A DNA stretch of 64,000 bases from Eledone cirrhosa (lineage: Eukaryota), in the NCBI GenBank assembly GCA_964016885.1, contig OZ024742.1, positions 102,548,001 to 102,612,000 of the forward strand. The letters are read 5' to 3'. This document shows, piece after piece, positions 1 through 64,000 of the stretch. Under the pieces are notes generated by a model. The model saw only the letters and a list, made by a program, of their open reading frames with translations. It searched no databases and had not been told where the DNA came from. Made by a program: the position numbers and the translations under genes. How positions within the stretch are numbered: position 1 is the first letter of the stretch; each line of letters starts with the position of its first letter.

Positions 1-584
1 ATTATTTTCCATTTTTAAAAAAATTTCTAATTTAGAGAGAACACTTTTAGACCTTCACTTGTAATCAATTAATTCTTACTTAGTTATATCGTTAATTACG
101 GTATATTAGCTAATTAATTAGTTCTCACTGAGTTATAGAACACTCTCAGTAAATGATACTTCGTGTAGACAAATTAAGACACTCCCTGTGGAGTACATGT
201 GTGTATATTTCACACACACATACATATAGGGAGAGAAAAAGACGCATTCTGTGTATGTATATGTGTATGTATATGTATGTTCATGTGTATATATTTATGT
301 GCGTGTATGTAGGTGTGTCACTGCATTTCCACATTATTTAAGCATATGTGTGTGCATGTCTTATTAATATAAAATAATTGTGTCGATTACACACACATAC
401 ACACACATACACACACAGAGATGGAGAGAAGGAGAGACATTCAATGTTTGTGTGTGTGTATGTGTGTATGTGTGTATGTGTGTATGTGTATTTCCATATT
501 TTGCGGCATATGGGTGTATATCAATATAAAATTAACGTGTCTTTGCGCGGAAGGGAGAAAGATAGATATTGACTGTGCGTATGT

Positions 585-661
585 GTGTGCTTATCATTCT
601 GTGTCTTTGTGTGCCTGTGTGTGTGTGTGTGTGTGTGCTTATCATTCTGTGTCTTTGTGTG

Positions 662-695
<34 letters not shown>

Positions 696-1220
696 TATCA
701 TTCTGTGTCTTTGTGTGCCTGTGTGTGTGTGTGTGAGTGCTTATCATTCTGTATCTTTGTGTGCGTGTATGTGTGTGTGCCTGTATGTGTGTGTGCGTGT
801 GTGTGCGTGTGTGCGTGCGTGTGCGTGCGTATGTGTGTGCGTGTGTGTGTGTGCGCTTATCATTCTGTGTCTGTGTGTGTGAGTGTGTGTGTGTGCTTAT
901 CATTCTGTGTTTGTGTGTGAGTGTGTGTGTGTTTATGTGTGTGCGCTTATCATGCTGTGTCTGTGTGTGAATGTGTGTGTGTGCTTATCATTCTGTGTTT
1001 GTGTGTGTGTGCGTGTGTGTGTGTTTATGTGTGTGTGTGCTTATCATTCTGTGTTTGTGTGTGTGTACGTGTGTGTGTGTTTATGTGTGTGTGTGCTTAT
1101 CCTTCTGTGTCTGTATGTGTGTGAGTGTGTGTGTGTGTTTATCATTCTGTGTTTGTGTGTGTGTATGTGAATGCGTGTATGTGTGTTTATGTGGTGTGTA
1201 CTTATCATTCTGTGTTTGTA
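585..1220. repeat. Compound minisatellite: GCTTATCATTCTGTG anchor with variable (GT)n
   Basis: About 12 anchor copies separated by GT tracts of differing length. Confidence 0.9.
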
Positions 1221-1511
1221 TGCGTGTGTGTGTGTTTATGTGTGTGCATGTGTATGTTTCCCTATATTTGCTATATATGTGTGTATGTCACTGTACTAAT
1301 GTGCGGCTGTTACAGCCCCCCCCCCCCCGTCTCTCGACACTCACCTACTTATCTGTTTCATGTGTGTCTCACCTTCAGTCGTTTGATCGCAAACACACAC
1401 ATATACAATACATATATATGCATACACACACACACGTATAGATATAGATATACATACCCACATATATATACACACACATATATATATAAATATATATATA
1501 TACACACACAC

Positions 1512-1555
<44 letters not shown>

Positions 1556-1700
1556 CCATACATATATATATATACATATCCACACATATATATATACACA
1601 CACACATAAATATACATATATATATATATACACACACACACACATATATATCTACATACCCACATATTATATATACACACACACATATATATACACACAC

Positions 1701-1735
<35 letters not shown>

Positions 1736-1776
1736 TATATATATATATACATACCCACATATATATATACACACAC

Positions 1777-1821
<45 letters not shown>

Positions 1822-2323
1822 TATATATATATATGTGCATGTATGCATATATGCATATATATATATATATACACACATACATATCTACATATATATATAT
1901 ACACATATATACCTACATATATATCATATTTAATGTGTGGTGTGTATAAATAAGAAATCTTTTTTAAAAAATCCATAAATACACGTGTATTAATAGACAC
2001 ATGCACACACACACACACACTCACATTCACACACAGACACATTCACACACACTCACATTCACACACAGACACATCAACACACACTCACATCCACACACAC
2101 ACACATTCACACACAGACACAATCACACACAGACACGTCCACGCACATACACATACACACACACACACTCACTCATCTATTCAACTATAAACATATATAT
2201 AAATATATATATATATATATAATCATTAAACTTATGTAATAAGTGCCTGATAAAAAATCCATATACACACATGTACTAACACACAGACACGCACACACAC
2301 CACACCACACGTACCACACCACA

Positions 2324-2360
<37 letters not shown>

Positions 2361-2613
2361 AGATACACTTTCTCTCTTCTCTCTATCTTACACACTCTCT
2401 CTCTCAGTGGTTAAACAAAGAAAATATTCCGGAATACAGCTAGCCATGTTTGGGATATATAAGCAATAAAGACTGTACAGTATTGTCTGTGTTGTGTAGG
2501 ATAGGGGGTGGCGGCGGGGAGTGCAGTAAGGGTGCAGCAATCTGCATCAGCAGCAGCAACAATCACCAACACCACCATCGCCATCACTAACGCTACGGCC
2601 TCCTTCGCCTTCT

Positions 2614-2657
<44 letters not shown>

Positions 2658-2694
2658 TCTTGAACTGAACCCTTTTCCTCCTCTCTGAACCCTT

Positions 2695-2755
<61 letters not shown>

Positions 2756-2792
2756 TCTTGAACTGAACCCTTTTCCTCCTCTCTGAACCCTT

Positions 2793-2865
<73 letters not shown>

Positions 2866-3351
2866 AATGAAAAACGAAGCTGCAATGCCTTACAAAGCCT
2901 ACTTGGCAAGCTGATGACACTCATTGATAAAAAGGGGCTGTAATAATCTGATAAACTAGGGTCGTCGTGGCAACGAACGAACAAACCGGCAGTTGTGGTA
3001 GCGGTGGTGGCGGTGGTGGTGGTGGTGATGGTGGCTGGCTGGTTTTCCGGGCTGGCGGATGGGTCTGTCAGGCTGGCTGGTTTGGCAGGCTACTTGATTG
3101 GCTGGCTGGCTGGTTTGCTGGCTGGCTGGTCCGTTGGTTGGCTGGCTTGCTGGTCTTGGGCTTGATAGTTGGTCTGTGGGCTAGTTGGCTGGACTTTGGG
3201 TTAGTTGGCTGGGCTTTGGGTTAATTGGTAGGCCTGTAGGCAGGTTGGCTGGCCTTTGGGCTGGCTGACTGGTCTGTGGGCTGGCTGATTGACTGGCCCG
3301 TTGGTTGATTGGTTGGTTGATGGGTCGTCTCTTCAATGTTCGTTCCCCTCA

Positions 3352-4226
<875 letters not shown>

Positions 4227-4470
4227 TGCACAGACATACATACACCCGCCATTTGGGATTACAGCAGTCCTACAACTAACTGATCCTGCTGGGACATTAC
4301 AACGGGAAATGAAATATAAGGGAGCTGGATGGAGAGGGACTCTCTCTCCCCTTTTCTCCTTCCACTTCTCTTTCTCTCAAAGTATTTATCTATCTATTTA
4401 TCTCTTTTTCCCTGTCTTTCTCACCCAATCTCTCTCTCTATCTCTTTCCCCCTCTTTCTCACACAACCTC

Positions 4471-4533
<63 letters not shown>

Positions 4534-4665
4534 GTCTATCTATCTATGTCTCTTTCATTTTCTCTTCTCTACTCTTCCGGGCGGACGTACTGTTATTATG
4601 AAATCACCATTATCATAATTATCATCGTCATTGACATCTTCGATATCGTTATTGCCACCGTCATT

Positions 4666-4781
<116 letters not shown>

Positions 4782-5351
4782 GAGACCCAAACAAAATGTT
4801 TCCAATTGGTTTCAAGGCCACTCACTTTTTTTTGCTTGGGTGTGGTCTGATCGACTGAAACAACCCCAGCGTATTACTGGTGTTGATTTTACAACCCATC
4901 ATCTCTGCATGAATGGTTGAACGTGTGAGGAATTTGAACTCGCAACATAAAGACACAGAAATGGAATGGAATGAAGTAGATCTCAGGTCGGTTGTTTGAT
5001 CAACGGAACAGCTTGCATGTATAACGTGTAAGTGACTGGGCATTTCAAAAATACGTGTACCCTTAACGGCTGGCTCCTTGAATTACTGGTACAGTCCATC
5101 CGACGGGCTTCCAAACCTACCGTCAACCCAATTTCACTCACAAGGCTTAGGACGACTCAGTGTTATGGTAAATGACACAGTGGGATTGAACCTAATTGTG
5201 AAGCGAACTTCCTAACCATTCGGCCATGTTTTGTCCAAACAAAATGGCTGAATAGAAGTAAATATATCACAAGACTTTAGGTTAGGATATTTTACATTTT
5301 GGGGTTTTTTTTAAAAAAATCATTTTATAATAATTACGATTATTTTTACTA

Positions 5352-5515
5352 TACAAGGGTCGGTTGAAAAGTTCATATGCTGACCAAGATACTCTAATGG
5401 AATGTGATCAAATGGGGTTTATTTCTCAACATAGTCCTCTTTGTGGTTCACACACTTCCTCCATCGGTGTTGCAGTGCTTGGATCCGATTCGTGAAGAAG
5501 CTTTCATCCTGTTTG
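5352..5515 (-). mobile_element. Mariner transposon 3' end
   Basis: The minus strand encodes QDESFFTNRIQALQHRWRKCVNHKEDYVEK*, then a TIR ending CCCTTG-TA. Confidence 0.85.
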
Positions 5516-6041
5516 TAAAAAAAAGTCACACATTTCATGAGAGGAATATAGTCATGACATTAAGCAAAATAAACACATGCTAAGGGCATAAAGTAAAGAA
5601 GTATCATTTGATTTAAATTAAATATATTTGTCATTTCAGCAGTAAAGAAATTGTCACGTCCTTGACAAAATTAAAGTGTCTTCTCAGCCCAACGTTGTCT
5701 CTGCGCACCAACCACTTTATAGACTGCAGGGTGCTTTTTAGTGTGGCGCCAATACTTGAGGGATTGCCTTGTCCCCTACAACACACGAGGGCTGGATTAA
5801 CCATTAAGTAAAACAAGCTCATGTTTTGAACATCAAAGAACAGGGGAACAATTTTATTCAGATTAAATGTAATTTTTCATGCCTGGTACTTATTTTATTT
5901 ATCTCTTTTTCTTGAACAATTATACGCGGCGTAATCAGTAAACGTAAACACTCACTTATATATACATACATATATATATATACATACATACATACATACA
6001 TACATACATACATACATACATACATACATACATACATACAT

Positions 6042-6109
<68 letters not shown>

Positions 6110-6164
6110 ACGCTGTAAATGTGGCCGTGTAGGCAACACGGTAAAAACCTCCCAGCCCCACACT

Positions 6165-6330
6165 GTAAATGTGGTTGGTGTTAGGAAGGGCATCCAACTG
6201 TAGAAAACCCGCCAGACAGTCCTATGCGAGCAAGACAACCACTCTTGCCTCAAGTGGGACTACCCCCGTCCAAACCCATGCAAGCGTGGAACACGGACGC
6301 TAAACCTGATGATGATGATGATGATGATGA
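6165..6330 (+). mobile_element. SINE/LINE 3' fragment with (GAT)n tail
   Basis: GTTGGTGTTAGGAAGGGCATCC..CCCATGCAAGCGTGGAA..GGACGCTAAA followed by (TGA)n. Confidence 0.6.
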
Positions 6331-6332
6331 TA

Positions 6333-6385
<53 letters not shown>

Positions 6386-6389
<4 letters not shown>

Positions 6390-6539
6390 GTGTTTCCCGG
6401 CACCGAAGAAGCTTCGTCCTCGAGGACGCACCCTCATGTTGACAACCAAAGATTTGAAAAAAGAAAATAAATAAACAAGCTTCGGCCCCCAGGACGCATG
6501 GTAGATTTTTGAGACTTATTTTTTTGGAAAAAAGTAGCG

Positions 6540-6545
<6 letters not shown>
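6386..6545. mobile_element. pogo/Tc2-like MITE lacking the right TIR, in (TA)n
   Basis: Homologous to 29718-29840. Confidence 0.72.
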
Positions 6546-6592
<47 letters not shown>

Positions 6593-7111
6593 TAAATATT
6601 GGTCAAATTGAGGCTATAGTGGGATAGTAAGGTACACGCTGGAACTGAATTCGAAGTCGTGTGGTTGCGAAGCGAACTCCTTAATCACACAGCCAATCCT
6701 GCACAACCATATTCTAACATTTAATAGAAATTTTTAGCAGATTATATTGATGTAGTAGTCTTATTAATCACCAGTATAGCAGCAGAGTTATAGAAGTTGT
6801 AATGTAATAGTTATAGCGCCATGAGTAACCAGTTCGGTAGAAAGATATGATAGGAATATCACCAAGAAGAATTATCATGATGTTGTATTCGTTGTAAGTG
6901 GAAAGGTGTGTTAATAACATCACAAAACTTTACGATGTTTTACATTATTTATTAACAAAGATTGAGCTGAGTAGAGCTGGCATGCCAAGACAAATGAAAA
7001 CAACGAATTAAGATTTCAGAAGGCACGGTCTACTGGCTGAAGTGTTGCCAGACCTTGGTTATATTGTTGTTACATATTGGCTAGTGATTTCACGGCGAAA
7101 GAAAAATAGTT

Positions 7112-7230
7112 GTTTACCTTAGCGCGGTCGAGCTGCAAGAGAGAGATTTTTTGAGCTGACGCGGGAATTTTTCCCTCGGAGCGCGTAGAGATACATTCTC
7201 CTCCGCTGGCGGTCATTGGCTGGGCTGAGC
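7112..7230 (-). promoter_or_regulatory. Possible promoter and short first exon
   Basis: CpG-rich patch. The minus strand reads CCAAT, TTCCCGC, a pyrimidine run CTCTCTCTT, then AAG|GTAAAC (donor-like). Confidence 0.3.
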
Positions 7231-7399
7231 CAAATAACGCACGGAGAATGTATATGAGCCCGCGGAATGTAGGTCACTACAATTAATTCGTAACATGGAC
7301 TCATAATTCCTGATGGAGTTTTAGATGCACCGTCATGACATACAGAGTGTCTCGGACATTTTAAACCTGGCGACGCCCATCCCCTCTCCAGGTTTGAAC

Positions 7400-9330
7400 A
7401 CCAGTTTCTTTCACAGAAAGAGATATAGAGAAATGCGAAACAGATATTGAGAAAAAATCGATCACAGTACTGGGCTGGTACTTTCTTATAGACTTCGAAA
7501 AGATGAAAGGAAAAGTCAATCTTGGTGGGTTCTGAACTCAAAGAGCGCAGAGAGCCGAAACGAATAATGCAAAGCATTCTATCAGACGTTCTAACAACTC
7601 TGCTGATTTGTCACCTTTAATTTCTAATATACTATACAATAAAATGATGCAATATTCTCAAAATGGCCCTGAAATTTGGGAACATTCAACAAACACCTAC
7701 AGTGTGAAGGTTCGTTACATACTGGTTAGGGTGTTGGGCTTACGATCGGAAGGCCGTGTGTTCAATTGAAACTGAAACAAAAACATTAAAATTTTTCACT
7801 TAAATTTTTCAACCAATTGCTTCAAATGTAGACAAAATATATATCTATACACTTCAAATGTATTTAAGTAGAAATATATATCTATACACTTCAAATATAT
7901 TTAAGTAGAAATAATGTAGTGTGGCTAAAGGTCCCACATAACCCAAATCAGATTATCATTAAAACACCCATACACACAAATAATGATTTCTACTATAGGC
8001 ACAAGGCCTACTATTTGAGAGAGGGGAAAAGTCGATTAAGTCGACCCCAGTACATTACTGGTGTTTTATTTTATCGACCCCGTAAGGATGAAGGGCAAAG
8101 CTAAACTCGGCGGGATTTGAACTCAGTACGTAAAGGGTCATAACTATGTGCTACAAAGCATAGCGTCTGACGCTCTACCGTACTGCCAACCCACTACCCT
8201 CCCATGCGCACAAATAATAACAAATGGTTTTGTTTTAGGCAGAACGTAAAGCGCCATAACAAATACAGCAATTACATTTTATTAATGAGTCTACTATTTA
8301 CCACCATGTGTGATTAAAAAATATTGATTTCTTATTTTGGCACAAGGCCAAAATATTTGGAGAAGAGCAAAGTTGATTAAATCAACCCAAGTACTTGACT
8401 GATACTTTATTTTATCGACCCTGGAAGGTTGAAAGGCAAAGTTGAACTCGACGAGATTTGAACATTGATGGTTTCTAACATGCACAAAATCAGAAATTTG
8501 GAGGGGGAAAACAAGGTCGATTATATCGGCGCCAGTACTTGACTGGTACTTTATTTGATCGATCTTCTGAAGGGTGAATGACAAAGTTGTCCTCGGCGGG
8601 ATTTGAACTCATAATGTAACGACCCAAAACAAATATTGCAATGACAGTTTAACCGACACTCTACTGATTCTGCCAATCCTCAACACTGGCCATTTTAAAG
8701 ATATTAAAATATGTAAACTGAATGAGATAATGAAGAAGATTAATAGAGCTATCAATCATTTTATCATCAACAATATAAATGAAACAAAAAATTTGCTGGA
8801 TACAACAAATGAGATATGCCTGAAGGATACACGTAGAAGATTCAGTAATTATCATATTTACTGTGCAAACCATCAATAATAATAATAATGAGTTCTAATA
8901 AAGGCACAAGGCCAGCAATTGGGGGGGGGGGGGACGATTAAATCGAACCAGTGCTTTACTGGTACATTATTTTATCAACCCCGTAAGGATGAAAGGCAAA
9001 GCTGACCGCGGCGGGATTTGAACTCAAAACTTAAAGGACCGTAACTCTATGCCGCAAAGCATGCTGTTCAACGCTCTACAGATACTATCAATCTACCTCA
9101 CTCTAATAATGGTTTCTGATTTAGGCACAAGGCCAACAATTTTTGGGTGGGGTGGGAGGTGGGGGTGGGCGATTAAATCAACCCCCAGTGCATTACCGAT
9201 ACTTTATTTCATCGACCCCGTAAAGATGAAAGACAAAGTTAACCTCGGCAGGATTTGAACACAGAATGTTAAAGAGCCGTAATTTAATACTGCAGTGAAT
9301 TTCACCCAACGTTCTAGCAATTCCAACAAC
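7400..9330 (-). mobile_element. Cluster of about six copies of the same SINE family
   Basis: Copies at ~7400-7620, 7983-8198, 8325-8465, 8468-8690, 8887-9100 and 9108-9330. Confidence 0.8.
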
Positions 9331-9905
9331 TTTCAAGTAATACTAGCTCAACGAGAATTCGGTAACATTGAGCTGATTTCTTTAATGGAACTTGTATAAG
9401 AAAAAAGTATCTTTGTCACCAAATCCTTAACATCACTACCTCCTATGTCTCTTAACTTTTAAGATTCATAAGAATTCATAAGGTTTATCTTCCACTCCTT
9501 TCTAAGATATTTCCGTTTTGCTGTCTAAACAACCCTTTAGCTCTGCTGATAAGAAATATTTATATATATAGATTTTAATACTTACATAGTCGCTACACCT
9601 GCCAGTGATGTGGAAGGGAGAAGGGCGTGTAGATTCGCTGATTATTATGTTGCCCCTGGGGATGAGTTTCGTTGATACACTTCTGACGCTCGACAACGCA
9701 GGATCAACTGAACGATAGCATAAACTACAGTTTTCTAACATCCTGCGGCATCTCGGAAAACAACAACAATAATAATTTTATTTGACACAAAGGCTCATAC
9801 CGCAAATAGCTCTGTTCTATACATAGAGCACTCTTTTTTCCTTTGCTTTTTCTTCGGAAATATTTAACACACACACACTTACACACGTACACACACACAC
9901 ACACG

Positions 9906-9936
<31 letters not shown>

Positions 9937-10059
9937 AAGGCTTCTTTGTTTATTTTTATAATTTTTCGGCTCTGTTGGATTACATTGAGCTATATCTTAT
10001 ACTGTCATTTCTCTAATACGACGAGTGTTTAACTCCAATGCACTCAAGTATTTTAATCT

Positions 10060-10098
<39 letters not shown>

Positions 10099-10218
10099 TC
10101 ATATATATAATCAGGCTCCATCTCGTTATCCAGCATATTGGTTTCACAGAGTTTAGGTTTATGAACCCAAGCTAGCATATTTCAATGTTATTCATATAAC
10201 ATTATAAAACTAATATAT

Positions 10219-10408
10219 GGCGGTGGATTGGCAGTATCGGTAGAGGCTCGGACGCCATGCTTTGACACATAGAGTTACGGCCCTTGCCATTCTGAGTTCA
10301 AATCCCGCCGAGGTTAACTTTGCCTTTCATCTTTACGGGGTCGATAAAATAAAGTACCAGTAATGCGCTGGGTAATTGCTGGCCTTGTGCCAAAAGTAGA
10401 AACAATTA
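10219..10408 (+). mobile_element. tRNA-derived SINE, full copy (Meta-domain-like core)
   Basis: A-box-like TGGCAGTATCGG, B-box GAGTTCAAATCC, core TTTGCCTTTCATC..GGGGTCGATAAAATAAAGTACCAG, and tail GGCCTTGTGCC..AGAAACAATTA. Confidence 0.88.
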
Positions 10409-10507
10409 TAAAACTAATATAAAGCTCTCTTTCCTTAAAAATTTCCGAAACATTTCATACTTCATAGATCGGGCAAGATTTTTTCTTGGCTTGAAATGAA
10501 TACACCT

Positions 10508-10770
10508 CACAGGTGGGCTACTCAAGTGTTTGACTCGACCCCACACCACCACACAGGTGGGCTACTCAAGCGTTTGACTCGACCCCACACCACCACACAG
10601 GTGGGCTACCCAAGTGTTTGACTCGACCCCACACCACTACACAGGTGGGCTACTCAAGCGTTTGACTCGACCCCACACCACCACACAGGTGGGCTACCCA
10701 AGTGTTTGACTCGACCCCACACCACCACACAGGTGGGCTACTCAAGTGTTTGACTCGACCCCCCCCCCAC
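10508..10770. repeat. 44-bp minisatellite, 6 copies
   Basis: Unit CACAGGTGGGCTACTCAAGTGTTTGACTCGACCCCACACCACCA starts at 10508, 10552, 10596, 10640, 10684 and 10728. Confidence 0.95.
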
Positions 10771-11002
10771 CTACACACACATTGTGTAAACTCAACAATT
10801 ACAAACATGTAAAACAAGCACAGAGGACAATTACAAAAAGTGTTATTAGGTTCACATTAGCATGAAACGAAAAAAAAGAAATTGTCTTTAACGTATTGGA
10901 CGTTAGTCTTTCATCAGGAAAGTGTGGGAGATCAGTTACGGTGTATATATATATATATATATATATTACCTTTACTACGGAAATACTTAACACACACACA
11001 TA

Positions 11003-11082
11003 CTTTCATCCTTACGGGGTCGATACAATAAAGTACCAGTAATACACTTGGTAATTGCTGGCCTTGTGCCAAAAGTAGAAAC

Positions 11083-11087
<5 letters not shown>
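11003..11087 (+). mobile_element. SINE 3' half
   Basis: Core and tail only. Confidence 0.8.
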
Positions 11088-11123
<36 letters not shown>

Positions 11124-11470
11124 GTAGGAGGTGAGTTTTATTGTAGTACAATAAAGCAATGCAGATATCGAATAAGAAGCACTCTACAGTTTGTAGGACT
11201 GGAGTATACATAATATAAGATCAAAAGATGGTTAAAGGAGTTCCATGTATTTTATTATGCGCATTTCAAAAACAAACATCATCATGCAATAATATTTGTG
11301 TTTTCATCAGATAAAACAGGAGAACATGATATGAAGGCTAAAAAACACTTGTGGATAGTGCAGTTTTAAATCAACATATGTAATAAGAAGAGTCAGTACC
11401 CCGACGGCTGAGCTCCAGCCGTTTCAACACACACACATATATATGTATATGTGTGTGTAGGTGCGCGTAG

Positions 11471-11543
<73 letters not shown>

Positions 11544-11601
11544 TCGCATATATGTTATAGAATACTATTAGCTTCTCGCTAAAACAATTTCTATACCTTT
11601 C

Positions 11602-11658
<57 letters not shown>

Positions 11659-11673
11659 TTTTAATATAGATGA

Positions 11674-11722
11674 GATTCTACAGGACTAGAACTGTTTCAT
11701 TCTTTAGAAATCATCAGGAATC
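11674..11722 (-). ncRNA. Type I hammerhead ribozyme motif (family A) within the 11656-11778 palindrome
   Basis: GATTC-CTGATGA-tTTCtaaaGAAt-GAAA-CAG-ttctagtc-CTG-TA-GAATC. All three stems pair and the core is intact. Confidence 0.8.
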
Positions 11723-11775
11723 ATTTCTAAAGAATGAAACAGTTCTAGTCCTGTAGAATCTCATCTATATTAAAA

Positions 11776-11850
<75 letters not shown>

Positions 11851-12099
11851 ATATATATACATTCATACATACATACATTTATAGATACATATAGACAGAC
11901 AAGCATATATATAGGTACCCGCAGATGTAGTTCTAAATTTATTTCCACGGAGTTTCGTACAGTTTTCCATGAAAACCATCCGAGACCATCTGCTACCTTT
12001 TTCTTTAAGTTCTTTAAACAGTAGAGTATATTATAGGAGAGTTGCTACCTCTGGCATGTCGGCTGACCCTCTAGTGGTGTTGTTCATAGCTGGCGTGTG

Positions 12100-13097
12100 T
12101 TGTGGTAGTGGTGGTGGTGGTGGTGGTGGTGGTGGTGGTTGTGGTGGTGGTGGTGGTGGTGGTGGTGGTGGTGGTGGTGGTGATAGTGGTGGTGGTGGTG
12201 GTGGTGGTGGTAGTGGTGGTGGTGGTGGTAGTGGTGGTGGTGGTGGTGGTGGTGGTGGTGGTGGTGGTGGTGGTGGTGGTGGTGGTGGTGATGGTAGTGG
12301 TGGTGATGGTAGTGGTGGTGGTGGTGGTGGTGGTGGTAGTGGTGGTGATGGTGGTGGTGGTGGTGGTGGTAGTGGTGGTGATGGTGGTGATGGTAGTGGT
12401 GGTGGTGGTGATGGTGGTGGTGGTGATTGTGGTGATGGTGGTGGTGGTGATGGTGGTGACGGTGATGGTGGTGATGGTGGTGGTGATGGTAGTGATGGTG
12501 GTGGTGGTGATGGTGGTGATGGTGGTGGTGGTGGTGGTGGTGGTGATGGTAGTGATGGTGGTGGTGGTGATGGTGGTGATGGTGGTGGTGGTGGTGGTGA
12601 TGGTAGTGATGGTGATGGTAGTGATGGTGGTGGTGGTGATGGTGGTGATGGTGGTGGTGGTGGTGGTGGTGGTGATGGTAGTGATGGTGGTGGTGGTGAT
12701 GGTGGTGATGGTGGTGGTGGTGGTGGTGGTGATGGTAGTGATGGTGGTGGTGGTGATGGTGGTGATGGTGGTGGTGGTGGTGGTGGTGGTGATGGTAGTG
12801 ATGGTGATGGTAGTGATGGTGGTGGTGGTGATGGTGGTGATGGTGGTGGTGGTGGTGGTGGTGGTGATGGTAGTGATGGTGGTGGTGGTGATGGTGGTGG
12901 TGGTGGTGGTGGTGATGGTAGTGATGGTGATGGTAGTGATGGTGGTGGTGGTGATGGTGGTTATGGTGGTGGTGGTGGTGGTGGTGGTGATGGTAGTGAT
13001 GGTGGTGGTGGTGATGGTGGTGATGGTGGTGGTGGTGGTGGTGGTGGTGATGGTAGTGATGGTGGTGGTGGTGGTGGTGATGGTAGTGATGGTGATG
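12100..13097. repeat. (GGT)n array with GAT/AGT higher-order units
   Basis: Recurring GATGGTAGTGATGGTGGTGGTGGT. Confidence 0.95.
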
Positions 13098-13144
13098 AGT
13101 GTAGGAACAGTTGTGATGGAGTGAGATATAGTTGGGATAGGTTT

Positions 13145-13556
13145 GATGATTAGCAGTATCTGTAGAGCGTCGGACACCTGCTTTGCAACATTGAGTACGG
13201 CCCTTTACGTTCTGAGTTCTAGTCCGGCCGAGGTTAGATTTTCCTTTCATCCTTACGGGGTCGATAAAATAAAGTACCAGTAACGCACTGGGGTGGATTT
13301 AATCCACTTTCCCCCTCCCCTTCAAATGGCCTTGTGCCTAAAGTAGAAACAATTATATGTACGAAGGGCGGTGGATTGGCAGAATCGGTGGAGGGTCGGA
13401 CGCCATGCTTTGCAGCATAGAGTTACGTCCCTTTACGGTCTGAGTTCAAATCCCGCCGAGGTTAACTTTGCCTTTCATCCTTACGGGGTCGATAAAATAA
13501 GTACCAGTAATGCACTGAGGTAATTGCTGGTCTTGTGCCAAAAGTAGAAACAATTA
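13145..13556 (+). mobile_element. Two tandem SINE copies
   Basis: 13145-13355 and 13367-13556. Confidence 0.85.
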
Positions 13557-13560
13557 TATG

Positions 13561-13744
13561 TACGAGGGTAGGCTGAAGTTTATAGGCTGACTATAAAGGA
13601 GTGATGCTAGAGCTGTGAAATTTTGCTTGCATTAATTTCAACTCTTCTTATTAATAACTGCATTGTTTCTTTCCAGCGACTATGTTGAAAAATAGTATCT
13701 TGGTCATCCTATGAACTTTTCAGCCTATGATCTTTTCAACCCTC

Positions 13745-13747
<3 letters not shown>
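13561..13747. mobile_element. Mariner-derived MITE
   Basis: TA-CGAGGGT...ACCCTCG termini. Interior matches 5352-5435 and 38729-38880. Confidence 0.8.
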
Positions 13748-13820
<73 letters not shown>

Positions 13821-13824
<4 letters not shown>

Positions 13825-13997
13825 GTAGAACACTGGAAGGTAATATCCGTAGTGGTAGAGCACTCAGTCCAAGGGACGAGTTAGGTAGAAGTGATTACAC
13901 AAGTTAGTTCACCATACCGAGAACAATTGTTTCACCTTAGCCGATCTTCAGCTCGGGATTCCCGAGCTGAAGATCCACTAAGGTGAAACAATTGTTC
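13821..13997 (-). mobile_element. Penelope-like terminal repeat family B, with hammerhead (13917-13956) and inverted partial copy
   Basis: CCGAG-CTGAAGA-N11-GAAA-CAATTG-TT-CTCGG with a palindromic stem III. Abuts (TA)n. Confidence 0.7.
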
Positions 13998-14316
13998 TGG
14001 AGTCTTATTTTAAAAAAAAAGATATATATTTATTTGGTTCCTTTACCGGTTTCGCAGTTCTGCTTTTCAAAAGTAGAGTTGAGATGGAGGGTCTGTGGTT
14101 TTTCTCACAGATGTGAGAAAAACCACAGACCCTCCTCACAGACCCTCCTCACAGACCCTCCTCACAGATGTGAGAAAAACCGGTAAAGGAACCAAATAAA
14201 TATATATATTTAAAAAAAAATAAGACTCCAGTTGCATTTTCGATTTCATCTTTTTTTCTTTATACTTTCACTCGTGTAGGACACCTCGGTTATTTTTCAT
14301 TTTGTAAAAAAACCAC

Positions 14317-14323
<7 letters not shown>
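13997..14323. mobile_element. Fold-back family C copy
   Basis: Inverted arms around CTCACAGATGTGAG. Same sequence as 30068-30556 and 40498-40771. Confidence 0.7.
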
Positions 14324-14409
<86 letters not shown>

Positions 14410-14937
14410 TAATATTATTCAAAATATTAATAAATGAGAAATATCATAACCATGGTGTTATATATATATATATATGGAGAGAGAGGGGGGGGGATCAGGA
14501 TTATATATACCAGTTTTAAACTAGCGAGACCATAATTCAGTAGAGTACTCGATAGTAGAGAGTGTAAATATAGTAGAGAATCAGGGCCCGACGGCTGAGC
14601 TCTTGCCGTTTGACAGTAAATTCAAGAGTCTGGAACGTGTTGTCGAAACAGCAAGAGTTCAACTGTCGGGCATATATATATATATATACATGTTTCTGTC
14701 TCTCTGCCTCCCCCCTCCCTATCTCTCTCTCTGTAGAGGTAACCGAGTGTGTGTAAATGTGTATATAAATTTACACATTGAGAATTTAGACATCTAAACA
14801 TACTCAATTTTAATATACACTTGTGTGTGTGTGTACATACATGTATACAGACACACACTCACACATACAGACACACACTCACACATACAGACAGACACAC
14901 ACACACACACACATGCACACACACACACGCACACACG

Positions 14938-14987
<50 letters not shown>

Positions 14988-15298
14988 CACACGCGCGCGC
15001 CCCATTTGGGATTGCAGCAGTCCTACAACTGATTCTACTGGGATATTACGACGGGAAATGAAATATAAGGGAACTGGATGGAAGGGGACTCTTTACCCTT
15101 CTTTCTTTCTCCTCTTTCTCTCTCCTTATCTCACTCTCTCTCTTACCTACATCTCTGTCTCTCTCTCTCTATCTTTCTCAATCTATTAATCTATTATCTC
15201 TCTCTCTATCTCTTTCCCTCTCTCTCCTCCTCTCTCTTTCTCACTCTCTCTCGCTATTTCTCTCCCTCTCTCTCCCTCTCTTTCCTCCGCCACCTCTG

Positions 15299-15356
<58 letters not shown>

Positions 15357-15484
15357 ATTCGATCTATCTATCTATCTATCTACCTACCTATCTACCTATC
15401 CCTCGCTCACTCTCTTTTTCTTTTCATCACCATCTCTGTCTCTCTCCCCCTCTCTCCCTCGTTACACTTCCTTCTCAGTCTCTT

Positions 15485-15573
<89 letters not shown>

Positions 15574-15699
15574 TTCTATCAATCTATTTATCACTCTCTC
15601 CCTCTCCCTCACCCTCTCTTCCGGTCGGACGTACTATTATTACAAAAGCATCATCATCATCATCATTAAGCTCAATATCATTATCGTCTTCATTATCAT

Positions 15700-16560
15700 C
15701 ATAGTGGTGGTGGTGGTGGTGGTGGTGGTGTTGATGGTGTTGGAGGTGGTGGTGGTGGTGGTGGTGGTGGCGGTGGCGGTGGTGGTGGTGGTGGTGGTGG
15801 TGGTGGTGGTGGTGATGGTGGTGGTGGTATGGTGGTGATGATGTTCATCATCATCATCGTCATCATCATCGTCGTCTTTGTCGTCGTCATCATCATTATA
15901 GTTATTATCTCTGTTTTCGTTATCATCATCATCATCATTAACGTCACCATTATTGTCAGCGTCACCTTACTCTCCCTCCTCCCCCTACTCCACATCACCA
16001 TCATTACCACCACCACTACCACCACCACTACCACCACCACCACTACCACCACCACCACTATCACCACCACCATCACTACCACCACCACTATCACCACCAC
16101 CACCACCACCACCACCACCATACCACCACCACCACCACTATCACCACCACCATCACTATCACCACTACCACCACTACCACCACCACCGATACCACCACCA
16201 CTATCACCACCACCACCACCACCACCATACCACCACCACCACCACTACCACCACCACCACTATCACCACCACCATCACTACCACCACCACTATCACCACC
16301 ACCATCACTATCACCACCACCACCACTACCACCACCACCGATACCACCACCACTATCACCACCACCACCACCACCACCACCACCATACCACCACCACCAC
16401 CACTATCACCACCACCATCACTATCACCACCACTACCACCACCATACCACCACCACCACCACTACCACCACCACCAACATCATCACCACCATACCACCAC
16501 CAACACCACCACCACCACCACAATCATCATCATCATCATCGCTATAATCAACACTATCAA
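15700..16560. repeat. (GGT)n, (ATC)n, (ACC)n compound array
   Basis: Read directly. The strand polarity flips within the array. Confidence 0.9.
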
Positions 16561-16749
16561 CACTATCAGCCCTCTCTTCCCCTGCCCCTAGCCACACCCT
16601 ATCGTGTAAGGGATCTTCTATTCAGTAGTGTTGTCCAGGGAACCCCACCATGCCCGGGAACAAAGCTGGGAAGGTCATAGATGGAATGTCTTTGATCATT
16701 CGGCAGCTGGAACTAAACAGCATTAACAAATACAATAACAAATAATCTT

Positions 16750-17219
16750 CTTGTTGTTGTTGTAGTTGTTATTGTAGTTGTTGTTGTTGCTGTTGCTCTT
16801 GTTGTTGTTGTTGTTGTTGTTGTTGTTGCTTTTGTTGTTGTTGTTTTGTTGTAGTTGTTGTTGTTGTTGTAGTTGTTGTTGTAGTTGTTATTGTTGTTGT
16901 TGTTTTGTTGTAGTTGTTGTTGTAGTTGTTATTGTTGTTGTTGCTCTTGTTGTTGTTGTTGTTGTTGTAGTTGTTGTTGCTCTTGTTGTTGTTGTTGTTG
17001 TTGTTGTAGTTGTTGTTGTTGTTGTTGTTGTTCTTGTTGTTGTTGTTGTTGTTGTAGTTGTTATTGTTGTTGTTGCTCTTGTTGTTGTTGTTGTTGTTGC
17101 TGTAGTTGTTGTTGTTGTTGTAGTTGTTATTGTTGTTGTTGTAGTTGTTATTGTAGTTGTTGTTGTTGCTGTTGCTCTTGTTGTTGTTGCTGTAGTAGTT
17201 GTTGTTGTTGCTGTTGCTC

Positions 17220-17257
<38 letters not shown>

Positions 17258-17372
17258 GCTTTTGTTGTTGTTGTCGTCGTTGTAGTTGTTGTTGTTGTTG
17301 TAGTTGTTGTTGTTGTTGTTGTTGTTGTTGCTGTTGCTTTTGTTGTTGTTGTTGTTGTTGCTGCTGTTGCTT

Positions 17373-17404
<32 letters not shown>

Positions 17405-17603
17405 GCTGTTGTTGTTGTTGTTGTTGTTGTTGTTGCTGCTGTTGCTTTTGTTGTTGTTGTTGTAGTTGTTGTTGTTGTTGTTGTTGTTGCTTTTGTTGTT
17501 GTTGTTGTTGTTGTTGCTGCTGCTGTTGCTTTTGTTGTTGTTACTGTTGTTGCTGTAGTTGTTATTGTTGTTGTTGTTGTTGCTGCTGCTGCTGGTGTTG
17601 CTT

Positions 17604-17656
<53 letters not shown>

Positions 17657-17732
17657 ATTGTTGTTGTTGTTGTTATTGTGGTTGTTGTTACTGTTGTTGC
17701 TGTAGTTGTTATTGTTGTTGTTGTTGCTGTAG

Positions 17733-17767
<35 letters not shown>

Positions 17768-18080
17768 GCTGCTGCTGTATTTGTTATTGTTATTGTTGTT
17801 GTTGCTGCTGCTTTTGTTGCCATAGTTGTTTTGTTGTTGTTGTTGTTACTGTTGCTGTTATTGTTGTTACTGCTTTTGTCGTCGTTGTTGTCAATGTTGT
17901 TGTAATTGTTGTTATTGCTGTTGTTGTTGATATTATTATTACTATTGTAGTTGTTATTGCTGTCGTTCCTGTTATTATAGTTATTGTTGTTGTTGTTGCT
18001 GTAGTTGTTACTATTGTTGTTATTGTTGCTGTTGCTGTTATTATTGTTGTTGCTGTTGCTGTAGATGTTGCTGTTGTAGT
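16750..18080. repeat. (GTT)n array
   Basis: Read directly. Confidence 0.95.
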
Positions 18081-18305
18081 TTAGCTCTTTACGAGCCCCC
18101 ATTATACCGACCCCTGATTAATGACCTTCCAGTCGTGGCTATCCCAACTACTATATCGGAGGACATTCATTTTGCTATTACAGTAAATTGTGATTTGGTG
18201 ACGATTCTGCTGCTATTTCTAGCAGATGAAGTGATCACATAAAGGCTCTCCCCATGGTGGTAGTGGTGGTGGTGAGGGTAATAATGAAACTGGTGGGGTG
18301 GCATT

Positions 18306-18367
<62 letters not shown>

Positions 18368-19404
18368 TTGTTTATTGTTGTTTAGCCCCAGGTCAATATT
18401 CATTGAGTAAACCTATGCTCAAACGTAAAACGTGTTCTAACCGATTTTTTCAAGGGCGTTAGATGTAGTGGTGGTGGTGGTGGTGGTAGTGGTGGTGGTG
18501 TTGGTGACGGTGGCAGTGGTGGTGATAGTTATGGTGGTGGTGGTAGTGGTAGTTGTAGTGGTGGTGGTGGTAGTGGTAGTTGTAGTGGTGGTGGTAGTGG
18601 TGGTGGTAGTGGTGACGGTGGCAGTGGTGGTGATAGTTATGGTGGTGGTGGTAGTGGTAGTTGTAGTGGTGGTGGTAGTGGTAGTGGTGGTGGTAGGTTT
18701 ACATTATGTAATGTGTCCTTTAGTTATGACGGTAGGGCGTGGTTTGAGGGAGATTTCACTGATACTTTCTAGCAGATCAAGATGCCTTATAGGGGCTCCC
18801 TCGTTAGTACTGGTTATTGTAGTGTTGCTGGTGGTGGTGTTGGTAATGATGGTGGTGATGGTGGTGGTGATGGTGATGGTGGTGGTATAGGTAGTGCTGA
18901 TGGTGGTGGTAGTGGTAGTGGTAATGGTGGTGGTGGTAGTTGTGGTGGTGGTACGGGTGATGATAGTAGTGGTGGTGGTGATGGTGATGGTAGTAGTGGT
19001 GCTAGTGGTGATGGTGGTAGTGATGGTGGTGGTAGTGGTGATGGTGGTGGTGGTGATGATAGTAGTGGTGGTGGTGATGGTGATGGTAGTAGTGGTGGTG
19101 GTGGTGGTGATGGTAGTAGTGGTGGTAGTGGTGATGGTGGTGGTGATGCTGGTGGTGGTGGTGGTAGTGGTGATGGTGGTGTTGATAGTGGTGATGATAG
19201 TAGTGGTGGTGGTGATGGTGATGGTAGTAGTGGTGGTGGTGGTGGTGATGGTGCTGGTGGTGCTGGTGGTGATGGTAGTAGTGGTGGTGGTGATGGTGAT
19301 GTTAGTAGTGGTGGTGGTAGTGGTGAAGGTGTTTGTTGTGATGATAGTGGTAGTAGTGGTATTGGTGGTGGTGGTGGTGGTTGTGGTGGTGGTTGTGGTA
19401 ATGG

Positions 19405-19435
<31 letters not shown>

Positions 19436-20710
19436 GGTGGTGGTGGTGGTAGTAATGGTGGTGGTGGTGGTGGTGTTTGTTCAGTCCCAGGCCAATCTCT
19501 ATCGAACCGACCTATAATGAAAGGCGTCTCGACCGAGACCATCCCGACATTTTCCAAATGACAGAGAACCCAAAACCTCAATATTGAACGGGCCGTTTGT
19601 CTGCTATTTCAAGCAGGCCGAGAAACCACCTAGAGGTCTTTTGATTTGCCCAGTGTTTGCGGTTTGTTATTTGTGATAGTAATAGGGGCGGGGAGGGTAA
19701 TGAAAGAGCGAAAGTGAGAGATGGGGGCTAAGGTGGGGGTGGGGAAGTGGGGGATAGAGGGATGACACTAGCAGAGAAGGCAGTAACCATGACAACGTAC
19801 ATCACAGACCCCTCCCCTTCGCGGCCCACACACTTACTCCGTAATGGTCAGGTCGTTACGACTTGTAACAAAAAGTGGAACTGGGAGGGTAGGAAATAAT
19901 CGCTGTTGATGTTGGTATTGATGATGATGGTGATGATGGTGTTGATGGTATTGGTGGTGATGGTGGTGATGAGGATGATGGTGGTGGTAGTGGTGGTGAT
20001 AATAGTGTTATTGATGATGGTAGTGATGGTGATGGTGTTGATGATGATGATGGTAGTGATGGTGTTGGTGATGGTGGTGATGATGGTGGTGGTAGTGGTG
20101 GTGATAATAGTGTTATTGATGATGGTAGTGATGGTGATGGTGGTGGTGGTGGTGGTGGTAATGATGGTGACGTTTATGATGATGGTGATAATTATGATGC
20201 TACTGATGGTAATGGTGGTGGTAGTTTTCTAATCGAACTGTTATAATGGTGGTCGTGACATTTTTGTTATTGTTGTTGTTTTGTCCCAGGTCAGACCAGA
20301 TCAAGTAGACCTATCTATGATCAAAGACATTCCAGCCGTGACAAATTCGTTTTATTTTCAGACTTAGTTTAATCTCAGAATATATAATCTAATAAGTCCT
20401 TAACTTTTTTCAAGACAATGAAAGTGTGATATGAGGGAGATTTGGCTGCTATTTCTAACAGGCTTAACGACCATATTCACGTTGATGTTGATGTTGTTAT
20501 TGTTGTTTGTTTAGTCCTTCGCCCTCACCCCTCTCCCATATCTAGGTCAATTTATTATGAGAGACATTCCAACCATGACCATCCAATCTTTTTATACAGT
20601 ATCTAAAGTAAATAATATTACGTGTTCCTCTCTTTTTAAAACAGTAGTTGTTTGAGAAGGATTTAGCTGTTGTTTCTAAAAGGTTGATCCATCACATATA
20701 CTGTCTCGTT
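18080..20710 (-). mobile_element. Several decayed copies of an (AAC)n-tailed interspersed repeat
   Basis: CCCAGGTCA..GACCTAT..CATTCCAGCC..GGGAGATTTGGCTGCTATTTCTAAC recurs at ~18080-18255, 18380-18805 (split by GGT), 19480-19640, 20270-20480 and 20510-20710. Also at 33620-33820 and, inverted, at 16600-16740. Confidence 0.6.
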
Positions 20711-20723
20711 AGTTAGTGATAAT

Positions 20724-21040
20724 AATGGTTTCTGATTTAGACACAAGGCCAACAATTTTTTGTGGGGGTGGAGGGGAAAGCTAGTTTAATCACACTAGTT
20801 CATTACTGGTACTTTATTTTAACGACCCCACTAGAGATGAAAGCTAACCTCGGCTGAATTTAAACTCAGATAATGGTTCCTGATTTAGGCACAAGGCTAA
20901 TAGCTTTGGGGGAGGGGAAAGTCGATTAAATCGACCTCAGTTCATTACTGGTACTTTATTTTACCGACCCCATAAGGATGAAAGAAAAGGTAACCACGGC
21001 GGGACTTGAACTCAAAACGTAATGGGACGTTACCGATACT
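20724..21040 (-). mobile_element. Two tandem SINE copies
   Basis: 20724-20870 (partial) and 20871-21040. Confidence 0.8.
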
Positions 21041-21049
21041 GTAATAATA

Positions 21050-24600
<3,551 letters not shown>

Positions 24601-24871
24601 CAACTACAATGTATGTAATACTGAGGTCGATAGCTATCCATTGTTGACCTGTATTTCTTATGTCAGACGCTATGTCAACACACACGTGCACGCACACACA
24701 GACGCACAGATGCACATACAAACACGCATACACACACACTCACACGCATAAGTATTCACATACACGCACCCTCTCAAACAAAGGAGAAAGTAAATATTGA
24801 ATAAGCACACTCACATACACACATACATACACATTCATATATACATACATACAAACATACATATATATTTA

Positions 24872-24918
<47 letters not shown>

Positions 24919-24949
24919 TATATATATTATATATATATATATATATAAC

Positions 24950-25400
<451 letters not shown>

Positions 25401-25404
25401 CACA

Positions 25405-25489
<85 letters not shown>

Positions 25490-25845
25490 GTATATCATGT
25501 GTTCAAACAAATATTGTCATATTTGGGGAGGGTCATATTGTTATAATATATTGCCAGAAATAATAATAAAACACACACACTGTTTGGTTTGGAATGGTTT
25601 TCGCTTCTGTATATTTTATATCTCTATAGTCAATTTAGCTGGCAGTCAATGTTTATCATTGATTGGCCACGGTTAAAAAATATATATATGTATATATATA
25701 TACGTATATATATAATTGTGTAGGACACAAGGATATAGAGAGTGCTCACAAGGTAGGAAGCCAAACTCGCACGTGGTGAAGAATCTGCTAAAAGCCAAAC
25801 TTCTACGTAGTGAAAAGAATCTGCTGACCGTTGCTGGAGACGTAT

Positions 25846-25986
25846 ATAGTGGTGGAACAATGGAAGGTAATATCCGTAGTGGTAGAGCAATGAGTCCATG
25901 CGACGAGTTAGGTAGAAGTGGTTACGCAACAGTTAGTTCACCATACCGAGAACAATTGTTTCACCTTACCGGATCCTCAGCTCGTA
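25846..25986 (-). mobile_element. Family B copy with hammerhead (25947-25984)
   Basis: CGAG-CTGAGGA-tccggtaaggt-GAAACAATTGTT-CTCG. Confidence 0.7.
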
Positions 25987-26194
25987 ATATATATATTTCT
26001 TTCATCACATACCTGTGACATCATCAGTTTTTACTACTATCTTTTCTCTCGTTGTATTGTAATGTCTATTCCATTTTTATTTAGGATAGGTTTTTACTCG
26101 ATTTTCTAAGCTATTAAAACGTCAAGTTACTGTTGTTTCACCAAAGTGAGCATTTGATGCGTAGTTCTCCAGTATATACTTTTGGGTTTTATAA

Positions 26195-26248
<54 letters not shown>

Positions 26249-26348
26249 CCAAATATTAATATGGTTCATTGATTACTTAATGAATATAGTTTTACAATAG
26301 ATTAAAAGCAGTCTACAATAAAGTTTTCTGGAGTTATTATTATTCAGA

Positions 26349-26610
26349 ATAATAATAAATGAAGACATTCACATAATCGAAATATATGTTTTATTATATA
26401 TATTTCGAAGGTACTGTGCTGTTTTTTCAGTACGTCCTCGTCAGCTAAAATACATGAATTGATGTACGACATACCTCAACTGTCTTGATGGTTCAATTCC
26501 AATATTGGCAATCATGACGAGGACGTACTGAAAAAACAGCACAGTACCTTCGAAGTATATATAATAAAACAGATATTTTGATTATGTGAATGTCTTCATT
26601 TATTATTATT
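26349..26610 (-). mobile_element. Family E fold-back with hammerhead motif
   Basis: ~95-bp inverted arms. The minus strand reads CTGACGA-gg..GTACTG..CAGTAC..c-GAAA-TATATA-TA. Confidence 0.65.
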
Positions 26611-26632
26611 ATGAATAATATATATACATATA

Positions 26633-26938
<306 letters not shown>

Positions 26939-26976
26939 ATATACATGGGTGTGTATGATTGTGTATAGAAGATTAT

Positions 26977-27291
26977 ATTAATAAGAGGAATTCCAACTTT
27001 GTCTGATTTACTTGTTTTATTTACAATCCTTTAAAATTTATAATGGTATTATAAGGAAATAGTATGATAGAATATTAAATTCTAAGTGTTAATTGAACAA
27101 GTACTTTCATGCTTTCGCAATTTTCTGTCACCACATATTATGAACCTGAAGATTGCGAAAGCATGAAGTTACTCGTTCAATTAACACTTAACATTTAATA
27201 TTCTATCATACTATTTCATTATAATACCATTATAAATTTTAAAGGATTGTAAATAAAACGAGTAAATCAGACAAAGTTGGAATTCCTCTTA

Positions 27292-27297
<6 letters not shown>
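26977..27297 (+). mobile_element. Family G fold-back with hammerhead motif (27141-27179)
   Basis: ~145-bp inverted arms. TGAAC-CTGAAGA-tTGCgaaaGCAt-GAAG..TC-GTTCA, and the other arm preserves GAAAGTACT. Confidence 0.7.
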
Positions 27298-27343
<46 letters not shown>

Positions 27344-27347
<4 letters not shown>

Positions 27348-27956
27348 AACGAGTAGGACCCCGACGGCTGAGCTCAAGCCGTTTCGACGGCTAATTCTGG
27401 ACTAAATGAAAATTTTTATCCTGGTATATGAATAGCCGAGGTTCTCAGGGGGTAATTCCATATATGGTAAAAGTGATTGTCACAAGGATTGGTCAAAAGT
27501 TTGTTGTTGAGACACATAATTCTATCATGGCAATTTGTGGGAGGAAGGGGTAGCTGAACCTGCCAGTAGAAGAAAGAGGGAGAGGGGGTGGAGGAAACCC
27601 AGTCGTGCGTTGATAGTGCCAACTACAGCAGGGCAGGAGGTCAAGCAAGTATACTAGAGAGGGGGGGGGGGGTCGAAACAATAAGTAAAACAATATGGGG
27701 TAAATTTATAGAAGAATATCGAGAATGTTAAAAGTATAAAAAAAAAAACATTTTACCATATATGGAATTACCCTCTGAGAAGCTCGGCTATTCATATACC
27801 AGAATAAAAATGTTCATTTAGTCTAGAATTAGCCGTCGAAACGGCTTGAGCTCAGCCGTCGGGGTCCTACTCGTTCCTATTACCCACTCTACTACCCTAA
27901 GTATTGAGTACTTTGGTGCGTTATGGTCCACCTGGTTCCTTACCACACTTCCTTCG

Positions 27957-27959
<3 letters not shown>
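27344..27959 (+). mobile_element. Family D: inverted partial repeat + spacer + full repeat with extended hammerhead-like motif
   Basis: 27344-27473 is the reverse complement of 27751-27880. Motif CCCT-CTGAGAA..CGGCTA/TAGCCG..GAAA-CGGCT-tgagctc-AGCCG-TC-GGGG. (TA)n on both sides. Confidence 0.7.
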
Positions 27960-27996
<37 letters not shown>

Positions 27997-28437
27997 ATAT
28001 ACTATATATATATATACACACACACACATATGTCGGAAATAGATAAACAATAACAATGTATGTCCTTATTTAGACAAATCACACCTCCAGACGATACAGT
28101 CAGTTAGCCCCCAAGGCCGTCCACAATCAGTCTGGAACTATCTGTTGAAGCAGCAAGATTTCAGCCGTCGGGGTTATTTAACACCTTAAATTGTATTTAA
28201 GGTGTTAGATAAAAACATTCCTCATATAACGATTACGTTATATTTAAATGGTCGTACTTGCTTGTATCTATATATGTATATTATGTATTAAGCCTGGTTA
28301 TTTTCTCAATTGATATATTTATATATATCGTTTAAAATAATGTTATACTATTGATGCTCTAAACAAAAGTTTGTTGAGTTTTTAGTGTGAAACATTATCG
28401 ATACATATTGTATAGGTATTGATTAAACCTAAAATTA

Positions 28438-28479
<42 letters not shown>

Positions 28480-28504
28480 CATACATGCACACATATATAT
28501 ATGT

Positions 28505-28870
28505 ATGTATGGATTTACCTAACATTTATTATAATGCTCGGTTTGTTTGTAAACAAACATCCCGAATTAAGCCGTTAATATGCATAAGGAAAGTATATAC
28601 TTTCAGACGTTCAATCATCTGGCAGGAAGGTATACGGTGCCGACGATAGCTAATAAGCTTGAAACTAGTACATCGTTCCTTTGCCAGTGTTGAACAAAAG
28701 GGCAACGATGGTTGCTAGACACTGTACGGCTTAATTCGGGATGTTTGTTTACAAACAAACCGAGCATTATAATAAATGTTCGGTAAATCCATACGTACAT
28801 ATATATATGTGAATGTATGTATATACATACATACTACTGTACGTCTGTATATATGTATGTACGTATACAT
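28505..28870 (+). mobile_element. Family F fold-back copy with mutated hammerhead (28635-28675)
   Basis: 28505-28575 is inverted relative to 28726-28795. The interior is homologous to 40095-40252, and the core reads CCGACGA. Confidence 0.72.
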
Positions 28871-28871
28871 A

Positions 28872-28966
<95 letters not shown>

Positions 28967-29102
28967 CATTCACAGAGAAAGCAATACTCTGACCAACTCC
29001 ATCTCACTCAACAAACATTAGGATATACCTAAGTATAATCCCAATTAAGTGTTTGGCGTGCTAACTATATAGTATTCCGTGGAAAATTGGTTGTATTATT
29101 TT

Positions 29103-29287
29103 GTGGATTGGCAGTATCGGTAGAGGATCGGACGCCATGCTTTCCAGCATAGTTACGTCCCTTTACGATCTGAGTTCAAATCCTGCCGAGGTTGACTTTG
29201 CCTTTCATCCTTACGGGGTCGATAAAATAAAGTACCAGCAATGCACTGGGTAATTGCTGGCCTTGTTCCTAAAGTAGAAACAATTAT
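29103..29287 (+). mobile_element. SINE, full copy
   Basis: Same sequence as 10219-10408. Confidence 0.88.
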
Positions 29288-29455
29288 TTTATATGAGACA
29301 TAATTAAATAAATCTCTCTTTCTTTCCATACGATCGTTTCGTTATAAGATTTTTACAAGTTGCGATAAATAATGTCCAAGTTATGTAGAAACTTGTATAT
29401 AATACATAGAAATACACACAAGCGGGTCCTTATAACTCATCAGTAGATGCCCATG

Positions 29456-29500
<45 letters not shown>

Positions 29501-29717
29501 TAAGAAAATTAACAAAGAAATGACAAGACAACGAACAGAAACAAAGCAAAACACAGCAATTAAAAACGGCGTAAACAAATATAGGGGAAAATTAGATAAA
29601 GTGTTATTTTATTCACACTTGTATGAAATGAAAAGTGTTTCCTTCGTAACGGACATTAGTACTTCATCAGCAAATAAACGAGAGTTGGCGGGAAGTTGTG
29701 AGGGAGAACTTCTTAGG

Positions 29718-29861
29718 TACCGTATTTCCCGGCGCAGAGGACGCACCCTAATTTTGACAACCAAAAATTTGAAAAAAAATAATAAACGACCAGGACGCAT
29801 GGTAGATTTTGAGACTTATTTTACGAAAAAAGTAGTGTCTTCGACGCCGGAAAATACGGTA
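29718..29861. mobile_element. pogo/Tc2-like MITE
   Basis: TA-CCGTATTTCCCGGCG ... CGCCGGAAAATACGG-TA. A related copy lies at 6386-6545. Confidence 0.82.
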
Positions 29862-30003
29862 ACTAGCCGAAACTGCCGAGCTCATGGTAGATACTCTACT
29901 TCTACTAATATAACCACTCTGCATCATACCATGTATGGAGTACTTCTTTGATTTGTGGTTTTCCCGGTCCCAATACTGCAGGCTATCAATATTCATATAT
30001 ATA

Positions 30004-30587
<584 letters not shown>

Positions 30588-30623
30588 CCGTATATATGTA
30601 TATCCGTATATATATATATATCC

Positions 30624-30703
<80 letters not shown>

Positions 30704-30763
30704 GTATATACAGATATATATATATAGAGAGAGATATATACAGATATATATATATATATATCC

Positions 30764-30890
<127 letters not shown>

Positions 30891-30945
30891 TATATACAGA
30901 TATATATATATAGAGAGAGATATATACAGATATATATATATATCC

Positions 30946-30994
<49 letters not shown>

Positions 30995-31101
30995 TATATA
31001 TATACATATATATTTATTTAAAATAAACAATATATCTTATACTGTCATTTCTCTAATATGACGAGTGTGTTTAACTCTAATACACTCAAGTATTTTTATC
31101 T

Positions 31102-31147
<46 letters not shown>

Positions 31148-31176
31148 AATATATATACATACATATACATATATAT

Positions 31177-31296
<120 letters not shown>

Positions 31297-31303
31297 TAGT
31301 AGT

Positions 31304-31339
<36 letters not shown>

Positions 31340-31380
31340 CGAAACATAAGTCAATTGCATGAACTCAAAATCCTTTATTT

Positions 31381-31436
31381 ACTGCTATATATATTTCGAT
31401 GATAGCCATTGAATGGCTATGACCTCATCAGGCAGT
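31381..31436 (-). ncRNA. Type I hammerhead ribozyme motif (family H)
   Basis: ACTGC-CTGATGA-ggtcATAGCCATtcaATGGCTATcatc-GAAA-TATATA-TA-GCAGT, in an insert between (TA)n tracts. Confidence 0.8.
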
Positions 31437-31603
31437 TATTCAGTTCTTAGATATGCCAGCTCTGTGTTTATAGTGTTGATGGTATCAGAGCCTTGGGACA
31501 TATATAAATATATATATATATGTATATATATATATAATATATATACATACATATACATATGTTATTTATTCCGGGTTGAATCGGAGTTAACCACAGTAAG
31601 TGG

Positions 31604-31700
<97 letters not shown>

Positions 31701-31779
31701 ATCTCGAGTTGCGTCAGGGTATCTACAGTTTAAAAAGTTGTTCAATACATTCAAAACATTCGGTCAGTGCCGTGTCCCG

Positions 31780-31870
31780 GCCAACCTTTACCTATGGTCA
31801 TGAATCTTGGGTAATGACCAAAAGAATACAATCTTTAATACTGGTGGACGGAATAATTTCCCTCTCGTAT
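31780..31870 (+). pseudogene. Short RTE (Rex3/Expander-like) LINE fragment
   Basis: Translation PTFTYGHESWVMTKRIQSLI resembles the RTE thumb-region motif. Confidence 0.6.
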
Positions 31871-31899
31871 ATCATGTGAAATAAATAGAGCTTCCTGAC

Positions 31900-32435
31900 A
31901 TGACGACTTTAGATTATCCAGGTGTCGCTACCATAGTGGTTCCAAGCTTTTCCCAAATGCAGAGCTGGGTCTGGATGTTTTGTACTCTATTTCTTCATCA
32001 ATATTTTCTGTTTTAGCTAGATTGTTACCTAGGTAGACGAAGTTGTCAAGAACTGGGTTGGGTTGGGTTGGTGCATTATTTTTTTTTCTTTTGTGCTTAT
32101 AGTGAGACCAAGCTTGCTTTCATGACACTTTCTGAACTAGCATTGAGGACATAATCATCAGCAAACAAAAAGTCTTGAGCTATGTCTACCTTGACATATC
32201 TCTTGCACTTGAGTCTTTTCAGATTAAAGATGCCACCTTCATAAATTTGTATCTGATACCTATACCCATGTTCGTGTCTCTGTGAATGCCAGAAAGCATA
32301 GCAGAGAAAACCCCCAAAAAATGTTGGCGCTATAACGCAACTCTGTTTTACTCTACTGCTAAATGGGAATGGTTCAGTAAACTCTCCATCATCTTGTACA
32401 ATTGCAAACATTCCTTCGTAGAATTGCCAGACCAT
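31900..32435 (-). pseudogene. Degenerate RTE-clade LINE reverse transcriptase fragment
   Basis: EPFPFSSRVKQSCVIAPTFF, GIFNLKRLK, FLFADD and a downstream VYLG, with frameshifts and stops. Confidence 0.85.
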
Positions 32436-32504
32436 TGAATTTTGACGGTTCTTTAAAAAGCATTGGATAGTTTAATAATGCACAGAATGTATGCCTGTAT
32501 GTAA

Positions 32505-32883
32505 GGGTGGAAGAACTCATAAGAGTGAACGGCCATCCGAAAGTGTGTAAATATGTATATACACATGTACCGTGTGGTTAAACCACTGAGAGTGAAGGAC
32601 CCCTAGCCTTTGTCAGGGCATTCTTCTAGTGGAAGGCAACTCAGGAAACTGGGATAACTCAGATATAAAAGCTGCGGCTCAGTAGTTACCGATGACGTTG
32701 ATCTTTTCTTCTTTTCGGCTTATAGCTACTGTCGCTCAGAGAGTGGGATTGGCTCAGTGCACAGTCTCTCCTCACTTTATAAAATATCTTCATGCACAGG
32801 CATTGCACGATAGAATTAATTAATAATTATTAATAAGGGTATATCGTGAAATGGCCATACTCGATAACGAGGGGGCAGCCATC
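32505..32883 (+). mobile_element. RTE-derived non-autonomous element subfamily 2, 5'-truncated
   Basis: Near-identical to 48130-48510. Confidence 0.75.
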
Positions 32884-33039
32884 ATATATGTATGTATGGT
32901 ACCGTAACTCCTGAGGAGTCGTAGGGGTGCCATATTGACATACGGCGGAACCCATCTCTTCTCCGAGCATGAATACAGTAGATTTCTTCCAGAGAAAGAT
33001 AGAGAGAGTGAGAAAGAGATATAGAGGAAGAATCAACCC

Positions 33040-33525
33040 CAATACTAGACTGGTACTTTTTTTATCGACCTCGAAAGGATGAAAGGTTTAGTTGACCTCG
33101 ACGGGATGTGAACTTAGAGAGCATGGAGCCGGAACGAATACTGCAATGTGTTCTATCCGACGTTCTAACCACTATGCCAATTCTCAGCCTTATGCACAGA
33201 ATAAGTTTCAATACATCAACATTTAAGATTCATGTTTATAACGATGAAATCATGGACATTCTAATGATGTGTCTTCTGATGAAGTTGGAACCTGAATTGT
33301 GAGATGGATGATAATTGGCAGTATCGGTAGTTCGTCGGACAACATGCTTAGTGGCATAGAGTTACGGCTCTTTACGTTCTGAGTTCAAATCCTACCGATG
33401 TTAACTTTGTCTTTCATCCTTCACGGTGTCAATAAAATAAACTACCAGTGATGCACTGGGTCGATATATTCGACTTTACCCTCCCCCAAAATTGCTGGTA
33501 TTGTGCCTATATTAGAAATCAATAT
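33040..33525. mobile_element. Two SINE copies, head to head
   Basis: 33040-33190 (-) and 33310-33525 (+). Confidence 0.75.
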
Positions 33526-33878
33526 TAATCTTCCCCCCCCCCCCCTCCTTTCTTTCTCTTTATTATGTGAAATATTTATAAAACGAAGTGTATTTCATTA
33601 TAAATTCAGTACCGAACGGGTTGATCCGAAGTCAGCATGACTGAGCAGACTTTTGATGAAAATCATTCTAGCCATGACCATTCCATCTGTTTCTTACGTG
33701 CAGAGAACATAAGACTGTATTGTTCAACGCCTTCTTTTCGAAGGTTGCAAAGTCAATTCTGAGGGAGATTTGGGTGCTATTTCTAACAGATCGAGTGACA
33801 ACGTAAAGGCTTCGTCGAAAGCTCACAATGGTGGTGACATTTGTATTAGTGATGGTGATGTGGTGGTGTTGTGTATAT

Positions 33879-34473
33879 TTGTTTCTACTTTTGGCACAAG
33901 GCCGGCAATTACCTAGTACATTACTGGTACTTTATTTTATCGACCCCGTAAGGATGAAAGGCAAAGTTAACCTCAGCGGGATTTGAACTCAGACTGTAAA
34001 AGGACGTAACTACGCTGGAAAGCATGGCGTCCGACCCTCGACCGATACTGCCAATCCACCACCCTCTTAATAATGGTTTCTTATATTGGCACAAGGCCAT
34101 TTGAAGGGGAGGGGAAAGTCGATTAAATCGACCGCAGTGCGTGACTGGTACTTTATTTTATCGACCCCGTAAAGATAAAAGACAAAGTTAACCTCGGCGG
34201 GATTTGAACTCAGAATGGCAAGGGCCGTAACTCTATACTGCAAAACATGGTGTCCGACCCTCTACCGATACTGCCAATCCACCGCCCTTAATAATTGTTT
34301 CTACTTTAGGCACAAGGCCAGCAAATACCCAGTGCATTACTGGTACTTTATTTTATCGACCCCGTAAGGATGAACGGCAAAGTCAACCTCGGCGGGATTT
34401 GAACTCAGATCGTAAAGGGACGTAACTATGCTGGAAAGCATGTCCGACCCTCTGCCGATACTGCCAATCCACC
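33879..34473 (-). mobile_element. Three head-to-tail SINE copies
   Basis: 33879-34063, 34073-34288 and 34293-34473, joined by short TAA linkers. Confidence 0.88.
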
Positions 34474-35043
34474 ACATAATGGTAGGATGATAGGAGTGGT
34501 GGTTGTAGTAGACGAGATGGTGGTGGTAGTGGTAGTGGTGGTAGTGGTGGTGGTGGTGGTGGTGGTGGGGATGAGGAGGTTAAAGGTAGAAGTGGTAATA
34601 GACGTAGTGGTATCTGTTGTATATTTGATGGGGGTTAGAGTGAAAAGTGATGATAGTAATGGTAGTAGTGGTAGTAGTGGTAGTTATTAGAGTGGCTGGA
34701 GGAGGTATGTTGGTTGGTGCTAGTGGTGGCAGTGGACATGACTCTATTTGCTTGTTTTTTTTAAATATTTTTTTCTCTTGTGATATTTGATATTGTTGCT
34801 GTTATTGCTGTTGTTGTTGTTTTTATTGTTATTGCTATTGTTGCTGTTATTATTGTTGTTTTTTATTATGATTGTTGTTTTTATCGTTGTTATTGCTGTT
34901 GTTGTGGTTATTATTGCTATTGCTGTTATTGTTATTGCTATCGATGCTGTTATTTATGTTATTGTTGTTGTTGTTGTTGTTGTTGTTGCTATTCTTGTTG
35001 TTGTTATTGTTGTTATTGCTGTTGTTGTTGCTGTTGTTGCTTC

Positions 35044-35086
<43 letters not shown>

Positions 35087-35534
35087 GCTGTCGTTGTTAT
35101 TGATGTTGTTCTTATCATTGCTGATGTTGTTATTGTTGTTATTGTTGATGTTGTTATTGTTATCATTGCTGTTGTCGTTGATGATGATGATGTCTCCTTT
35201 GACACAATGGTGGTGTTTAATACCTATGATTCCCTTCCTCCAATCAGATGGCTTGACGAACGAACAAGTCCCGAGATTTTGGTCCTGTCCTTACGGACGT
35301 TAGCTATCTGGCCAGAATTACTCAAGTGTAGGCTATAAATTCACCCCACCATCGCCGCCACTCCTCATTCTCCACTCATCAGTATATAACACTGATTTCA
35401 CTCCCACTTACTGAAAAATGAGGTCACTTTGTTTCACTGTCCATTGCTTTATGGTTCACTGAATTTATCAAGTTGTATTGGTTGGGTGGATAAGCAGAGA
35501 ATATTCTAATCGAATAACTGAGTTCGCATCACAT

Positions 35535-35720
35535 AGATTGGCAGTATCGGTAGAGAGTCTGACACCATGCTTTGAAGCATAGAGTTACGTCCCTTTATGA
35601 TCTGAGTTCAAATCCCGCCGAGGTTAACTTTGCCTTTCATCCTTACGAGGTCGATGAAATAAAGTACCAGTAATGTACTGGGGTAATTGCTGGTCTTGTG
35701 CCAAAAGTAGAAACAATTAT
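35535..35720 (+). mobile_element. SINE, full copy
   Basis: Same family as 10219-10408. Confidence 0.85.
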
Positions 35721-35828
35721 TAACGTTGAGTTGTCCCGCACCGAAATTACTAAAGCCTCTCTCTACTTCCATTTCAGAGGATATGCTGGTTGTAGTTTGT
35801 AGTGCTAATATGTTGACGTTGTGTAGGG

Positions 35829-36015
35829 CAGACATGTCAAACATGCGACCCTTTACAAGCACACCTGCGGCCCGCACAAAGGTTTTTACAGCGCGAGCGT
35901 AATGTGAAATAAAAATGTTAGTTGTAACGTGTGCAATTAGTTGTCATGTGTGGCCCTCAGACAATACATATGTGACCCATGTGGCCCTCGGGGGACCCCC
36001 AGTTTGACGTGCCTG
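35829..36015. mobile_element. hAT (Charlie-like) MITE
   Basis: TIRs CAGACATGTCAAAC / GTTTGACGTGCCTG, with a degenerate 8-bp TSD GTGTAGGG / GTATAGGA. Confidence 0.72.
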
Positions 36016-36243
36016 GTATAGGACATATTCAACTCTGATGCTTTTTAAAATCATTTTGGTACCAAACCGCCCGAAACCGCTACTGGTTCTATGATAGAAA
36101 ACTGTTTATTTTATAGTGTTTATATCTATTTAAACATTCCATCATAATTATATATGAGAAACTTAGTTATGTTATGTTCCAAACAACAGCTTAATAACGA
36201 GAAAGTTAGTTATATTACCAAATCCCTCCAAATTGTTGATTAT

Positions 36244-36390
36244 TTGTACCGGTCCCCATCGAGCCTCAGGCATCCTCAGAACTTGTGCAGCTGACTTTCT
36301 CCGTAAAGTCGGAATAATAGCAACCCGTCTGAGGTAGGGTAGCTGTTGCAGCGGGTGTCGCTGTCCATTGTCCGCGGTAATGTCTTTACC
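36244..36390 (+). pseudogene. Second CRE-clade endonuclease remnant
   Basis: FVPVPIE/GILRTCAADFLRKVG..LLQRVSLSIVRGN, with a frameshift and a stop. Confidence 0.7.
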
Positions 36391-36440
36391 AATTGGTCCA
36401 CAGGACGCAGTCGAAACACCACTTTGACTTAGGTGTAGAG

Positions 36441-36901
36441 CAAGGGTTGGCAACGTCTTTGCCTCCAAGGACCGGATCGGGTATTAATGACAGATAGCGG
36501 GCTGGACGAAGACCATAAAAGAATAATTATGGAAAATGACACAAGCTAAAATTTAATCACGAATGTTGACTATACTTTAAAATAATTTGTATTAACCACA
36601 GATGAATGTAGTAATTGAAAAACATCATTTATTCAATTTAAGACATCGTTGGAATCATTTGTTTAAAAAATCTTAAAAATACATAGCAGCCAAAAAATTA
36701 ATGGGAAAACTTGATGTTTTTGTTCCTTGAAATCTTCTCAATATTAGGCTTGATGCCAAGAGCAAGATATTATCTCGTCTCTTATATAACAATAAATTTA
36801 AATTTTAAATAAGCAACTCATTGGGCATCAGTTCTCGCGGGCCGGTTAAAATCTCTTCGCGAGCTGGATCCGGCCCGCGGGCCGTAGGTTGCCGACCCCT
36901 G
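36441..36901. mobile_element. hAT (Charlie-like) non-autonomous DNA transposon
   Basis: TIRs CAAGGGTTGGCAAC / GTTGCCGACCCCTG, with an exact 8-bp TSD GTGTAGAG at 36433-36440 and 36902-36909. Confidence 0.88.
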
Positions 36902-37737
36902 GTGTAGAGTCTGTCAACCTCTCCACTTCCCTCTTTCTTTGGTTACTCAATAATCCTTACCCTTTCCCTCCTTTCCTCTCATTTATAGTCTTTTCCAATA
37001 CTACTTTATTTTTGACTAAATATTAAACTAAATATTAAACTGTTTATTCTTTTTATCTAATTTTTATCTAATTAACTTATATCTTTGAATTTTAACAATG
37101 TATTTTAGCTGGAATTTTTTGAAATTTTGGCTTTGTGATTATATTTTCAAAATTAATTGAAAAATCATATGCTGTATCTTTCATGAGTAACAGGGTAACG
37201 AAAGTATTAATTGGCAGTCATTCCCAACAAGGCGGCAAGTATCCAGCAATTCAGCAGGTACCAAGCAACCACATAATTTGTGCGAAATTACTAAACAAGA
37301 AAACAGAAAGAAAAATCTAATGAAACATTATCATTCAAATTAGAAAATAATCAACAGAAGATTTAACCTTATCGTTATCATATTTCTAATGAAAGGCATT
37401 GTATTCGGGGCTGGATTGGGACGTTTTGAAACATTAAACACTAAAATATTATAGTGTCCCTCCCCATATATAAAGTGCGCAATGTGTAGCGACATGCAAA
37501 AGTACATGAACTCCAACCTCAGCCGACTATTCCCAGTGAATGTTTTGGTTGCCGACTCTGTCCAAGACATTTTAGATCATTGGCTGGGCTAAAAAGCCAC
37601 ATTCGATCGCAGCGCAGTTAGTTGCTATCGCGCGTGTGTGTGTGTGTGTGTGTAGATATGTTTATGTGTGTGCGTGTGTGTGTATATATATATGTATATG
37701 TATATTATTATTGTTGTTGTCGTTGTTATTATTATTG

Positions 37738-37774
<37 letters not shown>

Positions 37775-37814
37775 ATATGTGTGTATGTATATATATATGT
37801 GTATATATGTATAT

Positions 37815-37887
<73 letters not shown>

Positions 37888-37936
37888 TTTATTTCCTTTT
37901 TTATTTATTTATTAATATTTTTTTTTCTCCTCGTGC

Positions 37937-37972
37937 AATGGCCATACTCGATAACGAGGGGGCAGCCATCAT
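37937..37972 (+). mobile_element. Terminal 3' stub of the RTE-derived element
   Basis: AATGGCCATACTCGATAACGAGGGGGCAGCCATCAT is identical to the end of the 32505-32883 copy. Confidence 0.65.
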
Positions 37973-38185
37973 ATATATATAGTAATAATAGTAATAATAA
38001 TCATAGTAATAATAAATTTGAAGACTATTTGAAGTATTAATTGGCAGTCATTCCCAAGAAGGCGGCAAGTAACCAACAATTCAGCAGGTACCAAACGAAA
38101 GAAGTGATAGTGAAGATAGAGGAAGAAAAAAAAAAAAGGAAAAGAGGAAAAAAACGAAGTAAACATACCGATATAAGTTAATAAT

Positions 38186-38388
38186 ATATATCCGCTGCAA
38201 CAGCCACCCCACCTCACCAGGCTTCTTCCTCAGGCGGGCTGCTGACGTTCCGATCTTGCAGAGGAGCTCGGCAGTATGGGATCCAAGTACGCCTAAGGTC
38301 TCGACGTTGACCGGTGCGAAGAGGAAGCGACCGGTGTTCCTTTCCTCTGCAAGGCGGGCGGCAGTACCGGGGTTTGTGGCCGAAGAAT
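38186..38388 (-). pseudogene. CRE-clade non-LTR retrotransposon endonuclease remnant
   Basis: A frame absent from the ORF track reads PGTAARLAEER..FLFAPVNVETLGVLG..LLCKIG..GEVGWLLQRI. This matches the CRE RLE C-terminus (FxPxAxETLG..LxQRxS). Confidence 0.75.
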
Positions 38389-38728
38389 TGTTTTAAGAAG
38401 TGAGATGAAAAGCTTAAAAAAAGAAAGAACAATGCTTTTGAATTCGATCAAGATGGCGAATTAGCCGAGTCGTTAGGGCGTCGGATCGAATGTTTTGTGG
38501 TATTGGCTCCGGCTCGATGGATAGAAAACTTTGTGGTATTGGTTCCGGTTCGCTGCACTCGGAGTTCAAATCCCGTCGAGATAAACTTTGTGGTGGTGGT
38601 GGGTGTAATGGTATTATGTTAGCCCCTTTAGTAGTGTGCCGGTGACCATAGTGATATGATAATGGTTTTAGTGGTGCCGTGGCGATTGTAATGTGATGGT
38701 GGGGGTTGTAGTAGTATTTGTAGTAGCA

Positions 38729-39024
38729 TACGAGGGTTGACTGGTAGGTTCATAGGCTGAGTATGAAAGAAGGATGATAGAGCTGTGAAACCTTGCATGC
38801 ATTCATTTTAACTCTTTGTATTAATAACTGCATTGTTTCTTTCCAGGGACTATGTTGTAAAATAAACCTCATTTGGTCATTCGATGAGGTTTATTTTTCA
38901 ACATAGTCCATGGAAAGTAACAGTGCAATTATTAAGAAGAATTGAAATTAATGCAAGCAAGATTTCACAGCTCTAGCATCACTCCTTCATAGTCGGCCTA
39001 TGAACCTTTCAGCCAGCCATCGTA
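38729..39024. mobile_element. Palindromic mariner-derived MITE
   Basis: TACGAGGG..CCATCGTA termini with long inverted arms and a TA target site. Confidence 0.8.
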
Positions 39025-39497
39025 GCTCTATACATCAGGCGATATGTTTAGAAGTGTTGTGGTAGTTTATTTGGCAGTATTGTTAAATCATTCGATATTT
39101 GTTCCGCGTCTTTGCCTTCTGAGGTCAAATCTTACAGCGACCCACGCTACCATTCATCCTCTCCGGGTCGATAAAGAAAGTACCAGTCCATACTGGTGCA
39201 ACCCTCTTTCCTTCCAACTATCACACTCTGGATGTTTTGCAGGATCAAAGGAACAGGGGTGAGAGGGTGTCTGTGTCTGCTCGCGACTGTACAGCCACCT
39301 AAAACATTTAGCGAAAACATGCTACATGCTAGATTCTACCAAGTCATACTCGATTGCGATCGACGGCCATAGTAACAGTTTTTAGTTAGGTAGCAGGAAG
39401 AGGTAGTAAAAGCCAGAGAAGACATCAATAGTGTAATGCAAACGATTGTAAAGAAGAAGAAGAAGAAGAAGAAGAAGAAGAAGAAGAAGAAGAAGAA

Positions 39498-39586
<89 letters not shown>

Positions 39587-40147
39587 CACGATAGAAAATA
39601 CGTATATCTGTGGTAATGGAGAGGAATGTTTTTTGTTGTTGTTGTTTTTTTGTTTGTTTTTTTACGTAGTCTGTAGGATGTGTGTAAGGGATCAGAGAGG
39701 AGGTTAAAAAAAGGTTCAGTAATATTGTTGATAGGGACTAGAGTCAGTCTATTCAGACATTCAGACAATTCCCTATCAGGATGAATGAGTCTTTGGAATG
39801 AGCTATTTTTTCCATTGCTCCGCTGTTCATGTTTTCTAATGCAGCTTCATTGAGAAAAGACCTCATCTTCTGATAATGTTTCCTCTGCTGTATGTATATA
39901 CTCTACATGCATATATATATATGTGTGTGTGTAAGTATGTATGTATACGTACATACATATATGTATACAGACGTACAGTAGTATGTATATATATACATAC
40001 ATGCACACATATATATATATGCACGTATCGGTTTACCGAACATTTATTATACTGTTCGGTTTGTTTGTAAACAAACAAACAGCCCGAATTACGCCGTACA
40101 GTGTTTAGGCAACCCCGTCACCTTTTTGTTCAACACTGACACAGGAA

Positions 40148-40188
40148 CGATGTACTAGTTTCAAGCTTATTAGCTATCGTCAGCATCG
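40148..40188 (-). ncRNA. Minimal type I hammerhead ribozyme motif (family F; element ~39880-40275)
   Basis: CGATG-CTGACGA-tAGCTaataAGCTt-GAAA-CTAG-TA-CATCG. Intact core with a palindromic stem III. Confidence 0.82.
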
Positions 40189-40326
40189 TATACCTTCCTG
40201 CCAGATGGTTGAACGTCTGAAAGTATATACTTTCCTGATGCATATTAACGGCTGAGCAGCCTAATTTGCATATCGAGTGACTGCCGTACTAAGAGTGAGA
40301 AATGAAATTTCGTTTCATTCTTTTCC

Positions 40327-40395
<69 letters not shown>

Positions 40396-40405
40396 CATAC
40401 ACACA

Positions 40406-40476
<71 letters not shown>

Positions 40477-40497
40477 TACATACATATATATATATAT

Positions 40498-40767
40498 ATT
40501 AGAAAGTGAAGGTTTTTTTACAAAATGAAAAATAACCGAGGTATCCTACACGAGTGAAAGTATAAAGAAAAAGAGATGAAATCGAAAATGAAACTGGAGT
40601 CTTATTTTTTTTTTAAATATATATATTTATTTGGTTCCTTTACCGGTTTCGCAGTTCTTCTGCTTTTCAAAAGGTGAGTTGAGATGGAGGGTCTGTGGTT
40701 TTTCTCACATCTGTGAGAAAAACCACAGACCCTCCATCCAGTTGCATTTTCGATTTCATCTCTTTTT

Positions 40768-40771
<4 letters not shown>
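40498..40771. mobile_element. Fold-back family C copy, opposite orientation, one arm internally deleted
   Basis: Same sequence and same hairpin centre as the other two copies. Flanked by (TA)n. Confidence 0.7.
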
Positions 40772-40813
<42 letters not shown>

Positions 40814-41606
40814 GATATTAATAAATGGAAACTATATTTATAAAACCATATTTATTTCATTATACATATTTCAGGGATACCACATTAAATTATGGTATGC
40901 CTTCATCAGACAAAATACAATATATAACAGTTTTACAAATAGGTTTGACGTACCCTTTAAAATACAACCATTACTTTTGGAGGCTGTCTGGATAGTGATT
41001 TGTTCATATAATAAGTCATAGTGTTAAGCACAATTAGAAAAAGGCGGATAGAAAGAAAGAGAAAAGAACAAAGACAGAGAGAGAGAAAGAAAAGAGAAAG
41101 AAAACCTGGAGAAATATCGGAGAGAGAGAGAAAAGTATGGAGAAAAGAAAGAGATAGATAAAGATAGGAGGAAATAAAAAATAAAAAAGAAAGAAAAGGA
41201 AGGAATAAGAAAAACAAAGGAAAGCAACAGAGAGATATCAAGTCATCATACAGAAAGAGAAACTCAAGAGAGAGAAATACTATATAGAGAGAGGGCGACA
41301 GTGACAACTTTACGTCATGTCATATTAAGTTAAGTTAACAATTTATATGAAATGAATAATAAAAATATAAATATAAGTATCAATATTCATGAATGGGACA
41401 TAGATATATAATATGAGAAATTAAACATTGTTCAATAATGACCATATGTTTAGTTTAGAAATTTGAGATCAATATACCAAAATCTGAGTTCAAAATGTAC
41501 CCTTGGTATAGAGATTAGTATTTTATGCAAAGACATACAAATAGATATGTATATATACATACATATAGATACGCACGTCCTGAAAATAGAAATTATGTTT
41601 ACTCAA

Positions 41607-41659
<53 letters not shown>

Positions 41660-41663
<4 letters not shown>

Positions 41664-41738
41664 GTTTCTACTTTAGGCACAAGGCCAGCAAATACCCAGT
41701 GCATTACTGGTACTTTATTTTATCGACCCCGTAAGGAT
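41660..41738 (-). mobile_element. SINE 3' half
   Basis: Core and tail only. Confidence 0.8.
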
Positions 41739-41897
41739 ATAATATGTGTGTGTGTGTTATAGAAATGACTTTCCTGGTGATTTCAAACGAACGAAACAGT
41801 TTTAGTCCTGAAGACGTCATTTCTATATGAAATATATTTGTACATTCTCTATTAATGTATTAAGAAACTTATTTAACCGTGGTTGTCTTTATATTTA

Positions 41898-42028
41898 AAT
41901 TTCTAGCCTGATAGTGGGGTTTATAACCCTCGGAGAAATGGAAAAAGATGAGTGTTGCCGTACATGGCAACACTCATCTTTTTCCATTTCTCCGAGAGTT
42001 ATAAACCCCACTATCAGGCTAGAAATTT
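41898..42028. repeat. Near-perfect ~130-bp palindrome (related hairpin at 42426-42548)
   Basis: AAATTTCTAGCCTGATAG...GTTGCC gtacat GGCAAC...CTATCAGGCTAGAAATTT. Confidence 0.85.
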
Positions 42029-42072
42029 CTTTAGTCTAAAATACGGTGAAAGCTTATAATTTCTAATTTCCA

Positions 42073-42169
<97 letters not shown>

Positions 42170-42565
42170 CATTTCTTACGAATGAAACAGTTCTAATCCT
42201 TTTACATTCAAATCTAATTTAGTCCAGAAATAGCCGTCGAGACAGCTTGAGCTCTGATGTAGGGGTCTTGAAGAATTTCCTATTACCCACTCTACTACCC
42301 TAAGTATTGAGTACTCTGGTGCGTTATGGTCCAACTGGTTCGTTACCACACTTCCTTCGTTATATATATATATATATCAAGTAAGAATATTTTCGAAACA
42401 GCGAGTGGGTTTGAAATTATTAGAAATGTGAGCTATCGCCGTATTTTGACTAAAGAAATTAAAGAAATTATCCGAGGGTTCTTAACCCCACCATCAGGCT
42501 AAATAATTTCTTTAATTTCTTTAGTCAAAATACGGCGATAGCTTACATATATGTATATATATATA

Positions 42566-42757
42566 TAGGAACCAGTAAGACCCCGACGGTTGAGCTCAAG
42601 CCGTTTCGACGGCTAATTCAGTCCAGAATTAGCCGTCGAAACGGCTTGAGCTCAGCCGTCGGGGTCTTACTGGTTCCTATTACCCACTCTACTACCCTAA
42701 GTATTGAGTACTTTGGTGCGTTATGGTCCACCTGGTTCCTTACCACATTCCCTTCGT

Positions 42758-42759
<2 letters not shown>
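42566..42759 (+). mobile_element. Family D fold-back copy (direct 3' copy also at 42216-42361)
   Basis: ~54-bp inverted arms with a 6-nt loop, then the same 3' tail as 27880-27959. Confidence 0.72.
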
Positions 42760-42810
<51 letters not shown>

Positions 42811-43044
42811 GTAAACTATCGCCGTATTTTAACTAAAGAAATTAAAGAAATTATATAAATATATATATAGAGAGAGAGAAATTCCCGAGTTGTGTCGGAG
42901 GGTAACCATAGTTAAAGAAAGTACTCAATACATTGGTAGAGTATAAGCATCTTTATTATATATAGAAATGATTTCTAGAAGACTAGAACTGTTTCATATG
43001 AATCAAACAGTTCTAGTCCTGTATAAGTATGTATAAATGTGTGT

Positions 43045-43535
43045 GTGTATGTATGTATGTATGTATGTATGTATGTATGTATGTATGTATGTATGTATGT
43101 ATGTATGTATGTATGTATGTATGTTTGTATGTATGTATGTATGTATGTATGTATGCATGTATGTATGTATGTATGTATGTATGCATGTATGTATGTATGT
43201 ATGTATGTATGTATGTATGCATGTATGTATGTATGTATGTATGTATGCATGTATGTATGTATGTATGCATGTATGCATGTATGTATGTATGTATGTATGT
43301 ATGTATGCATGTATGTATGTATGCATGTATGCATGTATGTATGTATGCATGTATGTATGCATGTATGTGTGTATGCATGTATGTATGTATGTATGTATGT
43401 ATGTATGTATGTATGTATGCATGTATGTATGTATGTATGTATGTATGTATGTATGTATGTATGTATGCATGTATGTATGTATGTATGTATGCATGTATGT
43501 ATGTATGTATGTATGTATGTATGTATGTATGTATG
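43045..43535. repeat. (TATG)n microsatellite
   Basis: Read directly. Confidence 0.95.
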
Positions 43536-44129
43536 TGTGTGTGTGTGTGTGAATATATATGTATGTATATATGGATAACAAAATATCGTCTTCTTTTGAC
43601 TTGGACCGCTTTCCTTGAATTGATTGGCTACACCTGACGTCCACCATTTTATTTCACAGCATGCATCACGTGACCGTCTGCAGGAAAAGAATACTGTTCG
43701 TTTGTTTTTGTTGGTCGACAGAAGATGGCGCAGAGAATGAAGCTAATGGAATGGGTATTCCGTACCGATCTCGACACTGTTGTTGTTATTAAACATAAAA
43801 CATCTTTCATCGAGATGGAAAGAATCTGTTTCGTTTACTTTATTGTTTCTTAACATAATCACCAAATCTTTCCTCTTTTGTCTGGCACTTTCTTGTCTGT
43901 CTGCCAGATTGACTGTCTGTCTGTATGTCTATCTGTCTGTCTGTTTGTCTATCTGTCTGTCTGTCAGTTTCTCTCTAAGCATGTCGCCTTCTCCCATTAC
44001 CCCCTCCCTCTTTTCTTTTTTTACTCTCTCTCTCTCTCCCTCGCTCTTAAAAATAGAGACTATTCAAGATTAATTTGCAAACCATTTGACAAATCGAAAA
44101 ACCTACATACAAATAGAAATATGTATTTA

Positions 44130-44840
<711 letters not shown>

Positions 44841-45491
44841 ACACACACACACGCATACATACATACATACATACATACATACATACATACATACATACAT
44901 ACATACACATATGCATACATACATACAGACAGACATACATACAGACAGATAAACAGACAGACAGACATACAGGCAGACAGACAGACAGACAACAATATTC
45001 AGTGAAATGATATCCGGCAAAATTAAAGTATATTCATATATTATTGAGACAAGGATGAGATGAAGAGAGACGGACGATGAAACGATACACAGTACCACAA
45101 CAGAAGTAGAGATAGAACCAAACTCCATTCCTGCTGCCAAAGATGAAGAACAGGGCTATGTTTCACAACTACAGACCTCCAGACCCCTATTTACTTGTTT
45201 ACAAATCCAGATTCCATTGCAGCTTGTTTTTTGGGGAGGTTGGGAGGGGCCTTATGTAAGAAATTTTGTCCAGTTTCTGAAGTAGCTTTTCGCTCCCTCA
45301 GACCCGTCTTCACATCTCACTCCCCCGTCCTTGTTTTGCGTATTCACTTCCTCTCTGGGTGTTGTTGTTTTGTTGTACATGTGTGTATATATGTATATAT
45401 GTATGTAAGTGTGTGTGTATGTATGTGTGTATGCATGTATGTATGTATATTCGTTTGTATATATGTATGTATGTATGTATTTATGTATGTG

Positions 45492-45541
<50 letters not shown>

Positions 45542-45682
45542 TTGATGTACGTATGTATGAATGTATGCAAGTATGTATGTATGTATTTATGTATATATAT
45601 ATGTATGTATGTTTGTTTGAATGTATTTATATATATATGTATGTATGTATTTATGTATGTATGAATGTATTTATATATGTAT

Positions 45683-45847
45683 GTTCTTCTGGTTTCATTA
45701 CTTTATTATGTTTTACCAATAAAGAGAAAGTCGGTTTCTAACATAGACAAGACGCTTTCATTGGAATTTAGACAACATCAACTAGGTAAATATGTCTGCA
45801 TAGATGTTATTGTATGTGTGGATCTGTATGGTTTGAGTTACACGTGC

Positions 45848-45850
<3 letters not shown>
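45683..45850 (-). mobile_element. R4/Dong family B, 3' UTR-only copy
   Basis: Diverged duplicate of 45928-46110 lying between TATG repeats. Confidence 0.8.
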
Positions 45851-45878
<28 letters not shown>

Positions 45879-45927
45879 TGTATGTATGTATGTATGTATG
45901 TATGTATGTATGTATGTATGTATGTAT

Positions 45928-46583
45928 GTTCTTCTGGTTTTATAATTTCACAAAGTTTTACCAATAGAGAGAGAGTCGGTTTCTAACATAGACACAAGAC
46001 TCTCTCATTGGAATTTACACAACATCAACTAGGTAGATATGTATGTATGCATGCATGTGTAGATATGGATGTTATTGTATGTGTGGATGTGTATGTTTTG
46101 AGTTGTATGTGTGCATGTGTATATGCTTTGTATCTGTACATGTGTATATGCAGTTATTAGATGCAACATTTTTGGAATGTTTTACATATTTTTACTGTTC
46201 CATTAATGGATTGTACTTGTAATTTCCTAACTAGTTGTGTTCTTTCTGTTCCTGTGAAGCCTAGCTTCTCAATATTTGTATTGAGGCAGTTACTAACATA
46301 TCCCAGTGCCCCAATAATCACAGGCATAAATCTGAAGGTGTAATCAGGGTGGAGTATCTGCAGATTTCTCATCAGTTCTGCATAAATATTCTCCTTTTCA
46401 CTAATCTTTGATATTATATTGGCATCTGCTGGGCAGCTAATTTCCACTACTGTGCATGTTTTCTTCTCCCTGTCCCATATCATAATATCTGGTCTGTTAT
46501 GCCTGCATTTTATTGGGGTTTTTACTGGAACATTCCACCAGTACTCTTTCATATTATGTACATGGATGTCTTCCACATTGTTG
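45928..46583 (-). mobile_element. R4/Dong family B, 5'-truncated copy (RLE domain + 3' UTR)
   Basis: Translation KEYWWNVPVKT..HNRPDIMIWD..VVEISCP..KENIY..PVIIGALG is homologous to but diverged from family A. Flanked by (TATG)n. Confidence 0.9.
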
Positions 46584-46616
46584 TATGTATGTATGTATGT
46601 ATGTATGAATGTATGT

Positions 46617-46937
46617 ATGATGTTGACTTGTTCTTCTTTTTGGTAAATATCATCTCGGTTAAGAGAGTGGGACTGGCTTTGTGCAGTGCCTTTGCTCACT
46701 ATAAAAGCTTCACGGCACAGGCATTGCTTTATATCTGGAGATCTCTCTGCACTTGTTGTCACATGGTACCATGGGCCCTGCACTGTGTCAATAATTGTCA
46801 CAAGTGTAGTGTTTGTACCAGAGTTTTCAAGTCGCTGGCTGGACTAAAAAGTCACACTCGTTCAGCGCATCGGTAGGGGTTCTCCTACATGGATATAAAG
46901 TAGTGGCCGTACTCGAAAACGAGTTGGCAGCCACCAT
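46617..46937 (+). mobile_element. RTE-derived non-autonomous element, 5'-truncated
   Basis: Reverse complement of 49477-49800. C2H2 finger codons at 46796-46876, followed by an (ATGT)n tail. Confidence 0.75.
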
Positions 46938-46962
46938 GTATGTATGTATGTATGTATGTATG

Positions 46963-47816
46963 TTTTCTCTTTCTCTTAATTTCGAGTATATTTTTTTGAC
47001 CGGCCACCTTCCTGGTGGCAAGGTTGTAAAAGAAAAGAAATTGTCATCCCTTGAATCGCAAGAATGTTTTGCATATTTTGAAGGTGCCAGCTATCGCAGC
47101 CATTTGTAGACTATGAATTAGGGAGCTGCGCTTTTTGTCCGCAAATCCAAGTTCGGTCATACTTTGGTCCAAGCGGGTTGGTATATAACCCGTAGCACCA
47201 ATAATGATGGGTATGAAGCTAAAGGTGTATCTTGGATACTGGATTTGTAAGCTCCTCATCAATGGTCCGTAGATGTCCTCCTTCTCCTGTATTTTTCTGA
47301 CAACGTTTACATCAAGTGGGCAGCTGATCTCCACAACAGAACACGTTTTCAATGTGTGGTCCCAAACTACAATATCAGGCCGGTTGTGCTTTAATTTGGT
47401 GGCAGTTTTTATTTTCAGGTTCCACCAGTATTCCTTAGTGCCATCTGTCTCAATATATTCTTCCTCGTTTGTTGTTAATTTTGTTTTCCGAAGTGCGTTC
47501 CAGATAGTTCTAGCTATCCCATCGTGTCTCATGGGGAGGTAGTAGCGAGATGACATTCTTTCGCAGCTGGCAACAATGTGGCTTACATCCTCGATCTTTG
47601 TTTTACATAGCCTACATTTATTGTCAGCTGCTGGCCCTCCTCTTTTGTGCAGCAGATATTTGGTAGGGAGTTCTTGTTCCTGTATTGCATAGAGATATCC
47701 CTCAAGGTGTGATGTCATAAACTTGTCGGAACTCCATGCCAGGCTTTTTGAGTGGTTTATCCCCTCTATGGTCTGTGTTTTACGCCTCAAGTATCCATGC
47801 ACAACTTTCTCTGTAA
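46963..47816 (-). mobile_element. R4/Dong family A, 5'-truncated copy (CCHC + RLE + 3' UTR)
   Basis: The 252-aa ORF 47044..47802 is nearly identical to the C-terminus of the long copy. Flanked by (TATG)n on both sides. Confidence 0.93.
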
Positions 47817-47982
47817 TGTATGTATGTATGTATGTATGTATGTATGTATGTATGTATGCAAGTATGTCTGTACGAATGCATACATGTATGTATGTATGTA
47901 TGTATGTATGTATGTATGTATGTATGTATGTATGAATTTATGTATGTATTATGTATTAAGTATTATGTATGTATTATGTTAT

Positions 47983-48510
47983 GTCGGGTCACACTTGAGT
48001 GCTACTGGTAACATGTAACCCAGTGCAACATGTCGCATGCCCGGGTCGTCGGCGACTAAACCGGAAACCCCACCAAGTTTGAGGAGGGGGATTTTGGACA
48101 CCCTGCAGGACAAAAAACAAAACCTGACAAAGGGCGGAAGAACTCATAAGAGTCAACGGCCATCCAAAAGTGTGTAAATATGTATATACACATGTACCAC
48201 GCGGTTAAACCACTGGGAGTGAAGGACCCCTAGTCTTTATCAGGGCATTCTTCTAGGAGAAGGCAACTCAGGAAACTGGGATAACTCCGATATAAAAGCT
48301 GCGGCTCAGTAGTTACCGATGATGTTGATCTTTTCTTCTTTTCGGGTTATAGCTACTGTCGCTCAGAGAGTGGGATTGGCTCAGTGCACAGTCTTTCCTC
48401 ACTTTAAAAAATACCTTCACGCACAAGCATTGCTTGATAGAATTAACTAATAATTATTAATAATGGTATATCGTGAAATGACCATACTCGATAACGAGGG
48501 GGCAGCCATC
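47983..48510 (+). mobile_element. RTE-derived non-autonomous element, subfamily 2
   Basis: Same 5' module (GCTACTGGTAACATGTAACCCAGT..GGCGACTAAACCGG). Ends CTCGATAACGAGGGGGCAGCCATC plus TATG. Confidence 0.72.
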
Positions 48511-48554
48511 ATGTATTATGTATGTCTGTATGTATGTATATATGTATGTATTAT

Positions 48555-49113
48555 GTCAGGTCGCTTTTCAGCGCTACTGGTTACATGTAACCCAGTACAA
48601 CCTGTACATGGTCGGTCGTCGGCGACTAAACCGGCAACCCCATCAAGCTTGCTTAGTGAGGTGGGTGATTTTGGACACCCTGTGGAATGGAAAACAAAAA
48701 CCGGTCAAAAGACGGAGGAACTCAGGAGAGTCAACGGCCATCCAATAAAGTTTTTTTTTTTTTTGTGGAGTGAGAGACTCCTACTCTTCATTAAAACATT
48801 TCTCTGGGAGAAGGTCACTCTGATATAAAACCTGTCACTTCGTTTGCATCCAACGATGTACACCAGTTCTTCTCTTTTGGTAAATGCATTCGATGTTGAG
48901 AGAGTGGGATTGGCTTCGTGCAAATCCTTTCCTCATTTAAAAAAGCTTCAAGCCCAGGCATCGCTTTTTTTTTTTACGATGCATGACATTTTTTTACGAT
49001 GCATGGCATTGTTGGCCATAGGCAAGTCCCTAGCAGGACAAAAAAGCCACGTCTGTGATACTCAAGCTTAAGTATCAAGCGATGGCATTATTCGAAATCG
49101 CGTTGCAGCCATC
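48555..49113 (+). mobile_element. RTE-derived non-autonomous element, subfamily 3
   Basis: Same 5' module, a KSLAGQKSH finger remnant, a GCAGCCATC end and a (TATG)n tail. Confidence 0.7.
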
Positions 49114-49188
49114 CTGTATGTATGTATGTATGTATGTATGTATGTATGTATGTATGTATGTATGTATGTATGTATGTATGTATGTATG

Positions 49189-49476
49189 TTATTATCTCTT
49201 TCTCTTAATTTCGAGTATATTTTTGACCGGCCACCTTCCTGGTGGCAAGGTTGTAAAAGAAAAGGAATTGTCATCCCTTGAATCGCAAGAATGTTTTGCA
49301 AATTTTGAAGGTGCCAGCTATCGCAGCCATTTGTAGACTATGAATTAGGGAGCTGCGCTCTTTGTCCGCAAATCCAAGTTCAGTCATACTTTGGTCCAAG
49401 CGGGTTGGTATATAACCCGTAGCTCCAATAATGATGGGTATGAAGCTAAAGGTGTATCTTGGATACTGGATTTGTA
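49189..49476 (-). mobile_element. R4/Dong family A, short 3' copy
   Basis: Near-identical to 50730-51015. The 3' end lies in the (TATG)n tract. Confidence 0.9.
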
Positions 49477-50087
49477 CATGGTGGCTGCCAACTCGTTTTC
49501 GAGTACGGCCACTACTTTATATCCATGTAGGAGAACCCCTACTGATGCGCTGAACGAGTGTGACTTTTTAGTCCAGCCAGCGACTTGAAAACTCTGGTAC
49601 AAACACTACACTTGTGACAATTATTGACACATAGTGCTGGACCCATGGTACCATGTGACGACAAGTGCAGAGAGATCTCCAGATATAAAGCAATGCCTGT
49701 GCCGTGAAGCTTTTATAGTGGGCAAAGGCACTGCACAAAGCCAGTCCCACTCTCTTAACCAAGATGATATTTACCAAAAAGAAGAACAAGTCAACATCAT
49801 TGGATACCATCAGGGTTGCAGGTGTTATATCAGAGTTTTCCTTCTCCTAGAATTCTGCCTTGACAAAGGCTAAGGGGTCATCTCTCCCGGTGATTTTGGA
49901 TGGGCATTGACTCTTAAGAGCTCCTTTGCCCTTTGACAGGTTTGGTTTTTAGTCCTGCAGGATGTCTAAAGTCACCCTCCTCACCAAGCAACCTTGGTGG
50001 GGTTGCCAGTTTAGTCGCCAACGACACGAACATGAGACAGGTTGTACTGGGATACATGTTACCAGTAGCACCAACTGGTGACCTGAC
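49477..50087 (-). mobile_element. RTE-derived bipartite non-autonomous retroelement, apparently full length (~610 bp)
   Basis: 5' part is shared with 47983 and 48555. 3' part encodes CSVCTRVFKSLAGLKSHTRSAH (RTE-type C-terminal C2H2 finger), then a CTCG-N4-CGAG stem-loop and GGCAGCCACCATG. Confidence 0.75.
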
Positions 50088-50570
50088 ATACACACATACA
50101 TACATACATACATACATACATACATACATACATACATACATACATACATACATACATGTACATACATCCATACATACATACATGTACATACATGTACATA
50201 CATGTACATACATACATACATACATACATACATGTACATACATGTACAGGATTTGTTCATACATACATACATATGTATGTATGTATGTACATGTATGTAT
50301 GTACATGTATGTACATGTATGTTCATGTATGTACATGTATGTACATGTATGTACATGTACATACATGTACATACATACATGTACATACATACATACATAC
50401 ATACATACATACATACATACATACATACATACATACATACATACATGTATATACATGTACATACATGTACATACATGTACATACATGTACATACATACAT
50501 ACATACATACATACATACATACATACATACATACATGTACATACATACATACATGTACAGGATTTGTACA

Positions 50571-50628
<58 letters not shown>

Positions 50629-50729
50629 CAAATCCTGTACATGTATGTATGTATGTACATGTATGTACATGTATGTACATGTATGTACATGTATGTACAA
50701 GTATGTACATGTATGTATGTACATGTATG

Positions 50730-53604
50730 TTTTCTCTTTCTCTTAATTTTGAGTATATTTTTTGACCGGCCACCTGCCTGGTGGCAAGGTTGTAAAAGAA
50801 AAGAAATTGTCATCCCTTGAATCGCAAGAATGTTTTGCAAATTTTGAAGGTGCCAGCTATCGCAGCCATTTGTAGACTATGAATTAGGGAGCTGCGCTTT
50901 TTGTCCGCAAATCCAAGTTCAGTCATACTTTGGTCCAAGCGGGTTGGTTTATAACCCGTAGCACCAATAATGATGGGTATGAAGCTAAAGGTGTATCTTG
51001 GATACTGGATTTGTAAACTCCTCATCAATGGTCCGTAGATGTCCTCCTTCACCTGTATTTTTCTGACAACGTTTACATCAAGTGGGCAGCTGATCTCCAC
51101 AACAGAACACGTTTTCAATGTGTGGTCCCAAACTACAATATCAGGCCGGTTGTGCTTTAATTTGGTGACAGTTTTTATTTTCAGGTTCCACCAGTATTCC
51201 TTAGTGCCATCTGTCTCAATATATTCTTCCTCGTTTGTTGTTAATTTTGTTTTCCGAAGTGCGTTCCAGATGGTTCTAGCTATCCCATCGTGTCTCATGG
51301 GGAGGTAGTAGCGAGATGACATTCTTTCGCAGCTGGCAACAATGTGGCTTAAATCCTCGATCTTTGTTTTACATAGCCTACATTTATTGTCAGCTGCTGG
51401 CCCTCCTCTTTTGTGCAGCAGATATTTGGTAGGGAGTTCTTGTTCCTGTATTGCATAGAGATATCCCTCAAGGTGTGATGTCATAAACTTGTCGGAACTC
51501 CATGCCAGGCTTTTTGAGTGGTTTATCCCCTCTATGGTCTGTGTTTTACGCCTCAAGTATCCATGCACAACTTTTTCTGTAAATTGGTCAATTTTTTTTT
51601 CTTGTTTGAACATTGAATAGGATCTTCGGATTTCTCTGGGTGAGAGATTTATATCGGGCTTTATTCCATATCTCTCCTCCAGATCAGTCGCTATTCTAAT
51701 GATATTTCTTTTTTCATAGTCATAAACCTGGGCAAGATGGTTGCCAACCTTTTTCCTCTGTTGAAGGTGTTGCTTCAGTGTCACTATCCGGGTCTCATAT
51801 GTTGTTAATATTGATTTTAGACCCCGGCCACCTTCCTTGCGTGAGAAGTATAGCCTATCCACATCACCATTGATGTTAAAGTTCCCAGTAACACTGAGAA
51901 GTTTTCGAGTTCTAACATCCATCTCACTTAGTTCTTGCAATGACCAGTTCAGTAGGCCAAATGTTGGCGTTAGAATTGGCACAGCATAAGTATTGTGGGC
52001 AATGTATTTGTTGTATGCTGACAGTTCTGATGACCATATTTTCTTTACTCTTCTGAGGTATTCAGTTCTGGTTCTCTCCTTATTTATGGGTCCATCATAT
52101 CTGACATTCTCATCCTGTCCAAGATATCTGTAGTTGTCACCTGACTGCAGAGGTTGTATTGTCAGGCCGTTCATCTCTAGATTTCTAGAGGAGGGCACAG
52201 CTCTTCCACGTTTTACTGCCAAATATGCACACTTGGACTCACCAAATTTCATTTTGATGTCGGTTGAAAATTGTGTAATGAGGTCCAATTGTTTCTTGAT
52301 GTCATTGATATTTGGCCCATACAACTTCAGGTCATCAACAAAGAAAAGATGGGAGATACTTCTGGTCCCACTTCTTTGTCGACCTTGTTTCCTGAGTAGG
52401 TAAGATAGTGGATTCAGTGAGAGAACGAAGAGAAGCACCGACAAGCTATCACCCTGAAAGATGCCCTTCTGGTAATGTATCTTATCAGTCCTAACCTGCT
52501 CCTTCTCACCCCTAAGGATCAAACTGGTGTACCAGTTCTTGGTCAGGCGTTCAACAGCAGCTACCAATGGTTGTGGGACTTTAGCTAACTGTAAAGCCTT
52601 AACAATCCACCCATGAGGTACACTATCAAATGCTTTTTGATAGTCCAGCCACACGACAGTCATGTTTCTGCGATTCTTTGTTGTTTTTTCCTGAATCATT
52701 TTGTTAGTTAGTAGGTGATCTATGCAACCCCACACCTCCCTCTTTCCACCAGCTTGCTCAGGTGTTATGATGTTGTTGGTAGCACAGTGATCCTGTAAGA
52801 ACAGGTTAAGGCACCCAGTATATAATTTATACATGATGTTTTGGCAGGCAATTGGGCGGTAATTTTTAGCAAGGGTGGTTTGGCTATTTTTGGGAATGAG
52901 GAGAGTAGAGGCAGTTGATAACCATCTGGGCAGTTCTTGTGTGCCCTTAATGGTTTCTGTAAACAGCCGTATGAGATCTTGCCGATAGAAAGTGAAATTC
53001 TTCAACCAGTATCCTGTAATGAGGTCTGGGCCTGGCGATTTCCTATTCGACATTTTCTGTAGAGCTGTTTCCAGTATTGACCCATCTATGTCATATTGTT
53101 TTGTCTGGACATGTTGGCAGTAGTCCTGTTCCAGTTCTTTTAGCCAATTAGCTTGTCTGTTGAATCCGTCATCCGTTTCCCATACAGATCTCCAGTAGCT
53201 CTCAACCTGTTCTTTTGAAGGGGTGTCATTTACAGAGATTGAGCTTTTGCCACCGAAGCTGCGATAAACTGATTTAGGATCTCTGGCAAACAATCTATTT
53301 AGCACTTGTCGTTTATGTGCTGTTGACTTATATTTTAGTCTTTCTGTTGTAGCTGTGAGTTGTTGTTTCAACTGGTGTAATTTGGAGTTCAAAGTTTTAA
53401 ATTTGGTATCTCCAAATCGTCTCTCTAACTTTTTCTTTAGGTCTTCCTGGTGTTGTGTGAAGTTGCTCTCTATGTTGCATTTCATAACGACTGCGATGTG
53501 TGAGATACTTCGTCTCAGGGACAAAATTTTGGTTTTTAAATTTCGCATCCACGCTGGTTCAGGCTTTCTGTTTGTATCTTGATTGCGTGGTTTTAGATGT
53601 GTGT

Positions 53605-53606
<2 letters not shown>
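50730..53606 (-). mobile_element. R4/Dong family A, long copy inserted in (TACA)n
   Basis: ORF followed by an ~80-nt 3' UTR with a GCCACC-N5-GGTGGC hairpin. Both ends run directly into TACA-type repeats. Confidence 0.93.
50810..53606 (-). CDS. R4/Dong-clade non-LTR retrotransposon polyprotein (RT + CCHC + restriction-like endonuclease), 5'-truncated, no internal stops
   Basis: RT motifs NYRPIAC, EQAGG, WLDYQKAFDSVPH, GIFQGDSLS, LFFVDDLKLY, YRYLG and RLYFSRKEGGRGL. Zinc knuckle CRLC..H..C, RHD motif, and RPDIVVWD..VVEISCP..KEDIY. The track's N-terminus (53607-53785) is read-through into the microsatellite and the adjacent repeat. Confidence 0.95.
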
Positions 53607-53636
<30 letters not shown>

Positions 53637-53755
53637 TGTATGTATGTATGTATGTATGTATGTATGTATGTATGTATGTATGTATGTATGTATATATGTA
53701 TGTATGTACATGCATGTACATGTATGTATGTACATGTATGTATGTATGTATATAT

Positions 53756-53884
53756 GTTGGTGCTACTGGTAACAACCTGTCCCATGGTCGGGTCGTTGGT
53801 GACTAAAATGGCAACCCCACCAAGGTTTCTTGGTGAGGAGGGTGACTTTAGACATCCTGTAGGACTAAAATAAAACCTGTCAAT
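53756..53884 (+). mobile_element. 5' fragment of the RTE-derived non-autonomous element
   Basis: Matches the reverse complement of 49935-50075. Flanked by TATG repeats. Confidence 0.7.
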
Positions 53885-54399
53885 GTACGTATGTATGTAT
53901 GTATGTTTGTTTGTATGTATGTGTGCATGTAATTATGTATGCATGTGTATATGTAGGTATTAGTTATGTGTGTGTATGTGTGTGTGTATGTATGTGTGTA
54001 TATGTATGTGTGTGTTTATGTATGTATGTATTTATGTATACATGCATGTCTGTCTGTATGCATGTATGTTTCTATGTAAATGTATGTATGTACGTATGAA
54101 TGGATGGATGTATATATGTATGTAGTTATGTATTATGTATGTTTATATGTATGTATATATGTAATTATGTATGTATGCATGTATGTATTCATGTATATAT
54201 GTTAGGTGAATATGTATGTATGTACGTAGGTAAGTATATATGTATATATATATATATGTATATATATATATAGATATAGATATATATGTAAAAGTTCTAT
54301 TTAAATTGTTGGGATACAACAAGCAAATATTTTTATAACTGATATAAAGCACTCAACAAATAATTGGAGTAAAAATACGATATTAACGATGTTAATACC

Positions 54400-54440
<41 letters not shown>

Positions 54441-54523
54441 TCATCTGAATTATTGAGCCCTCTGCCGCTCATACCGAATCTCGTTTATCGTGAACTCGTG
54501 CGCCGATTTTTCGATACTCGATC

Positions 54524-54561
<38 letters not shown>

Positions 54562-54684
54562 AGATCAAAATATATATTTTATATATGTATATGTGTATAT
54601 ACATATATATATATATGTATATATGTGTATATATGTATGTATATATATATATATATGCATAAAATTGAAAATAAATTATGTATT

Positions 54685-54777
<93 letters not shown>

Positions 54778-54852
54778 TGTGTGTACAAACTGTAGAGTGC
54801 TACTTATCCGATATCTGCATTGCTTTATTGTACTACAATAAAACTCACCTCC

Positions 54853-54937
<85 letters not shown>

Positions 54938-54996
54938 ATTAATTATGTATGCATGTATGTATGTCATTTTGTGTGTATGTACGTATGTGTGTATGA

Positions 54997-55032
<36 letters not shown>

Positions 55033-55469
55033 ATAAGTACATGAAGTTATGAAGTTATGTATGTATTTGTTTTGTATGTATGTACGTATGTGTATGTATG
55101 TATGTATGTGTATGTATGTATGCATGTATGTATGTATGTGTATGTATGTATGCATGTATGTATGTATGTGTATGTATGTATATTTGTATGTATGTGTCTA
55201 TGTGTGCTGGAGAACTTTATTACTTTATTACTTTTTGTCTTCTTCTGTATCATCTAAGATAGACAGACAGACATACAGACAGACAGACACGTAGACAGGC
55301 TGATATACCTTCGTGTTTATCTATTTAACAACACCTGCTAGGTAGGGGGCGTTGTCCTCTCCACTGAGAACGCCGCCGAATTCATCTGTTCATGTCATTT
55401 ATTATTCTTGTAATATTCACCTCTCCCCCACTTTCACATCATCCGTCGCCCTTCTGGCAAATACAGACA

Positions 55470-56198
55470 CCATCACCATCGTCATCGTTATCATCATCAC
55501 CATCACCATCATCATCGTCATCGTCATCGTCATCATCATCATCATCATCATCGTTATCATCACCACCATCATCGTCATCGTCATCACCGTCATCATCATC
55601 GTCGTCGTCATCGTCGTCATTATTATTTGGCAGACCAGGGTGGTGGATTGGCAGTAACGGTAGAGCGTCGGACACCATGCTTTTCAGCATAGAGTTACGA
55701 CACTTTACGTTCTGAGTTCAAACCCCACCGAGGTTAACTTTGCCTTTCATCCTTAAGGGGTCGATAAAATAAATTACCAGTAATACACTGGGATAATTGC
55801 TGGCCTTGTGTTTAAAGTAGAAACAATTATTTGGCAGACTCGCTAGAGCATCGGACAAATGCCTTGCTGTATTTATTTCGGCTTTTAAACTTTCTGAGTT
55901 CAAATCCCGCCGAGGTCAACTTTACTTGTTATCCTTTTCTAAAGTCTAAAATCTGTCTCGAGCCCGGGGGGGGGGGGGGGGGGTCATCAAGCTGGCCTTG
56001 TTCCTGAATTTGAAACCATGATCACCATCTCCTCCCCCCCTCATCATCATCATCATCTTCATCTCCTCCTCATCATCATCATCATCATTGTCAACATTGT
56101 CAACATCGTCATCATCATCAACATCATCATCATCAGCATCATCATCAACGTCAACATCGTCATCATCATCATCATCGTCAACATCATCATCCTCATTG

Positions 56199-56236
<38 letters not shown>

Positions 56237-56299
56237 GTCAACATCAACATCATCATCATCATCATCATCATCGTCATCATCATCATCATCATCATCATT

Positions 56300-56332
<33 letters not shown>

Positions 56333-56365
56333 GTCATCATCATTATCATCATCATCATCATCATT

Positions 56366-56404
<39 letters not shown>

Positions 56405-56405
56405 G
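55470..56405. repeat. (ATC)n arrays flanking two SINEs
   Basis: 55470-55625 and 56040-56405. Confidence 0.9.
55638..56017 (+). mobile_element. Two tandem SINE copies
   Basis: 55638-55830 (young) and 55830-56017 (older variant). Confidence 0.8.
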
Positions 56406-56557
56406 CCAACATGTAACTGTCTCCAATGTCGTTATCACTGCGATTTTAAAGCAAGCCGATAAGCTTTTAAATTTGAATCTTTCTCATAGCGGGGGTGAGA
56501 GTATAGGTGGGGTTGCCGTGGTGCTGAAGGGAGTTATTTTAGATCACTGCACATACT

Positions 56558-56609
<52 letters not shown>

Positions 56610-57360
56610 CGATGTTAGTGGAAGGTGTGGTTACATGTGCATTAAAAAAATTGTAATATTGTAAGCTGGAAGAGAAATTGTTGTTTGGGATATTTTTATT
56701 CTATTGTTTTTATTATTATTATTATTATTATTATATAATAAATAAATAAAGAAAGAAATAAAGAAATCATTATTATTATTATTATCTCTTCTTCTTTTTT
56801 GTATTTCAGCAGAACAAAAGGGATTGTGCAGAAGTTTTTCACCGGATGTTTATACATGTGACATCGATTGAGTTTTCGGGGGTTTTGTGAAATAAAACTC
56901 AAAGTGACTCACTGAGCAATAGGACCATGTGACAGACAATTTCTTTTATTCAAATGACACACGGCCCTGCCAGCATCGTTTGATGAAAACACTTTGAGAT
57001 TGTCTATATGTCTTTGCTTTGTATAGTTAACGTGTCAAACGTTCTGTAGACACAGGCCGAAAACAGGGTGGGAGAACATGATGAAAGGAAAGAGAGGAAA
57101 GACGATAGGAAATTCAAAAAGAAGGACAGAGAGCAAGAAAGAGAGATAGAGGGAGAGAGAGAGAGGGAAAGAAAGAAAGAAAGATATAAAGAACGAAAGA
57201 AAGAAAGTTATTTAAAAGGAAAAATATATATATGAAATAAAAGAATATGAAATAAGTTTTCTTGGAAGGAAAGAAAGTGATAAAAAAGCTAAAGACATAT
57301 TAAATTGATAGGGTGGGAGATGATGGAAGAAAGAGGGGAAAGACGCGATAGAAAGTTCTG

Positions 57361-57447
<87 letters not shown>

Positions 57448-58088
57448 CAATACGAAAAAAATGAAATAAAGGAATATGAAAAAGTTTTATTGGAACGAAA
57501 GAGATAAAAAAAAAGTGAAGAATATATTTGACTGAAAGAAAAGAACGAAGTTAAGAATACATGTAAATGATAACAAAAGACGAAAGAAAGAATGAGAGAG
57601 AATAAGTTTAAAGGAAATTGAAAAACAGAAAAGGAGAAAGAAAAATTGAAGAAAAAAATAAAATAAAATAAAATAAAAGATAAGATTTATACAAGTTTAT
57701 AAAAAACGACATTTTAAACGTGTTGTTGAAAAAAAAATCCCCTGTTGTGGTTACTTAGCGATAATATAAGTGAATAACAATAGTTTTTGTTGGTAATGTG
57801 TGTAGCTATAAAAGTATGGAAAATGTCGTCTGTTCGGTTTCAGGATCATGTGAATTATCTCATCATCGTTGTTCCTTCCATATTTCAATGAAAAATTCTG
57901 TATCGTTTTTTATTCCATCAATTTGTTTGTTTATCTGTTTGGTTGTTTGTTTGTTGGTTGGTTTTCGTCTTGTAATTCTTCCTTAGATTTGGTTTTGCGA
58001 TTTTCTTGATGGGTTATGTGCGTGCGCATCTATGTTTGTGTGTTTGTATATGTGAGTATATGTGTGCGTGTGTTTGCTTGTGTGTGTA

Positions 58089-58139
<51 letters not shown>

Positions 58140-58147
58140 GCACACAT

Positions 58148-58212
<65 letters not shown>

Positions 58213-58419
58213 CACGTTTATGCATTGTGTGTTTGAGAGGGCGTGAGAGTGCGCGTGTGTGTGTGTGTATACATAGGACATTACTCTACATAAATGACTG
58301 TATATAGTGTACATAGGACAATGTATGCAGTTTATATATGACATTAGGGTGTCTAATCTACATAACACTGAGCACTGAGGTATATAATCTACATGTTATG
58401 AGTGGTGTATATAAAGACC

Positions 58420-58763
58420 TATTCGATAGTGGTTAGAGCTTCGGGCTTACAACCGTGAGGATGTGAGTTCGATTCTCGGACCGGGCTTTGCGTTGTGTTC
58501 TTGAGCAAGACACTTTGTTTCTCGTTGCTCCAGTTTACTCAGCTGTGGAAATGAGTTGCGACGTCACTGGTGTCAAGCTTTATCGGCCATAGCTTTCCTT
58601 TGGACAACATCGGTGGCAAGGAGAGGGGAGATTAGTATGAATGGGTGACTGCTGGTCTTCTACAAACAACTTTGCCCAGACTTCTGTCTCGAAGGGGAAA
58701 CTTTCTAGGTACAAATCCCATGGTCATTCATGACCAAAGGGAGTCTTTACCCTTTACCCTTTA
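58420..58763 (+). mobile_element. tRNA-derived CORE-like SINE
   Basis: tRNA-like head TAGTGGTTAGAGC..GAGTTCGATTC, then TTGTGTTCTTGAGCAAGACACTT, and a (TTTACCC)n tail. Confidence 0.75.
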
Positions 58764-58794
58764 CGATATGCTTTATATAATAAACATATATAAG

Positions 58795-59240
58795 GCTCGC
58801 TATGAATGTTTTAAGCTGTGATCATATAAGAACGCCAAACACTCGTATCTCAGGATTTTTGTAATCCATCATTAGTGATGTTTACACACTCGGGACTGAG
58901 ATAAGAATAAGCTATAACTTATATACCTTTTACTGGATCAGTTCATTTGCATATAGTGCGTGCTTGACTATTATACATAAACATATTCCGTATGCCTTCA
59001 TTTACACCTCTATTATGAATCATGCTGTGTTAGTACTTCTAATTAATCCCAGTCAAGTCAAGCACGTACAATATGCAAATGATCTTCCTACTAGGTATTT
59101 TTATACGCAAAGGTACATAAGTTATAGCTTATGTATACTGTATGAGTAAACGTCGCTGACGATGGATAAGAAAATCCTGAAACACTAGTATCTTGCGTTC
59201 ATACATAACTACTTCAATAGATGTGACGTGATGACAGCTT
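58795..59240 (+). mobile_element. Old fold-back with decayed hammerhead (59149-59199)
   Basis: AACG..CTGACGA-tGGAT..ATCCt-GAAACACTAGT..CGTT, with a diverged inverted copy at ~58810-58890. Confidence 0.5.
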
Positions 59241-60405
59241 AGTGAGACATATATTTGTTTATTATACATAAGTATAATGCCATCATACACACCTCTATTA
59301 AGAACGATAGGTAGCTATGTTAGAGCTAGGTTAATATGTCATTAGGGTGGCTTCTTTATCACTATATATCTTTTATTTCAAGGCGGTGTATTTACAGATC
59401 GGTTAGAACCTCGGATAGAATACTTTGTAGTATTCGTTGAGACTCTCTGCACTCTCAGTTCCAATCCCGCCGACATTCAACATTTTTTTTTTTTTATCGA
59501 GGTCGATAAAAACAGTACCAGACAAGTACTCGGGTTGATTCTTCCTCTATATTTCTCACACTCACTTCCTTTCTTTCACTCTCTATCCTTGTTTGTATTC
59601 AGACCTAGAGAAGAGATGGGTCCCGCCAGGTTTTAAAATGTCCTACAAACGTCGTATGTCAATATGACGCCGCTGCAACTCTTTCGGGAGTTAGGTGTCC
59701 ATACATACATATTTTATTTTGAGGAGGCGAATTGGCAGAACAGTTGAGACGTAGGATAGGATGCTTTGTGGCATTTGTTCCGGCTCTTTGCGCTCCGAGT
59801 TCAAAACATGCTTAGGTCAACTTCGCCTTCATCGATTTGTGGTCGATCAAGTACCAGTCCAGCACTCTGTCTTACTTTTTCTGTCACACTCTGTTTCTCT
59901 TTCCTTTTCTGGAAGAAATCTCTCGTATTCAGACCTGCAGAGAGGATGCACTCCATCAGGGTTTTTTTATGCACAAGAATGTCAACATGACACCCCAACA
60001 ACTCCACCAGGAGTCACGGTTCTATACATACATATTTTATTTTGAAGCCGAAAACAAATACTGATTCATCGATATACACAGCCTACAGCTGTCCATTTTC
60101 AGAGACAATTCCATCGGCCTTATACTTTTGACTAACCATGTTTCTATATTGCCAGGAACTAAGTCTTTGGATTAGCTTGTGCCACATTCCTGGCATTAAT
60201 CTCTGTTAATTCTCTTTGGAATTTAACTGCCGTTATGCATCACAACATATATTCACAAATTTCTCCATTCCAAAGACTAAAAAGACCAGTTATACTAGAA
60301 AAAACTGAATTCATCTTAAAATATATCTACTTTTATAATAAACGTAAATATGATATGATATATATATACATATATATATATATCTATATACATATATATA
60401 TATTA

Positions 60406-60485
<80 letters not shown>

Positions 60486-60507
60486 TATATATATATATAT
60501 ACATATA

Positions 60508-60578
<71 letters not shown>

Positions 60579-60586
60579 ATACATAT

Positions 60587-60660
<74 letters not shown>

Positions 60661-60673
60661 ATATACATATATA

Positions 60674-60748
<75 letters not shown>

Positions 60749-60755
60749 TATATAT

Positions 60756-60826
<71 letters not shown>

Positions 60827-60839
60827 ACATACATATATA

Positions 60840-60890
<51 letters not shown>

Positions 60891-60928
60891 ACATACATAT
60901 ATATATATATATATACATATATATATAC

Positions 60929-61013
<85 letters not shown>

Positions 61014-61034
61014 CATATATATATATATATATGT

Positions 61035-61121
<87 letters not shown>

Positions 61122-61386
61122 CATATATATATATACAGTGAGGGAGATAGGAGACAGAGAGAGAGGTGTGGGGGGGGGGGGGGTTAGAAATATCTAACGA
61201 TGTCAGATTTTTGCGGTCGAAAACTTAAATCTGACACGATGTATAATACAGTAAAATTATATATATTTTATTATCTGCTCACTTCCTGTTGAAACAACAC
61301 AAAACACAATACTTCTTCAGACTATATACATTTCAAATACCACGCACACATGCACACACATATTTGTATGTGTATATATGCGTGCG

Positions 61387-61432
<46 letters not shown>

Positions 61433-61604
61433 TGTATATAGCTTTAAAGAGGCTGTTTGCATAATTGCAAAGGAATCGAATATTATTATTAATATTCGAA
61501 AAACTCAGACTACATTCATTGTATTCAGTCATGTAGAGCGATAGACTATTCGTTATATATATATATGTATATATATATTTATATATGTGTGTGTGTGTAT
61601 GTGT

Positions 61605-61652
<48 letters not shown>

Positions 61653-61683
61653 GTGTGTGTGTGTGCGTGTGTGTATGTGTGTC

Positions 61684-61719
<36 letters not shown>

Positions 61720-61753
61720 CGCGCGTGTGTGCGTGTGTGTGCGTGCGTGTGTG

Positions 61754-61784
<31 letters not shown>

Positions 61785-61828
61785 ATGCGTGTGTGTGTGT
61801 GTGTATGCGTGTGTGTGTGTGTGTGTGT

Positions 61829-61960
<132 letters not shown>

Positions 61961-61979
61961 CTGTGTGTACATATATGTA

Positions 61980-62190
61980 TGATGTTTTCAAGAGACATCT
62001 GGACATTCTACTGACCAAGATCCCCGATGAACCTACAGCATGAGGCGAAGCACGAATAAGATCAGTAACAACAAACTCCCTTTTGCATCAATAGTCAAAC
62101 AGAGAAGGCTGACTATAAAAAAAAGTGTAGCATTGGAGGCGGTGCCCCAGCATGATCTCAGTCTCTCGGTTGGAACGCAAATAAATAAAC
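61980..62190 (+). mobile_element. CR1-type LINE 3' end
   Basis: DVFKRHLDILLTKIPDEP..TNSLLHQ followed by a short UTR and an (AAAT)n tail. Confidence 0.7.
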
Positions 62191-63336
62191 AAATAAAAAA
62201 AATATATATATACAAGATGGCGTCGTAGCAAAATATTTACAGCGTCGAATAGAACGTCTTGCGGTATTGTCCCGGCTCTCTTGGCTATTTTCTCTCTTCT
62301 CATTTCTGGAAAACATACTGATAGCTTCATATGATGATGGTATTACAGTCATCTTCTCCCATCAATGTCCTGTTACAGCAGCACAACTACCCCAACCATA
62401 TACTAACCACCAACAAACCTGGCTCCAAACAAGCGGGTTCTAAAATACCTATAAATGTAGAGATGTGGAAAATGCAGTGCAGCAAGTTCACCACTTACAT
62501 TGTATATTTTTATTCATAAATTGTGTTAATAAAATTAATTTTCATTTTATTTTTTTTTCTTGATGGTATATTTAGTTATTTAATAAATATTGATATATTT
62601 CAATGTAGAGATATGTGATTTGGAGAGCCATACATTTTGCATGGAAGTAGGTTGTGATGTAGATCAGGGTTTCCCAACATGGGCGATATCACTCACCGAT
62701 GAACGATTTCAACTGTTGAGTGGATGATGAGCAACTGAACAGAAAATGTGTGTGGGGGGGATTACGATTTTGGCAGACGATATAGGATTTTGAGTATTAA
62801 GAAGGTATTTCAACTTATGCTACTCGAAATAAAAAATATTCAATGGATATATGCAAAAAACCTGTATAAAAAAAAACAGGGAGCTAAATGGAAATAACGA
62901 ACCACTAACAAACCTTTTACCAAACATTTTTCGTATGCTTTTGAATATTTACCAGATAGGTGGGCCTGTGAAAGTGGACGATGACGCCTGGAAAGGTTTA
63001 GTTCTTTTCGAAGAGAAAACCTTTTATTCACAGAATCGGTGGAAATAACATTATATCTTTACTAAAGTAACAGAATATTTATTACTGTGTGGAATAATCG
63101 TTTTAGCCATTTAAAAACACACAAATTCTGTCAGTTACAGTGGAACTGTGTCAGTGACCACGTCGCAGACAGTGACACGAACATTTTGAAATAAATAACA
63201 CACATACACGAACAAGAAATAAATAACACACATACACACACATGCATGCATACATACATACATACATACATACATACATACATACATACATACATACATA
63301 CATACATACATACATACATACATACATACATACATA

Positions 63337-63612
63337 CATGATGGCTGCTCCCTCGTTATCGAGTATGGCCATTGCCCGATATAACATTACTAATAATTGT
63401 CAATTAAAGCTATTGTGCAATGCTTGCGCATGAAGATCTTTTTTTTTTAAGTGAGGAAAGACTGTGCACTGAGCCAATCCCACTCCCTGAGCGACAGTAG
63501 CTATAACCCGAAAAGAAGAAAAGGTCAACATCATCGGTAACTACTGAGCCGCAGGTTTTATATCGGAGTTAACCCAGTTTCCTGAGTTACCTTCTCCTAG
63601 AAGAATGCCTTG

Positions 63613-63614
<2 letters not shown>
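63337..63614 (-). mobile_element. RTE-derived non-autonomous element subfamily 2, 5'-truncated
   Basis: Reverse complement of 48240-48510, embedded in (CATA)n. Confidence 0.75.
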
Positions 63615-63660
<46 letters not shown>

Positions 63661-64000
63661 ACATACATACATACATACATACATACATACATACATACAT
63701 TCAAACATACATACATACACACATACATACATACATACATGCATGCATACATACAAACATACATACATACATACATACATACACACACACATACATACAT
63801 ACATACATACATACATACATGCATACATACATGCAAACATACATACATACATACATACATACATACATACACACATACATACATACAAACATACATACAC
63901 ACATACATACATTCAAACATACATACACACATACATACATACACACATACATACATACATACATACATACATGCATACACACATACACACACACACACAC

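Follow-up and report, generated by a model that had tools for sequence, protein, structure and literature searches.

Ten retrotransposon insertions lie within 8.2 kb of Eledone cirrhosa DNA (positions 45684-53885 of the window, that is, of the whole stretch of 64,000 nucleotides analyzed), as judged from the sequence together with library annotation. With a probability of about 0.85 this cluster is a nest of ten independent insertions into one TATG/CATA array that is targeted by both retrotransposon clades present. It consists of five R4/Dong-type LINE copies from two families and five RTE-derived non-autonomous elements (Table 1). All five R4-type copies are located on the minus strand with the 3' end against a TATG-type array on the plus strand, and TATG-type repeat precedes each of the five RTE-derived elements in the element's own sense. 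A preliminary description of the region had already counted about ten insertions in TATG-type repeats and noted both arrangements. Its statement that the RTE-derived elements all end in ATGT has to be corrected, as the element terminating at 49116 ends in CCTGT instead of CATGT and the one at approximately 53755-53885 is a 5' fragment without a 3' end. Likewise, the opposite orientation of the two clades applies to four of the five RTE-derived elements only, because the one at 49478-50085 resides on the R4 strand, where array polarity flips locally. The tail-to-tail junctions between R4 and RTE ends that had been pointed out are indeed present (46937-46963 and 49116-49190); these two compare with three head-to-head junctions (46572/46617, 47816/47985 and 53610/53755).

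Table 1. Elements and arrays of the cluster, in window coordinates.
Feature	Position	Strand	Remarks
R4/Dong-type family A, 3' UTR fragment, older copy	45684..45830	-	5' limit approximate
(TATG)20 target array	45849..45928	+	
R4/Dong-type family A, 5'-truncated; endonuclease C-terminus and 3' UTR	45929..46572	-	P0003 translation
RTE-derived non-autonomous SINEa, 5'-truncated	46617..46937	+	
R4/Dong-type family B, 854 bp, 5'-truncated	46963..47816	-	P0002 translation
TATG-type array, R4 head on one side, RTE head on the other	47819..47980	+	
RTE-derived bipartite element SINEb, full length	47985..48512	+	5' UTR and last 42 nt common to autonomous RTE
RTE-derived element SINEc, full length	48557..49116	+	Alignment with SINEa and SINEb
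(TATG)18 array at tail-to-tail junction	49117..49188	+	
R4/Dong-type family B, 287 bp, 5'-truncated	49190..49476	-	
SINEa, full length, R4 strand; 3' end fused directly to R4 head	49478..50085	-	
CATA/TATG/TACATG array, polarity flips, fold-back centered near 50601	50086..50729	.	Sequence
R4/Dong-type family B, 2.88 kb, 5'-truncated	50730..53610	-	P0001 translation
TATG-type array, R4 5' junction	53607..53754	+	
SINEa 5' fragment without 3' end, head-to-head with R4	53755..53885	+	

The older family A fragment matches one family A copy at 83% and the neighboring copy at 79%. This neighbor has copies at 98-100% elsewhere in the genome, and its 3' junction reads GAAGAA followed by CATA. The 5'-truncated SINEa is arranged head-to-head with it and tail-to-tail with the 854-bp family B copy, the last 285 nt of which are 100% identical to dispersed copies. 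The truncation point of the 287-bp family B copy is also found at another locus (L288), and the 2.88-kb copy, which matches the full-length copy L201 at 99.3%, retains an open frame with reverse transcriptase, CCHC knuckle and restriction-like endonuclease. The 271 RTE-type end motifs covered by a scan include no other place where a SINEa 3' end is fused directly to an R4 head; the three hits all fall here. For the junction at 49476, template jumping between the RNAs of R4 and SINE was weighed as an alternative but is not favored, since the 12-mer at the junction is found again further upstream in the array, which fits a target duplication.

Identity of the elements

The full-length R4-type copy L201 comprises 4028 bp with a single ORF for a protein of 1169 aa (RVT_1, E=6e-25). 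Residues C980, C983, H992, C997, R1009-H1010, P1059-D1060, D1081, K1091 and Y1095 are conserved in 73 homologs and represent what we take to be a C-terminal CCHC knuckle and restriction-like endonuclease motifs. Similarity of the protein profile to R2 proteins extends to position 1151, and R2 proteins are the top Foldseek matches. Pfam searches detected no APE family in the protein and had no match at all within residues 1-100, so that, unlike in R2, N-terminal zinc fingers are lacking. In the structure model, the N-terminus forms three helices followed by a disordered linker; the domain at approximately 17-79 is a confident three-helix model with an invariant Trp. An Atlas lead to Myb_Rap1 (0.84) stays below trust level, and fold searches with the lone domain gave no clear match. 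A diverged N-terminal Myb/SANT-like domain has been described for the R4/Dong clade (PMC7998251). Our use of the clade name is a putative assignment from architecture and motifs. Family A copies were located by a genome search with a coding stretch. The C-terminal proteins of families A and B are only about 54% identical, and a third R4 family using (CATA)n is probable.

An autonomous RTE partner was found via a fragment in L022. This element, L194, contains a single ORF of at least 500 aa and no ORF1; the 1181-aa product combines Exo_endo_phos and RVT_1 domains with C-terminal C2H2 fingers, and its architecture suggests a putative placement in the RTE clade. Of 20 long-ORF copies, 17 carry the RTE end motif. 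SINEb agrees with the autonomous RTE at about 90% over 265 nt of the 5' UTR and at 93-95% over the last 42 nt. The RTE-derived elements thus fit the bipartite non-autonomous type, in which part of the 5' UTR and the 3' terminus stem from an autonomous RTE and a long ORF is lacking. Matches to the RTE 5' UTR are weaker for SINEa (68%) and SINEc (78%, part of the UTR) than for SINEb, which makes a different RTE family their likely direct partner; no such family was found. "SINE" serves as a working label only and does not imply a head derived from a Pol III RNA (tRNA, 5S, 7SL).

Insertion sites and flanking repeats

Genome-wide, R4 3' ends are followed by CATA in 1874 of 2094 and 5383 of 6346 cases (85-90%) instead of random flanks, and families A and B share a fixed junction immediately before CATA. 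Since the 5' junctions of both families also lie in (CATA)n, CATA is the target and not a tail. The 5' flanks of family B class as TATG or mixed purine-pyrimidine array in 29 of 31 cases. By comparison, 590 kb taken at regular intervals contained 0.66 (TATG)n runs of at least 16 bp per 10 kb, which together made up about 0.2% of this sample. Among the first 100 family B 3' ends listed, seven neighbor pairs lie less than 10 kb apart (0.62 expected), all of them same-strand. The TATG/CATA target common to both clades, the opposite orientations and the insertion hotspot, all put forward earlier, are supported.

To our knowledge, the RTE clade is not regarded as sequence-specific. In E. cirrhosa, RTE elements occupy arrays of TA, TATG or mixed type, their sense strand being the G-rich one. 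They end at CAT; among 27,108 SINEa ends genome-wide, AT follows in 12,824 (47%) and GTATGTATG in 7,731 (28.5%). A fixed ATGT tail is absent, and the only repeat borne by the elements at this end is an occasional (CAT)n stutter. Other repeats, inside the UTRs of autonomous RTEs, are element-borne. Perfect TATG repeat occupies the 14 nt upstream of 2,021 of 10,860 SINEa 5' ends, and the TATG content of the flanks, which is correlated between the 5' and 3' sides (rho 0.62, 0.44, 0.39), is never higher on the 3' side. The target duplication of about 12 bp begins at the terminal AT and therefore leaves no room for a tail: a non-periodic 12-mer starting there recurs just upstream in 15 of 37 informative copies (permuted mean 2.7, maximum 8) and was not found in 22.

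Enrichment of R4 at RTE tails, which the preliminary description had proposed to test, was not borne out, as R4 adjoins RTE 5' ends as often as 3' ends: its neighbor across the array is an RTE tail in 27 of 87 cases and an RTE head in 18 of 47 (p=0.45). The gap is shorter in tail-to-tail than in head-to-head arrangement (median 21 vs 88 nt), and 101 tail-to-tail junctions within 30 nt exist genome-wide. In all seven assessable short junctions R4 landed beside the RTE 3' end after the RTE insertion, in agreement with the sequence of events supposed before. About 46 of 56 background tracts lack an RTE end on their 5' side, and the 490-bp array at 43048-43535 has no RTE end. RTE 3' ends (9/56, one counted twice) exceed RTE heads (4/58) at background tracts, the 3' ends being easier to detect. 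RTE neighbors are more frequent at R4 sites than at background tracts (p=0.05 on the tail side, p=1e-4 on the head side), and this excess suggests that more than array sequence may matter, for example array length or chromatin.

Origin of the arrays and of the cluster

Probably the strand-asymmetric arrays exist first and both clades insert into them, each in the polarity opposite to the other. The pre-existence of the arrays is concluded from the flanks on both sides and the duplications rather than from an empty site; for the left part of the cluster, public runs, two of which possibly represent the assembly's own sample, yielded neither a spanning contig nor an empty allele, a result that carries no weight in either direction. 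The R4/Dong-type LINE would cut (CATA)n at a fixed phase, its endonuclease nicking the TATG strand, which would prime reverse transcription by analogy with R2-type target-primed reverse transcription. On the same analogy, the APE endonuclease of the RTE would nick the CATA strand, the terminal AU of the RTE RNA likely pairing with the target. RTE-mobilized elements likely favor these purine-pyrimidine arrays as well and enter them in the reverse direction, and the arrays themselves likely arise and lengthen by ordinary slippage and not as RTE tails. As the array would survive either kind of insertion, later copies of both clades could land again in its two halves, in unchanged polarity; each insertion would leave target on both sides, so that nested clusters build and the hotspot persists. 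One SINEa in the cluster (49478-50085) has the wrong polarity, which counts against the shared-target model.

The preliminary description had assumed that RTE tails create the microsatellite later targeted by R4. Such seeding would be in line with the SINEa ends that run directly into GTATGTATG, with the close tail-to-tail junctions and the later arrival of R4 in the short ones, and RTE-made microsatellites are documented in moths (PMC2887409). It is nevertheless largely refuted: 47% of the ends lack a G, the repeat is equally common upstream of the elements, including 15 of 17 SINEa copies chosen for tight tail-to-tail junctions, and head-to-head junctions are as frequent as tail-to-tail ones. 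Furthermore, the repeat of moth RTEs lies between the target-site duplications (PMC2887409), whereas in E. cirrhosa it does not, the duplication starting at the terminal AT. Compatible with a shared target is the tentative idea that R4 itself acts as an amplifier, each insertion adding roughly 40-60 nt of (CATA)n at the 5' junction by a long duplication, by slippage on the target or by upstream repeat carried in the RNA. For family B, 45 copies were compared at both ends (L206 was excluded because its 5' end was mis-placed, and L290/L291 because they are duplicates whose end is rearranged). The median array length is 75 nt on the 5' side against 40 nt on the 3' side (p=0.005), with 80 nt against 20 nt in full-length copies, and both sides summed have a median of 110, more than the length-biased mean of 61 for the background. 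However, the mean array lengths hardly differ (111 vs 105), the same asymmetry results if long arrays are cut close to one end or are preferred as such, and the length of the R4 duplication is unreadable in pure repeat.

Passive accumulation, that is, survival of random insertions in repeat-rich, unconstrained DNA, was proposed for Drosophila Waldo (PMC3812793) and would suit a genome as rich in microsatellites as this one, but is very improbable here. For R4 it is refuted, as 85-90% of thousands of junctions, in copies 98-100% identical to each other, agree in phase and strand; for the RTE elements it conflicts with the sampled DNA, in which 19 of 20 RTE-type ends fall within purine-pyrimidine tracts that make up about 8% of positions. 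Local tandem duplication or misassembly might be suspected from the 97-98% likeness of three family B and two SINEa copies and from the fold-back near 50601. Yet the copies differ in 5' truncation, each is nearer to dispersed copies than to its neighbors, and many other loci show this architecture as well, which makes this origin of the cluster hardly credible; an assembly explanation is conceivable only for the 50086-50729 array.

Relation to known elements and significance

Microsatellite-targeting LINEs are well known. Members of the Dong/R4 clade possess one ORF with reverse transcriptase and C-terminal restriction-like endonuclease, lack an N-terminal zinc finger and insert into microsatellites (PMC7998251, PMC3812793). 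The E. cirrhosa R4 copies share architecture and microsatellite insertion with Bombyx Dong, DongAg, DongBg and ostracod Dong, but the targets reported for Dong are (TAA)n or rDNA, whereas two families use the tetranucleotide (CATA)n here. They are a variant of the known microsatellite-targeting LINEs, and with (CATA)n the range of Dong/R4 targets now includes a tetranucleotide. The elements listed for Octopus vulgaris include active Dong-R4 families (PMC13282606). ACAY microsatellites including ACAT/CATA are targeted by Waldo elements of the R1 clade (WaldoAg1/2, WaldoFs1; PMC3812793); as Waldo relies on an APE and R4 on a restriction-like endonuclease, the shared target would be convergent.

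RTE-clade LINEs carry a microsatellite-rich 3' UTR (PMC9115989), their non-autonomous derivatives combine 5' UTR and 3' end (PMC5786205), and the 3'-end sequence has been proposed as a guide to the insertion site (PMC6007223). Known systems of this design, with a single APE-RT ORF or as bipartite non-autonomous derivatives, are Bov-A, RTESINE1/2, WALLSI3, Ceph-SINEs and octopus RTE-2_OV; the E. cirrhosa elements differ in that the flanking microsatellite is target and not tail, with strong strand polarity. Neither a Dong element in (CATA)n nor an RTE directed to microsatellites turned up in our search, which covered the literature as distinct from Repbase and Dfam.

The finding that repeats next to RTE 3' ends can represent target instead of tail matters for inferring microsatellite origins, and the many intact, near-identical R4 copies are suited to a cleavage assay. 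Transposon hotspots of octopods have been mapped but not explained (PMC13282606); the shared array target provides a sequence-level cause. More speculatively, a Dong lineage may have switched to (CATA)n and lengthened the array with each insertion, while an RTE lineage became microsatellite-directed on the opposite strand. If true, such a polarized, self-renewing sink for both clades would multiply targets and help to explain the microsatellite load and transposon hotspots of octopods.

The insertion cluster in the window

Between 45684 and 53885 the window holds ten insertions, five of them R4/Dong-type LINEs of families A and B and five RTE-derived non-autonomous elements, for which SINEa, SINEb and SINEc serve as working labels. 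Where the two clades meet in this cluster, three junctions are head-to-head (5' ends facing) and two tail-to-tail (3' ends facing).

Insertions in the array cluster of the window
Family	Type	Start	Strand	Remark
A	R4/Dong-type	45684	minus	
A	R4/Dong-type	45929	minus	
SINEa	RTE-derived	46617		
B	R4/Dong-type	46963	minus	
SINEb	RTE-derived	47985		
SINEc	RTE-derived	48557		
B	R4/Dong-type	49190	minus	
SINEa	RTE-derived	49478	minus	
B	R4/Dong-type	50730	minus	
SINEa	RTE-derived	53755		5' fragment

The points of 5' truncation differ between the copies. Aligned over the final 285 nt, the three copies of family B share 97.2-97.9% identity with one another, compared with 100%, 98.2% and 99.3% to their best dispersed matches, and the two long SINEa copies are 97.5% identical to each other and 98.5% and 99.1% identical to copies elsewhere. 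Given these distinct truncations and closer dispersed relatives, sequence comparison identifies the ten elements as independent insertions. Tandem duplication, which the preliminary description had named among the explanations that would speak against its reading, is thus countered, each copy being more like dispersed copies than like its neighbours. The cluster of about ten insertions separated by TATG-type repeat is indeed present, and the observation is real and general throughout the genome.

The window, situated on contig C3, is rich in microsatellites. A TATG-type array at 43048-43535, some 490 bp long, carries no insertion and no adjoining RTE end and represents an unoccupied target. 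Degenerate arrays of trinucleotides (GTG, TTG, GTA, ACC) occur at 12102-24607; they are very long, several exceeding 1 kb. About 25 places within 7475-55936 hold an unrelated repeat, roughly 200 bp in length, which is very common in sampled DNA too. More RTE-derived copies, two SINEb pieces and a 3' fragment of the autonomous RTE, reside at 32503-32885, 37488-37972 and 63338-63613.

R4/Dong-type elements and their CATA junctions

A full-length family B copy comprises 4028 bp with a single open reading frame of 1169 amino acids, which contains reverse transcriptase, CCHC knuckle and restriction-like endonuclease motifs that are kept in 73 homologs. The nearest homolog of this protein with a named source stems from Argonauta hians (65% identity over 60% of the query), which makes an octopod the likely host. 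By E-value, R2 proteins are the best matches of both the family B profile and the predicted structure (mean pLDDT 88), and a second structure aligner ranks LINE-1 ORF2p and R2 near each other. At the N-terminus three helices are predicted to form a domain, and a zinc finger was not found there. For Dong a Myb-like N-terminus is described (PMC7998251); the family B domain may or may not be Myb-like, fold searches with it having produced no clear match.

The R4 junctions are fixed in phase and strand. In genome-wide exact-pattern matches, the 3' end is directly followed by CATA in 1874 of 2094 family B and 5383 of 6346 family A cases, an enrichment of the kind that the preliminary description had proposed to test on genomic 3' junctions. 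As 29 of 31 5' junctions, from full-length copies as well as truncated ones, likewise lie within CATA-type arrays, the repeat is the target and is present on both sides. Truncation points often start with ACA or ATAC, which suggests joining by microhomology. The 5'-side array is longer than the 3'-side array (medians of 75 and 40 nt in 45 pairs; p=0.005); R4 may cut close to one end of the array, or it may add repeat itself. Furthermore, family B ends are clustered: among the first 100 listed, seven neighbour pairs are less than 10 kb apart where 0.62 are expected. All seven are on the same strand, and part of these close pairs could be local duplications. A third R4-like family is probable: at two other loci (L002, L008), just beyond the R4 3' array, its head begins in the same CATA arrays, and its N-terminus carries a similar motif of helices.

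RTE elements and the origin of the repeat

The autonomous RTE, traced via a fragment adjoining an R4 tail at locus L022, is a young LINE for which many open frames close to 1200 amino acids were found; the product of the L194 copy combines APE, reverse transcriptase and C2H2 fingers. Among the matches listed, SINEb shares about 265 nt of the 5' UTR (about 90%) and the last 42 nt (93-95%) with it, while SINEa retains a remnant of the C-terminal finger and a 68% match to the UTR. These elements have the common terminus CAGCCA(C/T)CAT, present in 17 of 20 long-ORF copies and followed in those 17 by G (11), A (5) or a CAT stutter (1). A fourth RTE-derived family with another 3' body and the same end adjoins R4 copies at L009, L017 and L024. 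Because (GT)n, (TA)n and (TAT)n are internal to its UTRs, the autonomous RTE spreads other repeats. In twenty copies (L181-L200) both UTRs hold several length-variable microsatellites, and the distance from stop codon to end is about 200-520 nt. Direct repeats bounding the L194 copy measure 66 bp, far above the 12 bp of SINEa. Same-strand head-to-tail SINEa runs spaced by about 550-750 bp also occur (e.g. 6723437-6725376 on contig C1).

After 27,108 SINEa ends, AT comes next in 12,824 and the TATG 11-mer GTATGTATG in 7,731. Sampled DNA has the latter at about 0.03% of positions, and the TA 11-mer is some 50 times more frequent there; the TATG 11-mer is therefore preferred by SINEa, not required. 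Sampling of the 3.0 Gb genome at fixed intervals, in 59 stretches of 10 kb, gives 11.3 runs of at least 16 bp per 10 kb for (TA)n and 0.66 for (TATG)n. All but one of 20 RTE-type ends in sampled DNA lie inside purine-pyrimidine tracts, with a G-rich sense strand in 15 and a C-rich one in 1.

The preliminary description had proposed that RTE tails create the microsatellite on which R4 then lands. A repeat made by RTE should be positioned between the two target duplications (PMC2887409). RTE junctions lie at CAT and carry a short duplication: of 66 full-length SINEa copies, 37 show at their terminal AT the start of a non-periodic 12-mer. In 15 of these the 12-mer is found again upstream, no more than 26 nt from the 5' end (permuted control: mean 2.7, maximum 8), and in 22 it was not found there; clean duplications measure 12 bp. 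The repeat is as common upstream, with 14 nt of perfect TATG repeat directly before 2,021 of 10,860 SINEa 5' ends. TATG content at the 5' and 3' sides is correlated in three sets of 29-30 copies each, with no 3' excess in any of them. A target made by tails would predict that R4 meets RTE at tails only; 27 of 87 R4 3' ends face an RTE tail across the array, and 18 of 47 family B 5' ends face an RTE head (p=0.45). Among background tracts, 9 of 56 (one counted twice) adjoin an RTE tail and 4 of 58 a head, so most arrays are without a recognisable RTE end, and those occupied by R4 are RTE-enriched on both sides. The claim that the tails generate the repeat is thus not supported.

R4 does land at RTE tails, as had been described. 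Of 101 tail-to-tail junctions no more than 30 nt apart, 20 were fetched, and eight of these contain at most 7 nt of repeat. None of the seven assessable short junctions shows a duplicate of the R4 end upstream of the SINE, and R4 was therefore the second arrival in all seven. A TATG array is also found upstream in 15 of the 17 SINEa copies at the fetched junctions. The reading that TATG/CATA is a target common to both clades is upheld.

Proposed strand choice and relation to known elements

R2-type elements insert by target-primed reverse transcription. By analogy, R4 would nick the TATG strand and RTE the other strand, and nicks on opposite strands would give opposite orientations and nested growth. 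The end of the RNA would pair with the target, as has been proposed for RTE (PMC6007223). The claimed opposite orientations hold in so far as RTE neighbours of wrong polarity are rare (1/87 and 1/47); they fail for the SINEa at 49478, which is orientated in the R4 sense. Within 49476-50729, the 12-mer at the 3' junction of this copy recurs on both strands in the upstream array around a fold-back near 50601, an arrangement that may have arisen by local rearrangement or through an assembly error.

(TAA)n is the target described for Dong in most insects, molluscs and cnidarians (PMC7998251), whereas the R4 families studied here target CATA arrays. One published source lists active families of Dong-R4 and of RTE as well as hotspots, the part of it available giving no target sequence for them (PMC13282606); other literature is found in PMC9115989, PMC5786205, PMC4640811, PMC5035012, PMC12988792, PMC8869645 and PMC13295347. 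Our literature search found neither a (CATA)n-targeting Dong nor target sharing by R4 and RTE, either of which may be recorded in Kojima and Fujiwara 2004, Repbase, Dfam, supplements or the deposited O. vulgaris library, sources outside its coverage. Retrotransposons that target microsatellites are already known and include Waldo on ACAY (PMC3812793); what would be new here is the (CATA)n target and its sharing by R4 and RTE.

What the first reader, a model, noticed from the sequence alone, without database searches (positions are those of the whole stretch)
50730..53606. Young R4/Dong element with apparent (TACA)n specificity
Seen: ~930 stop-free codons with intact RT, CCHC and PD-(D/E)xK motifs, and three near-identical copies with the same 3' junction. 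Established: the R4 clade includes site-specific members, and Dong targets TAA repeats. Inference: this is a recently active family with a tetranucleotide target. This copy lacks its N-terminus, so it is probably not autonomous.
Basis: partly seen in the sequence, partly recalled or inferred. Interest (0 to 1): 0.72.

Follow-up and report, generated by a model that had tools for sequence, protein, structure and literature searches.

The report
Jumping gene homing to ACAT repeats
This is a front-truncated copy of a very young, high-copy jumping gene (a LINE with a restriction-like nuclease); nearly all sampled copies sit inside (ACAT)n simple repeats facing one way, so it likely homes to that repeat, a new target for an already known kind of repeat-seeking element.

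Summary
Window 50730-53610 (minus strand) holds 933 stop-free codons with RT, CCHC and a restriction-like endonuclease (RLE). Two shorter copies (98.6% and 97.2% identical) end at the same 3' junction.

It is a 5'-truncated copy (positions 1148-4028) of a 4028-bp single-ORF non-LTR retrotransposon.
- The genome holds at least about 1235 3' ends and 634 5' ends of the family.
- All 80 scored matches are 99-100% identical.
- 13 of 20 long copies are full length, and 6 keep an intact 1169-aa ORF.

(ACAT)n is the target, not only the tail.
- 29 of 38 5' junctions, at many truncation points, abut (ACAT)n.
- None abuts (ATGT)n.
- A second family about 47-56% identical in protein shares this target.

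The R4/Dong label is only partly tested.
- The protein is colinear, at about 30% identity, with (TAA)n-tailed Dong-type elements of the same genome.
- It shares their zinc-finger-free three-helix N-terminal domain.
- In my tree it lies in a separate, well-supported lineage.
- No named R4, Dong, HERO or NeSL sequence could be included.

I found no paper giving this target for this group. This scan already reported the same thing twice on other DNA of this genome (e1-9521993, e1-9524059). It is a new variant of a known kind, of moderate interest.

The parts
50730..53610 (-). Family-1 copy A: 5'-truncated element, positions 1148-4028 of the 4028-bp full-length element
   Evidence: blastn of the full-length reference (from L033) on the window: 99.4% over 2881 bp; self and sister matches
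50810..53611 (-). Remaining ORF: 933 codons plus stop, equal to aa 237-1169 of the intact 1169-aa protein P0002
52142..52897 (-). Reverse transcriptase domain (Pfam RVT_1, aa 239-490 of P0001)
   Evidence: E 6.1e-25; phmmer to solved R2 proteins, E 1.5e-28 to 1.4e-13
51329..51382 (-). CCHC zinc knuckle CX2CX8HX4C
   Evidence: sequence; H and last C invariant in 52 aligned relatives
50813..51223 (-). Restriction-like (PD-(D/E)xK) endonuclease domain; PD at 51140-51145, invariant K at 51047-51049
   Evidence: P180, D181, K212 invariant; model pLDDT 92.7; Foldseek hits with E<=0.001 are only R2 proteins, best E 6.9e-10, TM 0.67 over 264 columns
50730..50809 (-). 3' UTR, 80 nt, ending ...AAATTAAGAGAAAGAGAAAA
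50641..50729 (-). Imperfect (CATA)n/(CATG TACATA)n tail or downstream target tract of copy A
53611..53757 (-). (ACAT)n tract directly upstream of the truncated 5' end of copy A (upstream half of the target)
46963..47816 (-). Family-1 copy B, 854 bp, 5' truncated, (ACAT)n on both sides
49192..49476 (-). Family-1 copy C, 286 bp. It has a (ACAT)n tail, but its 5' end abuts the 5' end of an inverted ~600-bp element with no repeat between
45930..46585 (-). 3' 656 bp of a second (ACAT)n-tailed family (family 3); 54% aa identity to family 1 in the RLE region
49475..50085 (+). About 600-bp non-coding element (fam2d) with its own (ACAT)n tail at 50086-50600, inverted relative to the LINE copies. Further pieces lie at 46617-46963(-), 47987-48169(-), 48573-48745(-) and 53772-53883(-)

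Best explanation
Window 50730-53610 (minus strand) is a 5'-truncated 2.88-kb copy of a 4.03-kb single-ORF non-LTR retrotransposon (three-helix N-terminal domain, RT, CCHC knuckle, restriction-like endonuclease) whose sampled copies lie inside (ACAT)n repeats in one fixed orientation. It likely integrates there by target-primed reverse transcription.

Shown here:
- the anatomy of the element;
- the copy number and youth of the family;
- intact full-length sisters elsewhere in the genome;
- (ACAT)n on both flanks, with strict polarity;
- extra microhomology at truncated 5' junctions;
- a second, distant family with the same target;
- clustering of copies into arrays.

Inferred by analogy with R2 and Dong:
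- The protein would bind the (ACAT)n duplex, probably through the N-terminal Myb/SANT-like three-helix domain.
- The endonuclease would nick the (ATGT)n strand.
- The (ACAU)n 3' tail of the RNA would anneal to the nicked strand and prime cDNA synthesis.
- Incomplete copying would give dead-on-arrival copies such as this one.
- The cDNA end would be joined to the upstream repeat through short homology.
- Each insertion leaves a new (ACAT)n tail that can be hit again, which would explain the stacked arrays, including the one at window 45.7-53.9 kb.

By architecture it is a Dong-type (R4/Dong-like) element with a new target motif, but the clade assignment is not proven.
For: Anatomy:
- RVT_1 at E 6e-25.
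- Intact 1169-aa ORF in L033.
- C-terminal model with pLDDT 92.7. All 7 Foldseek hits at E<=0.001 are R2 proteins.
- N-terminal model with three helices at pLDDT about 90.
- By entry title, about 27 of the 50 best VIA rows are Myb/SANT/trihelix DNA-binding domains. The best is Zeste, Z 5.8, rmsd 2.4 over 63 residues.

Family size and age:
- 1235 first-look candidates for the 3' 300 bp and 634 for the 5' 300 bp. All 40+40 scored are 99-100% identical.
- 13 of 20 long loci are full length, at 98.3-99.75% identity. 6 have an intact ORF.

Target:
- 12 of 12 long copies have the repeat directly before the same 5' end AAAATGGCGACC.
- 29 of 38 5' alignment starts have at least 85% (ACAT)n in the 20 nt upstream. 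0 of 38 have (ATGT)n.
- 25 of 34 3' ends are followed by (ACAT)n and 0 of 34 by (ATGT)n.
- (ACAT)n tracts cover only 1.3% of even this repeat-rich window.

Microhomology: 13 clean junctions overlap the repeat phase by a mean of 1.6 nt, against 0.40 at random. 6 of 13 overlap by at least 2 nt, against 7.7% at random.

Second family: family 3 is 47-56% identical in protein over most of its length (29% at the N-terminus). It has (ACAT)n before its 5' end and as its tail.

Kinship with Dong-type elements: three elements at about 30% identity, one of them colinear from aa 20 to 1169; the two with readable ends carry (TAA)17 and (TAA)9 tails, and the N-terminal domain is shared.
Against: - 9 of 38 5' starts fall under the 85% threshold. 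Most of these are degenerate (ATAC/AT)n or have a few extra bases. One is a BLAST split inside an element (L010). Two to three have no repeat at all: L031, window copy C and partly L009.
- No biochemical step was tested.
- The Myb/SANT reading is weak. Pfam finds nothing in the N-terminus, a profile search of PDB sequences finds nothing, Foldseek has no hit at E<=0.001, and a VIA Z of 5.8 is within the range of common helical arrangements.
- No HDV-like 5' ribozyme, reported for R4 and Dong (PMC3774820, passages), was found.
- In the tree the (ACAT)n families are not nested among the (TAA)n elements, and no named R4/Dong reference was included.
- The sample of copies is the best-scoring 30 of at least 1235, so it is biased towards the youngest.
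Confidence: 0.82

Rival explanations
1. The mechanism and target are the same, but the lineage is not R4/Dong. It would be a HERO-like lineage or a so far unnamed clade of RLE retrotransposons that acquired microsatellite targeting on its own.
For: - The (ACAT)n families sit in a 27-row clade (100% SH-aLRT). It is separated from the (TAA)n-tailed elements and from the named insect relatives.
- Identity to the (TAA)n elements is only about 30%.
- Some HERO families are reported to be microsatellite-specific (PMC4640811, passage citing a Repbase Report that I could not read).
- No HDV-like ribozyme was found.
Against: - The protein is colinear with (TAA)n Dong-type elements from aa 20 to 1169, including the conserved zinc-finger-free N-terminal domain. 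This is the architecture PMC7998251 (passages) gives for R4/Dong.
- Similarity to R2 is limited to the RT region by sequence.
- In Octopus vulgaris it is Dong-R4, not Hero, that has over 1000 recent insertions averaging about 4.2 kb (PMC13282606, Table 1 passage). This is indirect: the species of this genome is unknown to me.
Confidence: 0.2
2. (ACAT)n is only the element's own 3' tail. Insertion is random, and the upstream repeats are chance or come from tandem duplication of copies.
For: - Every copy carries the tail.
- Some upstream tracts are the tails of earlier copies (L004, L007, L045).
- Window copy C and L031 lack an upstream repeat.
Against: - 29 of 38 5' junctions at many different truncation points abut (ACAT)n, and none abuts (ATGT)n.
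- Several tracts are preceded by unrelated unique sequence, for example L035.
- Copies are dispersed over at least 5 large contigs, so they are not local duplications.
- Landing in older tails is itself repeat targeting.
Confidence: 0.03
3. Insertion is random, but only copies that land in harmless microsatellites persist (passive accumulation, as proposed for Waldo-A/B near CA repeats).
For: Passive accumulation is discussed for other LINEs (PMC3812793, passage).
Against: - The copies differ by about 1% or less, which is too young for purifying selection to have removed nearly all others.
- Selection does not explain the strict strand polarity (0 of 38 and 0 of 34 in the opposite sense).
- It does not explain the junction microhomology either.
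Confidence: 0.03

Closest known systems
[quoted passage not shown]
   Same: - Single ORF with RT, CCHC and RLE.
- No N-terminal zinc finger, but a diverged three-helix (Myb/SANT-like) N-terminal domain.
- Inserts into a microsatellite, and its tail is the same repeat.
- (TAA)n-tailed relatives in this same genome are colinear with it at about 30% identity (PMC7998251 and PMC3812793, passages).
   Different: - The target is the tetranucleotide (ACAT)n, not (TAA)n.
- It lies in a separate, strongly supported lineage in my tree.
- No HDV-like 5' ribozyme was detected.
R2 (28S rDNA-specific RLE retrotransposons; solved structures 9dou, 9nl3, 9nl2, 8gh6, 8ibw-z)
   Same: - RT detectable by sequence.
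- The C-terminal linker, zinc knuckle and RLE superpose, TM 0.61-0.68.
- Target-primed reverse transcription at a repeated target is the working model.
   Different: - No N-terminal zinc fingers.
- The target is a microsatellite, not rDNA.
- Sequence similarity is confined to the RT region.
Waldo (R1 clade), specific for (ACAY)n microsatellites
   Same: Nearly the same target repeat (PMC3812793, passage citing Kojima and Fujiwara 2003).
   Different: Waldo uses an APE-type endonuclease and belongs to an unrelated clade. Here the endonuclease is restriction-like. If both recognise ACAT-type repeats, that is convergence.
Togen ((TG)n-specific, near NeSL) and microsatellite-specific HERO families
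   Same: RLE elements that target microsatellites (PMC4640811, passages).
   Different: The target repeat differs. Their relationship to this lineage could not be tested, because no reference sequences were available.

Membership tests
RLE-type (R2-group) non-LTR retrotransposons | Reverse transcriptase of the non-LTR type | tested here: met
   Pfam RVT_1 at E 6.1e-25; phmmer to solved R2 proteins at E 1.5e-28
RLE-type (R2-group) non-LTR retrotransposons | CCHC knuckle and PD-(D/E)xK restriction-like endonuclease C-terminal to the RT; no APE domain | tested here: met
   Invariant H, C, PD and K. Model pLDDT 92.7. All 7 Foldseek hits at E<=0.001 are R2 C-terminal regions. No APE family among the Pfam hits.
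R4/Dong clade | RT groups with named R4 and Dong references in a phylogeny | not testable with these tools
   No named R4, Dong, HERO, NeSL or CRE protein was obtainable. The tree with unnamed relatives and in-genome (TAA)n elements puts it in a separate lineage.
R4/Dong clade | No N-terminal zinc fingers; a diverged Myb/SANT-like N-terminal domain (PMC7998251, passages) | tested here: inconclusive
   No CCHH pattern in the first 236 aa (read by eye). A conserved domain is shared with the (TAA)n elements and the insect relatives. Three-helix model. VIA best Z 5.8, with mostly Myb/SANT/trihelix rows. Pfam, PDB profile and Foldseek give nothing significant.
R4/Dong clade | Site-specific insertion into rDNA or a microsatellite, with the tail matching the target | tested here: met
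   29 of 38 5' junctions and 25 of 34 3' junctions lie in (ACAT)n; none lies in the opposite sense
R4/Dong clade | HDV-like self-cleaving ribozyme at the 5' end (PMC3774820, passages) | tested here: inconclusive
   No Rfam ribozyme hit at E<=10 or E<=5. My own descriptor search was not above shuffles: 10 of 100 shuffles reached the observed count for family 1, and there were 0 hits for family 3 and fam2d. HDV-like folds are hard to find by sequence.
Dong in the strict sense ((TAA)n-specific) | Target and tail are (TAA)n | tested here: not met
   Target and tail are (ACAT)n. True (TAA)n-tailed relatives exist elsewhere in the genome.
Waldo (R1 clade) | APE-type endonuclease N-terminal to the RT | tested here: not met
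   No APE domain; the endonuclease is C-terminal and restriction-like
HERO clade | RT groups with named HERO references | not testable with these tools
   No reference sequence was available. The Repbase Report on microsatellite-specific HERO, cited in PMC4640811, is not held.

The most novel reading that the evidence does not exclude
A deep lineage of Dong-like RLE retrotransposons has re-aimed a conserved, zinc-finger-free three-helix N-terminal domain from (TAA)n to (ACAT)n. It holds at least two families 47-56% identical in protein, plus dozens of unnamed relatives. It lives side by side with active (TAA)n-specific cousins in one genome. That would give a natural matched pair for working out how RLE retrotransposons read a repeat and fix their strand polarity. 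It would also give a source of new programmable landing sites for R2-style gene insertion tools.
Probability: 0.45. Interest if true: 0.55.

Novelty: new variant of a known kind. Interest (0 to 1): 0.4.

Why it matters
Repeat-specific retrotransposons show how a mobile element can multiply to over a thousand copies without hitting genes. Their proteins are also the basis of current R2-derived tools for site-specific gene insertion.

A very young family with intact copies, a clean tetranucleotide target and strict polarity is a workable system for asking what sets target choice. Related (TAA)n-specific cousins in the same genome make comparison and domain swaps possible.

It also explains part of the structure of this genome. 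(ACAT)n tracts act as nests that grow by repeated insertion, as in the 8-kb array around this copy.

The general habit (Dong-type elements aiming at microsatellites) is already known. So is an ACAY target, for the unrelated Waldo elements.

Tried and rejected
- **The repeat finder on the whole window.** It was swamped by microsatellites. I replaced it with BLAST in a script.
- I used wrong coordinates, corrected.
- **Rfam.** Only sub-threshold miRNA-like hits on the microsatellites, and no ribozyme.
- **HDV-like descriptor search.** Family 1 gave 16 combinations against 4.7 in shuffles, and 10 of 100 shuffles were as high. All used a P1 helix between the upstream repeat and GUGUGUA. Family 3 and fam2d gave none. 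Not significant.
- **Myb in the N-terminus by sequence.** Pfam found nothing. A profile search of PDB sequences found nothing. Foldseek had no hit at E<=0.001.
- **ESM Atlas.** Only unnamed RVT_1 clusters.
- **Named references.** One search listed 120 of 208 hits. The only names were Argonauta hians, four insects and generic labels, so no named-clade phylogeny was possible.
- **Tree runs.** The mixture-model run and the 'careful' run did not finish on one CPU. I report the quick LG+G4 trees. In one search I had wrongly labelled the L036 upstream element as (ACAT)n. Its tail is (TAA)n, and I corrected this.
- **Partner of fam2d.** It shows no DNA similarity to family 1 or family 3.
- **Sequencing runs.** No RNA holder is listed, so nothing can be said on expression. 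Read laying gave contigs only. X1, X3 and X7 cover all 30 bins and X11 covers 15. I draw no conclusion on depth, ends or expression.
- **Papers not held.** PMC2829327, PMC4400214 and PMC307436. Kojima and Fujiwara 2004, Xiong and Eickbush 1993 and the Repbase Reports are known to me only as cited in passages.
- **Rejected readings.** Tail-only, and passive accumulation (see the rival explanations).
Full report
**1. The observation**

The feature lies on the minus strand. A stop-to-stop frame runs 50810..53932, but its upstream end is only microsatellite read as codons. The element part, 50810-53611, gives 933 codons and a stop (P0001).
- Pfam finds RVT_1 at aa 239-490, E 6.1e-25. It also finds a sub-threshold zf-RVT match over the CCHC region.
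- The knuckle CRLCKTKIEDLSHIVASC lies at 51329-51382.
- BLAST of the element on the window finds three copies in the same orientation. A is 50730-53620. B is 46963-47816, 854 bp, 98.6% identical. C is 49192-49476, 286 bp, 97.2% identical.
- A and B end ...AAATTAAGAGAAAGAGAAAA followed by (CATA)n. C ends ...GAGATAATAA before its tract.

**2. The family and the full-length element**

The last 300 bp gave 1235 first-look candidates in the window's own 3.0-Gb genome. All 40 scored matches were 99-100% identical over 300 of 300 bases, on at least five large contigs.

I fetched 9 kb around 20 of the 30 loci whose copies ran off the first 3.3-kb loci.
- 13 of these 20 are full length: 4028 bp, 98.3-99.75% identical to the copy in L033.
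- 6 of the 13 carry an intact 1169-aa ORF, and one more has 1167 aa.
- The layout is: a 5' end AAAATGGCGACCGTTGTGG..., a 5' UTR of about 440 nt, one ORF (P0002), an 80-nt 3' UTR, then (CATA)n.
- The first 300 bp gave 634 candidates, and all 40 scored were 99-100% identical. Roughly half of the copies therefore reach the 5' end.

Copy A equals positions 1148-4028. It lacks the 5' UTR and the first 236 codons, so it is a dead-on-arrival copy of a family that very probably is still active elsewhere.

**3. Target or tail?**

- In 12 of 12 long loci inspected, the repeat sits directly before the conserved 5' end.
- I then took all family-1 alignments of at least 90% identity in the loci held. 29 of 38 5' starts have at least 85% (ACAT)n in the 20 nt upstream, and 0 of 38 have the opposite-sense (ATGT)n.
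- 25 of 34 3' ends are followed by (ACAT)n, and 0 of 34 by (ATGT)n.
- The truncation points differ (positions 645, 1278, 1368, 2069, 2351, 2599, ... 3911). The upstream repeat therefore cannot be part of the RNA.

The 9 misses break down as follows:
- Most are degenerate (AT/ATAC)n or have a few extra bases.
- One is a BLAST split inside an element (L010).
- Two to three have no repeat at all: L031, window copy C and partly L009.

Perfect (ACAT)n tracts of 3 or more units cover 1.3% of this already repeat-rich window, so chance does not explain this.

At 13 clean truncated junctions, the element's first bases continue the phase of the repeat. The mean overlap is 1.6 nt against 0.40 at random, and 6 of 13 overlap by at least 2 nt against 7.7% at random. 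This fits annealing of the cDNA end to the repeat.

**4. Surroundings**

Window 45.7-53.9 kb is one colonised (ACAT)n nest. It holds:
- two 3' fragments of a second LINE family, family 3 (45685-45795 and 45930-46585);
- three family-1 copies;
- five pieces of a ~600-bp non-coding element (fam2d), which also ends in (ACAT)n.

All are in one orientation except one fam2d (49475-50085, plus strand). That one is followed by (ACAT)n on its own sense strand (50086-50600). So every element has the repeat in the same sense relative to itself.

Family 3 is 47-56% identical to family 1 in protein over most of its length (29% at the N-terminus). It has its own 5' end (AGTCAAGGCGATCAGTCGC...) and its own 3' end (...ATTATAAAACCAGAAGA), both abutting (ACAT)n.

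In the sampled loci, family-1 copies often sit in the tails of family 3, fam2d or other family-1 copies. This is the self-feeding pattern expected when each insertion adds a new target.

**5. The protein**

C-terminal part:
- The C-terminal 290 aa were modelled with 51 relatives, mean pLDDT 92.7.
- All 7 Foldseek hits at E<=0.001 are R2 proteins of zebra finch, a turtle and silk moth. E runs from 6.9e-10 to 1.7e-4, with TM 0.61-0.68 over 260-272 columns.
- The next rows are cap-snatching PD-(D/E)xK nucleases at E>=0.016.
- H, C, RH, PD and K are invariant in 52 sequences.

N-terminal part:
- The N-terminal 95 aa are conserved across relatives down to 20% identity.
- They fold as three helices at pLDDT about 90.
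- Pfam, a profile search of PDB sequences and Foldseek give nothing significant.
- The exhaustive VIA search gives a best Z of 5.8 (Zeste DNA-binding domain, rmsd 2.4 over 63 residues).
- By entry title, about 27 of its 50 best rows are Myb, SANT, trihelix or GARP DNA-binding domains, including DMAP1 SANT.
- That Z is within the range of common helical arrangements, so I call the Myb/SANT reading plausible, not shown.
- It agrees with PMC7998251 (passages). That paper reports a diverged Myb/SANT-like domain and no zinc fingers at the N-terminus of R4/Dong elements.

**6. Which clade?**

- By sequence, solved R2 proteins match only the RT region (aa 368-848, E 1.5e-28 to 1.4e-13).
- The large protein collection gave 208 relatives, of which 120 were listed. 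The best unnamed ones are 58-59% identical. Named hits are Argonauta hians (65% over 60% of the query) and four insects at 29-33%.
It holds three elements about 30% identical to P0002, one of them colinear from aa 20 to 1169. The first two end in (TAA)17 and (TAA)9; the third is cut short before its tail. A further copy upstream in L036 also ends in (TAA)n. By their target these are Dong-type elements, and they share the N-terminal domain with family 1.
- The tree has 58 rows and 1032 columns (LG+G4, quick search, SH-aLRT, midpoint root). Family 1 and family 3 fall in a 14-row clade (100) inside a 27-row clade (100). The (TAA)n elements and the named insects Diaphorina, Tribolium and Vanessa fall on the other side; Callosobruchus attaches just outside the 27-row clade. 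The (ACAT)n and (TAA)n labels each need one change.

So the (ACAT)n elements form their own deep lineage, related to Dong-type elements. Whether that lineage lies inside R4/Dong as defined by Repbase cannot be decided here, because no named R4, Dong, HERO or NeSL sequence was available.

Indirect support comes from Octopus vulgaris. There, Dong-R4 has 5 recently active families with 1129 insertions totalling 4.73 Mb, about 4.2 kb each. Hero has 13 insertions (PMC13282606, Table 1 passage).

The 5' HDV-like ribozyme described for R4 and Dong (PMC3774820, passages) was not found. That is inconclusive for this kind of RNA.

**7. Mechanism**

Shown:
- the anatomy, youth and copy number of the family;
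- (ACAT)n on both flanks with strict polarity;
- junction microhomology;
- nesting into arrays.

Inferred from R2 and Dong:
- The protein recognises the repeat duplex, probably with the N-terminal domain.
- The RLE nicks the (ATGT)n strand.
- The (ACAU)n RNA tail pairs with the nicked strand and primes reverse transcription.
- Premature termination gives truncated copies like A, B and C.
- The 5' end is joined through short homology with the upstream repeat.

**8. Comparison and novelty**

- Microsatellite targeting by RLE elements is known: Dong, DongAg and DongBg in (TAA)n; Togen in (TG)n; some HERO families (PMC3812793, PMC4640811, PMC3636483, PMC7998251; passages only).
- An ACAY target is known for Waldo, an APE-type R1-clade element (PMC3812793, passage).
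- Six full-text searches found no paper giving (ACAT)n or (TACA)n as a target of R4/Dong-type elements.
- Kojima and Fujiwara 2004, the Repbase Reports and Repbase itself are not held and may bear on this.
- This scan already reported the same phenomenon on other DNA of this genome (e1-9521993, e1-9524059).

I rate it a new variant of a known kind, of moderate interest.

Noticed in passing
window 49475-50085 (+), 46617-46963 (-), 47987-48169 (-), 48573-48745 (-), 53772-53883 (-); also L033, L031, L039, L041, L046-L049: A ~600-bp non-coding element (5' GGTGGCTGCCAACTCGTTTTCGAG..., 3' ...CACCAAGTGGTGACCTG) always ends in (ACAT)n and sits in (ACAT)n, often next to family-1 copies. It shows no DNA similarity to family 1 or family 3, so its autonomous partner is unknown.
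   Followed up: partly
window 49475/49476: The truncated 5' end of family-1 copy C abuts the 5' end of an inverted fam2d head to head, with no microsatellite between (...GGCAGCCACCATG|TACAAATCC...). It is one of the few junctions that break the rule. A template switch or a later rearrangement is possible.
   Followed up: no
window 50553-50640: The repeat flips sense from (ACAT)n to (ATGT)n on the plus strand, around a short palindrome GGATTTGTAC...GTACAAATCC. This is where the tails of two oppositely oriented elements meet.
   Followed up: no
window 43027-43573 and 63613-63999: There are long, apparently unoccupied target-type tracts: (GTAT)136 and (ACAT)97.
   Followed up: no
window 12102-13094, 16006-18081, 18468-19475, 21050-24607: Kilobase-scale trinucleotide arrays ((GTG)n, (ACC)n, (TTG)n, (TGG)n, (GTA)n, (TGT)n) fill about 8 kb. 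Their origin was not examined.
   Followed up: no
L051+L052 (G000:C3:361859500-361872500); L036 oriented 189-2790: (TAA)n-tailed Dong-type elements, about 30% identical to family 1, stand one behind another in each other's tails. Two open frames of 1012 and 1124 codons remain.
   Followed up: partly
L033 oriented 4459-4520 (5' end of full-length family 1): The upstream repeat UACAUAC can pair with GUGUGUA just after a UCC-GAUAAUC-GGA hairpin. That layout resembles P1/P3 of HDV-like ribozymes that borrow upstream target sequence. It was not above shuffles.
   Followed up: partly
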